From Candidatus Buchananbacteria bacterium RIFCSPHIGHO2_02_FULL_56_16 (GTDB lineage: Bacteria > Patescibacteriota > Patescibacteriia > Buchananbacterales > UBA6539), in the NCBI GenBank assembly GCA_001817495.1, contig MHIL01000028.1:1302-39699 (forward strand): a stretch of DNA of 38,398 nucleotides, given 5' to 3'. The position numbers were made by a program, and so were the translations under genes. Below, piece after piece: positions 1 to 38,398 of this stretch; position 1 is the first letter of the stretch; each line of letters starts with the position of its first letter. Under the pieces are notes generated by a model. It did no database searches and was not told the DNA's origin. It was given only the letters and a program-made list of their open reading frames with translations.

Positions 1-6
1 TAAGAG

Positions 7-64
7 GTCTGCCAGGTAGTGATTCCATCCCGCCCCATAAGGTGAGGGATCACTACTGGACATA
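7..64. repeat. Imperfect palindromic repeat, related copy at 24246-24308
   Basis: gtctgccaggtagtgattcc...ggtgagggatcactactggacata matches gtctgccaagtagtaattcc...ggtgagggatcactaccgggcata; only the loop differs substantially. Confidence 0.8.
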
Positions 65-180
65 GTTGATTTTCTGCTTACTTTCTCTTATTATAAAAGA
101 TACTTCTAGTATAGCCTAGATGAGACAAAAGCGAAAGCGAGCTTTTAGCTGTTACCGCTACTGACTTACTAAGCACCACT

Positions 181-1698
181 ATGCCAACGCTCGACGACCT
201 GCTCAAAGCAATCAAAGCCAGCGGCAAGCAGCCCGGTTCGCGGATTCCAGTGATCGGCAACCTGCGCCGCAATCGTCAGACCGTTGACCTTGATATGGTC
301 AAGCTCGCGTTTGAGTACGCCCAAGAAGCGCACCGAGGCCAGACGCGCAAGTCCGGCGGGCCCTACATCGAGCACTGCCTGGCGACCGCCATCACCCTGG
401 CCCAGATGGGGATGGATCAGGAAACCATCATCGCCGGCCTGCTCCACGACGTGCCTGAAGACACCGCTTTCAGCCTGGTTGACATCGAAAAAAACTTTGG
501 GTCAGAGGTGGCGACGCTGGTCGCCGGCATCACCAAGCTGGGTAAGATTAAGTACCGCGGCATTGAGCGCTACTCGGAAAACCTGCGCAAGATGTTCATC
601 TCGATGGCTCAAGACATCCGCACCATCGTCATCAAGATGGCCGATCGGCTCCACAACCTCGAGACGCTCCAGTACCTGCCGGCCAAAAAGCAGCGGCGCA
701 TCGCCGAGGAGAGCCTGGAAATCTACGCCCCGATCGCCGACCGGCTCGGCATGGGCCAAATTAAAGGTGAGATTGAGGACCAATCGTTTCCTTACGTTAA
801 CCCCGAAGCCTTTGAGTGGATGCAACGTGAGATTCTGCCCAAGGTCGAGCTCAAAAAAGAGTACATCGAGCGCGTCATTAAGGTTCTCGCCAAAGAGCTG
901 GCCGATAAGAAGCTCAAGGTGGTTTCGATTAGCGGCCGGCCTAAACGCATCTACAGCTTGTACCATAAGCTGCTGAAAGCTCCCTACGACCGAGACGTTT
1001 CTAAAATCTACGACCTCGTCGCGGCCCGGGTGATTGTTCCCAGCGTCGCTGACTGCTACCACGTACTGGGCATCGTCCACCAGCTCTGGAAGCCGTTGCG
1101 GGGCCGGGTGAAAGATTTCATCTCCCAGCCAAAACCCAACGGCTACCGGTCGCTGCACACCACCGTGTTCGGCCCCGAAGGAAAAATCGTCGAGATTCAA
1201 ATCCGCACGCCGCAGATGCACGCCCAGGCCGAGTACGGTATCGCCGCTCACTGGTACTACAAGGAAGCCGGCGACCGCGCCAACTGGCGGCGCATCGGCG
1301 ACCGCGGCCATACCCTGCCCAAAAAGCTCAAGTGGATCGAGGATTTGGTCAGCTGGCAGAAAGAAATCTCTGACAGCCAGCTGTACCTCACTTCACTGAC
1401 ACTCGACGCCTTCGGTAACCGGATTTTCGTCTTCACCCCGAAGGGCGACGTCATCGACCTGCCCGAAGCCGCCACGCCGGTTGATTTCGCCTACCACGTC
1501 CACACCTTCATCGGCGACCACTGCGCCGGCGCCCGGATCAACAACCAGCTCGTCAGCCTCGACACGGCGCTAAAAAGCGGTGATGTCTGCGAGATCATCA
1601 CCGATAAAAATCGTAAGGGACCGAGCCGCGACTGGCTCCGGTTTGCTAAAACCACCGCCGCCAAAGCGAAAATCAGAGCTAACGCTCCGCGGCGTTAG
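181..1698 (+). CDS. relA: RelA/SpoT-family (p)ppGpp synthetase/hydrolase, ending shortly after the TGS domain
   Basis: HD motif (LLHDVPED), ADRLHN, synthetase motifs (DLVAARV, PKPNGYRSLHT, EIQIRT), TGS (FVFTPKGD..TPVDFAY). Confidence 0.93.
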   Translation: MPTLDDLLKAIKASGKQPGSRIPVIGNLRRNRQTVDLDMVKLAFEYAQEAHRGQTRKSGGPYIEHCLATAITLAQMGMDQETIIAGLLHDVPEDTAFSLVDIEKNFGSEVATLVAGITKLGKIKYRGIERYSENLRKMFISMAQDIRTIVIKMADRLHNLETLQYLPAKKQRRIAEESLEIYAPIADRLGMGQIKGEIEDQSFPYVNPEAFEWMQREILPKVELKKEYIERVIKVLAKELADKKLKVVSISGRPKRIYSLYHKLLKAPYDRDVSKIYDLVAARVIVPSVADCYHVLGIVHQLWKPLRGRVKDFISQPKPNGYRSLHTTVFGPEGKIVEIQIRTPQMHAQAEYGIAAHWYYKEAGDRANWRRIGDRGHTLPKKLKWIEDLVSWQKEISDSQLYLTSLTLDAFGNRIFVFTPKGDVIDLPEAATPVDFAYHVHTFIGDHCAGARINNQLVSLDTALKSGDVCEIITDKNRKGPSRDWLRFAKTTAAKAKIRANAPRR

Positions 1699-2561
1699 TC
1701 GGCTCGTTCGAACTTGGCGAGCAACCCCGCCAGCTCCTCGTCCGAGTAAAACTCAATGGTAATCGAGCCGCTGCTGCCGGTTTTTTTAATGCTCACCTTG
1801 GTACCCAGCGCCTGCTGGAGCGCCTCTTCTTGGGCCTGGAGCTCGGGATCTTTGACCTTGCGGAAGTGCCGCCGGACCGCGACCTTCTTGGCCTCGCCTT
1901 CAACCGCCCGGACGGTCAGATCGTTTTTGATGGCGGCATGAAAAAAATCAAGCCGCTTCTCGGCCGGCAAGCCGGCGATGACCCGCGCGGTGCTGTAGGA
2001 AATTTTGCCGTCCACCAGCGCCTTTTGGATTTCGGTCGGCAGCGCGAGCAGCCGCAGGTTGTTGGTGATCACCGTCCGGCTCTTGCCGACCCGCTTCGCC
2101 ACCGCCTCTTGGGTGAGGTTAAACTCATCAATCAGCCGCTGGTACGAAACCGCTTCCTCAATCGGGTTCAGATTGCGGCGCTGGATATTTTCCACCAGCG
2201 CCAGCTCGAGCTGCTGCTGCTCTTCAGCCTGCCGCACGATGAGCGGCACGGTTGTTAAGCCGGCCATCTCGGCGGCGCGCAGCCGCCGTTCGCCGGCGAT
2301 CAGCTGAAAACGGTCGCCGTCGCGGCTGGCAATCAGCGGCTGGAGAATACCGTGTTCCTTGATTGATAGAATCAGCTCTTCGAGCGCCTCGTGGCTGAAG
2401 TCGCGCCGCGGCTGGTGCGGGTTCGGCTTAATCTTACCGACCTCAACGTCCAGGATAGCGCTCTCACCCACCAGCACCTGCGAGCCCGCTGGCAGTACCT
2501 CTTTTTTAATTTTGCTGGGGATGAGCGAGCCCAGTCCCCGACCGAGTCCTCCTGATGCCAT
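1695..2561 (-). CDS. parB: ParB/Spo0J partitioning protein
   Basis: GLGRGL N-terminus, PNPHQPRR, LIAGERRLRAA, HTH; start moved to ATG at 2561. Confidence 0.95.
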   Translation of the reverse strand: MASGGLGRGLGSLIPSKIKKEVLPAGSQVLVGESAILDVEVGKIKPNPHQPRRDFSHEALEELILSIKEHGILQPLIASRDGDRFQLIAGERRLRAAEMAGLTTVPLIVRQAEEQQQLELALVENIQRRNLNPIEEAVSYQRLIDEFNLTQEAVAKRVGKSRTVITNNLRLLALPTEIQKALVDGKISYSTARVIAGLPAEKRLDFFHAAIKNDLTVRAVEGEAKKVAVRRHFRKVKDPELQAQEEALQQALGTKVSIKKTGSSGSITIEFYSDEELAGLLAKFERAD

Positions 2562-2568
2562 AAAGTTC

Positions 2569-2683
2569 AATTTTGAATTTTTAATTTCGAATTTTGATTC
2601 AATTTTGAATGATTGAATTTAAATTTTTGAAACATTAAAACCTTAAACATTGAATCAAAATTTAAAATTCAAAATTGGAAATT
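2569..2683. repeat. AT-rich 7-nt-periodic palindrome, family A
   Basis: aattttg aattttt aatttcg aattttg ... caaaatt taaaatt caaaatt ggaaatt; related copies at 17679 and 28190. Confidence 0.9.
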
Positions 2684-3455
2684 AGCCAGGGGTTTGTCCC
2701 CGCAGCAAAATTTCCCGCGCCAGCTGCTCGTAGGCCTTCGCGCCCTTCGAGCTGGCGTCGTAGGCTAAAATGGTCTGGCCGTAGCTGGGCGACTCGGTCA
2801 GCCGGACGTTGCGGGGAATCACCGTCTCAAAGACGTGGAAGGGTGAGTGCTCCTTGAGCTCGGCGAAGACCTGGTTCGAGAGCCGGTTGCGGCCGTCGTG
2901 CATCGTCAGCACCGCGCCGAGGATCGAGAGCTCCGGCTGAAGGTTTTCCTTGACTAAGTTAAAGGTGTTGAGCAGCTGGCCCAGCCCCTCGAGGGCGAGG
3001 TACTCGGCCTGGACAGGGATCAGCACCGCGTCGGCGGCGACGAGGCCGTTGATGGTCAGTAGATCGAGCGACGGCGGGCAGTCGATGATGATGTAGTCGT
3101 AGTCGTTTCGCACCTCCAGCAGGGCGTTTCGCAGCCGGTACTCGCGGTCTTCCAGCGGTACCAGCTCGATGCGGGCGCCAGCCAGATCAGGCGTCGCCGG
3201 CGCTAGCTTGTAGCCCTGGTGGCCGGTCCCCACGATGACGTCCCGGAACGAAACATCATCGGCCAGCCCGTGGTAGACGCCTTTGGTGATCGTCTGGTGG
3301 TTAATACCCAGCGCCGAACTGGCGTTAGCTTGGGGATCAAGGTCAACCAGCAGGACGAACTTCCCCAGCCACGCCAGGTACGCCCCGAGGTTAATCGCGG
3401 TCGTCGTTTTACCGACGCCGCCTTTCTGGTTGACGATGGCAATCGTCTGCGACAT
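2682..3455 (-). CDS. parA: ParA/Soj ATPase
   Basis: NQKGGVGKTTT deviant Walker A, DLDPQAN, IIIDCPPSL; start at MSQTIAIV because the longer ORF runs into tRNA-Leu. Confidence 0.95.
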   Translation of the reverse strand: MSQTIAIVNQKGGVGKTTTAINLGAYLAWLGKFVLLVDLDPQANASSALGINHQTITKGVYHGLADDVSFRDVIVGTGHQGYKLAPATPDLAGARIELVPLEDREYRLRNALLEVRNDYDYIIIDCPPSLDLLTINGLVAADAVLIPVQAEYLALEGLGQLLNTFNLVKENLQPELSILGAVLTMHDGRNRLSNQVFAELKEHSPFHVFETVIPRNVRLTESPSYGQTILAYDASSKGAKAYEQLAREILLRGQTPG

Positions 3456-3461
3456 ACTGGT

Positions 3462-3512
3462 ATTATAGTAGAAAATGAGCGCTTTGACAATTTTTTTAAA
3501 AATAAGTATACT
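3462..3512. promoter_or_regulatory. Overlapping divergent sigma70-type promoters (tRNA-Leu on +, parA on -)
   Basis: +: TTGACA 3484-3489, 17 nt, TATACT 3507-3512; -: TTGTCA 3490-3485, 17 nt, TATAAT 3467-3462. Confidence 0.75.
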
Positions 3513-3529
3513 CCACCGTAGGCTAACGA

Positions 3530-3614
3530 GCCGGAGTGGCGAAATTGGTATACGCGCACGACTCAAAATCGTGTGGAGCAATCCATGAGAGTTCGAGTCT
3601 CTCCTCCGGCACCA
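3530..3614 (+). tRNA. tRNA-Leu(CAA)
   Basis: Cloverleaf gccggag/ctccggc, anticodon loop ctCAAaa, long variable arm, TTCGA, encoded CCA. Confidence 0.96.
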
Positions 3615-3679
3615 ATGTATTTATACCCGCGTCTAACTAAAATCAGAAGGTAAAAATCAACTTTCGTTTTGAGTTTAGC

Positions 3680-3708
3680 TTGACAAAAAGCCACACTCAC
3701 GGTATAGT
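3680..3708 (+). promoter_or_regulatory. Sigma70-type promoter for the tRNA-Met pair
   Basis: TTGACA-17nt-TATAGT. Confidence 0.75.
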
Positions 3709-3753
3709 GGATTAGCTAATTGTTACTGGTTAAAAATTAATAGCTATTAACGA

Positions 3754-3828
3754 CGCGGGGTAGAGCAGTAGCAGCTCGCCAGGCCCATAACCTGGAGGTC
3801 GCGGGTGCAACTCCCGCCCCCGCAACCA
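3754..3828 (+). tRNA. Initiator tRNA-fMet(CAT), atypical
   Basis: cgcgggg/ccccgca acceptor with C1:A72 mismatch, CAT anticodon, CCA; non-standard D, anticodon and T loops. Confidence 0.85.
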
Positions 3829-3829
3829 A

Positions 3830-3905
3830 GGCGGCGTAGCTCAGTCGGTAGAGCAGAGGAATCATAATCCTTGGGTCGGGGGTTCGAGTCCCTCCGCCGC
3901 TACCA
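3830..3905 (+). tRNA. tRNA-Met(CAT), probably elongator
   Basis: ggcggcg/cgccgct acceptor, atCATaa loop, TTCGA, CCA; Ile2 identity not fully excluded. Confidence 0.9.
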
Positions 3906-3992
3906 AAAGTCTTCGGCCTCATTGCAGAGTGTAAATTTTTAACTTTTTCTAAAAACCTCAAACGAACTACTAAAAACTATTTTACCAAACGG

Positions 3993-4019
3993 ACATGCCA
4001 CTGCCAGGTGGTGTTTTTT
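3993..4019 (+). terminator. Probable intrinsic terminator after the tRNAs
   Basis: atgccac-tgccag-gtggtgt stem followed by a T run. Confidence 0.55.
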
Positions 4020-4029
4020 AATGACCAAC

Positions 4030-4058
4030 TTGCCTTGCCTTGAGTCGTCTGGTATAAT
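4030..4058 (+). promoter_or_regulatory. Extended -10 promoter upstream of the GAF pseudogene
   Basis: TTGCCT-17nt-(TGg)TATAAT. Confidence 0.6.
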
Positions 4059-4154
4059 GGAGTAACTAAACTAGACGCTCCTGCCAACTCAAACTCAAAA
4101 CATGCCTCGTACCGGTTCGCAGGACGAACATACTACCAAAAGCATATATCTTTA

Positions 4155-4655
4155 ATGGAAAACATATACGGAGAAGGCGCCGATCCCTGAGTACGAAAAG
4201 GCGCGACTGGAAGCGCTCAAGAGGCTTGGCATACTCAACACCGACCCCGAGGAAAGGTTTGATCAAAATAACCAAGGAGGCGATAGAGGTCTTTCAGGTT
4301 CCGAGCTCAACGATATCCTTGATTGATTCCGACCGGGAGTGGTTTAAGTCTTGCCATGGAATAGGGGCTAAGGCAGGCGACCGATCGGTTTCTTTTTCGG
4401 CCATGCGCTGTTGGTTGACTACATTTTTATCGTTGAAGATACCCTCAAAGATGAAAGATTTGTTGACAACCCCTCGTCACCAAACAAGGGATTCGGTTCT
4501 ATGTCGGAAAGGCGCTGTGCGAAAGCAGCAGCCGTTTGCCGGTGGGCGTCTTGTGCATCAAAGACTTTAAACCAAAAAAGATGACTCCGTTTGAGCTGGC
4601 TGAATTTCTCAAATTGAGTAAAGAAGCCGAGAAAGAGCTCAACCGAATCAGCTAG
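4155..4655 (+). pseudogene. Stand-alone GAF-domain protein with several frameshifts
   Basis: Joined frames read KAPIPEYEKARLEALKRLGILNTDPEERFD/KITKEAIEVFQVPSSTISLIDSDREWFKS..RSVSF/GHALLVDYIFIVEDTLKDERFVDNP/VTKQGIRFYVGKAL..PVGVLCIKDFKP, a typical GAF signature. Confidence 0.85.
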
Positions 4656-4846
4656 ACGTAATCTCATACCACCACATACGATAGGCCTGATCATGAGGCA
4701 GGATTTTGGCTTACTAACGCTCATTTTTAAGGCAATGCACAAGCAAGACCTACCCTACCTCGCGCTGCCCGTGCTATACTGAAACTATCATTTCCTCAAA
4801 TCTAAAACTCAAAGCTCATAACTAAAAACCATTCGCCCGAGCGAAT

Positions 4847-5323
4847 ATGTACCTCTCCATTCATGCCACTGCCGGTGTGCTCATCGGCAGCTACACCAAC
4901 AGTTCATTAATCGCGTTCGTCGTCGGCTTCTTCTCCCACTTCCTGCTCGATATGGTGCCACACCGCGACGGCCAGCTGCCGATTGAAGACCTCTCAATTA
5001 AACAAATCCGGCGGCGGTACTTCGATAAAATCGTGGCCATTGTTTACCTCGACCTGTGCGTAAGTACCGTGGTCGCCGGCGCACTGCTGACCAACAATCT
5101 GCACTTCATCACCCCTTCGATCCTCTGGGGAATTATCGGCAGCATCGCGCCCGACGTGCTCCAAATTTTCGCCTTTATGTTTCCCAAGATTAAACCGCTG
5201 CAGCGCTTCCAGAAACTTCACAACACGCTCCACTACAACCCCAAGCGACAAAAAATTTCGCTGGTGGCGGGCCACCTCACCCAGCTGCTGACACTACTGA
5301 CCTTAATCAGGCCGCTCGTCTAA
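4847..5323 (+). CDS. Membrane protein, putative metal-dependent hydrolase
   Basis: HxxxG, SHFLLDMVPHxD, PD and late H motifs within hydrophobic helices. Confidence 0.75.
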   Translation: MYLSIHATAGVLIGSYTNSSLIAFVVGFFSHFLLDMVPHRDGQLPIEDLSIKQIRRRYFDKIVAIVYLDLCVSTVVAGALLTNNLHFITPSILWGIIGSIAPDVLQIFAFMFPKIKPLQRFQKLHNTLHYNPKRQKISLVAGHLTQLLTLLTLIRPLV

Positions 5324-5324
5324 G

Positions 5325-5786
5325 ATGTTTCTCACCAGCCACGCGACCGCGGCGGTCCTCATCGCCGAGCAAATTCATTCCCCCACCCTGGCCTTCGCGC
5401 TGGGGTGGCTTTCGCATTACCTGCTCGATATGATTCCGCACGGTGATGACGAGCTGCTCACCAACCTGCCGCGCCGGGCTTTCCTCGTTGCCTTCACCAA
5501 AATTGCCGCCCTCGACGCGCTGATTATGCTCGGCTGGCTCTGGTTCTTGCTTGGCCGTGGCGCAATCGCGCTGACGCCGGCGACCGGCGCGGCCATCGTC
5601 GGCAGCCTCCTGCCTGACATCCTCAACGGCGTATACCTCGTAACCCGAAGCCGCCTCATTGAGTGGAACCATCGTGTGAACGATTGGGCTCACACGGCGA
5701 TCATCAAAAAACCGCTGCCACCGGTGCAGGGGTTTTTTATCCAGGCGATATTTTTTTTGCTGCTGGCCGTGTACCTGGTGGGTTAA
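5325..5786 (+). CDS. Membrane protein, putative metal-dependent hydrolase (tandem paralog)
   Basis: Same motif set (SHATA, SHYLLDMIPHGD, LLPD) as the upstream gene. Confidence 0.75.
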   Translation: MFLTSHATAAVLIAEQIHSPTLAFALGWLSHYLLDMIPHGDDELLTNLPRRAFLVAFTKIAALDALIMLGWLWFLLGRGAIALTPATGAAIVGSLLPDILNGVYLVTRSRLIEWNHRVNDWAHTAIIKKPLPPVQGFFIQAIFFLLLAVYLVG

Positions 5787-7051
5787 ACTTTAAGGAGTTT
5801 GGTAAATGGCTGACCGTTTCGGTAGGGACCAATCAGCGCGAGGTTGAGCCGCCGGCTCGTGATGACGTCACGGGCGACACGCTGGATTTGCGGTGCGGTG
5901 ACCGCAAAGATTTTTTTCAGGCGCTGCTGCGGCGTGTAAAGCTTGCCCAGCAGCAGTTGCTGCTTACCGAACCAGTCGGCGACGCTCTCCGAGTCTTCCA
6001 AATCGAGGACTAATTTTCCGCGCAGAAACTCTTTGGCGTCAGTGAGCTCCTTGGCGGTCACGGCCTCGCGCTTGACCCGGCCAAGCTCCTGGAGAATCAA
6101 GGTAATGGCCTGATTCAGCCGCCGGCGATCAACGCCGGCCTGCACCACGAACGCGCCGGTATCCTGGTAGGCGTGGGCGCCGGCCCGAATGTTGTAGGCC
6201 AGCCCGTGCTGCTCACGGATGACGGTAAAAAGCCGCGAGCTCATGTTGCCGCCCAGGATGATTGCCAGAAGCGAGAGCGCGAAGATGTTTTGGTCAGACA
6301 ACGCGTAACCAGGAAACCCCAAACACAGCTGCACCTGCTGGGTTTTTTTGTACATGGTGGTAGCTCGTGGCTTCGTCTGGGTCAGATGAACCGCGTTGAG
6401 CGATGGGCGCCGGGACCGTGCTCCGGCCGCGCTGAAGTACCGCTCCGCCAGCGAAACGACCCGGCGCTGGTTGAAGCTGCCGGCAACGGTCAGCACCATA
6501 TTGCGCGGCTGGTAGAACGCGTCTTTGTAAGCCAGCAGCCTGAACCGGGGAATGGTCGTAATCACCGACCGCGGACCGGAAATCGGCCAGCCGAGCGGAT
6601 GGGGCTCGAACACCAGCTGCTCGAACAGCGTCTCGATATGAATCAGCGGGTTGTCTTCGTACATGTTAATCTCTTCGACGATGACGCCCCGCTCTTTGGT
6701 AATCTCCGGCGCGGGGAACGTCGCGTGCAGCAGCATGTCGGACAAGATGTCAAACGCGAGCTCCAGGTGGTCTGCGGCCAGCTTGACGTAGTAGCCGGTG
6801 TGGTCCTTGCTGGTGAACGCGTTGTACTCGGCGCCGACCGCGTCGAGCTCTTTAGTCAGATCAAGGCTGGTCGGCCGCTTCGTGGTGCCCTTAAACATCA
6901 GGTGCTCAATGAAGTGCGAGATGCCGTTGGTGGCTTTGGTCTCGTGGCGCGAGCCGACGGGCAGCAAAACCAAAACCGTCGCCGCCTTGGTTTCCTTGAG
7001 CGGGGCGGTGATGAGGGTGAGGCCATTTTTGAGCTTTATTTTGGTGTACAT
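5783..7051 (-). CDS. M16 (pitrilysin-family) zinc peptidase
   Basis: HFIEH inverted zincin motif, NAFTS, EEINMYED, GGNMSSRLF. Confidence 0.93.
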   Translation of the reverse strand: MYTKIKLKNGLTLITAPLKETKAATVLVLLPVGSRHETKATNGISHFIEHLMFKGTTKRPTSLDLTKELDAVGAEYNAFTSKDHTGYYVKLAADHLELAFDILSDMLLHATFPAPEITKERGVIVEEINMYEDNPLIHIETLFEQLVFEPHPLGWPISGPRSVITTIPRFRLLAYKDAFYQPRNMVLTVAGSFNQRRVVSLAERYFSAAGARSRRPSLNAVHLTQTKPRATTMYKKTQQVQLCLGFPGYALSDQNIFALSLLAIILGGNMSSRLFTVIREQHGLAYNIRAGAHAYQDTGAFVVQAGVDRRRLNQAITLILQELGRVKREAVTAKELTDAKEFLRGKLVLDLEDSESVADWFGKQQLLLGKLYTPQQRLKKIFAVTAPQIQRVARDVITSRRLNLALIGPYRNGQPFTKLLKV

Positions 7052-7056
7052 ACAAT

Positions 7057-7145
7057 AAATCAAAAATAAAAAATCAAAGGTACAGCTTAAAGGTCAAAGC
7101 TTTGAGCTTTGATTTGTCGCTTTGATTTTTGGTTTTTGATTTTTA
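7057..7145. repeat. 7-nt-periodic hairpin, family B, copy 1
   Basis: 7057-7124 is identical to 8604-8671 (68 bp); aaaatca-type left arm, tgatttt-type right arm. Confidence 0.92.
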
Positions 7146-7148
7146 AGC

Positions 7149-8528
7149 TTAGAGGTTATCTTTAAAGTAATCCTCCAGTTCCTCAATACCAATCCGTTCC
7201 TGCTTCATCGAGTCCCGGGCGCGGACCGTAACCTTCTTGTCTTCGAGTGTCTCAAAGTCAACCGTCACGCAGTAGGGTGTGCCGATCTCGTCCTGGCGGC
7301 GGTAGCGGCGGCCGATCGAAGCGACTTCGTCGTAGGTGCAGGTCCAGCGCGACCGCAGCGCGTCAAAAATTTCCCGGGCGGGGCGAGCGAGCGTTTCTTT
7401 CTTGGAGAGCGGTAACACCGCGACCTTAATCGGCGCCACTTTTTTGTCGAAACGCATCACCACCTCGAGCTCTTTGTTCGATTCGGTGGTGGTGGTCCGG
7501 CCGCCCTCGACTTCGGTGTAGGCGTCAACCAGCACCGTGAGGGTCGCGCGGTCGGCACCGGCCGAGGGCTCGATGACGTAGGGCGTGAACTTCTTGCCCG
7601 CTTCATCCGTTACCTCGAGGTCCTGGCCGGAAAAAGTAGCGTGCTGCTTGAGGTCAAAGTCCTGGCGGTTGGCGATGCCCTCGAGCTCGGACCAGCCGCT
7701 GAACGGGAACTGGTACTCGACGTCGGCGCAGGCCTTGGCGTAGTGGGCCAGCTCATCCCGCTTATGATCGCGCAGCCGCAGCTTTTTCTTATTAATACCT
7801 AAAACGTCAACGTACCAGTTGAAGCGCTCCTGCCGCCAGTAGTCGTACCAGCGGTCCGCTTCCCTGGGGTGACAGAAGTACTCGCACTCCATCTGCTCGA
7901 ACTCGCGGGTCCGGAAAATGAAGTTGCCGGGCGTAATTTCGTTGCGGAATGCCTTGCCGATCTGGGCGATGCCAAACGGCAGCTTGGGCCGCATCGTATC
8001 CCTGACGTTTTTAAAGTTGACGAAAATGCCCTGGGCGGTCTCGGGTCGGAGGTAGACCACCGATGACGCTTCCTCAAGGGGCCCCATGAACGTCTTGAAC
8101 ATGAGGTTGAACCTCCGCGGCTCGGTCAGCTCGCCGCCGCACTCGGGACAAACCTTAGGCAACCCGGCCGGCGTCTTCATCGTGCCGAGGTCAGGCTTGC
8201 TGCCGGTAGCCTCCAAAAGGTGGTCAGCCCGGAACCGGCGCTTGCACTGCTTACAGTCAACGAGCGGGTCGGTGAAGTTCTGCAGGTGGCCCGACGCCTC
8301 CCAAACCTTGGGGTGCATCAGGATTGCCGCGTCGAGGCCAACCACGTCGTCGCGGCGCTGGACCATCGACTGCCACCACAGCCGCTTGACGTTGTTTTTC
8401 AGCTCAACGCCCAGCGGGCCGTAGTCGTAAAACGAGTTGAGCCCGCCGTAGATTTCCGAAGACGGAAACAAAAAACCCCGCCGTTTGCACAGTGAGACGA
8501 GTTTTTCCATGAGGTCGTTAGTAGGCAT
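7149..8528 (-). CDS. glyQS: Glycine--tRNA ligase, homodimeric type
   Basis: [52 protein letters not shown]. Confidence 0.96.
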
Positions 8529-8603
8529 AGGTCGAAAAAGGGGTAGTGTAGTTAGTAGCTTATCTGTTTTTGAGCTTTTTGGCAAGCACCGCAAGGAAAT
8601 TAA

Positions 8604-8692
8604 AAATCAAAAATAAAAAATCAAAGGTACAGCTTAAAGGTCAAAGCTTTGAGCTTTGATTTGTCGCTTTGGTTTTTGATTTTTGATTTTTT
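8604..8692. repeat. 7-nt-periodic hairpin, family B, copy 2
   Basis: 68-bp exact direct repeat of 7057-7124. Confidence 0.92.
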
Positions 8693-9255
8693 TATGCCAT
8701 TAATAACGACAGCACGACCGCGCTGGCCAGCGGCACGGTGATGTTGTCGTTAATTTTCCACGGCAGGCTCTCGACGATTGCCGCCACCATCGTCGTCTTA
8801 ACCCCCAAGAACAGCACCGACCGCCACTCCAGCGCCGGCAGCATCCACCAGAGCAGGGCTGACGCGCCGAGCGTCCCGAAAACCAAAAACGCTATGCTGC
8901 CGGCGAAGGTCTTCTCCGGGTTCCAGGGCAGGGCGTTGGCTTTGAAGTGCGTGCCGATCAGCGTGGCGGCACCATCCCCCAGCGCCAGAATCGCCCAGCT
9001 CGCCGCGACAACCGGCAGCGGAAAAACGAGCAGCAGCACCAAGAGCACCAGCACGTAGAGTACCGCGCCGGCCGAGTAGCGTCGCTCGAGCTCGCGGTAG
9101 AAGTGCGAACGGATGGTAAGCTGCGGCATGACAAACAGCGCGACCAACAAGAGCACCCCCAGCACGGCCACCGCCTGCCAGCGCGTCAGATACTTGAGCA
9201 GTAACGCGATGATGAGTAAGCCGATGTGAACGGCTTGACGCTTTGTTTCGATCAT
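8692..9255 (-). CDS. Phytol/dolichol kinase-like (CTP-dependent polyprenol kinase) membrane protein
   Basis: RQAVH, GDGAATLIG, KTFAGS, INDNITVP motifs. Confidence 0.85.
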   Translation of the reverse strand: MIETKRQAVHIGLLIIALLLKYLTRWQAVAVLGVLLLVALFVMPQLTIRSHFYRELERRYSAGAVLYVLVLLVLLLVFPLPVVAASWAILALGDGAATLIGTHFKANALPWNPEKTFAGSIAFLVFGTLGASALLWWMLPALEWRSVLFLGVKTTMVAAIVESLPWKINDNITVPLASAVVLSLLMA

Positions 9256-9277
9256 ATAGCTTACCTTAATTAAGACG

Positions 9278-9349
9278 AGCTTTCAGCCGTTAGCTTATAG
9301 CTTTTAGAGCAAGCAACTTCTAAAAGCTAACCGCTATAAGCTAAAAGCT
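9278..9349. repeat. 7-nt-periodic hairpin, family C (agct core)
   Basis: agctttc agccgtt agcttat agctttt ... aaaagct aaccgct ataagct aaaagct. Confidence 0.8.
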
Positions 9350-12300
9350 GGCCGGCGGTTTCAATTTCATAATATCTTCCAACGACTGGCGGCCGACTTC
9401 GCTAGCCGGCGGGGGTGCGACGGGCGGCGGACTCTGGGTCGGAACACTCGGCGGTGGCGGCGGCAGGCTCGGGCCGGTACCGCGTTCCAGATTGATATCA
9501 AAATTAACGATGCCCGCTCTTCCTTTTTCAATCAAGTTAAGGTCACCGGTCCTTCGCGGCCGGTAGCCGGGTTTTTCAGCGGTCAGGTAGTACCAGTTAT
9601 GGTCGACCAAAAAGGCGTAGCGGCCATGACGGTCAGTGATTCGGCTCTCGACCAGCCGGTGGTGTTCCTGATCATAGATTCGAACAACGGCCAAACGAAT
9701 CGGCGTCCGGTTCGCCTGGTCATAGACCACGCCCCAGCTCTTGGCTGGCCGAACATACGCCAACCGTCGGAACAGCCCATAGAGCAGGCAGTGAACTCCG
9801 AAGAGGCTTAAGGTTATGCCAGAGGGGCTGATGGCCAGTGACAACGCCGCCAGCGGTACCCCGGAAAAAGCGATGGCGTACTGGAGCTTGCGCCGGAAGT
9901 ATTGAAAAATAAGCTTGGCCGGCTGACGGCTGTCTTCGGGTGAATCCAGGGGGATGTTAGCGGTAATCGGCAGGCTGGAGCGTTGGATCTCAATCGGCTC
10001 GCCGTGGTAGAGGTTGAGGTGCCTGACGTCTTCATACTTACCCTTGAGCAGCGCCGTGGGGAAGGTAAACGTCGGTTTGGTAACGGTGAGGTAGTACCGG
10101 CCCGGCGGGACGATAAAGCTGTAGCGGCCCTGCTGGTCGGTGACCTGCGAACGGATCGGCCGGTTGTCAGCCGTACGGTAGAGCCTGACGATGGCGAGGT
10201 CAATCGGCTCTTTGGTGATAGCGTTGTAGACCACCCCCCACTGTTTCCGGCGACGCAAGAGGAGCGCGAACGGTTCGGTGAAAAGGAAGCGCAGGTAGGA
10301 TAGGAAGGTAAAGAGCGGCAGCATCGAGAAGCTATTGACCACGACCGCCGTCATCAAGAGCGGCGCCGCCAGCTGCTCATTGATCGTCTCAACAATCAGA
10401 TTGTCCAGAACCGCCTCTCGGAACAGCGTACCGATGGCGCCGGCCGATTCGGTGATGTTACGCTCACTGCGGTCCGACGGTTTGGCGCAGCCCGGGTCGG
10501 CCAGGTAGTCAGGCAGCCCGTCGCGATCGTTATCCAGCCCGTCGAGGCAAGCCGGCAGCGGCCGCGAAACGGTCGGCGGGATACCGCAGTCAACCGCGCA
10601 CGACCAGGTGGCTTCGTCTTCTTCGCAGATACGGTTCCCGCAGCACTCGACGGTCGGCGCGCAGCTGCAGCTAGCAAGGTCAAGGCTCTGACAGACGCCG
10701 CAGGCGACGTCGCAGCCAGGCTGGCACGAACGAACCTCCGGCGGCCGACCAAGGTCAAGGTCACAGCCATTCAGGTCGTAGCACTCGCGCGATTGCGAAC
10801 CGGCCTGACACGATCCCCACCCTAAGCAGGTCCAGCTCGGCTCGCAAATTTCAACGCAGTCCTGGGGACAGGCGCTCAAGCTCTCCCCCGCCTCACAGAC
10901 GGCGTTGCCGCAGAACGGCACGATCCGTTCGCAGACGCACTGGGTAATGTTGATGATTTCACCAGCGCCGCACTCGAGGCCCGGGCAGACGCCGCCGCAG
11001 CTGCGCTGGGTATCGGGCTCTATAATCGGCACGGCGCAGGCGTTACGGTCGAAGCAGTCGCGCGTCTGAACGCCGGCGGCCGGGCAGTCAGCCGGCTGCC
11101 AGCCGCCGCAGTCCCATTCCGAGAGGCAGCTGACCGGACAATCGAGCGCGCAACGGTAGGGGTCCTCGCCAGGCGGTTCGCAGCTCTGGTTACCGCAGCA
11201 GTTGGCCACATCAATACAGCTGCAGGTCTGCGGGTCGAGCTGCTGGCAGCCGCCGCAGACGACACCGGTACAGACACCGCAGCCCTCCTGGTACTGGTAG
11301 CCTGGCTGGCAGGTTGGTGTTGTCTGGTCTTCACAGGTTACGACCCGCAGGCCGTCGGGCTGGCAGGCGCCGGGCGCACACAAAAAATCGGGCGCACAGG
11401 CGCAGTTGGGGTCGCCGGCGACCGAACCGTCGGTGCAGGTTGAAGCGGCGTAGTCGCAGAAACCGTCATGATCGTCATCAAGGCCGTTGTTGCAGTTTTC
11501 GACGCCGCCTGATGTCAGCCAAGAACCGTCATAGCTGGTGACCAAATCAGGAGCAGCTGGACGATCGAGGCTGGCGGTAATTTGAAAGTAGTAGCTGGTG
11601 TTTGCGGTCAACCCGCCAATCGGGTGGCGGTAGCTACTGCCCGACAAACTGGCCGAACCATCGCTCAAGCTCACGGTACGCCCCCACTCCAGTACCGAAC
11701 CAGTCGCGACCGAGCTGCAGGTACCGCCCTGCCAGCTGCGCGTCAGCCAGTTGACCGTGGCCAAACTCCGGGTAACCGAGCTGACGCTGACGTTGCTGAT
11801 TAAGAGCTCAACCTGGCAGCTCGACGAGCAGCAGTCGCCGGCAGCGGTGTTGTTGTCGTCGCACTCCTCGCCGGCTTCAACCACGCCATTGCCGCAGCCG
11901 AGCTCCAGTTGGCAGCTCGACGAGCAGCCGTCGCCGGCAGCGGTGTTGTTGTCGTCGCACTCCTCGCCGGCTTCCGTAAAACCGTTGCCGCAAACCGGCA
12001 AGCAGCTTTGGGTTTGGGTGAACGGTCCGCTGCAGCTGTTGGTACAGCTCCGGGATTGGATACCGCTGCTGCACGCACCCCAGGGGTCGCAGCTGACCGT
12101 GCAGGCTGGCGGCGGCGGGGATGGCGGGCCGTGGCCGGGCACGGCGCAGACGCAGCTCGCGTTGCAGGTCTGACCGGCCGGACAGTCGCTGGTGCTCTCG
12201 CACCCTTCGCCGGCGCCAATCGTGCCGTCGCCGCAGACCGGGCAGGTGCAGTCGCTGTTGCAGCTGCTGTTGTAGCAAACGCCCGAGCTCGCGCCGCCGT

Positions 12301-12484
12301 CGCAGGTTTCGCTGCCCTCGCGGATGTTGTTGCCGCACAGGACCGAAACATCAGCGTTAATCAGCACGTCGGCGCTGGCCGCCTGGGCGGGCAGCCGACC
12401 GACTAAAAACAGCAGCCCGGCGGCGGCAGCGGCCAGGCTGACCGCAAACGACAGAAAAAAAAGTTTAGCTTTTGCTACTTGCAC
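9341..12484 (-). CDS. Large cysteine-rich membrane-anchored surface protein
   Basis: Signal/TM N-terminus; CGNG..E.GEECDD repeats (Myxococcus Cys-rich type); TSP1-like W.C..W..C...Q.R.C repeats; C.DGLDND.DG motifs; two TD..GRY.F carboxypeptidase-regulatory-like domains; TM segments; Pro-rich tail. Confidence 0.85.
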   Translation of the reverse strand: MQVAKAKLFFLSFAVSLAAAAAGLLFLVGRLPAQAASADVLINADVSVLCGNNIREGSETCDGGASSGVCYNSSCNSDCTCPVCGDGTIGAGEGCESTSDCPAGQTCNASCVCAVPGHGPPSPPPPACTVSCDPWGACSSGIQSRSCTNSCSGPFTQTQSCLPVCGNGFTEAGEECDDNNTAAGDGCSSSCQLELGCGNGVVEAGEECDDNNTAAGDCCSSSCQVELLISNVSVSSVTRSLATVNWLTRSWQGGTCSSVATGSVLEWGRTVSLSDGSASLSGSSYRHPIGGLTANTSYYFQITASLDRPAAPDLVTSYDGSWLTSGGVENCNNGLDDDHDGFCDYAASTCTDGSVAGDPNCACAPDFLCAPGACQPDGLRVVTCEDQTTPTCQPGYQYQEGCGVCTGVVCGGCQQLDPQTCSCIDVANCCGNQSCEPPGEDPYRCALDCPVSCLSEWDCGGWQPADCPAAGVQTRDCFDRNACAVPIIEPDTQRSCGGVCPGLECGAGEIINITQCVCERIVPFCGNAVCEAGESLSACPQDCVEICEPSWTCLGWGSCQAGSQSRECYDLNGCDLDLGRPPEVRSCQPGCDVACGVCQSLDLASCSCAPTVECCGNRICEEDEATWSCAVDCGIPPTVSRPLPACLDGLDNDRDGLPDYLADPGCAKPSDRSERNITESAGAIGTLFREAVLDNLIVETINEQLAAPLLMTAVVVNSFSMLPLFTFLSYLRFLFTEPFALLLRRRKQWGVVYNAITKEPIDLAIVRLYRTADNRPIRSQVTDQQGRYSFIVPPGRYYLTVTKPTFTFPTALLKGKYEDVRHLNLYHGEPIEIQRSSLPITANIPLDSPEDSRQPAKLIFQYFRRKLQYAIAFSGVPLAALSLAISPSGITLSLFGVHCLLYGLFRRLAYVRPAKSWGVVYDQANRTPIRLAVVRIYDQEHHRLVESRITDRHGRYAFLVDHNWYYLTAEKPGYRPRRTGDLNLIEKGRAGIVNFDINLERGTGPSLPPPPPSVPTQSPPPVAPPPASEVGRQSLEDIMKLKPPASF
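11814..11974. repeat. Intragenic tandem duplication, 96-bp period
   Basis: 11814-11878 and 11910-11974 differ at one base; they encode EAGEECDDNNTAAGD[G/C]CSSSCQ. Confidence 0.9.
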
Positions 12485-13433
12485 CTGATGGTAAAGCTTT
12501 TATCCGCCGGTTAATTTTTACGATGATCAGGAAAATGATCACGCAGGCGACGGCGGCGGTAATGAGGTGGTACGGAACCAGCCAGAACGTCAGCTCACGA
12601 TCGACCGGCTGGGGACTGCCGGTGCCATAGCTCACGTGAAGGGTGGCATGGTAGAACCCGCCGGCAAGCAGCCGGAGCTCTTGGCTGATCTGCCGCCAGA
12701 ACTGCTGGAGCGGATTACCGTCGCTTTGCTGTCCCCAGACCACGTCGAAGCGGCGGGCGGTGTACGGCAGCACTGGCCTTTGCTCGGCGTTAAACGGCAG
12801 CTCGGCGGCGCGCAGCCAGCCCTTCAAAGCAATCGTGCCGGTTGGTTTGAGGTGAACGTTGCCGGTATTTTCAAACCGGGTTGAGAAGGTGAGCGGCAGG
12901 CTAAAAAAAACGTTCGACGCGGGTTCGACGCCAAACGAGCTGACGCTGCCCTGCTCGATCACCGCGCCCGTGACCGTCAGCAACACCAGCGTCCCAACCT
13001 TGCTCGAGATGCCGACCGCGGACCCGTCGCCGGCGCGGCTCGCGTCCGTTCGCCAAAAGATAGCGGCGTAGTAGCCGCCGGAAGCCGCATCAGCGGGCAC
13101 CGTGACGGTAAAGGGCACGATCGCCACCTGGTGCGACCGAAGCAACAGCTGCCGGTCGGCAAGGCTAAACCAGCCGAGGTACTTGTCCTGTTCACTCGGC
13201 GGCAGGTAGCGGGGCTGGCCGTCCTCACCTTGAGCGGTGAACGGCTCGACGCTCGCGGTTAAGACGAGATCTTGATCGGTTTCGTTGTAGACTTTCACCG
13301 CCCCCGGCTGCGACGTGCCGGCGTCGACCTCCAGCTCAAGGACCGGCGAGATGACGGTCGTCGCCAATGCCGCCGGCGCCGTCAGGAACGACGTGAGTAA
13401 TCCGACCAGCAAGATACCCTGAATCGTGCTCAT
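12465..13433 (-). CDS. Exported protein resembling WxL-interacting (DUF916-like) proteins, with C-terminal TM
   Basis: VPFTVTVPADAASGGYYAAI, FENTGNVHLKPTG, signal peptide, C-terminal anchor. Confidence 0.65.
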   Translation of the reverse strand: MSTIQGILLVGLLTSFLTAPAALATTVISPVLELEVDAGTSQPGAVKVYNETDQDLVLTASVEPFTAQGEDGQPRYLPPSEQDKYLGWFSLADRQLLLRSHQVAIVPFTVTVPADAASGGYYAAIFWRTDASRAGDGSAVGISSKVGTLVLLTVTGAVIEQGSVSSFGVEPASNVFFSLPLTFSTRFENTGNVHLKPTGTIALKGWLRAAELPFNAEQRPVLPYTARRFDVVWGQQSDGNPLQQFWRQISQELRLLAGGFYHATLHVSYGTGSPQPVDRELTFWLVPYHLITAAVACVIIFLIIVKINRRIKALPSGASSKS

Positions 13434-13437
13434 CACT

Positions 13438-14163
13438 TCAGAAGTTAGCGGTCGCGGCAAACGTCAGCGTCGTCGAGTAGGTACCCATCTCGGTCAACGT
13501 GCTGACGTTCGCGAGGTACGAAACGGTGTAGGTGGTGGCGTTGACGTCAACCGAGGCTGAAGCCACGGTGTCGCCGCTCTGAAAGGCGAAGCTGTTCGCC
13601 ACGCCGTACTGGCCGGCGGCCGAACCGATCGGCGACGTGCCGCTGGGGTTCGAGCCGGCCGCCGGCGCGCTGTTAGCAACCAGGTTGAAACCGAACTGCT
13701 CGGAGCCGGGACTCGAGCCGACCGCCGTCGCGCCGGTCGCACTGATCGTATTGGTGCCGCTGGTCAGGGTGCTGCCGCTCACGGTAATGGTAAAACCGCT
13801 GGGTGAGTTTGTGTCCGCGGCGAGGGTATGGCTGGCGGTCGTCGCCCGGAGGTTGCTCAAGGTACCCAAGTCAAGCGACGAGACGCTCGCCGAGAGGGTG
13901 AGGTACTGGTCGGCGTAGAGTTCTCGGAAGCCGGCTTTCAACCCGTAGGCGGCGGCCGTGCTCGTCGCCGACAAAATGATCGCCTCGCCGATCGTGTCTT
14001 GGAGAGTGTAGCTCGTCGAGGTACTCACATCCAGTCCGCCACCGCTGAACACGTCGGCCCAGATGATGTAGTTTGTGCTCTCGGTTCGCGCGTTAGTGCC
14101 GCCGAGGCCAATCGAAAAAGCAAGGCCAAAAATCAAAAAGAAAATTACGGTATTTCGTGCCAT
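13438..14163 (-). CDS. Secreted Ser/Thr-rich surface protein, WxL-like C-terminus
   Basis: Signal peptide; TNSPSGFTITV; ends GTYSTTLTFAATANF. Confidence 0.65.
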   Translation of the reverse strand: MARNTVIFFLIFGLAFSIGLGGTNARTESTNYIIWADVFSGGGLDVSTSTSYTLQDTIGEAIILSATSTAAAYGLKAGFRELYADQYLTLSASVSSLDLGTLSNLRATTASHTLAADTNSPSGFTITVSGSTLTSGTNTISATGATAVGSSPGSEQFGFNLVANSAPAAGSNPSGTSPIGSAAGQYGVANSFAFQSGDTVASASVDVNATTYTVSYLANVSTLTEMGTYSTTLTFAATANF

Positions 14164-14226
14164 AGCGTTCTAGGTGTTAAGCCTGTCTACTAGGTTTAGT
14201 ATACTAAAAAACCGCTCTCTAAGCAA

Positions 14227-14256
14227 AACCCGGTTCCGACTGGTCGAAACCGGGTT
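14227..14256 (-). terminator. Hairpin downstream of 14298-14840
   Basis: aacccggtt...aaccgggtt inverted repeat with an A run on the left. Confidence 0.55.
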
Positions 14257-14297
14257 AGGTGTCGAACTGAAGAGCGGCGGTACCGCGAAAACCGGAG

Positions 14298-14840
14298 TTA
14301 CGGGGCGGGCTGCTGCTGGCCGTTGACGTAGTCGTTGATGGCCTGGACGACCCGCGAGTCGTCTTTGAGATCTTCGAGCAGCACCATCTGGTCACGGTTG
14401 ATAATCATCTCATCACGAGGGCCGTGCAGCTCGTTGCCGAGCTTGATTAACGTCAGCCGCTGCTCCTGCTGCTGGGGGGCGGCGGTGTCACCCTCCTGGC
14501 TCCGCTGGAGGGGTTGCGTCACCACCTGGAGGTAGTAGATGTCGTGCAGCCAGATGTAGTCGTTATTTATTTTTGAAATCTTGCCGAAGTAAACCTGGCC
14601 GTTGGTTAAAAAGACCGCCTGCCACTGGGTCCGAAGCTGGATGCCGCTCAACCCAAGCCCGCCGGAGCCGTTCAATAGGTACACCCCGCCGGCGATGAGT
14701 ATAACGACAATGACTAACGTCACCAGCCCCTTAATCCATGGCCCACGAGATTTGCGCGGCGAAGCGAGGGCCGACTGGCCGGCTGCCGGTGGCATGGCCA
14801 ACGGCGTAGTAATTTTTGGTTGATTCATCTGGTACGCCAT
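14298..14840 (-). CDS. Hypothetical single-TM protein
   Basis: One TM then WQAVFLTNGQVYFGK..LIKLGNELHGP; aaggag RBS upstream. Confidence 0.8.
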   Translation of the reverse strand: MAYQMNQPKITTPLAMPPAAGQSALASPRKSRGPWIKGLVTLVIVVILIAGGVYLLNGSGGLGLSGIQLRTQWQAVFLTNGQVYFGKISKINNDYIWLHDIYYLQVVTQPLQRSQEGDTAAPQQQEQRLTLIKLGNELHGPRDEMIINRDQMVLLEDLKDDSRVVQAINDYVNGQQQPAP

Positions 14841-14922
14841 AGTTGCTCCTTAATGAATATGAGGAAACGTTTGCTCTTTATTCGTTTCCCAATGAATTAA
14901 TTGCTAAAAGGTAATTATTGAA

Positions 14923-15019
14923 AATTTCTAATTTCTAACCGCTAATGCCTAATCTGATGGCTGATGAAACTCTAGCTCTTAGTGGTGGTTTATGAGCGGC
15001 GTTAGATATTAGAAATTAG
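14923..15019. repeat. 7-nt-periodic hairpin (ctaa core)
   Basis: aatttct aatttct aaccgct aatgcct ... ttagata ttagaaa ttag. Confidence 0.7.
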
Positions 15020-15064
15020 TCATGAGACCAGTAACTACACTATACACCATTATTCGACACCATG

Positions 15065-16135
15065 CTACTCGCGCTTGTTAATATCTGTGGGTGACGCCGA
15101 CCAGGGTTTGTTCACTTGCCCCATAAAGTCCTTGAGTACCAGTCCAATTGAGGCGATTACCGGCACGGCGAGGATGATGCCGATAAGGCCCACCAGCCGG
15201 GCGCCGACCAGCATCGCGACGATCACGACCACCGGGTTTAACCCCACCTGGCGCTTCATCACCTGGGGAACGATCAGGTTATTCTCCAGCCACTGGATGA
15301 CGAGGTAGAGAATCAGCACCGCGACGCCGTGCCAGGGGGAAACCGTTAAGCCCAGAAAGATCGCCGGAATCGAGCCGAGGATCGGCCCGAGGTAGGGTAC
15401 CAGCTCGGTGACGCCGGCGACAATCGCCAGCACCACGGCGTAGTGCGGCAAGAGGAAGATCAAACCCAAGAAAGACAGGGTACCAATGATGAGCCCAAGC
15501 AAGAGTTGGGCCCGGGCCCAGTTGCCGATTTTGGTTTGAATGCGGGCCGCGAGATCAGTGACGTACTGGTGCTGGACGGTGGGCGTCAGCGCCCGCAAGA
15601 TTTTTGCGAACGCGTCGCGCTCCATTACCAAGTAAAAAGTCACCACCAGAATCATCAGAAAATTAATCACGTTCTTAAAGATCGCGACGATGACCGTATA
15701 GACGCCGCTGGCCGCCCGGCTCACATCACCTTCGATGCCCTCAAGCCCCCGGCGGATTGTCTCGAGGTATCCCTGTTCCTCCGAGTACTGCTTGAGACTC
15801 TGAAAGTTCTCAAGCGCCCGTTCCCAAAAGTCAGGGAAGTTTCGCGCCAGCGAGCCGATTTGTTCGGCGAACGGCGGGATCAGCAACCGGACAATAATCA
15901 CGAAGAACAGCAGCAGCAGGGCGTAGATAAGAATGATGCTGATCGCTCGAGGGATCTTTCTCTGTTGAAGCCGGTTGACCAATGGCTCAATGAGCGCGGC
16001 CAGGATAATGGCAATGAACACAGTCAGGATAATGTCGCGGACGAGGTAGATGAAGCCCAGCACTAAAAAAACCGCCACGATCTTCAGAATCGCAACGGTC
16101 GAGATATTGATAGTCACCTGGTTACCCCCGTTCAT
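15065..16135 (-). CDS. AI-2E family transporter
   Basis: Multi-TM; VPYLGP, QWLENNLIVPQVM, GLNPVVV, GIILAVP. Confidence 0.92.
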   Translation of the reverse strand: MNGGNQVTINISTVAILKIVAVFLVLGFIYLVRDIILTVFIAIILAALIEPLVNRLQQRKIPRAISIILIYALLLLFFVIIVRLLIPPFAEQIGSLARNFPDFWERALENFQSLKQYSEEQGYLETIRRGLEGIEGDVSRAASGVYTVIVAIFKNVINFLMILVVTFYLVMERDAFAKILRALTPTVQHQYVTDLAARIQTKIGNWARAQLLLGLIIGTLSFLGLIFLLPHYAVVLAIVAGVTELVPYLGPILGSIPAIFLGLTVSPWHGVAVLILYLVIQWLENNLIVPQVMKRQVGLNPVVVIVAMLVGARLVGLIGIILAVPVIASIGLVLKDFMGQVNKPWSASPTDINKRE

Positions 16136-16137
16136 AG

Positions 16138-16650
16138 TTATAGCTGCTTGCTAAAATGGTTTTTCCTGCGTAATACCCAATACAGGACTAAACCAACTAC
16201 TGTAGCCGCTACCCCGACTAATATACCAACTATAAGGGGTTTGATGGCCAAACGAGTTTTAGAAAAGTCACTCTCAATACCAAATTCGCTGATGGCAGAG
16301 ACTCGGTACCGATACAACATGCCGACACTAATATCGGTATCCGTAAAAGAAGTCTGAGTGGTGGTAGCGAATAATGTCCACTCGCCGCCAGGAAACTGCT
16401 GACGATAGATCTTGTAGAAAGCCACATCTTCTGGTCGATTGAAAGCCTGCCATGTAATAGTAGTGGAATCTATTGATTTGCTAGTGGCAGTAATCTCGGG
16501 CGGAATGAGCGGTATGGCGTTCTGTTCAGCCATGGTGAATTCACGGTAACTCTTAACCGGCTCGGCTTGCTGTGTCGCACCAACAATAGAGGGTATTATA
16601 AGTATAAATAAAATGGATATAGAGCGTTTATAAAAATCACCTTTTGGCAT
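16138..16650 (-). CDS. Fibronectin type III-like domain membrane protein
   Basis: ITW..FYKIYR..FTDTD..YRYRVSAISEFGIES; signal peptide and C-terminal TM; AT-rich. Confidence 0.8.
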   Translation of the reverse strand: MPKGDFYKRSISILFILIIPSIVGATQQAEPVKSYREFTMAEQNAIPLIPPEITATSKSIDSTTITWQAFNRPEDVAFYKIYRQQFPGGEWTLFATTTQTSFTDTDISVGMLYRYRVSAISEFGIESDFSKTRLAIKPLIVGILVGVAATVVGLVLYWVLRRKNHFSKQL

Positions 16651-16755
16651 ATGTTATAGTGCTAGATGTATTGCAATTATACTAATTATACTAAATAGCA
16701 CCTATGGGCGTCAACACGATAGCAGGATGGCGACAGCGCGTGCTATACTACCCAT

Positions 16756-17208
16756 ATGCCCACCCTCGCCACCAACAAGAAAGCGCTCGCCGGTAACACG
16801 GTCCTCGAGAAGCTCGAAGCCGGCGTTGTGCTCACCGGCCCGGAGGTTAAATCGGTCAAACTCGGCCGTCTGAACCTCCGCGGCAGCTACGTCAGCGTGG
16901 ACGGCCAGAGCCAGGTCTGGCTGATGAATGCCCACGTCTCGGCCTATCCGCCGGCCGGGGCGGCCCAGGCCGGCTACGATCCAACGCAGCGCCGGAAGCT
17001 GCTCTTGAGCAAGCAAGAGATTGACCACCTGCGGGGCCGGGTTCACGAAAAAGGGTTGACAATTTTACCACTTTCTGTATATACTAAAGGAAGTCTGATT
17101 AAGCTGGAGATCGGTTTGGTTCGCGGCAAGAAGCTGTTTGAAAAACGGGAAACGATTAAGAAGCGCGACATCGACCGCCAAATCAGGCAGCGCCTCCGCC
17201 GGAGGTAG
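16756..17208 (+). CDS. smpB: SsrA-binding protein
   Basis: NKKA, EAGVVLTGPEVKS, RKLLL, GKKLFEKRETIK. Confidence 0.96.
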   Translation: MPTLATNKKALAGNTVLEKLEAGVVLTGPEVKSVKLGRLNLRGSYVSVDGQSQVWLMNAHVSAYPPAGAAQAGYDPTQRRKLLLSKQEIDHLRGRVHEKGLTILPLSVYTKGSLIKLEIGLVRGKKLFEKRETIKKRDIDRQIRQRLRRR

Positions 17209-17220
17209 CCTATCGCAAAA

Positions 17221-17277
17221 TCGCGTATCGCCAATGGTATTGGTAACGATAGGCGACTTGCTATTGGCGATACGCGA
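17221..17277. repeat. 15-bp perfect inverted repeat between smpB and ssrA
   Basis: tcgcgtatcgccaat / attggcgatacgcga, loosely 7-periodic (atcgc). Confidence 0.8.
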
Positions 17278-17281
17278 ACAT

Positions 17282-17671
17282 GGGGATGTTCAAAATCGAT
17301 AGGATGATGAGCCCACGCTACTCGAACCGAGCGTTGGTGATTTGCTCGTAAATCTCAACCGCCAATTCAATAAGTGCCAAATCACTTGTTGCTAAGGTCA
17401 AAGCTGCATTCAGCTCACTGACTTTAGTACCCGCTTTGGCCTAACAGCGCCAAAGCCATCAGCCCGGTGACGTCTCATAGCCGGTCCCTGGTGTCACCCA
17501 TGAGACTCGACGAACGGTCCGCCTCGCCCGCGCGTCTAAACTACCGAGGCTGCGGCTGGCAGCATCTTGTTGGTTTCTAACCTGCCGGCTCAAGACGTGA
17601 AACCAACTACGTTCGTAGCGGTAGTTTGAGCTCCATGCTAGACAGGGGTGTGAGTCCCCTCATCTCCACCA
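17282..17671 (+). ncRNA. ssrA: tmRNA; predicted tag (A)AKSLVAKVKAAFSSLTLVPALA at 17376-17444
   Basis: ggggatg/catctcc-acca acceptor with G3:U, T arm, resume context aataagtGCC, tag ending ALA*, adjacent to smpB. Confidence 0.93.
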
Positions 17672-17678
17672 CTCGACT

Positions 17679-17794
17679 CATTTCGAATTTTGAATTTTAA
17701 ATTTTGAATGAATTTCAAATGATTGAATGTTTCAAAGACTCAAGATTCAAACATTCAATATTGATTCAAAATTCGAAATTGAAAATTTAAAATT
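17679..17794. repeat. AT-rich 7-nt-periodic palindrome, family A
   Basis: catttcg aattttg aatttta aattttg ... caaaatt cgaaatt gaaaatt taaaatt. Confidence 0.9.
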
Positions 17795-17806
17795 AACTTT
17801 ACTCCC

Positions 17807-18358
17807 TTGAGAATCTCCCGTCGAAAACCAAGACCGGGCCAGGTACCGGTCAAGCGGCATTACATCAATACCCAGATCCGCGCCCCGCAGGTTCGCCTGA
17901 TTGATGAGCTCGGCCAAAACGTTGGCATCGTCGAAACCACCAAGGCGATGGCAATGGCCCACGAGCGCGGGCTCGACCTAATTGAGGTTTCCCCGCTCGC
18001 CAACCCGCCGGTAGTTCGCATCGTTGACTACAGCAAGATGCGCTATGAGGAAGAGAAAGAGCGGCGCAAGGAGCGGGCCAAGCAGCACAAGGTGGAGGTG
18101 AAGGGTATCAGGCTCTCGCTGCGCATCAGCGAGCATGACCGTGAGGTCCGGCTCAAGCAGGCCGAACGGTTCCTGGGCCAGCGCGACAAGGTCAAAATCG
18201 AGATTATCCTCCGTGGCCGCGAACGACGCCACGTTGATGCCGCCCGGGAGATCGTCAGCGTGTTCATCCGCTCACTGAACGACCTCGTGCCGGTGGTCAC
18301 CGAGCAGGCAACCCAGGTTCAGGGCGGTAAGGTTTCTGCGCTGGTTGCCCGGCAGTAA
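17807..18358 (+). CDS. infC: Translation initiation factor IF-3
   Basis: INTQIRAPQVRLID, LDLIEVSP.ANPPV, RGRE; non-AUG start (TTG 17807, or in-frame ATT 17792). Confidence 0.96.
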   Translation: MRISRRKPRPGQVPVKRHYINTQIRAPQVRLIDELGQNVGIVETTKAMAMAHERGLDLIEVSPLANPPVVRIVDYSKMRYEEEKERRKERAKQHKVEVKGIRLSLRISEHDREVRLKQAERFLGQRDKVKIEIILRGRERRHVDAAREIVSVFIRSLNDLVPVVTEQATQVQGGKVSALVARQ

Positions 18359-18370
18359 CATACATAGAAC

Positions 18371-18490
18371 TCAAAAAGTGCAAAGTGCAAAATTAAGGTA
18401 TTCCACCCCCTCCTTTCTGCGTTATCAATGAAATGCAGAAAGAAGGGGACCCCATAACTTTTAACTTTACACGTTAAATTTTAAACTTTC
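18371..18490. repeat. 7-nt-periodic hairpin with a nested GC-richer stem
   Basis: aaagtgc aaagtgc aaaatt ... aactttt aacttta; inner cccctcctttctgc/gcagaaagaagggg. Confidence 0.7.
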
Positions 18491-18491
18491 T

Positions 18492-18701
18492 ATGAAGCTC
18501 AAAACCCACAAAGCCACGGCGAAAAAGATTAAAATCACGAATACTAAGCGACGCAAAAACAAAAAGTTTCTGACGAAGCGGGCCGGCCAGGATCACTTCA
18601 ACGCTCGCGAGTCCGGTAACGTCACCCGCAGCAAGCGACGCCGGCAGACGCTCGACCCGACCAACGTCAAGACCGCCAAGCGGATGCTGCCTTATGCTTA
18701 A
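18492..18701 (+). CDS. rpmI: 50S ribosomal protein L35
   Basis: MKLKTHKATAKK; lies between infC and rplT. Confidence 0.93.
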   Translation: MKLKTHKATAKKIKITNTKRRKNKKFLTKRAGQDHFNARESGNVTRSKRRRQTLDPTNVKTAKRMLPYA

Positions 18702-18712
18702 CATGAGCTTTG

Positions 18713-18785
18713 TAGGAATTAGGAATTAGCTTGTAGCTTCTTAGAAATGGCATCTAAGAGACTACAACCCAATTCCTAATTCCTA
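18713..18785. repeat. 7-nt-periodic hairpin (family C related)
   Basis: taggaat taggaat tagcttg ... aattcct aattcct; shares agcttgtagcttcttag with the 23621 copy. Confidence 0.8.
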
Positions 18786-18800
18786 ACTCCTGAACTACCT

Positions 18801-19148
18801 ATGCCAAGAGTCAAACGAGGAAAAACCCACGTTGCCAAACGCAAGCGGCTGTTCAAGCAAGCCAAGGGCTTCCGCTGGGGCCGTAAGAACGTCATCCGTC
18901 TGGCCAAGACGGCCGTCATCAAAGCCGGCGTCCACGCCTATCGCGGCCGCAAGGGCAAGAAGCGAACCAACCGCGCCTTGTGGCAAATCCGCATCAACGC
19001 CGCAGTCCGGCCGCACGGCTTGAGCTATTCGAAGTTCATCAACCTGCTCAAGGTCAAAAAAATCGAGCTCGACCGCAAGGTCCTCTCCGAGTTAGCCGCC
19101 AAGCACCCGAAGGTGTTTGACGCGATTGTCAAAGAGGTCAAAAAATAA
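18801..19148 (+). CDS. rplT: 50S ribosomal protein L20
   Basis: MPRVKRG, RALWQIRINAA, LDRKVLSELA. Confidence 0.97.
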   Translation: MPRVKRGKTHVAKRKRLFKQAKGFRWGRKNVIRLAKTAVIKAGVHAYRGRKGKKRTNRALWQIRINAAVRPHGLSYSKFINLLKVKKIELDRKVLSELAAKHPKVFDAIVKEVKK

Positions 19149-19199
19149 TTTTTTTGGAATAGTAAAAAAATCAGAGCGGGGGCGTAGCTCAGCTGGTTA

Positions 19200-19313
19200 C
19201 CCCGCACCAAATCCGTAAAAAGCTTCAACAGGTTTTAATGGTTAACCGATACGGAGTCGATTTCGGCTTACTACTCTAAATCTAGGTTTTTTATTGATTT
19301 GGTGCGGGGCAGG
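19200..19313. mobile_element. MITE/REP-like insert with 14-bp terminal inverted repeats
   Basis: ccccgcaccaaatc (19200-19213) / gatttggtgcgggg (19296-19309) plus a 4-nt tail cagg; interrupts the tRNA D arm. Confidence 0.75.
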
Positions 19314-19356
19314 GAGCGTACATAACGCTTTGAAAATCTAGCAACAAAATCACAGC

Positions 19357-19430
19357 GGGGGCGTAGCTCAGTTGGTTAGAGCGTCTGCCTGTCACGCAGA
19401 AGGTCGTGGGTTCGAGCCCCATCGTCCCCG
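19357..19430 (+). tRNA. tRNA-Asp(GTC), intact, no encoded CCA
   Basis: gggggcg/cgtcccc acceptor, tctgc-ctGTCac-gcaga anticodon arm, TTCGA, G73. Confidence 0.93.
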
Positions 19431-19832
19431 CTGTGATTTTGTCGTGAAGCCCTTGCAGAGGCTGCGGGTTACCGCCAGAGGCGGACCCCGTCGAATGACC
19501 GAGCAAGTCCCGTCGGCTCCGTTTAGCACCTAATCAATTCCCACATCACACAAAAGCCTGGGGTTCGTCCGGTCATCCGACCGGACGCCCCGTCGAATGA
19601 CGGGGCGAGCCCCATCGTCCCCGCTGTGATTTTGTTGCTGAACGTCTGACTGCTTGCCCCGCACACCGACCCCGAGCCTGTCGAAAGGAAGGTGCTGCGG
19701 GGTCACGCAGATTTACCCTCCGAAACGTACGTGTAGGAGGGAGGTCGTGGGTTCTCCGCCACATTGTTTTAAGGGCGGACCCGCCTCTGGCGGGGAGCCC
19801 CATCGTCCCCGCCATTACAACAAAGCATCAAT

Positions 19833-19862
19833 AAAACCAGCCGCCTCAAAAGGGCGGTTTTG
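19833..19862 (+). terminator. Probable terminator after the tRNA-Asp locus
   Basis: gccgcc-tcaaaag-ggcggt stem followed by Ts. Confidence 0.55.
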
Positions 19863-19903
19863 TGATAGAATAAAAACAAGTGATATTATTGATATATTTA
19901 AAT

Positions 19904-21301
19904 ATGCCGGATACCACGTTACTAAAACCTTTCCCCGCGCCGATGCCGTTAAAAAAAATACTGGGCCCGAGCTTTATTATTCTGGCCCTTGGGCTTGGCT
20001 CTGGGGAAGTGATTCTCTGGCCGCTCTTAAGCGCCAACTACGGCCTGGGCATCGCCTGGGGCGCACTGCTGGGCATTACCTTTCAGTTCTTCATCAACAT
20101 GGAAATCGAACGCTATGCTCTGGTTAAGGGCGAGAGCGTGTTCGTCGGGGTTAACAAAATATTCCCCTGGGCGGCCTGGTGGTTTGTCGCCTCGACGTTT
20201 ATCGGTTTCGGCCTGCCGGGTATCGTGGCGGCCAGCGCCCATGTGTTCGCTTTCATACTGGGCATTGAAAATTTTAAATGGCTGGCCATACTGTTTTTGC
20301 TGATCATCGGCCTGATCTTGAGCGCCGGCAAAACCGTTTACGGCACGATGGAAAAAATTACCAAAACGATTATTGTTACCGGCATTCCTTTCATTATCGT
20401 ATTGGTGGCGCTGTTGAGCACCGGCGTTGACTGGGCGGCGCTGGGCTCGGGCTTGCTGGGTATCGGCGACGGCTACCATTTCTTGCCGGTCGGCATCTCA
20501 CTGGCAACTTTTCTGGCCGCTTTTGCCTACTCCGGCGCCGGCGGCAACCTGAACTTGACGCAATCTATTTACATTAAAGAAAAAGGCTACGGCATGGGGG
20601 CATATTCGCAAAAAATCGCCGGATTATTTAAGAACGTTTCCCAAAGACAAAAAGTAAAACTGGCCGGCGAGGACTTTGCATTGACGCCGGATAACATTAA
20701 AAATTTTAAAGCCTGGTGGAAGGTTGTCAACCTTGAACACCTGCTGGTATTTTGGCTTGTGGGGCTTGTTAGTATCGCCATGCTGATGGTACTCGCTCAC
20801 GCCACCACCTTTGGGCTGATTGGTAACGCCGAAGGGATTTCCTTCGTTATCAATGAGGGTGTTGCCATTGGTGAAAAGCTGTTTCCGGCGCTCGGCATGC
20901 TCTTCCTGCTGGTGGTCGCCGTCATGCTCTTTCAGACGCAGCTGGGCGTTTTGGATTCGACCTCGCGCATTATGGCGGAAAACGTCGCAATTAAAAAAAT
21001 CCACCAAAATAAAGAAATTAACCTGTCAAAAATTTATTTTTCTTTCGTCTGGGCGCAAATCGTTTTCGGCATCACTCTGTTTCTTTTTAACATTACCGAA
21101 CCAAAATTTTTAATCGTTCTGGGAGCGGTGATTAACGCCCTTACCATGTTTGTCCACATCGGCCTCGTCAACTGGACCAACTACAAGCTGCTGGCAAAAC
21201 CCTTTCAGCCACACCTGCTCCGACGATTGATACTGGCGGTGATCTTTGTATTCTTTGGCCTGTTTAGCACCATTACCGTCTGGGATTTGCTCTTTAAATA
21301 A
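19904..21301 (+). CDS. Nramp/APC-superfamily divalent-metal transporter-like protein
   Basis: GPSFIILALGLGSGEVILWP, EIERYAL..GES, many TM helices; lacks the canonical Nramp DPGN. Confidence 0.78.
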   Translation: MPDTTLLKPFPAPMPLKKILGPSFIILALGLGSGEVILWPLLSANYGLGIAWGALLGITFQFFINMEIERYALVKGESVFVGVNKIFPWAAWWFVASTFIGFGLPGIVAASAHVFAFILGIENFKWLAILFLLIIGLILSAGKTVYGTMEKITKTIIVTGIPFIIVLVALLSTGVDWAALGSGLLGIGDGYHFLPVGISLATFLAAFAYSGAGGNLNLTQSIYIKEKGYGMGAYSQKIAGLFKNVSQRQKVKLAGEDFALTPDNIKNFKAWWKVVNLEHLLVFWLVGLVSIAMLMVLAHATTFGLIGNAEGISFVINEGVAIGEKLFPALGMLFLLVVAVMLFQTQLGVLDSTSRIMAENVAIKKIHQNKEINLSKIYFSFVWAQIVFGITLFLFNITEPKFLIVLGAVINALTMFVHIGLVNWTNYKLLAKPFQPHLLRRLILAVIFVFFGLFSTITVWDLLFK

Positions 21302-21331
21302 AAAAATACGGGCAATTTTTTTCGTCTTTCA

Positions 21332-21360
21332 TTGACACCAAGCCGGCAGTATGATAGTAT
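21332..21360 (+). promoter_or_regulatory. Promoter of the cold-shock gene, followed by a ~155-nt structured leader
   Basis: TTGACA-17nt-(TGa)TAGTAT; hairpins in 21372-21435. Confidence 0.7.
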
Positions 21361-21520
21361 TAAGCTGCTCCTTGAGAAAGCCGGGTAACCGGCTTTTCCC
21401 GAGGTTCTGGAGCTTGCGGCATACCGTTGCCGTAAACGCTACAGAGTATAGTTGCTTTGGAAAGGTAGTCGAATTTCTAACTGCTATTGCAAACTAATTC
21501 ACGGTATTTCTACATCAAGT

Positions 21521-21721
21521 ATGCAAGGAATCATCAAGAAAATCTTGGCCGATAAAAAATGCGGTTTCATCAGCCAAGAAGGCGTTGAAAAAGACGTATT
21601 TTTCAGCGGCGCGAAACTCGACGGAATCAGCTTTGAGGACCTCAAAGAAGGCGATGCCGTCACGTTCGAAGTCGAAGCAGGCGATAGAGGGCCAGCAGCC
21701 GTTGGCGTGAAAAAAGCCTAA
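21521..21721 (+). CDS. Cold-shock domain protein
   Basis: GIIK..KCGFI..DVFF..LKEGDAVTFEVEAGDRGPAA. Confidence 0.93.
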   Translation: MQGIIKKILADKKCGFISQEGVEKDVFFSGAKLDGISFEDLKEGDAVTFEVEAGDRGPAAVGVKKA

Positions 21722-21771
21722 GCTATCCATGAAGCGCCGCTCATAAGATCGCCCGTTCGGCGATTTTTTGA

Positions 21772-21993
21772 GCGGCTGGTCAGACCGGAAACCTCATTGT
21801 TAAAAAGAATCGTATCAGAAAAGACAAGACAAATAAATTTATAACCGGCGAACCAAGATACTGCCAGGGTTGCGGGAAAGAATCCCACGGGCTGGTTGAG
21901 GTTACTCAAAATGCCCAAAAAATCAACCAGCTGCACTACTGCGCGGACTGCGCAGAGCGTTACAAAATAAAGACCCGGGCATCAACGCTATAA
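21772..21993 (+). CDS. Small CxxC-x22-CxxC zinc-finger ORF without a canonical start codon
   Basis: Stop-to-stop frame contains YCQGCGKESHGLVEVTQNAQKINQLHYCADCAERY; candidate ATT start at 21796. Confidence 0.55.
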   Translation, partial: AAGQTGNLIVKKNRIRKDKTNKFITGEPRYCQGCGKESHGLVEVTQNAQKINQLHYCADCAERYKIKTRASTL

Positions 21994-22092
21994 CGTAATG
22001 CTGCTTACAAGGTCATCAAGAAGCAACCAGCTCAACGTTGCATACGCTATCTGATTTGTAGCCTCAACCATCAGTTCAAGCTAAACTAGAAC

Positions 22093-22118
22093 GTGCCCGC
22101 AGATCGCGGGCGTTTTTT
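22093..22118 (+). terminator. Intrinsic terminator
   Basis: gcccgc-agatc-gcgggc followed by gT7. Confidence 0.7.
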
Positions 22119-22198
22119 TAAAAAAGAAGCCATCGGCAAAAAACCGTTGGCTTCACACTTTTCTACAAAGAACTGATGGGCCGCGCTCGCTGATCGGT

Positions 22199-22813
22199 TT
22201 AACGACGGCCGAGAACGAGCCCCAGCGTTTGCCGCAGTATCCAGAGCGCGATCGCCATTGAGAGCAGCGAGTCAACGACCCACCACTTAGTCAAGGCAAT
22301 CACGATGCCGCCCGCGATCACCGCGACGCTCTGCATCAGGTCCGACAGCAGGTGGAGCGAGAGCGCCCGGTGAATGCCGTGCTCCGCCGTGCCCGGCAGC
22401 CGCTCCAGGATTCGCAGCTGGATCCAGTTACCGATGCCGCCGAGCACGGATGCAACAATCATCACCGGGCCGATAATCGGCTGGGGCGCGCCGAAACGCA
22501 GGCAGGCATGGATAAAAATCCAGACCGGCAGTACCACCAAAAGGGCTACGTTGAGGCAGAAGCCGACCTTCCGAGTCAAGTCCGCCGGGTAGCCCCGCCG
22601 AACGAGCACGGCCACTGCGAGCGTGATGACGATGGCCAAGTTGTCCAGAAAGACGTGGACGGTGTCAGCGTACAGGGCGAGGCTGTTCGACCAGTACGCC
22701 CCGGCCAGCTCGATAATGAAAATGGCGGCGGTGATGCCTAAAACGTGGATGAGCCGTCTGGTTTCGCACCAGCATTGGCCGGGGTCGGTACAACTCGGGA
22801 AGTGCCCGTTCAT
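22199..22813 (-). CDS. Cation diffusion facilitator (CzcD/ZitB-like), no C-terminal domain
   Basis: SLALYADTVHVFLD and LHLLSD (HxxxD) sites; ggaggg RBS. Confidence 0.85.
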   Translation of the reverse strand: MNGHFPSCTDPGQCWCETRRLIHVLGITAAIFIIELAGAYWSNSLALYADTVHVFLDNLAIVITLAVAVLVRRGYPADLTRKVGFCLNVALLVVLPVWIFIHACLRFGAPQPIIGPVMIVASVLGGIGNWIQLRILERLPGTAEHGIHRALSLHLLSDLMQSVAVIAGGIVIALTKWWVVDSLLSMAIALWILRQTLGLVLGRR

Positions 22814-23075
22814 CGTTTCTACCCTCCGATATGCGTATGAGCAGTGGTTAAAGAACCAACGAACTAGTGCTATTATGTAACTCCCGACAGCGGAAAAAGT
22901 CAATCCCGCCTTCGGAAACCGGAAGCACATACTATAAAAAACTCGCCGCGGGCAGACTGCCGCGGCGAGGTAAAGTAACGTTATTCAATGAGAAGCGACC
23001 TGCTACCTAGCGGAAGGGTTCGGGTAAAGGTAAAAAAAGGGGCGCTCACCACTAGGGTAAGGCCCTCAACAAAGA

Positions 23076-23522
23076 TCAATCAATTCTCTCACAGGTGATT
23101 GCCGGCAGCGCGCCCGCTGGCTGGTACTCGTGAATCGTCGCGAAAATCAGAATGACTTTCAGGCCCGGCTTCTGCCGCTTGAGCTCCGCGGCGGCGGCTC
23201 GCAACGACGCGATAATCGTCGCCTTTTCTTGGGCTGGACCCATCAGCCCGTGTTTGAGCTTAAAGCCACCGCAGCCGCTGTGGCCGGCCAGCACCACCGT
23301 GTGAACCTGGTGGACTTTCTCGGAAACTTCATCCAGCAGCCACTGAAAGGTATCGGCGTGCGATGACTCGTGCGGGTCTTCCAGCCACAGCGACGGCCCA
23401 GCGTAACTCAACTGCTCCCAACTTCCCGGCTGGAAACCAGCAGCCCAGGCAATCGCCTCGGCGTTAGTGCCCTGCAGCCGGGGATCCATACAGTTCACCA
23501 ACAGTGCGGGATACGTTGACAT
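23076..23522 (-). CDS. Putative beta-class carbonic anhydrase-like protein
   Basis: CMDPR and HSGCG zinc-ligand pattern (CxDxR..HxxC); aaggagg RBS. Confidence 0.7.
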   Translation of the reverse strand: MSTYPALLVNCMDPRLQGTNAEAIAWAAGFQPGSWEQLSYAGPSLWLEDPHESSHADTFQWLLDEVSEKVHQVHTVVLAGHSGCGGFKLKHGLMGPAQEKATIIASLRAAAAELKRQKPGLKVILIFATIHEYQPAGALPAITCERID

Positions 23523-23620
23523 AGGTTTGAATTACCTCCTTGGAAAAGTAATCGTAGCTAAAAGAACGATTAGGTCAGGCTAGCACAACAATGCATTACT
23601 GTCAATCCGGCGAACTTTTT

Positions 23621-23688
23621 AGCTTGTAGCTTCTTAGCTTTTTAGCCGCTACGTTCTGCCGACCTAAAAAGCTGAAAAGCTACAAGCT
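23621..23688. repeat. Periodic hairpin, family C, after atpC
   Basis: agcttgtagcttcttagctttttag / ctaaaaagctgaaaagctacaagct. Confidence 0.8.
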
Positions 23689-23695
23689 GACTTGC

Positions 23696-24142
23696 CTATG
23701 CTTCAGGCCGCGGCAGGTGACCAGCCTTGCGCTTCCGCGCCACCCGCAGCCGGGCAAGTTCTTTTTCCATCTTAGCGACCAGCGTGGCGTAGGCTACGTC
23801 GTCGCGGCTGCGCACCTCGGCCAGCAGCTGTTTGGCACGCTCACGGGCGCTTTCCGCCCGGGCTTCATCAATCTCTTCGACTCGTTCGGCGGTGTCGGCC
23901 AGTATGACCACAGTGTTGCCGCTCACCTCGATAAACCCGCCGGACACGGCCATGGCAGCCATCTCACTGCCCTTTTCGTCGCGCGCCGACAGCTCACCCG
24001 GCGTCAGGAGCGACACCAGCGGGATGTGGTGGGGCAGGACCGTAATCTGGCCCTGCCGGGTCGGCACCGTCACGCTCGAGACGGCCTGCTCAACGACCAC
24101 CCGCTCGGGCGTCACGATTTTTAAACGCAGCTGGCTCGACAT
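23696..24142 (-). CDS. atpC: ATP synthase epsilon subunit
   Basis: IVTPER, VLPHHIPL, VSGGFIEV, ILADTAE. Confidence 0.95.
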   Translation of the reverse strand: MSSQLRLKIVTPERVVVEQAVSSVTVPTRQGQITVLPHHIPLVSLLTPGELSARDEKGSEMAAMAVSGGFIEVSGNTVVILADTAERVEEIDEARAESARERAKQLLAEVRSRDDVAYATLVAKMEKELARLRVARKRKAGHLPRPEA

Positions 24143-24308
24143 ACCCGGTAGTAGTCCCTCACCTTTTTAGTTTAAAACCGAAAGGTAAAGGGAGTTTATC
24201 ACGTCGTTCGCGTAACGACGTGATTTAGTAATTTATTATTGAAGAGTCTGCCAAGTAGTAATTCCTTCTAAACTGTTCCTACGGGGTGAGGGATCACTAC
24301 CGGGCATA
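24141..24308. mobile_element. MITE-like element with 23-bp imperfect terminal inverted repeats
   Basis: atacccggtagtagtccctcacc / ggtgagggatcactaccgggcat (3 mismatches); inner hairpin atcacgtcgtt-cgcgt-aacgacgtgat. Confidence 0.7.
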
Positions 24309-24314
24309 CGTAGC

Positions 24315-26646
<2,332 letters not shown>

Positions 26647-26649
26647 AGG

Positions 26650-28179
26650 TTACGCCGCCAGCTGTTCGCTTTTTACCAGGTAATCCACCGTCTGCTTGTA
26701 GCTGGCAATCAGGGCAATGAGCTCGCGCTCGCCGTCGGCGTCGAGGTCTTTTCGGGCGGCGATGTTGCTCAGGGTCCGCTGACCCTGGGTCGCGGCGTAC
26801 TCGGCCAGGTCGGCCAAAAACGGCTGGACTTTTTCCGTCGGTACGTCGTCGAGGTGGCCGTTGACCGCCGCGTAGAGCATCAGGACCTGGATGGTAACCG
26901 GCACCGGCTCGTACTGGCCCTGCTTGAGGACTTCCGTCAGGCGGGCGCCGCGGTGGATCTGCTTGCGGGTTGCCTCGTCGAGGTCACTGCCAAACTGGGC
27001 GAACGCCGCCAGCTCGCGGTACTGAGCCATCTCGAGCTTGAGCCGGCCGGCGACTTTTTTCATCGCCTTAATCTGGGCACTGCTGCCGACGCGGGATACC
27101 GACAAGCCGGTATTAATCGCCGGCCGGATACCCTGGTAAAACAGGTCGCTCTCCAGAAAAATCTGGCCGTCGGTAATCGAGATGACGTTGGTGGGAATGT
27201 AGGCGGAGATGTCGCCGGCCTGGGTTTCGATGATCGGCAACGCCGTCAGGCTGCCGCCGCCGTAGTTTTTGTTCAGCCGGGCGGCCCGCTCCAGGAGCCG
27301 CGAGTGGAGGTAGAAGATGTCGCCCGGGTAGGCTTCGCGGCCCGGCGGCCGGCGCAGCAGCAGCGCCACCTCGCGGTACGCCACCGCGTGCTTGGACAGG
27401 TCGTCGTAAACCACGAGCACGTCTTTACCTTGGTCCATAAAGTACTCCCCCATCGCGCAGCCGGCAAACGGGGCCAGGTACAGCAACGAGGCCGGGGCGG
27501 ACGCGCCGGCGGCGACCACGGTGGTATACTCCATCGCCCCTCGCGCCGTCAACTCCGCCACGATCCGCACCGTCTTTGATTCCTTCTGGCCGATCGCCAC
27601 GTAGATGCAGATGACGTCAGCGCCTTTTTGGTTGATGATCGTGTCAATCACCAGCGCCGTCTTGCCCGTCTGCCGGTCGCCGATGATCAGCTCACGCTGG
27701 CCCCGGCCGATCGGGATCATCGCGTCAATCGCTTTCACGCCGGTTTGGAGCGGCGTGTTAACTCCCTGGCGGGTGATGACCCGCGGCGCGATTTTTTCAA
27801 TCGGGTAAAATTTTTCGGTGCTGATGGTGCCCTTGCCGTCAACCGGAATGCCGAGTGGGTTTAGCACCCGGCCAATGATCTGTTCGCCGACCGGTACCTC
27901 GAGAATCCGGCCGGTGCTCTTGACCGTCGAGCCCTCGGCCACCGCCTGGTAGTCGCCCAAAATAATGGCGCCGATAAAATCTTCTTCGAGGTTCAGCGCC
28001 ACGCCGAATACGTTGTTGCCGAAATCGAGCATCTCGCCGGCCATGGCGTCGGCCAGACCGGAAATTTTCGCGATGCCGTCGCCGACCTCAAACACCGTTC
28101 CGACTTTCTCGACGGTGACGCTGCTCTGGTACTGCTTGAGCTGCTGGGTTAGTGATTCGATGATCTGTTGTTTGTGCAT
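26650..28179 (-). CDS. atpA: ATP synthase alpha subunit
   Basis: [25 protein letters not shown]. Confidence 0.98.
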
Positions 28180-28189
28180 AGACAGATTA

Positions 28190-28298
28190 AATTTTGAATT
28201 TCTAATTTTGAATTTCGAATCAATATTTAAATCTTTAATTTCGAATGTTTAAAACATTCAGTCATTCAAAATTGATTCAAAATTTGGAATTTAAAATT
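28190..28298. repeat. AT-rich 7-nt-periodic palindrome, family A
   Basis: aattttg aatttct aattttg aatttcg ... caaaatt tggaatt taaaatt. Confidence 0.9.
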
Positions 28299-28325
28299 AA
28301 AACATCCACGAGGTAAAAACATTGC

Positions 28326-28718
28326 TTAGGCCAGCTGGCGAAGCTGGCGCAGACGGGCTTCGATGCTGCCGTCAATCACCGTGTCGCCGTACCGCAGCCG
28401 CAGGCCGCCGATCAGAAGCGGCGAAACCAGCTGGGTCAGTTCAATCTTTTTATTGAGCGTGCTCGCCAGCTGCCCGGCGATCTCGGCTTGCTCCGTCGCC
28501 GATAAGGCGCTGGCAGTTTCAACGGTAACCGGCTCGATGCCTTCGGCCTCGTTGTAACAGGTAACGAAGTCGGCGATAATCTTCTCGGCCTTGCTCACGA
28601 TGTGCAGCTCGTGCAGCAGCCGGACAAAGTTTTCAATCACCTGCTGCCGGGCGGCCGGAGCGCTGTCTTTAAGGGCATCGTAGAGCGCGCGGGCGATTTG
28701 CTTGGTCGTCAGCTTCAT
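28326..28718 (-). CDS. atpH: ATP synthase delta subunit (short)
   Basis: ARAL, LIGGLRLRYGDTVIDGS; operon position. Confidence 0.92.
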   Translation of the reverse strand: MKLTTKQIARALYDALKDSAPAARQQVIENFVRLLHELHIVSKAEKIIADFVTCYNEAEGIEPVTVETASALSATEQAEIAGQLASTLNKKIELTQLVSPLLIGGLRLRYGDTVIDGSIEARLRQLRQLA

Positions 28719-29245
28719 ACCCGGGATACCCTGTCGGCACCCTTCGTCCGCGTAACCGTATCGAGCGCCTGTTGGGCCAGAGCACGGTCAATCGGCTTGG
28801 TCATCACGCCGGCTAATACTTTGCCGGCGGCCAGCGCCACCACCTCGGCCACTTCAGCTTTAACTTCAGCAACCATCTGCGTTTGCTCGCGGCGCAGCTG
28901 CTGCTTGCCTTCGGTAATCACCTTCTCGACCTCCTGCCGCGCGGCGGCAACCGTTTTTTTCTGCTGCTCGACCGCGGTGACCTTCGCCGCCTCGATGATC
29001 TGGCGCGCCGACTGCTGGGCCTCGCGAATCACCGCCTGTTTTTCTTCTTCGGCCCGGCGCAAATGCTGCTTGACCGCCTCGGCATCCCGCAGGCTCTTTT
29101 CAATGGTCGCGGTTCGCTCGGCCATTACCTTGGTCAGCGGTTTTAACACAAAAAACCAAAGCACGCCGACCACGATGGCGAAGTTCACCAGCTGGGCGAT
29201 AATCAGCTTCCAATCAATGTGAAAGGTAGTAATGATTGATTCCAT
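28715..29245 (-). CDS. atpF: ATP synthase b subunit
   Basis: QLVNF TM followed by coiled coil. Confidence 0.93.
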   Translation of the reverse strand: MESIITTFHIDWKLIIAQLVNFAIVVGVLWFFVLKPLTKVMAERTATIEKSLRDAEAVKQHLRRAEEEKQAVIREAQQSARQIIEAAKVTAVEQQKKTVAAARQEVEKVITEGKQQLRREQTQMVAEVKAEVAEVVALAAGKVLAGVMTKPIDRALAQQALDTVTRTKGADRVSRV

Positions 29246-29315
29246 ACATCGTCGACCAAGGGGTACTAGTTTTTGGCGTCCCCACTTTCTTTAAAAAATG
29301 GAGACAGAAAAACTA

Positions 29316-29540
<225 letters not shown>

Positions 29541-29562
29541 TTATTTTAGTTAGTTCTATGAT

Positions 29563-30453
29563 TTAATGACTCTCTTCGTGACTCGTGGTCATCACGTTCA
29601 GAAACACCAGAGTGAGCATCGCGAAAATCAAGGCTTGGATGACACCGACGATGATCTCCAGAAACATAAAGGGAATGGGTAAGACGTAGGCGAAGATGAC
29701 GGCCATCGCGCCGAGCAGCACCTCGCCGGCGAAGATGTTGCCGAACAGCCGAAACGACAGCGACGCCACCTTGGCCAGTTCCCCGACGAGCTCGATCAAA
29801 CCGACAAAAAACTTAATCGGGTTGACCAGGAGCGCCGTGTACTCGCGCTCGACGAACACCTTCTTCGGCAGCTCGAGGATCAAGTTTAAGCCGACGAACC
29901 GGTTGAGGTAGCCCCAGAAGCTCGTCGCCACCACGCTGAAGACGTGGGTGGCGATCACCGCCATCAGCGCCAGGGCGAGCGTCGTGTTCAGGTCGGCCGT
30001 GCTGCCGCGCAGGAGCGGCACGAAGAGCCGTTCGCCGCCGTGCTGCTCAATGAAACCGATCGAGCCGACGCCCGGCAGCAAGCCGAGCCAGTTCGACAGC
30101 AGGATGAAAATAAACAGCGGAAACACAATCGGCAGAAACTTCATTGATGTCGCGCGCGAACCGGTGACCGAATCGGCCAGCTCGAGCGCTTTGTCAACCA
30201 CTACCTCGAGGTAATTTTGAAAACCGCTGGGAATCCGCGACATTTTCAGACGGCTCACAATTGCCACAACCACGATCAGACCGACCACGATCCATGATGT
30301 CAACAGCGAGTTAGTCACGGTGAGACCGGCGACGGTTCCGATCGGTTCGGCAAACAGGGTGGTTTCGTGCGTCAGCTCCCCGGGTTGTTCTGAAGTTTCC
30401 GCGGCTGGAACGGCAGCGGCTTCAATCTGGTTTTCGGAAATTGGTGCGGTCAT
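29563..30453 (-). CDS. atpB: ATP synthase a subunit
   Basis: TADLNTT, SLSFRLFGNIFAGE, IQALIF. Confidence 0.96.
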   Translation of the reverse strand: MTAPISENQIEAAAVPAAETSEQPGELTHETTLFAEPIGTVAGLTVTNSLLTSWIVVGLIVVVAIVSRLKMSRIPSGFQNYLEVVVDKALELADSVTGSRATSMKFLPIVFPLFIFILLSNWLGLLPGVGSIGFIEQHGGERLFVPLLRGSTADLNTTLALALMAVIATHVFSVVATSFWGYLNRFVGLNLILELPKKVFVEREYTALLVNPIKFFVGLIELVGELAKVASLSFRLFGNIFAGEVLLGAMAVIFAYVLPIPFMFLEIIVGVIQALIFAMLTLVFLNVMTTSHEESH

Positions 30454-30754
30454 TTAAATTGCGGTTTTCGGGGGTACCGGTAGCCGGCGGGCGCTTGCCT
30501 TCGGCTTCCAGCTGCTTCATCATGCGCCGCCCCTCCCGGGCGATGCCGATGTTCGAGATGATAAACGCGACGCCGATAAGGCCCAACACGCCCCACGGCT
30601 CGGTCGAGTAGCGCGCGTCCAGCCAGTTGCCGACCAGAAGCGCCAGGATAACTGGGCCAGCCAGCCAGGCCGAGAGATTAAAAAACAAGTTAACGTACGG
30701 CTGCCAGTTTTCTTTTTGCATAACTCGAGGCGTCTTACCGTCTGATGGACTCAC
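30422..30754 (-). CDS. AtpZ/AtpI-family protein
   Basis: GNWLD..TEPW two-TM pattern at the head of the atp operon; start may be a later ATG (MQKENW). Confidence 0.8.
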   Translation of the reverse strand: MSPSDGKTPRVMQKENWQPYVNLFFNLSAWLAGPVILALLVGNWLDARYSTEPWGVLGLIGVAFIISNIGIAREGRRMMKQLEAEGKRPPATGTPENRNLNDRTNFRKPD

Positions 30755-31007
30755 AAAACGTGTTTAGTATATCACATTTTGACGTTTCGGTACAGATAAT
30801 GATTACCTCTAATGAGCCAAAAAATGCCGGCTGAACCAAGCTAAACTTTAATAAAAATTAAGTTTAGTAAAAAAGGTGAAATTGTCAAGGGTGGTATTGA
30901 GACGAGAAAAACAAATTTTTTATTGGCTCATTTTAGGAAAATAAAAAACCTCACACGATTAATCCGGCGAGTGACTCTCGGTTATTTGCTGAGTATGTTG
31001 ATTTTAA

Positions 31008-31520
31008 TCAGCGCCTAGTAAATTGAGTAATAAAATACTCGAGCACAGGCAGCTGGAGCGGAAAAATTTGATCCGCTTTGGTACTAACCAATTTTTTTAG
31101 CTGGGCAATAGTAACCCACTGTGGATCTTTCGCTTCAGCCGGATTAATGCTGACTTCACCCGTGACTTCGCAAAAAAATACAAACCCCACCCACGACAAG
31201 CCGCCGTTTGTTTCCAAAACCTGCTGGCAAATAAACGGTTTAAAAACAAACGCCCGGTCGTGTTTTCGTGGCTCCTTCACTGAACTTTGGTAATCCTCAA
31301 CAACTCTGACGATCTCAAGACCACACTCCTCTTTTACCTCCCGCTTGAGTGCATCATAAACATTTTCGTACGCACGGATCCCGCCTGCCGGAATTTCAAT
31401 CATCCCAGAATATGTTGGGCTTACGCGAGGTTTCCACCGCTTTTGGAGAAAGACTTCAGTTTTTTCGTCTCGTTTCCGAATAAGAATTGCCGAAACGATA
31501 ACTTTAGGCTGCTGGTTCAT
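31008..31520 (-). CDS. NUDIX hydrolase
   Basis: PAGG....ENVYDALKREVKEECGL Nudix box. Confidence 0.92.
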   Translation of the reverse strand: MNQQPKVIVSAILIRKRDEKTEVFLQKRWKPRVSPTYSGMIEIPAGGIRAYENVYDALKREVKEECGLEIVRVVEDYQSSVKEPRKHDRAFVFKPFICQQVLETNGGLSWVGFVFFCEVTGEVSINPAEAKDPQWVTIAQLKKLVSTKADQIFPLQLPVLEYFITQFTRR

Positions 31521-32191
31521 TTTCGTGTTGTTTTTGAGCAATGAAGTTGATAAACTTCGTCTCGATTTGATCCCATATCTCACTCGTCTTATTCATCTCA
31601 ATCAAAGTCAGCTTATGTTTTTGAATAAGATCTTGAATGATTGCTTCGTTCCAAAGTCTTCGTAAATGACCACCTCCATTTTCATAAAGGTGCGGTGATA
31701 CTTCCTTACTCGCAGCAACTTTTGGATCGTCTTCTGTTTTTCCTTCAATCATAATGTAGCCACTGTCCTTTAAAAGCAACACACATTCTTCAAAAAATTG
31801 ATCAAGTTCTCCATCGGTTAAATGGAGCGCTGAACGTGAGTAAACCGCATCAATACTTTTAGGTTCCCCAATTGGAAGTGCACGTGCATCAGCAACAACC
31901 GGAAACACCTTTTCAGTTGTGCTGTCACGCTCCGATGCTTCTTTAAGCTGTTGGAGGGCATTAGAAGAAAAATCAGTGGCCACGACTTTACAGTTTTTTT
32001 TCTTTCGCAAAAAACCTCGCATCTCTTCCATTAGCAGCCCCCGCTTCCAAGATGATCCCATTTTCTGGCAACAGATCGACACACTGTTTAGCGAATAGGT
32101 TCGGAGTATTCTCGAGTCGCTCTGACTCAACTTTCCGATTTTCGTGCTGCGCCTCCCACAAATCTCTTTGGTCTCTAAACTTTTCTCTCAT
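31504..32191 (-). pseudogene. Class I SAM-dependent methyltransferase, frameshifted at an A8 run
   Basis: Motif I (ILEAGAANGRDA) is in 31988-32191; VVATDFS, ADARALP, DAVYSRSALH are in the next frame; T8 at 31994-32001. Confidence 0.85.
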
Positions 32192-32275
32192 AATATGCCC
32201 AGTATATCATTTGTTTTTTTAAGAAACAAGGAGTATTATGAAAACTGGATCTTTCACAAGAGGGGGGGTATATCC

Positions 32276-32638
32276 ATGAAAAAAGTACTCACCACAGAAG
32301 AATTCCAACGAAGGGTTAAAATGGGGTTCCTGAACTTCGCCGGCACAATCATTACAGGCGATGTTTCCTTAGCCAACCGTAAGCTACGAGGTAGTCTGAA
32401 TTTCAGAAAATCGACGGTGAAGGGGGTGTTCCACTTTGAAAAAGGAAGTATTTCCGGCGATCTCAACCTTAGAGAAGCTAGTATTGAAGGAGATCTCCAT
32501 CTAGAACAGTCCCATGTTGGTGGTAAGCTCAATCTTACTAGCTGTCGTGTCCATGGTACACTCAACCGATCGGCCTCCCTTGTGCGGGGCGACATAGTCA
32601 TCGTCGATGTACAATCGAGAGAATATGTTCGGCCATAG
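32276..32638 (+). CDS. Small 11-residue-repeat (beta-solenoid-like) protein
   Basis: Repeating G.L.[LF]..[SA].[IV]. unit; gagggggg RBS; hairpin plus T run downstream. Confidence 0.72.
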   Translation: MKKVLTTEEFQRRVKMGFLNFAGTIITGDVSLANRKLRGSLNFRKSTVKGVFHFEKGSISGDLNLREASIEGDLHLEQSHVGGKLNLTSCRVHGTLNRSASLVRGDIVIVDVQSREYVRP

Positions 32639-32752
32639 CAATTAAGGGTTAGCCAGTTTAGCAAAAAAGGCCCCGATCTTAGGGCCTCCTTTTTTTAAAA
32701 AATAAGACCCTTAACGGGTCTAGAACAACAGAAGCCACAACCAGTGAAAACA

Positions 32753-32944
32753 TCAACGAAACTCCATCCAGGCCACCATTGCATCGACTATGACGAGAAC
32801 GAAAGGTACCAGAAACGGAATGTAGTTTTTGTCCAAGCCCCTTATTGCGAGATGGTAGCCATCGAGAACCGCCCAGGCTACTGCGACCAACAAGAGCAAC
32901 ACCATAACGACTATCTCAATACTGCCTTTCTGGCTATGTTTCAC
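32753..32944 (-). CDS. Small two-TM protein with prepilin-like leader
   Basis: GTG start with gagagga RBS; KHSQKG then a hydrophobic helix. Confidence 0.55.
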   Translation of the reverse strand: MKHSQKGSIEIVVMVLLLLVAVAWAVLDGYHLAIRGLDKNYIPFLVPFVLVIVDAMVAWMEFR

Positions 32945-33105
32945 TAGTAGTATCCTCTCTTTAATGAGCAATATGCTTAGAAAACTAAGCATGACCAGTA
33001 TAGCATATCAAGGTTGAAAGTCAAGGTATCGCAATACGACAACTCGTCTACCCCCCCGATCCTGTGGTATACTAACCCCATTAACGTAGCCTCTAACCGC
33101 ACACC

Positions 33106-34047
33106 ATGAGCTTCAATTTTTTAGTCATCGTCCTTGGCTTGAGCCTGTTTGAGATCATCAGCAGCATTGACAACGCCATCATCAACGCCCACATCTTGGG
33201 CACGATGCCGAAAAAGTACCAGCGTATTTTTTTGGTTTGGGGCATCTTTTTTGCCGTCTTCGTCATCCGGGGCGTGCTGCCGTTTCTCATTGTCTGGCTG
33301 GCCAATCCCGCGCTTGGGCTCGGCCAGACCATTGGCTTCGTCTTTAACAACGACCCGGAGATCGAGCACTACGTTGAGCAGTCCAAGGCGGTGCTGCTGC
33401 TCGGCGGCGGCGTCTACCTCTTCTTCGTCTTCTTGGCCTGGCTGTTTTTGGAAGAAAAAAAGTACGCTTTTCTGGTCGAACATTTTCTCAAGCGTCAGGG
33501 GTTTTGGTTCTACGCCATCGCGTCAATCGCGCTGACGACTATTATCTACGCCGGCTTGCAGATTAACCCGATGCTGGCGCTCTCGGCTTCCATCGGCGCC
33601 TCGGCCTTTTTCATCACCGACGGGTTTAAGAAGAACGCCGAAGAGCAGGAGAAGCGGCTGCTCGATCCGAAGATGAGCGCCTGGAGCAAAATCTTTTACC
33701 TTGAGATACTCGACGCGTCGTTCTCCATTGACGGCGTCATCGGCGCATTCGCCTTCACCATCTCGATACCGCTGATTATCCTCGGCAACGGCCTGGGCGC
33801 GGTTGTCGTCCGGCAGTTCACGGTCAAGGGCATCGATACCATCGCCAAACTCGCCTACCTCAAGAACGGCGCGATGTACTCGATCGGCGTCCTCGGCAGC
33901 CTGATGATCCTCGAGAGCTTCGGCCGCGAGTATCCCTTCTGGCTGGCGCCGCTCAACACCACGGCGCTCCTGGGCTTCTTCCTCTACCTCTCATTTAAAG
34001 AGCTTCGGCTCGCCGATCAGACAGGAGCGAAGCGACGAGCACGATAG
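33106..34047 (+). CDS. DUF475 / TerC-like integral membrane protein
   Basis: EIISSIDNAIINA, YLEILDASFSIDGVIGAFA, YLKNGAMYSI. Confidence 0.88.
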   Translation: MSFNFLVIVLGLSLFEIISSIDNAIINAHILGTMPKKYQRIFLVWGIFFAVFVIRGVLPFLIVWLANPALGLGQTIGFVFNNDPEIEHYVEQSKAVLLLGGGVYLFFVFLAWLFLEEKKYAFLVEHFLKRQGFWFYAIASIALTTIIYAGLQINPMLALSASIGASAFFITDGFKKNAEEQEKRLLDPKMSAWSKIFYLEILDASFSIDGVIGAFAFTISIPLIILGNGLGAVVVRQFTVKGIDTIAKLAYLKNGAMYSIGVLGSLMILESFGREYPFWLAPLNTTALLGFFLYLSFKELRLADQTGAKRRAR

Positions 34048-34114
34048 AGCCGCAGACGCGACCCATCGAGTACATTAACCCCCTCGTGGGGTTTTTGTGA
34101 TACAATGGAAACGT

Positions 34115-36673
34115 ATGGCAGTAGTCAAACATAACAGCACTGCCGCGGCTGTCTTCGGGTACGCGACGATGCCGCTCGGCGACGTACTCGCGACATTCCA
34201 GGTTTCGGTCGAACGCGGGCTGACCAGCCAGCAAGCAGAGGCCCAGCGACGGCGGTACGGCCCAAACCAAATCGCCTCTGCCGACCGGCGCTGGTGGCAG
34301 ATTCTCTGGCAACAGCTGCGCTCCCCGTTCCTCTACCTGCTGATTACCGCGGCGATCGTTGCCCTGCTCTTGGGCGAGCGGATCGACGCGGTACTCATTC
34401 TGTCTTTTATTCTCATTAACACGGGGCTTGGCTTCTACCAAGAGTACCGCTCCGACCGCTCGCTGCAGCTGCTCAAGCGCTACGTCGCGGCCCGAGACAC
34501 GATCCGGCGTGATCGCCAGCTCGTCGAGGTTGACGTCGCCGACATCGTGCCCGGCGACATTGTGCTTTTGAAAGCCGGCGATGTCGTGCCGGCCGACCTG
34601 CGCCTCTGCCAGGCCGAGGGGCTGACGATTGATGAATCGATTTTGACCGGCGAATCAGCCACCGCCGCCAAAACAGCTGCGACGCTGCGAAAACCGCCGG
34701 CGGGATTTTTTGAAGCGGCTAACCTCGCCTTCAGCGGTACGACGGTGGTTGGCGGCTCGGCCGTCGGGGTCGCGGTCGGCACGGGCAACGGCTCGGCCGT
34801 CGGCGCCATTGCCATGCTCGCCCGATCGACGGGTAAAGAGAGCGACTTCGCCCGTGGCATCGGCCGGTTCAGCCGGTTCATCCTGCGGGTGGTGAGCCTG
34901 ACCATCGCCTTTGTTTTCGTCGCCAACGTGGGGATCAAGGGCGGCGCGACCAACATCGGTGAGCTCCTCGTGTTCTCGATTGCGCTCGCGGTCGCGGTGA
35001 TTCCGGAAGCCCTGCCGGTCGTGTCAACCTTTTCGCTGACGCGCGGCGCGCTCCACCTGGCCAAAAAGAAGGTGGTGGTCAAGCGGCTCTCGGCGATTGA
35101 GGACCTGGGCGGCATTGACGTCCTGTGTACCGACAAAACCGGCACGCTGACCGAAAACGTTTTGGCGGTCGTAGAAACCAAGAGCGTCGGACCGGGCGAT
35201 TCGCTCCTCCTCTACGCTAACCTGGCGGCTAAATCAGACACCGACGCCAACCTCGTTGAACCGTTCGATAAGGCCCTGCGGCTGGTGCTCAAACATAACG
35301 GCCACGAGCTCAAGCAGTGGCGGCGAATCAGGGAAGCGCCGTTTGATCCGAGCCGGCGCCGCAACAGCGTGCTCGTCACCAACGGTAAAATTCAAACGCT
35401 GGTGGTTCGGGGGGCACCGGAAACAGTCACCGCCTGCTGCACGCTGAAAAAGGGAGAAACTGACGCCAGCCAAACCTGGGTCGCAGCCCAGGGCAAGCTG
35501 GGCCGGCGCGTGCTGGCGGTCGCCACAAAAAAATTGACAACGGCGCCGGAGGCGCTGATATCGGCCGAGCGTAATCTGACGCTGCTCGGCTTTATTTCGT
35601 TTGAAGATCCGATCAAAAAAACGACGCGAAGCGCCGTGAAGAGCGCGCGAGAACTCGGGGTGAACATTAAGGTCCTGACCGGCGACGCGCCGGAAGTGGC
35701 CGGCGCGGTTGCCTACCAGATCGGGCTCGTGGCCGACCCGGCGGAAGTGATTACCGGCGCCGCAGTTATGGCGCTGCCCGTCCAGGCCCAGCACGAGATG
35801 GTCCACCGTATGTCGGTCTTCGCCCGCGTCTCGCCGGAACAGAAGCACGCGATCGTTTCAATCCTCCAAGAGAGCCACTCGGTTGGCTTCTTAGGCGAAG
35901 GCATCAACGACGCGCCGGCGCTCAAGGTTGCCGGCGTCTCGCTCGTCGTCCAGAGCGCTGCCGGCGTCGCCCGTGAGGCGGCGGACATCATCCTGCTCCA
36001 AAAAAGCCTCTCGGTCATCGTTGACGGCATCCGCGAGGGCCGGGAAATTTTTTCGAATACCCTCAAGTACATCCGCGCCACCCTCTCATCAAACTTCGGC
36101 AACTTCTACGCCGTGGCGATTGGCTCGCTCTTCATTGACTTTCTGCCGATGCTGCCGGTCCAGATTCTTTTGGTCAACCTCCTGTCCGATTTCCCGATGA
36201 TCGCCATTGCCGCCGACCGGGTTGACGCCGCCGAGGTGCGGACGCCGCAGATTTACCGGGTGCGCGACATCGCGCTGATCGCCACCCTGCTGGGCGTCGT
36301 CAGCACGATTTTTGACTTTACGTTCTTCGCCCTCTACTTCCGGATCTCGCCGGCCGTCCTGCAGACCAACTGGTTTATCGCAAGCATCGTCACCGAGCTG
36401 GTATTTCTGTTCTCGATTCGTACCCGGCGGTTTTTCCTCGCCGCCAACCGGCCGGCGACGATTTTACTGGCGCTTACGGCGCTGGCGTTCAGTCTCACCC
36501 TGGTACTGCCCTACACCGGCTTCGGCCAGACGGTGTTTCACTTTACGCCGCCGACGGCGTTCCATCTCGCCACTATTCTCGGCCTCGCCGCCCTCTACTT
36601 CGTCGCGACCGAGACGGTTAAGCTGCTGTACTACCGATTTCTTGACGGCAAGAACGCACTGATGAGAGGGTAG
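34115..36673 (+). CDS. P-type ATPase, MgtA-like (probably Mg2+)
   Basis: TGES, IPEALP, DKTGTLT, SSNFGN, LPMLPVQILLVNLLSD; hinge reads GEGIND. Confidence 0.9.
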   Translation: MAVVKHNSTAAAVFGYATMPLGDVLATFQVSVERGLTSQQAEAQRRRYGPNQIASADRRWWQILWQQLRSPFLYLLITAAIVALLLGERIDAVLILSFILINTGLGFYQEYRSDRSLQLLKRYVAARDTIRRDRQLVEVDVADIVPGDIVLLKAGDVVPADLRLCQAEGLTIDESILTGESATAAKTAATLRKPPAGFFEAANLAFSGTTVVGGSAVGVAVGTGNGSAVGAIAMLARSTGKESDFARGIGRFSRFILRVVSLTIAFVFVANVGIKGGATNIGELLVFSIALAVAVIPEALPVVSTFSLTRGALHLAKKKVVVKRLSAIEDLGGIDVLCTDKTGTLTENVLAVVETKSVGPGDSLLLYANLAAKSDTDANLVEPFDKALRLVLKHNGHELKQWRRIREAPFDPSRRRNSVLVTNGKIQTLVVRGAPETVTACCTLKKGETDASQTWVAAQGKLGRRVLAVATKKLTTAPEALISAERNLTLLGFISFEDPIKKTTRSAVKSARELGVNIKVLTGDAPEVAGAVAYQIGLVADPAEVITGAAVMALPVQAQHEMVHRMSVFARVSPEQKHAIVSILQESHSVGFLGEGINDAPALKVAGVSLVVQSAAGVAREAADIILLQKSLSVIVDGIREGREIFSNTLKYIRATLSSNFGNFYAVAIGSLFIDFLPMLPVQILLVNLLSDFPMIAIAADRVDAAEVRTPQIYRVRDIALIATLLGVVSTIFDFTFFALYFRISPAVLQTNWFIASIVTELVFLFSIRTRRFFLAANRPATILLALTALAFSLTLVLPYTGFGQTVFHFTPPTAFHLATILGLAALYFVATETVKLLYYRFLDGKNALMRG

Positions 36674-36869
36674 CCACGGCCCTTGTGCCGTGGCTGCTCG
36701 TTTTTCAGCGCGGAGCAGAGGCTCCGCGCTACCCCAAACATGAAAAAAGCCGGGCAGAAGCGCCCGACCTACCCCTAATATAGTTTGGACAGTCGCAAAA
36801 AAAAGCCCCCAGCGGTACGTAACCGTGGGGGGTTGGTTCGAACAGGGCAACATTCGGCAGCGGCCGGAC

Positions 36870-37460
36870 TCAACGAAAGAGCTTAGTCTCATCAGATTCG
36901 GCGGTAAAAAGTACGAGCCTGGAGTCGGCTACGCCGTAGTGAGCAAAGACGCCGCTGGCGGTCAGCCTGGTGACGCGCTCGGACGGAACTCGAAGTATCG
37001 TCTCGAGAATGGACGTAACCTGTACCAACGGACCAGTGAGTTCGGCGTAGGTTGGAATACCCGGATAAGAATCGATTTGAATCTCGATCGGATTAGCCGC
37101 GAGGGTATCGCGGATTTTTTGTCGCCGGGTGTGGACGACAAAACCAAACGCTTCAAGCAGCGTGCCGGCGGTGGCCAGATTATGGCCTGCATACTGCTGG
37201 CGCCACGACGACCGTGTTTCTTCACCATCGTTGGTTTCCGGCGGTCCTTTGACCGCCAGCTCGATTGATACGTCCGCCTCCTGCTTGAGCCGTCGCAGCC
37301 GGAACTGGACGCCCAAACCCCGCAGGTCCGCGCCGCGGTGGGTGTAGTACCAGCCTTCAATGGCGATGCGGCGGCCAAGGTAGCGAGCGCCGGGTAAAAT
37401 CATCAGCCGGTCTATTTCCGCCGGAGAAATGTCAAGCACTTTCAGCCAGTGCTCATCCAT
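36870..37460 (-). CDS. Degenerate CYTH-domain protein
   Basis: FRLRR, LAVKGP, KIR, IQIDSYPGIPTYAEL; N-terminal ExExK reads EHWLK; aaaggag RBS. Confidence 0.7.
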   Translation of the reverse strand: MDEHWLKVLDISPAEIDRLMILPGARYLGRRIAIEGWYYTHRGADLRGLGVQFRLRRLKQEADVSIELAVKGPPETNDGEETRSSWRQQYAGHNLATAGTLLEAFGFVVHTRRQKIRDTLAANPIEIQIDSYPGIPTYAELTGPLVQVTSILETILRVPSERVTRLTASGVFAHYGVADSRLVLFTAESDETKLFR

Positions 37461-37590
37461 GGTGTTATCCGCTCCTTTACAAAAGATCAATACCTCGTGA
37501 CTGAAGCCACGGCATCGTAACACAGGCCGTCCGGGTATGTCAATGTACGTCCGTGACCAGCGGAGCGCTGCCATGGTATACTGCCGACGT

Positions 37591-38157
37591 ATGGCTCAAA
37601 AAACTGTTCCAAAAGTGATCATCATTCCCGGTAACGGCGGCGCTACCCCGCGAGACAACTGGTTCCCCTATCTCCAGCGTGAGCTCGAAGCAGCGGGGAT
37701 CACCGTGGTCAACCGCCAGTTTCCCGACCCGGAACTGGCCCGGGCAAAGTACTGGCTGCCGTTCATCCAGTCGCTCGGCGCTGATGAGCACACCATTCTG
37801 GTTGGTCACTCGTCGGGCGCGATTGCCGCGATGCGGTTTGCCGAGACGCATAAAATTTTAGGATCAATACTTGTCGGTACCTACCATACCGATCTGGGAA
37901 TCGAGGCGGAACGGCTGAGCGGCTACTTCGATGCGCCGTGGGACTGGCCGGCGATTAAAAAACACCAGCGCTGGATCGTTATTTTCGCTTCAGTCGACGA
38001 CCCGTACATCGCGATTGAAGAACCGCGTTTTCTCGCCCAGCAGCTCGACGCCGAGTACCACGAGTACGTTGACGAGGGCCACTTCGGCGGTGACAAACAA
38101 AAAACCGCCTTTCCCGAGCTGGTGACGGTAATCAAAGAAATGGTTATAAAAAAATAG
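37591..38157 (+). CDS. RBBP9/YdeN-family alpha/beta hydrolase
   Basis: IIPGNG, NWFP, GHSSG, DDPYI, GHF. Confidence 0.92.
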   Translation: MAQKTVPKVIIIPGNGGATPRDNWFPYLQRELEAAGITVVNRQFPDPELARAKYWLPFIQSLGADEHTILVGHSSGAIAAMRFAETHKILGSILVGTYHTDLGIEAERLSGYFDAPWDWPAIKKHQRWIVIFASVDDPYIAIEEPRFLAQQLDAEYHEYVDEGHFGGDKQKTAFPELVTVIKEMVIKK

Positions 38158-38161
38158 AAAT

Positions 38162-38190
38162 GTAAAAACCCCTGGTTGAGGGGCTTTTAC
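38162..38190. terminator. Bidirectional terminator between convergent genes
   Basis: gtaaaaacccct-ggttg-aggggcttttac. Confidence 0.7.
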
Positions 38191-38206
38191 CTTGGTCTTC
38201 TAACGG

Positions 38207-38380
38207 TTAGAAGTTTCGATCTCGGCGAGGCGGCCGCTTTTTGCGGTGGCAGTCTCGGCAGAAGACCGGACGAGTACCGTCTGGCTCGAAGGGCAGCTCG
38301 GTAATCTCTTGACCGCACTCGGCACATTGCCACTGACCCTGGACCATCTGGCGCTGGCCAAACTGCGTTTGGTTGTCCAT
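38207..38380 (-). CDS. Small zinc-ribbon protein (CxxC-x17-CxxC-like family), 57 aa, not in the ORF track
   Basis: MDNQTQFGQRQMVQGQWQCAECGQEITELPFEPDGTRPVFCRDCHRKKRPPRRDRNF; ggag RBS. Confidence 0.85.
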   Translation of the reverse strand: MDNQTQFGQRQMVQGQWQCAECGQEITELPFEPDGTRPVFCRDCHRKKRPPRRDRNF

Positions 38381-38398
38381 CTATCTCCAGTACCTATT

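What the first reader, a model, noticed from the sequence alone, without database searches (positions are those of the whole stretch)
19178..19814. Nested tRNA-Asp: an outer gene broken by five insertions, one of which carries an intact replacement
Seen: gggggcgtagctcagctggtta (19178-19199) + gagcgt (19314-19319) + ctgactg (19646-19652) + tcacgcaga (19703-19711) + aggtcgtgggttc (19742-19754) + gagccccatcgtccccgcca (19795-19814) join in order into a full tRNA-Asp. It differs at only two bases from the intact copy at 19357-19430, which lies inside the second insert. The inserts fall in the D arm, anticodon stem, anticodon, variable region and T loop, and each is or contains a self-complementary hairpin. 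No tRNA base is lost at any junction. Inference: either a tRNA-targeting family of non-autonomous palindromic elements repeatedly hit a redundant copy, or the hairpins are excised precisely at DNA or RNA level. The C>A change in the anticodon stem slightly favours a dead copy.
Basis: partly seen in the sequence, partly recalled or inferred. Interest (0 to 1): 0.9.

Follow-up and report, generated by a model that had tools for sequence, protein, structure and literature searches.

The report
Overwritten tRNA-Asp gene with spare inside
The old aspartate tRNA gene of a tiny groundwater bacterium has been split by a mobile piece of DNA that carries its own working copy, then riddled with small hairpin elements, and the same thing has happened at many other tRNA genes in this bacterial group.

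Summary
Six ordered pieces (19178-19814) join into a 77-nt tRNA-Asp(GTC) ending in CCA. It differs at two bases from the intact copy at 19357-19431. The tiling scores 99 against at most 34 for 30 shuffles. Contigs from 4 runs in 4 studies reproduce the junctions of inserts 1, 3, 4 and 5.

It is not a one-off. About 10 of 36 tRNA loci in this 1.06-Mb Patescibacteria genome have the same layout. So do relatives in other genera and in more distant Patescibacteria.

Relatives with a plain locus have rplT, tRNA-Asp-CCA, then a terminator. The outer gene is therefore the resident. The inner gene lacks CCA and has inverted-repeat flanks. In relatives the same kind of cassette carries a small GIY-YIG nuclease gene just upstream of the tRNA.

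The other inserts belong to recurring palindromic families. An identical 30-mer sits at two different tRNA positions. A 115-nt family occurs in both orientations.

I found no relic without an intact partner, no EndA or RtcB and no bulge-helix-bulge junction.

Best reading: a dead resident gene overwritten by a self-replacing cassette plus hairpin elements. RNA splicing is unlikely but untested.

The parts
18801..19148 (+). rplT (ribosomal protein bL20), the conserved upstream neighbour of the resident tRNA-Asp
   Evidence: 115-aa ORF. rplT homologues are followed by tRNA-Asp in relatives.
19178..19199 (+). Outer tRNA-Asp piece 1: 5' acceptor strand, D-stem 5' strand and D-loop. Carries the diagnostic C in the D-loop.
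19200..19313 (+). Insert 1: 114-nt inverted-repeat element (arms CCCCGCACC / GGTGCGGGG plus a CAGG tail) with a conserved core. Same family and same D-loop site as in the tRNA-Val relic; also in the tRNA-Glu relic.
19314..19319 (+). Outer piece 2 (D-stem 3' strand). An alternative 6-mer lies at 19640-19645.
19320..19645 (+). Insert 2: ORF-less replacement cassette holding the intact tRNA-Asp and a further layer of tRNA debris
19340..19356 (+). Leader arm of the cassette. It is complementary to the trailer at 19624-19640 and extends the acceptor stem of the inner tRNA.
   Evidence: (helix seen in the sub-threshold hairpin alignment)
19357..19431 (+). Inner, intact tRNA-Asp(GTC) with no encoded CCA. 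It is the only tRNA-Asp that the tRNA finders call in the assembly.
19558..19566 (+). T-arm 5' fragment of an intermediate tRNA-Asp layer
   Evidence: read by eye
19567..19606 (+). 40-nt double hairpin in the T-loop of that intermediate layer. A 98% copy lies at G000:C31 (intergenic) and a 90% copy in a tRNA-Cys relic.
19607..19639 (+). Second copy of the tRNA-Asp 3' end plus trailer. 30 nt are identical to 19414-19443. This trailer pairs best with the leader.
19646..19652 (+). Outer piece 3: anticodon-stem 5' strand to the first anticodon base. Carries the A that breaks the last stem pair.
19653..19702 (+). Insert 3: 50-nt hairpin (cttg spacer plus CCCCGCAC-type arms) inside the anticodon. 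Diverged hairpins occupy the same site in the Asp relics of G007, G010 and G005.
19703..19711 (+). Outer piece 4: rest of the anticodon loop and the anticodon-stem 3' strand
19712..19741 (+). Insert 4: 30-nt hairpin (ttta spacer plus CCCTCC/GGAGGG) at the junction of anticodon stem and variable region. Same site in G012, G013, G007, G010 and G005, with compensatory stem changes.
19742..19754 (+). Outer piece 5: variable region, T-stem 5' strand and first T-loop bases
19755..19794 (+). Insert 5: 40-nt double hairpin in the T-loop. The same family at the same T-loop site is seen in relics of Glu, Lys, Gly-tcc and Cys (G000) and of Lys, Asp, Gly, Ser-gga and Ser-tga (G012).
19795..19814 (+). Outer piece 6: rest of the T-arm, 3' acceptor strand, discriminator and encoded CCA
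19841..19857 (.). Terminator-like hairpin (followed by a T run on the + strand) behind the outer gene, as behind the uninterrupted tRNA-Asp-CCA of relatives with a plain locus
   Evidence: the scan scored it on the minus strand

Best explanation
The outer gene is the wreck of the ancestral, rplT-linked, CCA-encoding tRNA-Asp gene. A mobile cassette bounded by inverted repeats landed inside it. The cassette brought a complete tRNA-Asp of its own, without CCA and wrapped in a leader-trailer helix with A and T runs that looks like a built-in terminator. Decoding of Asp codons was therefore never lost. In related genomes the same kind of cassette still carries a roughly 80-100-aa GIY-YIG nuclease gene a few bases upstream of its tRNA. 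This suggests spread by nuclease-triggered copying into tRNA genes, as in homing. The copy in this window has no ORF. The now redundant outer pieces were then hit, or were already hit when the composite arrived, by cargo-less members of related inverted-repeat (hairpin) element families. These insert without target duplication or loss, at loop and helix-junction positions of the tRNA cloverleaf. Insert 2 itself records a further round: a T-loop double hairpin plus a duplicated 3' end. Shown here: the anatomy, its recurrence across loci and genomes, the GIY-YIG-tRNA linkage, the mobility of the hairpin families at DNA level, and that every relic found has an intact partner. Inferred: the order of events, that the nuclease drives spread, which enzyme moves the hairpins, and that the outer copy makes no tRNA.
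For: 1. Polarity. Four relatives in the family (G014, G018, G002, G003) have rplT, then an uninterrupted tRNA-Asp with CCA, then a terminator hairpin. The outer copy here has exactly that position, CCA and terminator.
2. Two styles of tRNA gene. Of the 34 tRNAs above the Rfam cut-off, 20 encode CCA. Those with extended leader-trailer pairing lack CCA (Asp, His, Gly-tcc, Gly-gcc and, by eye, Glu, Leu-cag and Arg-cct). The one exception is Ile-tat, where CCA is part of the repeat.
3. Recurrence in this genome. About 10 of 36 tRNA loci show broken outer copies around or beside an intact gene of the same anticodon (z 7.9-35; anatomy).
4. Recurrence in G012. Of 47 rows, 19 were flagged. I dropped 4 of them as neighbouring intact paralogues.
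5. Recurrence in other relatives. Asp relics occur in 5 of 11 relatives' loci, plus a decayed one in G008, and in 4 of 19 wider rplT-linked Asp loci, including Magasanikbacteria and Nomurabacteria records.
6. GIY-YIG linkage. GIY-YIG ORFs lie 8-28 nt upstream of tRNAs in G000 (Lys twice, Pro-ggg) and in G012 (Ala, Glu). They also lie inside the Asp cassette of G013 and of the Magasanikbacteria record L086.
7. GIY-YIG linkage, wider sample. Of the 30 best GIY-YIG loci, from G000 and 29 other genomes, 17 have a same-strand tRNA starting within 120 nt downstream.
8. Hairpins behave as DNA elements. An identical 30-mer sits in the Glu anticodon loop and in the Lys T-loop. The 115-nt family lies reversed in the G010 Asp relic. 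The 30-nt double-hairpin pattern occurs in 83 of 201 genomes of the class, against 0 for the reversed control, and there also in intergenic DNA and long ORFs. In G000 all 10 strict double-hairpin loci lie within 324 nt of an intact tRNA.
9. Relics look dead. The outer Asp has an A.G mismatch. The outer Ile has a broken T-stem and a C.A acceptor pair. The outer Glu lacks 3 nt and ARAGORN does not call it. The Val, Pro and Lys relics lack halves.
10. Intact partners. G012 (93% complete) has a full intact set of 47 tRNAs and 45 anticodons. A scan of G000 with 83 tRNA queries found no convincing relic without an intact partner. The one partnerless hit scored 53, just over the cut-off of 50, with ARAGORN's unassigned C15 call as the query.
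11. Distinct alleles. The inner and outer Glu acceptor stems differ by two compensatory pairs. The inner is therefore not a local duplicate.
Against: 1. The Asp relic has lost no base and shows only two substitutions, which is unusually clean for a pseudogene.
2. Hairpins occupy the same two sites (inside the anticodon, and after the anticodon stem) in Asp relics of five or six genera. Their stems change in a compensatory way while the short exons stay identical. That pattern is what selection on a spliced gene would give. Recurrent site-specific insertion, or spread of the whole composite, must be invoked instead.
3. No transposase for the hairpins was identified. Three Y1-transposase-like genes exist but are not flanked by these hairpins.
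4. There is no target-site duplication, unlike classical MITEs.
5. This locus has no GIY-YIG gene.
6. The GIY-YIG proteins are a bare catalytic domain. Their matches to homing-endonuclease families are weak (TIGR01453 at 24 bits against a cut-off of 56).
7. Only one reversed copy of the 115-nt element was seen.
8. The absence of EndA and RtcB rests on an 87.7% complete genome.
9. No RNA data exist.
Confidence: 0.6

Rival explanations
1. The hairpins did not transpose one by one. Either they are emptied remains of earlier cassettes (inverted-repeat arms left after loss of the cargo tRNA), or they travel with the cassette as one composite. In the second case the composite spreads between genomes by nuclease-triggered repair with co-conversion of flanks, and the terminal outer pieces serve as homology arms.
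For: Cassette flanks have the same arm motifs as the small hairpins. Examples are the Ile cassette (cttg + CCCGCCCACC ... GGTGGGCGGG) and the G012 Pro-tgg, Leu-cag and Ser-gga cassettes. The Ile cassette and Asp insert 3 share the site and the cttg spacer. Hairpin positions are shared across genera while the cassette position varies. The exons are kept clean.
Against: An identical 30-mer lies at two different positions in two different tRNA relics. The same families occur in non-tRNA contexts in other genomes. Short hairpins have tight tetraloops, which a simple deletion of a tRNA cargo would not leave.
Confidence: 0.2
2. The inserts are intron-like. They are removed from the outer transcript by an unknown bacterial activity, so the locus yields a second, CCA-encoded tRNA-Asp.
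For: Exact retention of every tRNA base. Each insert closes on itself at the junction and brings the exon ends together, and the outer acceptor and T stems form in the 637-nt fold. Sites are conserved across genera with compensatory stem changes and unchanged exons. Insertion sites lie at loops and helix junctions, as for archaeal non-canonical introns (this comparison is recalled).
Against: None of the 5 junctions fits a bulge-helix-bulge geometry. There are no EndA or RtcB matches and no Rfam intron or ribozyme match. One element family occurs in both orientations. Identical elements lie in intergenic DNA and ORFs elsewhere. Every relic has an intact partner, and G012 has a full intact tRNA set. 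Sister relics have lost bases or halves. The outer anticodon stem carries a mismatch.
Confidence: 0.07
3. The hairpins are excised precisely at DNA level, for example by replication slippage or a hairpin-specific enzyme. The outer gene could then be regenerated in part of the population, serving as a reversible reserve copy.
For: Insertions carry no target duplication or loss, so a precise exit is possible in principle. The palindromes would extrude as hairpins in single-stranded DNA.
Against: In 4 metagenome runs no contig joins across any insert at its exact borders. The only joints listed have sides of 18-26 nt and start or end inside other tRNA-like sequence. Five independent excisions plus loss of the cassette would be needed.
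Confidence: 0.03
4. The nested structure is an assembly artefact of a metagenome bin.
For: tRNA sequences are repeats shared by many organisms. The interior of insert 2 is only thinly covered in independent contigs.
Against: Error-free contigs from 4 runs in 4 studies span pieces 1-2 with insert 1, and pieces 3-6 with inserts 3-5. The pieces are 6-22 nt, shorter than assembler words. The same architecture recurs in many independently assembled genomes.
Confidence: 0.01

Closest known systems
Freestanding GIY-YIG homing endonucleases beside tRNA genes (phage T4 SegB; PMC2330249, title and abstract seen in the listing)
   Same: A small GIY-YIG nuclease gene sits among or next to tRNA genes. The proposed spread is by cleavage of an allele that lacks it, followed by copying of the nuclease gene with neighbouring DNA. 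Plain and invaded states coexist among relatives.
   Different: Here the host is a cellular chromosome, not a phage. The module carries a full spare tRNA of the same identity as the gene it splits. The ORF is only the catalytic domain. This particular locus has no ORF. No cleavage was shown.
Palindromic repeat elements that persist inside genes (Rickettsia palindromic elements; REP and Correia-type repeats). Recalled, no paper read here.
   Same: Short, non-coding, hairpin-forming and multi-copy. Found in both orientations. Tolerated inside genes where harmless, including in-frame in ORFs of other genomes of the class.
   Different: Very small (30-50 nt double or single hairpins). No target duplication. 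In this genome they are confined to tRNA relics (10 of 10 loci) and placed at fixed cloverleaf positions. Stems are conserved across a whole class (83 of 201 genomes).
Multiply interrupted archaeal tRNA genes and tRNA intron transposition (reviews PMC4090602 and PMC4033280; abstract listing and passages)
   Same: Several short inserts per tRNA gene, at non-canonical loop and junction positions. Related insert sequences occur at different positions and in different tRNAs.
   Different: Those are bulge-helix-bulge introns cut by EndA and joined by a ligase in genes that have no intact paralogue. Here no such junction or enzyme was found, an intact paralogue is always present, and one family lies in both orientations. 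PMC4033280 states that bacterial tRNA genes are uniform, with only group I/II introns at 37/38 known.
tRNA gene disruption by an integrating element that leaves tRNA fragments (Caldiarchaeum tRNA-Thr; PMC3293823, abstract read) and integrase-type islands that restore the tRNA 3' end (recalled)
   Same: A mobile element lands in a tRNA gene and function is kept because the element supplies tRNA sequence. Displaced fragments and duplicated 3' ends remain (30-nt repeat inside insert 2).
   Different: There is no recombinase or integrase and no kb-sized cargo here. A whole tRNA is supplied, not a 3' part. The nesting is inside the gene body rather than at its 3' end.
[quoted passage not shown]
   Same: Same bacterial group. 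Stable-RNA genes are crowded with insertions at preferred sites, some with GIY-YIG ORFs. Many are short, ORF-less and not group I/II introns.
   Different: Those sit in the only rRNA copy and must be removed or tolerated at RNA level. The paper's main text does not mention tRNA (0 occurrences). Its supplementary tables could not be seen.

Membership tests
Protein-spliced (bulge-helix-bulge) tRNA introns | Exon-intron junctions fold into a helix, 3-nt bulge, 4-bp helix, 3-nt bulge, helix motif (definition recalled) | tested here: not met
   A simple geometric scan of all 16 bulge offsets per insert was run. None of the 5 inserts gives a 4/4 central helix with bulges and both flanking helices. 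The best was insert 1 at 3/4, including two G.U pairs.
Protein-spliced (bulge-helix-bulge) tRNA introns | Splicing endonuclease (EndA, PF01974) and RNA ligase (RtcB, PF01139) encoded | tested here: not met
   0 matches each in G000. The genome is 87.7% complete, so absence is not proven.
Protein-spliced (bulge-helix-bulge) tRNA introns | The interrupted gene is the functional gene for its anticodon | tested here: not met
   An intact tRNA-Asp lies inside it. No convincing relic without an intact partner was found in G000 with 83 queries. G012 has a full intact set.
Protein-spliced (bulge-helix-bulge) tRNA introns | A joined mature RNA exists | not testable with these tools
   No RNA run holds the locus.
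Self-splicing group I/II introns in bacterial tRNA genes | Ribozyme core recognisable; insertion next to the anticodon (37/38) | tested here: not met
   The Rfam scan of 18700-20300 at E up to 10 finds only the inner tRNA above threshold. The inserts are 30-114 nt (plus the 326-nt cassette) and lie at five other positions.
MITE-like / palindromic repeat elements | Short, non-coding, with terminal inverted repeats, in multiple copies | tested here: met
   Hairpin folds. Families recur across loci. An identical 30-mer occurs at two sites. The pattern is present in 83 of 201 genomes.
MITE-like / palindromic repeat elements | Inserted in either orientation (a DNA-level element) | tested here: met
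   The 115-nt family lies reversed in the G010 Asp relic. This rests on one case. The short perfect palindromes are uninformative.
MITE-like / palindromic repeat elements | Target-site duplication made by a DDE transposase | tested here: not met
   The tRNA sequence continues without duplication or loss at all five junctions and at sister loci. A possible 6-7-nt repeat appears only at the cassette (GAGCGT/GAACGT) and at one intergenic copy on C31.
MITE-like / palindromic repeat elements | Cognate transposase in the genome with matching ends | tested here: inconclusive
   Three Y1_Tnp-like ORFs exist, but their flanks lack these hairpins. Other transposase families were not searched.
Freestanding GIY-YIG homing-endonuclease cassette | Nuclease ORF within the mobile segment | tested here: not met
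   There is no such ORF in 19178-19814. It is present in the equivalent cassette of G013 (L002) and of the Magasanikbacteria record L086, and at the Lys and Pro loci of G000.
Freestanding GIY-YIG homing-endonuclease cassette | Presence/absence polymorphism at the same site among relatives | tested here: met
   Plain rplT-tRNA-Asp-CCA loci in 4 relatives, against invaded loci in 6 others plus G000.
Freestanding GIY-YIG homing-endonuclease cassette | Site-specific cleavage of the cassette-free allele; DNA-binding domain | not testable with these tools
   The proteins are 78-87 aa and match only the GIY-YIG catalytic domain (PF01541 at 54-65 bits). Matches to homing-endonuclease families are weak and sub-threshold.
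Integrase-type tRNA-targeting islands | Integrase gene and kb-scale cargo between direct repeats of the tRNA 3' end | tested here: not met
   The whole structure is 637 nt, with only short overlapping ORFs that have no family hit. A 30-nt direct repeat of the 3' end does exist inside insert 2.

The most novel reading that the evidence does not exclude
Patescibacteria harbour an unrecognised kind of mobile DNA that overwrites tRNA genes. These are inverted-repeat-bounded elements that enter tRNA genes at loop and junction positions of the cloverleaf, without duplication or loss. That placement suggests recognition of folded single-stranded DNA. The autonomous form carries a minimal GIY-YIG nuclease plus a spare tRNA of the same identity, so it can destroy an essential gene and replace it in one step. 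The cargo-less forms are the 30-115-nt hairpins. The nested tRNA-Asp would be a fossil record of at least two or three such rounds.
Probability: 0.4. Interest if true: 0.85.

Novelty: new variant of a known kind. Interest (0 to 1): 0.72.

Why it matters
Bacterial tRNA genes are regarded as uniform. One review read here says the only notable exception is group I/II introns at 37/38. This locus, and dozens like it across Patescibacteria, show tRNA genes being repeatedly split, replaced and littered with hairpins in genomes of about 1 Mb that are otherwise streamlined.

If the reading is right, several things follow:
- A selfish element can target an essential single-copy gene safely by carrying a replacement.
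- The reading gives a role to the abundant, unexplained small GIY-YIG genes of these bacteria: 38 of 41 genomes searched have a match, with up to 13 per genome.
- It may explain why tRNA regions break assemblies, and it warns that tRNA counts and anticodon inventories in such genomes can be distorted.
- The class-wide 30-nt double hairpin and the fixed cloverleaf insertion sites give a testable handle on a structure-specific insertion mechanism.

If instead the outer gene is spliced, it would be the first multi-intron tRNA in Bacteria.

Tried and rejected
1. Chance or misreading. Rejected by the shuffle control and by ARAGORN on the joined pieces.

2. Misassembly. Rejected for inserts 1, 3, 4 and 5 by independent contigs. 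The interior of insert 2 remains thinly covered. No exact-border joint across any insert was listed there. I give that blank no weight beyond the DNA-excision rival.

3. RNA evidence. No RNA holder was listed for the locus, so expression and splicing could not be examined.

4. Known RNA families. Only sub-threshold microRNA-like hairpin hits appeared, apart from the inner tRNA.

5. Relics without an intact partner.
- A 9-mer seeded version hit the time limit with no output.
- The 11-mer seeded version worked. It can miss relics whose pieces are all under 11 nt or that have diverged from the G012 and G000 queries. At its stricter settings it also missed the Gly-gcc relic seen.
- Its one hit without an intact neighbour scored 53 on C20, with ARAGORN's unassigned C15 call as the query. 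I treat that as noise.
- The tRNAs missing from G000 (Asn, Ala-tgc, Val-tac, Leu-taa/tag, Ser-tga/gga and others) were not found in broken form. They may lie in the unassembled 12%.

6. Y1 (IS200/RAYT-like) transposases as the hairpin enzyme. Three ORFs were found, but their flanks lack these hairpins. This is left open.

7. C3 16500-16700 and C36 13765, which hold hairpin motifs. I could not read a tRNA relic there by eye.

8. Literature. Six searches turned up no description of nested or hairpin-riddled tRNA genes in bacteria:
- tRNA, Candidate Phyla Radiation, intron, hairpin
- GIY-YIG, tRNA gene, homing endonuclease, Patescibacteria
- tRNA pseudogene, palindromic, insertion, nested, bacteria
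- tRNA, Parcubacteria, interrupted, insertion, pseudogene
- miniature inverted-repeat, tRNA gene, insertion into tRNA, bacteria
- tRNA intron, transposition, Thermoproteales, bulge-helix-bulge
This covers only the open-access library.

No earlier finding was used.

10. Not used: structure prediction, complex prediction, the atlas and the large protein searches.
Full report
**What is there**

Joined in order, they give a 77-nt sequence that ARAGORN folds as tRNA-Asp(GTC) with an encoded CCA.

The intact gene at 19357-19431 is the only tRNA-Asp that ARAGORN or the Rfam model finds in the window and in the whole 1.06-Mb, 39-contig assembly. The outer copy differs from it at two body positions. 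One is a C in the D-loop. The other is an A that turns the last anticodon-stem pair into A.G. The tail also differs: CCA in the outer copy, none in the inner.

The five inserts are 114, 326, 50, 30 and 40 nt, and each folds on itself. In a fold of all 637 nt the inserts pair almost only internally, and the outer acceptor and T stems still form.

With the inner copy masked, a spliced alignment of the tRNA to its flanks scores 99. Thirty shuffled queries gave a mean of 23 and a maximum of 34.

The parse has two small ambiguities: an alternative second piece at 19640-19645, and a G that can sit on either side of insert 3.

It contains a T-arm fragment (19558-19566), a 40-nt double hairpin (19567-19606), and a second copy of the tRNA 3' end with its trailer (19607-19639). 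Thirty nucleotides of that copy are identical to the end of the inner gene.

**Is the assembly real?**

Logan contigs from four DNA runs in four different studies (groundwater and soil metagenomes) match without a single difference across:
- 18800-19386 and 19578-20300 (X1),
- 19095-19388 and 19578-20300 (X2),
- 19161-19386 (X3),
- 19095-19391 and 19586-19750 (X5).

This covers every junction of inserts 1, 3, 4 and 5. The pieces between inserts are 6-22 nt, too short to be stitched by an assembler's words. The middle of insert 2 is covered only thinly. No run on record as RNA holds the locus.

**It is one case of a general phenomenon**

The same masked spliced alignment was run on all 36 ARAGORN tRNAs of the genome. 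It finds broken copies beside or around an intact gene of the same anticodon at about ten loci: Asp, Ile-tat, Gly-gcc, Glu, Arg-tct, Arg-cct, Pro-ggg, Cys, Val and Lys (z 7.9-35). One further high row, Trp, is a neighbouring second tRNA gene (anatomy).

In relative G012 (4 contigs, 93% complete), 19 of 47 rows were flagged. I dropped four of them as matches to neighbouring intact paralogues, and some of the rest lie in a crowded tRNA cluster.

For tRNA-Asp itself, a broken outer copy is evident in 5 of 11 relatives' loci (G013, G007, G010, G012, G005). A heavily decayed one is visible in G008.

Among 80 rplT loci from named Patescibacteria assemblies, 19 have a downstream same-strand tRNA-Asp, and 4 of those show relics. 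These include a Magasanikbacteria and a Nomurabacteria record.

**Which copy is the old one?**

Four relatives in the family have a plain locus: rplT, then an uninterrupted tRNA-Asp ending in CCA, then a terminator hairpin. The outer copy here has that position, that CCA and that terminator.

The inner gene lacks CCA. It is wrapped in a leader-trailer helix that prolongs the acceptor stem between an A run and a T run. The same design, with different but still complementary sequences, surrounds the inner tRNA-Asp of G013, G010, G012, G007, G005 and G008.

Genome-wide, 20 of the 34 tRNAs above the Rfam cut-off encode CCA. Those with long leader-trailer pairing do not, with one exception where CCA is part of the repeat.

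At the Glu locus the inner and outer acceptor stems differ by two compensatory pairs. The inner gene is therefore an immigrant allele, not a local duplicate.

**What brings the inner copy?**

In G013 the insert that holds the inner tRNA-Asp also holds a GIY-YIG ORF directly upstream of it. The same is true in the Magasanikbacteria record L086.

In G000, three of seven GIY-YIG matches lie 8-28 nt upstream of tRNAs at relic loci (Lys twice, Pro-ggg). G012 has two such pairs.

Of the 30 best GIY-YIG loci, from G000 and 29 other genomes, 17 have a same-strand tRNA starting within 120 nt downstream, of many different identities. Six more have one within about 400 nt, in tRNA clusters.

The proteins are 78-87 aa and match only the catalytic domain. 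Their matches to homing-endonuclease families are weak. The cassette in this window has no ORF.

**What are the other inserts?**

They belong to recurring families that sit at the same cloverleaf positions in different relics.

- Insert 1 is a roughly 115-nt inverted-repeat element with a conserved core. It sits at the same D-loop/D-stem junction of the Val relic, three bases further along in the Glu relic, and in G012 Ser and Leu relics. In G010 it lies reversed inside the Asp anticodon.
- Insert 5 is a double hairpin of a family found in the T-loop of relics of Glu, Lys, Gly-tcc and Cys (G000) and of Lys, Asp, Gly, Ser-gga and Ser-tga (G012).
- Related double hairpins sit at the D-stem/D-loop junction of Ile, Gly-gcc and Arg-gcg relics, and in the Glu anticodon loop.
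- An identical 30-mer lies in the Glu anticodon loop and in the Lys T-loop.

In G000 all 10 strict double-hairpin loci lie within 324 nt of an intact tRNA.

The 30-nt pattern occurs in 83 of 201 sampled genomes of the class, against none for the reversed control. In those genomes it also lies in AT-rich intergenic DNA and inside long ORFs as a 10-codon insert.

The arms of many cassettes have the same motifs as the small hairpins. Cassettes and hairpins therefore look like cargo-bearing and empty members of one kind of element.

None of the tRNA insertions duplicates or deletes target bases.

**Dead or spliced?**

*Against splicing:*
- None of the five junctions fits a bulge-helix-bulge geometry.
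- No EndA or RtcB was found, in an 87.7% complete genome.
- There is no Rfam intron or ribozyme match.
- One family occurs in both orientations.
- The same elements occur outside tRNA genes.
- G012 has a full intact set of 47 tRNAs with 45 anticodons.
- A scan of G000 with 83 tRNA queries found no convincing relic without an intact partner.
- Sister relics are visibly decaying. The outer Ile has a broken T-stem. The outer Glu lacks three bases and is not called a tRNA. The Val, Pro and Lys relics lack halves.

*For splicing, or at least for constraint:*
- The Asp relic has lost nothing.
- Hairpins at the two anticodon-arm sites are shared by Asp relics of five or six genera, with compensatory stem changes and unchanged exons.

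I read the shared sites as site-specific re-insertion or spread of the whole composite. This is inference.

**Comparison with what is known**

The closest parallels are:
- freestanding GIY-YIG homing endonucleases in the T4 tRNA region (abstract),
- palindromic elements that persist inside genes (recalled),
- multiply interrupted archaeal tRNA genes,
- disruption of an archaeal tRNA gene by an integrating element (abstract),
- the many short ORF-less insertions in CPR rRNA genes.

None combines a full spare tRNA nested in the gene it splits with position-specific hairpin litter. Six literature searches found no such description for bacteria. A review states that bacterial tRNA genes are uniform apart from group I/II introns.

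**Verdict**

The most likely explanation (about 0.6) is that the resident tRNA-Asp gene was overwritten by a self-replacing, inverted-repeat-bounded cassette and was further hit by cargo-less hairpin elements, leaving a dead but unusually clean relic.

The mechanism of insertion and the role of the GIY-YIG nuclease are inferred, not shown. RNA-level removal remains possible (about 0.07) and is directly testable through the two outer-specific bases.

Noticed in passing
window 18708-18787: A roughly 70-nt AT-rich near-perfect palindrome lies just upstream of rplT. It gives only sub-threshold microRNA-like Rfam hits. It may be another palindromic element or a leader structure.
   Followed up: no
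G000:C32 3048-3144 (outside the window): An NAD-dependent epimerase/dehydratase-like gene on the minus strand has its first roughly 11 codons duplicated. A second start codon and N-terminus lie inside a 97-nt segment bounded by the CCCCGCACC/GGTGCGGGG arms. This looks like a replaced 5' gene end, reminiscent of the tRNA case.
   Followed up: no
G000:C26 1-950 (outside the window): A tandem stack: GIY-YIG gene, decayed tRNA-Lys with a T-loop double hairpin, second GIY-YIG gene, intact tRNA-Lys, then a 3' tRNA-Lys fragment with another T-loop hairpin. Similar GIY-YIG pairs about 340-380 nt apart occur in G017, G031, G026, G030 and G009.
   Followed up: partly
G000, about 15 intergenic sites (e.g. 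C4 4485-4515, C10 71316-71344): Terminator-like hairpins with nearly identical stems (CCCCGCACCTTTT, loop, AAAAGGTGCGGGG) lie between T and A runs. They share their stem with tRNA inserts 1 and 3.
   Followed up: partly
L124, L144, L148 (other genomes of the class): The 30-nt double hairpin lies inside long open reading frames as a 10-codon insert. It resembles palindromic elements inside Rickettsia genes (recalled).
   Followed up: partly
G000:C34 about 10780-11545, minus strand (outside the window): A 254-aa Y1-transposase-like ORF contains internal repeats of a roughly 20-aa unit. The same roughly 40-nt repeat follows the gene.
   Followed up: no
G000:C22 21908-21978 (outside the window): A second tRNA-like gene (54 bits) lies 40 nt from tRNA-Trp. 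ARAGORN did not call it.
   Followed up: no
G000 whole genome: ARAGORN finds no tRNA for Asn, Ala-tgc, Val-tac, Leu-taa/tag, Ser-tga/gga and others. No broken versions were found either. They probably lie in the unassembled part, perhaps because repeat-laden tRNA loci break assemblies.
   Followed up: partly

Follow-up and report, generated by a model that had tools for sequence, protein, structure and literature searches.

Small palindromic repeats are known, and in 2008 Elhai et al. reportedly described in heterocystous cyanobacteria the SDR, hairpin repeats of 21-27 nt that nest in one another and lie at the centres of palindromes, and that are said to have been proposed as the smallest mobile elements. 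The REP/REPIN sequences, which go with RAYT transposases (Y1, HUH), are short, GC-rich, extragenic palindromes present in many copies (PMC3116915). In fungal and sponge mitochondria, GC-rich single and double hairpins with conserved stems and variable loops are scattered through a compact genome; according to fungal work cited there, RNA genes tolerate such hairpins in their non-critical parts, and transcripts retain them (PMC2800124). Two further systems involve GIY-YIG proteins: SegB, a free-standing homing endonuclease encoded among the tRNA genes of phage T4 (PMC2330249), and the Ssn proteins, single-domain nucleases that cut single-stranded DNA beside hairpin repeats (PMC11893778).

Here we describe a tRNA-Asp locus of an ultra-small groundwater bacterium in which loops of tRNA-derived DNA are split by paired hairpins. 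The window, that is, the whole stretch of 38,398 nt that was analysed, corresponds to C28:1302-39699 of the present genome (G000; 1,056,120 bases in 39 contigs, 55% G+C, 87.7% complete), whose closest named relatives by rplT similarity are Candidatus Buchananbacteria MAGs (78%) and Kerfeldbacteria (Patescibacteria/CPR). The findings suggest that the double hairpins form an apparently undescribed, very small repeat family favouring tRNA-shaped DNA. The reading that we favour, and hold to be fairly probable, is that paired mini-palindromes form a family whose members are copied, each pair as a unit, into the loops of such DNA, the split T-loops of the window lying in dead tRNA-Asp pieces. A family with this preference, or one spread over at least 100 genera of ultra-small bacteria, was not found in the literature searched, nor were hairpins in tRNA loops of these bacteria found described there.

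Layers of the tRNA-Asp locus

The locus is preceded by infC-rpmI-rplT. ARAGORN and Rfam agree on a single tRNA in it, a live tRNA-Asp(GTC) at 19357-19431 (plus strand, as are all features of the window given below; 71.6 bits for the Rfam tRNA family) with an uninterrupted T-loop. Besides this tRNA, the Rfam search of the locus returned zero families above threshold, and intron families were absent among its matches up to E = 1. A sequence-only reading of the window had proposed three separate tRNAs whose T-loops are interrupted by mini-palindromes. The three split sites are present as described, each with abutting GC-stem hairpins after TT or TTC; they belong, however, to 3' fragments of tRNA genes, all three of which, judged by their sequence, are of aspartate type.

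The outermost layer is a dead tRNA-Asp. Its 5' piece (positions 1-22, up to the D-loop; 19178-19199) shares 95% identity with the live gene in blastn-short and is followed by a 110-nt D-loop insert (19200-19309) with 13-nt terminal inverted repeats (19200-19212/19297-19309), after which, read base by base, the D-arm resumes as cagGGAGCG (19310-19318). Downstream of the live gene, the anticodon arm of the dead copy (GTCTGaCTG / TCACGCAGA; 19644-19711) is interrupted between G34 and T35; the insert there (19653-19702) is 50 nt long and has ends of the CCCCGC/GCGGGG type, and next to it lies a hairpin in the variable loop (ccctcc...ggaggg; 19712-19741). The T-arm and 3' end of the copy (19742-19813), assigned by sequence, blastn-short and fold, read AGGTCGTGGGTTC, a double hairpin at 19755-19794, and GAGCCCCATCGTCCCCGCC.

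Nested within these pieces, the live tRNA gene is bracketed by a 17-bp inverted repeat, the leader arm of which (19340-19356) matches 19623-19639 at 17/17 positions, better than it does the present trailer, and extends the acceptor stem of the live tRNA directly by 13 bp. A tRNA 3' end with trailer is present twice, at 19414-19442 and at 19607-19639, and it is the downstream copy that pairs best with the leader. In the now-live gene, this copy would have been the original 3' end (19607-19624) with its trailer arm (19623-19639); 19607-19625 is 100% identical to positions 57-75 of the live tRNA-Asp, as is 19796-19813, in the dead copy, to positions 58-75. Because the 3' end and trailer are duplicated, we infer that a 193-nt element (19414-19606; body 19414-19566) entered the forerunner of the live gene at TTC|GA. 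The element starts with the replacement 3' end and a short trailer and ends in ggggttc and a double hairpin of 20 + 20 nt (19567-19606), which thereby stands between ggggttc and the original 3' end. Within it falls the third split site, in the 3' end of another aspartate-type tRNA allele (gcgggtt...caagtcccgtcggctccg; 19464-19521) interrupted after TT, whose acceptor end, cggctccg, is also that of the dead copy of tRNA-Asp in relative G016 (L008); an analogous site was found at C1:1430-1463 of the present genome.

These layers can be read as a sequence of events in which an old tRNA-Asp gene would have been broken open by hairpin-ended insertions, one of which, bracketed by the 17-bp inverted repeat, would have carried the live replacement tRNA-Asp, whose own T-loop may then have been hit by the 193-nt element supplying a new 3' end. 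Layered loci of this kind preserve a record of how tRNA genes were replaced in uncultivable organisms.

The inserts themselves differ in their state of preservation. That at 19567-19606, between gggttc and gagcccc, consists of two perfect 20-nt hairpins with a predicted single-stranded DNA fold of -20.3 kcal/mol (z -6.5), equalled by 0 of 200 shuffles. The insert at 19755-19794, between the same flanks, consists of a 25-nt and a 15-nt hairpin (z -3.7; 1 of 200 shuffles). Both clean inserts are predicted to fold into two separate hairpins that abut without a spacer. The third follows gcgggtt and precedes caagtcccgtcggctccg, its loop being split as TT|CAAGT. The sequence-only reading had correctly placed this split one base before that of the other two. 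The insert is better bounded as 19471-19503 and combines a 15-nt hairpin with a decayed 18-nt copy of the ccccgtcgaatgac hairpin, the predicted fold being weak (z only -2.25, with 7 of 200 shuffles as good). The proposed reuse of modules was borne out by exact whole-genome search, in which CCCCGTCGAATGAC occurs three times, CCCGCCTCTGGCGGG four times and the first 20-mer twice, and the ccgccagaggcgg word is found in both orientations in the window. Both clean inserts do measure 40 bp, as had been remarked, but their equal length is a coincidence, other T-loop inserts being 30, 33, 40, 44-48 and 55 nt long. No target duplication flanks the inserts at tRNA sites.

Metagenome assemblies may mis-join repeats, and public contigs break between 19388 and 19578, a segment that zero contigs of four DNA runs bridge. 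An assembly artefact, or mere chance similarity, would nevertheless have to account for contigs of two runs from different studies (one of which may be the source sample) that match 19100-19388 and 19578-19900 without difference, for the same architecture in independently assembled relatives, and for shuffled and reversed controls that lie far lower; we regard it as a negligible possibility. Contig depth in the four DNA runs reaches 139-245 over 19559-19612; the bins on either side have 0-13, and the remainder of the locus about 7-12. Other members of those communities therefore carry the 40-mer as well, again between ...AAATTC and AAAATCC. Apparent joints 19202>19364 were set aside; they have sides of 18-21 nt and stem from the similarity among tRNA copies. 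Six listed RNA runs each contained only about 6% of the sampled words.

The paired hairpin, its copies and its placement

The sequence-only reading had envisaged a site-specific mechanism that freely stacks single hairpins into T-loops. What recurs is a pair in fixed order. In all 12 pairs read in the present genome, given on the tRNA sense strand, the first hairpin has a T[C/G]CGCC-type stem and a purine-rich loop and the second a C/TCCGCC-type stem and a pyrimidine-rich loop, the second resembling the reverse complement of the first at 15/20 and 10/15 positions (hand count). An identical 30-mer is found in the T-loop of a lysine tRNA copy (C26:333-362) and in the anticodon loop of a glutamate tRNA piece (C4:21689-21718). 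The 40-mer of the window recurs with one change at C31:17455-17494, outside any tRNA yet again behind TTC, and a variant of it lies at C29:10554-10593. At C4:21883 and C26:24884, pairs stand between perfectly matching T-stems.

The family is in clear excess over chance. Perfect 15-nt hairpins with a GCC/GGC core number 51 in the genome, against 10.7 +/- 2.6 (maximum 17) in 20 dinucleotide-preserving shuffles, and those of the 16-nt GTC/GAC type 14 against 3.95 +/- 2.3. For 26 of the 51, the nearest tRNA gene is no more than 400 nt away, and zones this close to a tRNA gene make up 2.2% of the genome; the modules are thus neither single-copy nor placed without preference. Perfect two-hairpin stacks flanked by the halves of a T-loop occur at nine places, eight of them of family type, as compared to two unrelated ones in the reversed genome, and with imperfect stems included there are 17-19 sites of T-loop type, about 13 after TTC and four or five after TT. 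Insert sizes in the genome range from 30 to about 56 nt. A looser class (GCC/GGC core, 8-24-nt loop) was dropped as unspecific (261 versus 151 in shuffles), and single hairpins with T-loop flanks gave 27 rows in the real and 26 in the reversed genome, only two-hairpin stacks being informative.

At least eight exact TT(C)/(C)RA stacks thus bear out insertion into T-loops, but other loops are hit as well. Anticodon loops are split at C4:21689, C26:788 and 19653-19702 of the window, D-loops at C16:3365, C23:48591, C26:25058 and 19200-19309 of the window, and a variable loop hosts the hairpin at 19712-19741; hairpins also nest inside the loops of other hairpins, as at C26:852-891. Of the checks suggested for rRNA and for in-frame insertions in proteins, neither gave a positive case: the 16S gene (C29:1605-3182) is of normal length and free of family copies, the 23S gene being missing from the assembly, and the family-type copies fall outside long open frames. 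About a dozen matches of the 15-nt type within long ORFs are mostly unlike the family, and 10.7 is the total expected by chance.

The pair extends well beyond this genome. Among 301 sampled genomes of the class (238 genera), a 30-nt abutting pair with unspecified flanks was found in 118 genomes and 100 genera, and its backwards control in none of the 301; a GTTC leading into the first hairpin is present in 85 of the 301, with about 200 matches as opposed to 35 in the control (hand count). We inspected 29 foreign pairs, one per genome and chosen irrespective of flanks. Fifteen lie within 300 nt of a tRNA; seven have T-loop flanks, about seven sit in D-loops (gtagct|caatgg, ctcagtt|ggtta and similar) and one in an anticodon loop, and about 14 lie in AT-rich spacers. 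We note that about half of the foreign pairs are not near any tRNA. Orientation agrees with that of the adjacent tRNA at 11 of 12 foreign sites and for 12 of 12 pairs read in the present genome. Since the left flanks of the 29 pairs vary (TTC, TT, GCT, TTT, ATC, GCC and others), no sequence target explains placement. TTC|GA cannot stand as the target, other loops and spacers also holding hairpins.

Comparison of related loci shows filled and empty sites. A dead tRNA-Asp copy was seen after rplT and tRNA-Asp in the present genome and in G005, G007, G010, G012, G013 and G016; G018, G014, G003 and G004 have a plain tRNA-Asp without debris in the displayed stretch. The G34|T35 insert with CCCCGC/GCGGGG-type ends is also present in the dead copies of G005, G007, G010 and G016; G012 is without the 5' part of the anticodon insert, and G013 has only the variable-loop hairpin and a shortened 3' part. 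Variable-loop homologues with a cccgcc/ggcggg stem were found in G012, G013 and G010; that of G007 is longer (cccgccctcc...ggaggg), and G016 has none. The T-loop of the dead copy holds a homologous pair in the present genome and in G012 (L009), is empty in G007, G010 and G016, and contains another insert in G005. Because this comparison spans genera, loss is as possible as gain. Stems show compensatory changes between genera (ccctcc/ggaggg versus cccgcc/ggcggg; TCCGCC/GGCGGA versus TGCGCC/GGCGCA; CCCGCC/GGCGGG versus CCAGCC/GGCTGG). The retention of the dead copy with such stems in at least six genera would not readily be expected of junk.

This retention, in the same place after rplT and tRNA-Asp, together with the compensatory changes and the fixed orientation relative to the tRNA, could indicate that the tRNA-Asp-like piece expanded by hairpins is transcribed behind the tRNA and functions as a structured RNA, be it as a tRNA-like decoy or as a signal for processing or termination, with its hairpins under selection. 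The contents of the piece vary freely by genus, however, with the T-loop filled, empty or otherwise occupied, the variable-loop hairpin absent from G016 and parts lost in G012 and G013, and only the tRNA itself exceeds the Rfam threshold. Palindromes may, moreover, stay perfect unselected, and gene conversion from the live gene could explain the tRNA-like parts. A selected RNA function therefore appears improbable to us.

State of the host tRNAs and a possible mechanism

The hosts of the inserts are dead gene pieces, and the live tRNA genes are free of inserts. Short-word BLAST of the 36 ARAGORN calls against the genome located partial copies at eight loci, each beside the intact gene of like identity, and some pieces are without 5' halves or have mismatched acceptor strands. 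In a brute-force test, every insert of 8-100 nt was deleted at each TT able to complete a T-arm, and ARAGORN was then run. The 10,765 candidates of the genome (9,611 in the reversed genome) yielded 14 ARAGORN rows at six places, five of them re-readings of intact tRNAs and one an unrelated 66-nt case, the reversed control yielding one; a tRNA was recovered at zero hairpin sites across the genome. Class-wide, with the 30-mer deleted at 30 sites in 30 genomes, a tRNA was regained at none of them, and split forms were not found for the seven tRNA types that ARAGORN leaves uncalled in the present genome (known from relatives' loci). At C26:276-390, for example, the 5' part of a lysine tRNA is followed by an insert beyond which the acceptor strand fails to pair with that 5' part, and deletion of the insert leaves ARAGORN without a call; the tRNA-Lys called by ARAGORN at C26:276-350 is a false call reaching into the insert, an instance of how pseudo-tRNA pieces mislead gene callers.

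These results bear on whether the inserts might be intervening sequences of working tRNA genes, cut from the transcript. Archaeal tRNA introns occur at loop positions like these, and positions 34 and 35 flank the anticodon-loop insert. Removal of the inserts restores no cloverleaf, however, either here or class-wide; the pieces are missing 5' halves or matching acceptor strands, and an intact gene of the same identity stands alongside. With 30-48 nt, the inserts are also far under the size of self-splicing introns, and no intron family was matched. We consider splicing very improbable.

Returning to the paired repeats, we propose that pairs may be copied as units into the single-stranded loops of tRNA-shaped DNA (T, D, anticodon and variable), and likewise into AT-rich spacers and the loops of other hairpins of the family. 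The substrate would be folded single-stranded DNA, for example at a replication fork, and insertion would be performed by a nuclease or transposase recognising hairpins. If pairs survive only where they are harmless, as in dead tRNA pieces, live tRNA genes would remain free of them, and the tRNA pieces themselves may derive from cassettes that split a tRNA gene while delivering its replacement. Against mobility, alleles of this strain that differ in having or lacking an insert were not seen in the contigs of the four DNA runs. More tentatively, the double hairpins could be autonomous-looking 'nano-elements', inserted strand-specifically into the loops of single-stranded tRNA-gene DNA folded as a cloverleaf by a hairpin-recognising enzyme of Patescibacteria, and forming with the replacement-tRNA cassettes an undescribed selfish system that depends on tRNA genes, or the transcripts of the expanded pieces could be functional; we hold this to be possible rather than probable. 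Mobile pairs would set a lower size limit for mobile DNA and be among the smallest known, and would explain the pseudo-tRNA clutter at tRNA loci in these genomes.

Alternatively, the pairs may be terminal structures of larger, tRNA-seeking cassettes, left as solo ends after loss of the interior or recombination between cassettes. The 193-nt element (19414-19606) finishes exactly in a double hairpin, where it meets the original 3' end, and CCCGCC/GGCGGG and CCCCGC/GCGGGG arms enclose loops of 3 nt to more than 100 nt; such arms surround a whole live tRNA-Thr that is lodged in a dead tRNA's D-loop at C26:~24960-25057 and are found on a 130-nt insert in the T-loop of G012. A tRNA-Gly inside another tRNA's T-loop, at the L115 locus of a named MAG, would fit as well. 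Many pairs, on the other hand, interrupt an otherwise continuous tRNA in which nothing else is inserted (19742-19813, C4:21883, C26:24884), the identical 30-mer occupies two kinds of loop, and the pairs in AT-rich spacers have no tRNA near. We thus regard an origin as cassette ends as unlikely. The L115 case is one of two anecdotes, with L094, kept from a scan of 80 named rplT loci for split T-arms, which gave 39 loci with hits versus 47 when reversed and proved useless in AT-rich genomes.

Candidate enzymes and comparison with known systems

The present genome has seven small GIY-YIG matches, three of which abut debris-bearing tRNA loci (C26:35-241, C26:410-610 and C1:1737-1940). The tRNA-adjoining proteins (genes at C26:35-271, C26:410-649 and C1:1704-1961) are of 78, 79 and 85 aa and score 52.9-64 bits against PF01541, their nearest solved chains being UPF0213 1ywl and 1zg2. 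Homologues occur in 17 of 20 family genomes, the present one included, and at foreign GIY-YIG loci a tRNA lies within 300 nt in 20 of 28 cases and within 100 nt in 18 of 28. The tRNA, of many identities, is usually 15-50 nt downstream of the GIY-YIG gene on the same strand, an arrangement that would suit a SegB-like cassette of nuclease and tRNA. On C26, a double hairpin (333-362) lies between two GIY-YIG genes, with more hairpins at 788-891. GIY-YIG genes within 1.5 kb were found at four of 29 double-hairpin loci versus six of 80 comparison loci, which is no enrichment. Three genes of the Y1-transposase type (PF01797; C15, C34 and C31) are flanked by other hairpin families. A route through RNA and reverse transcriptase was dropped, PF00078 having no match in the 88%-complete genome. 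None of these enzymes is tied to the double hairpins.

Among the systems introduced above, the SDR are reportedly like the present repeats in being short hairpin repeats that nest in one another; they are set apart by phylum and sequences, and are not known to prefer tRNA loops or to come in pairs. Elements integrating into tRNA genes invite a closer comparison. As with these, an intact tRNA is followed here by direct repeats of its 3' end (19607-19624, 19795-19813), and inserted DNA provides a new 3' end with the junction in the T-loop. The units of 30-193 nt are, however, without an integrase, 193 nt being too short to code for one; fragments of the 5' part lie upstream, D- and anticodon loops are hit, and extra hairpins mark the junctions. 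A tyrosine recombinase adds no hairpins at its junction.

The resemblance to REP/REPIN sequences lies in the short, multi-copy palindromes, the position of family copies outside long ORFs, the presence of Y1-type genes (three matches) and doublets whose two units are roughly inverted. Unlike those, the units described here are of 15-25 nt each, abut without a spacer and lie within tRNA-derived loops, and the Y1-transposase genes of this genome are not flanked by them. IS200/IS605-derived miniatures share the lack of target duplication and the fixed orientation (11 of 12 foreign sites), whereas the fixed tetra- or pentanucleotide 5' of their insertions was not found here. The hairpin elements of mitochondria are organellar and occupy spacers and variable rRNA regions; the accessible sections of that report do not mention tRNA-derived loops, and there is no sequence relation.

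Of the GIY-YIG systems, SegB finds a parallel in the small genes lying directly beside tRNA genes. As for the Ssn proteins, PMC11893778 makes no mention of tRNA, and double hairpins are not enriched around GIY-YIG genes here. The proteins themselves are alike in being single-domain GIY-YIG proteins, with 78-85 aa in this genome and about 90-100 aa in the Ssn family (PMC11893778). Should the pairs be mobile, an enzyme able to recognise folded single-stranded DNA would be implied, and it would have practical interest beside that of the Ssn nucleases.

Paired flanks and nesting of tRNA genes

In 2 of the 35 tRNA genes of the source genome, Candidatus Buchananbacteria bacterium RIFCSPHIGHO2_02_FULL_56_16, the acceptor stem is extended by 13 perfect pairs formed between leader and trailer: at window 19340-19356 / 19432-19444, on either side of the live tRNA-Asp(GTC), and at 3982-3994 / 4068-4080 of contig C29. 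Among 200 mismatched leader-trailer pairs used as a control, none reached 6 pairs.

Two loci on contig C26 involve dead tRNA copies. A second tRNA-Lys(TTT) called by ARAGORN at C26:276-350, whose T-arm is formed by the inserted hairpin, was rejected as a miscalled dead copy; with the insert deleted, ARAGORN makes no call. At C26:24884-25072, CCCGCC / GGCGGG arms flank a live tRNA-Thr(CGT), all of it lying within the D-loop of a dead tRNA whose acceptor strands, GCCAACG / CGTTGGC, stand one on each side of the live gene. The same nesting is found in a distant relative, where a tRNA-Gly(GCC) sits inside the T-loop of another tRNA-like sequence, gcgggtt|cgattcccg (contig CAZKKV010000008.1 of a named MAG, 162-255).

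Repeats of the window and the insert-end word

The tmRNA gene (window 17282-17671; 90.7 bits against Rfam), which measures 390 nt against a model of 374 positions, contains no copies of the hairpin family. The spacers flanking infC, rpmI and rplT (window 17680-17800, 18360-18470 and 18700-18790) are AT-rich and consist of long inverted repeats, e.g. ttcgaattttgaatttt... and its mirror, which look like a further family of repeats in this genome.

In the outer dead tRNA-Asp, the inserts in the D-loop and the anticodon loop have ends formed by the word CCCCGCAC(C) [window 19200-19212, 19657-19664]. This word also makes up the stem in a terminator-like palindrome, ACCCCGCACC-TTTTGAAAAA-GGTGCGGGGT, that recurs 3' of many genes (word or palindrome sites at C4:4476-4510, C10:71315-71345 and C17:3992-4020).

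Repeats associated with candidate enzyme genes

Small GIY-YIG genes at C8:23960-24290, C14:6140-6430 and C5:21660-21950 are flanked by inverted ends of ~40 nt on C8 and C14, where they read tatgcccggtagtgaaacttcaaatggggtgaat..., and of ~19 nt on C5; genes bracketed in this manner have the form of mini-transposons. At C34:10961-11110 and C15:33791-34260, two further families of hairpin repeats immediately adjoin Y1-transposase-type genes: CTCGGAGC...GCTCCGAG together with GACAAGAGCCTCTGCTCTTGTC, and AGCCCAC...GTGGGCT together with AGTCCGC...GCGGACT. The layout resembles that of REP/RAYT systems.
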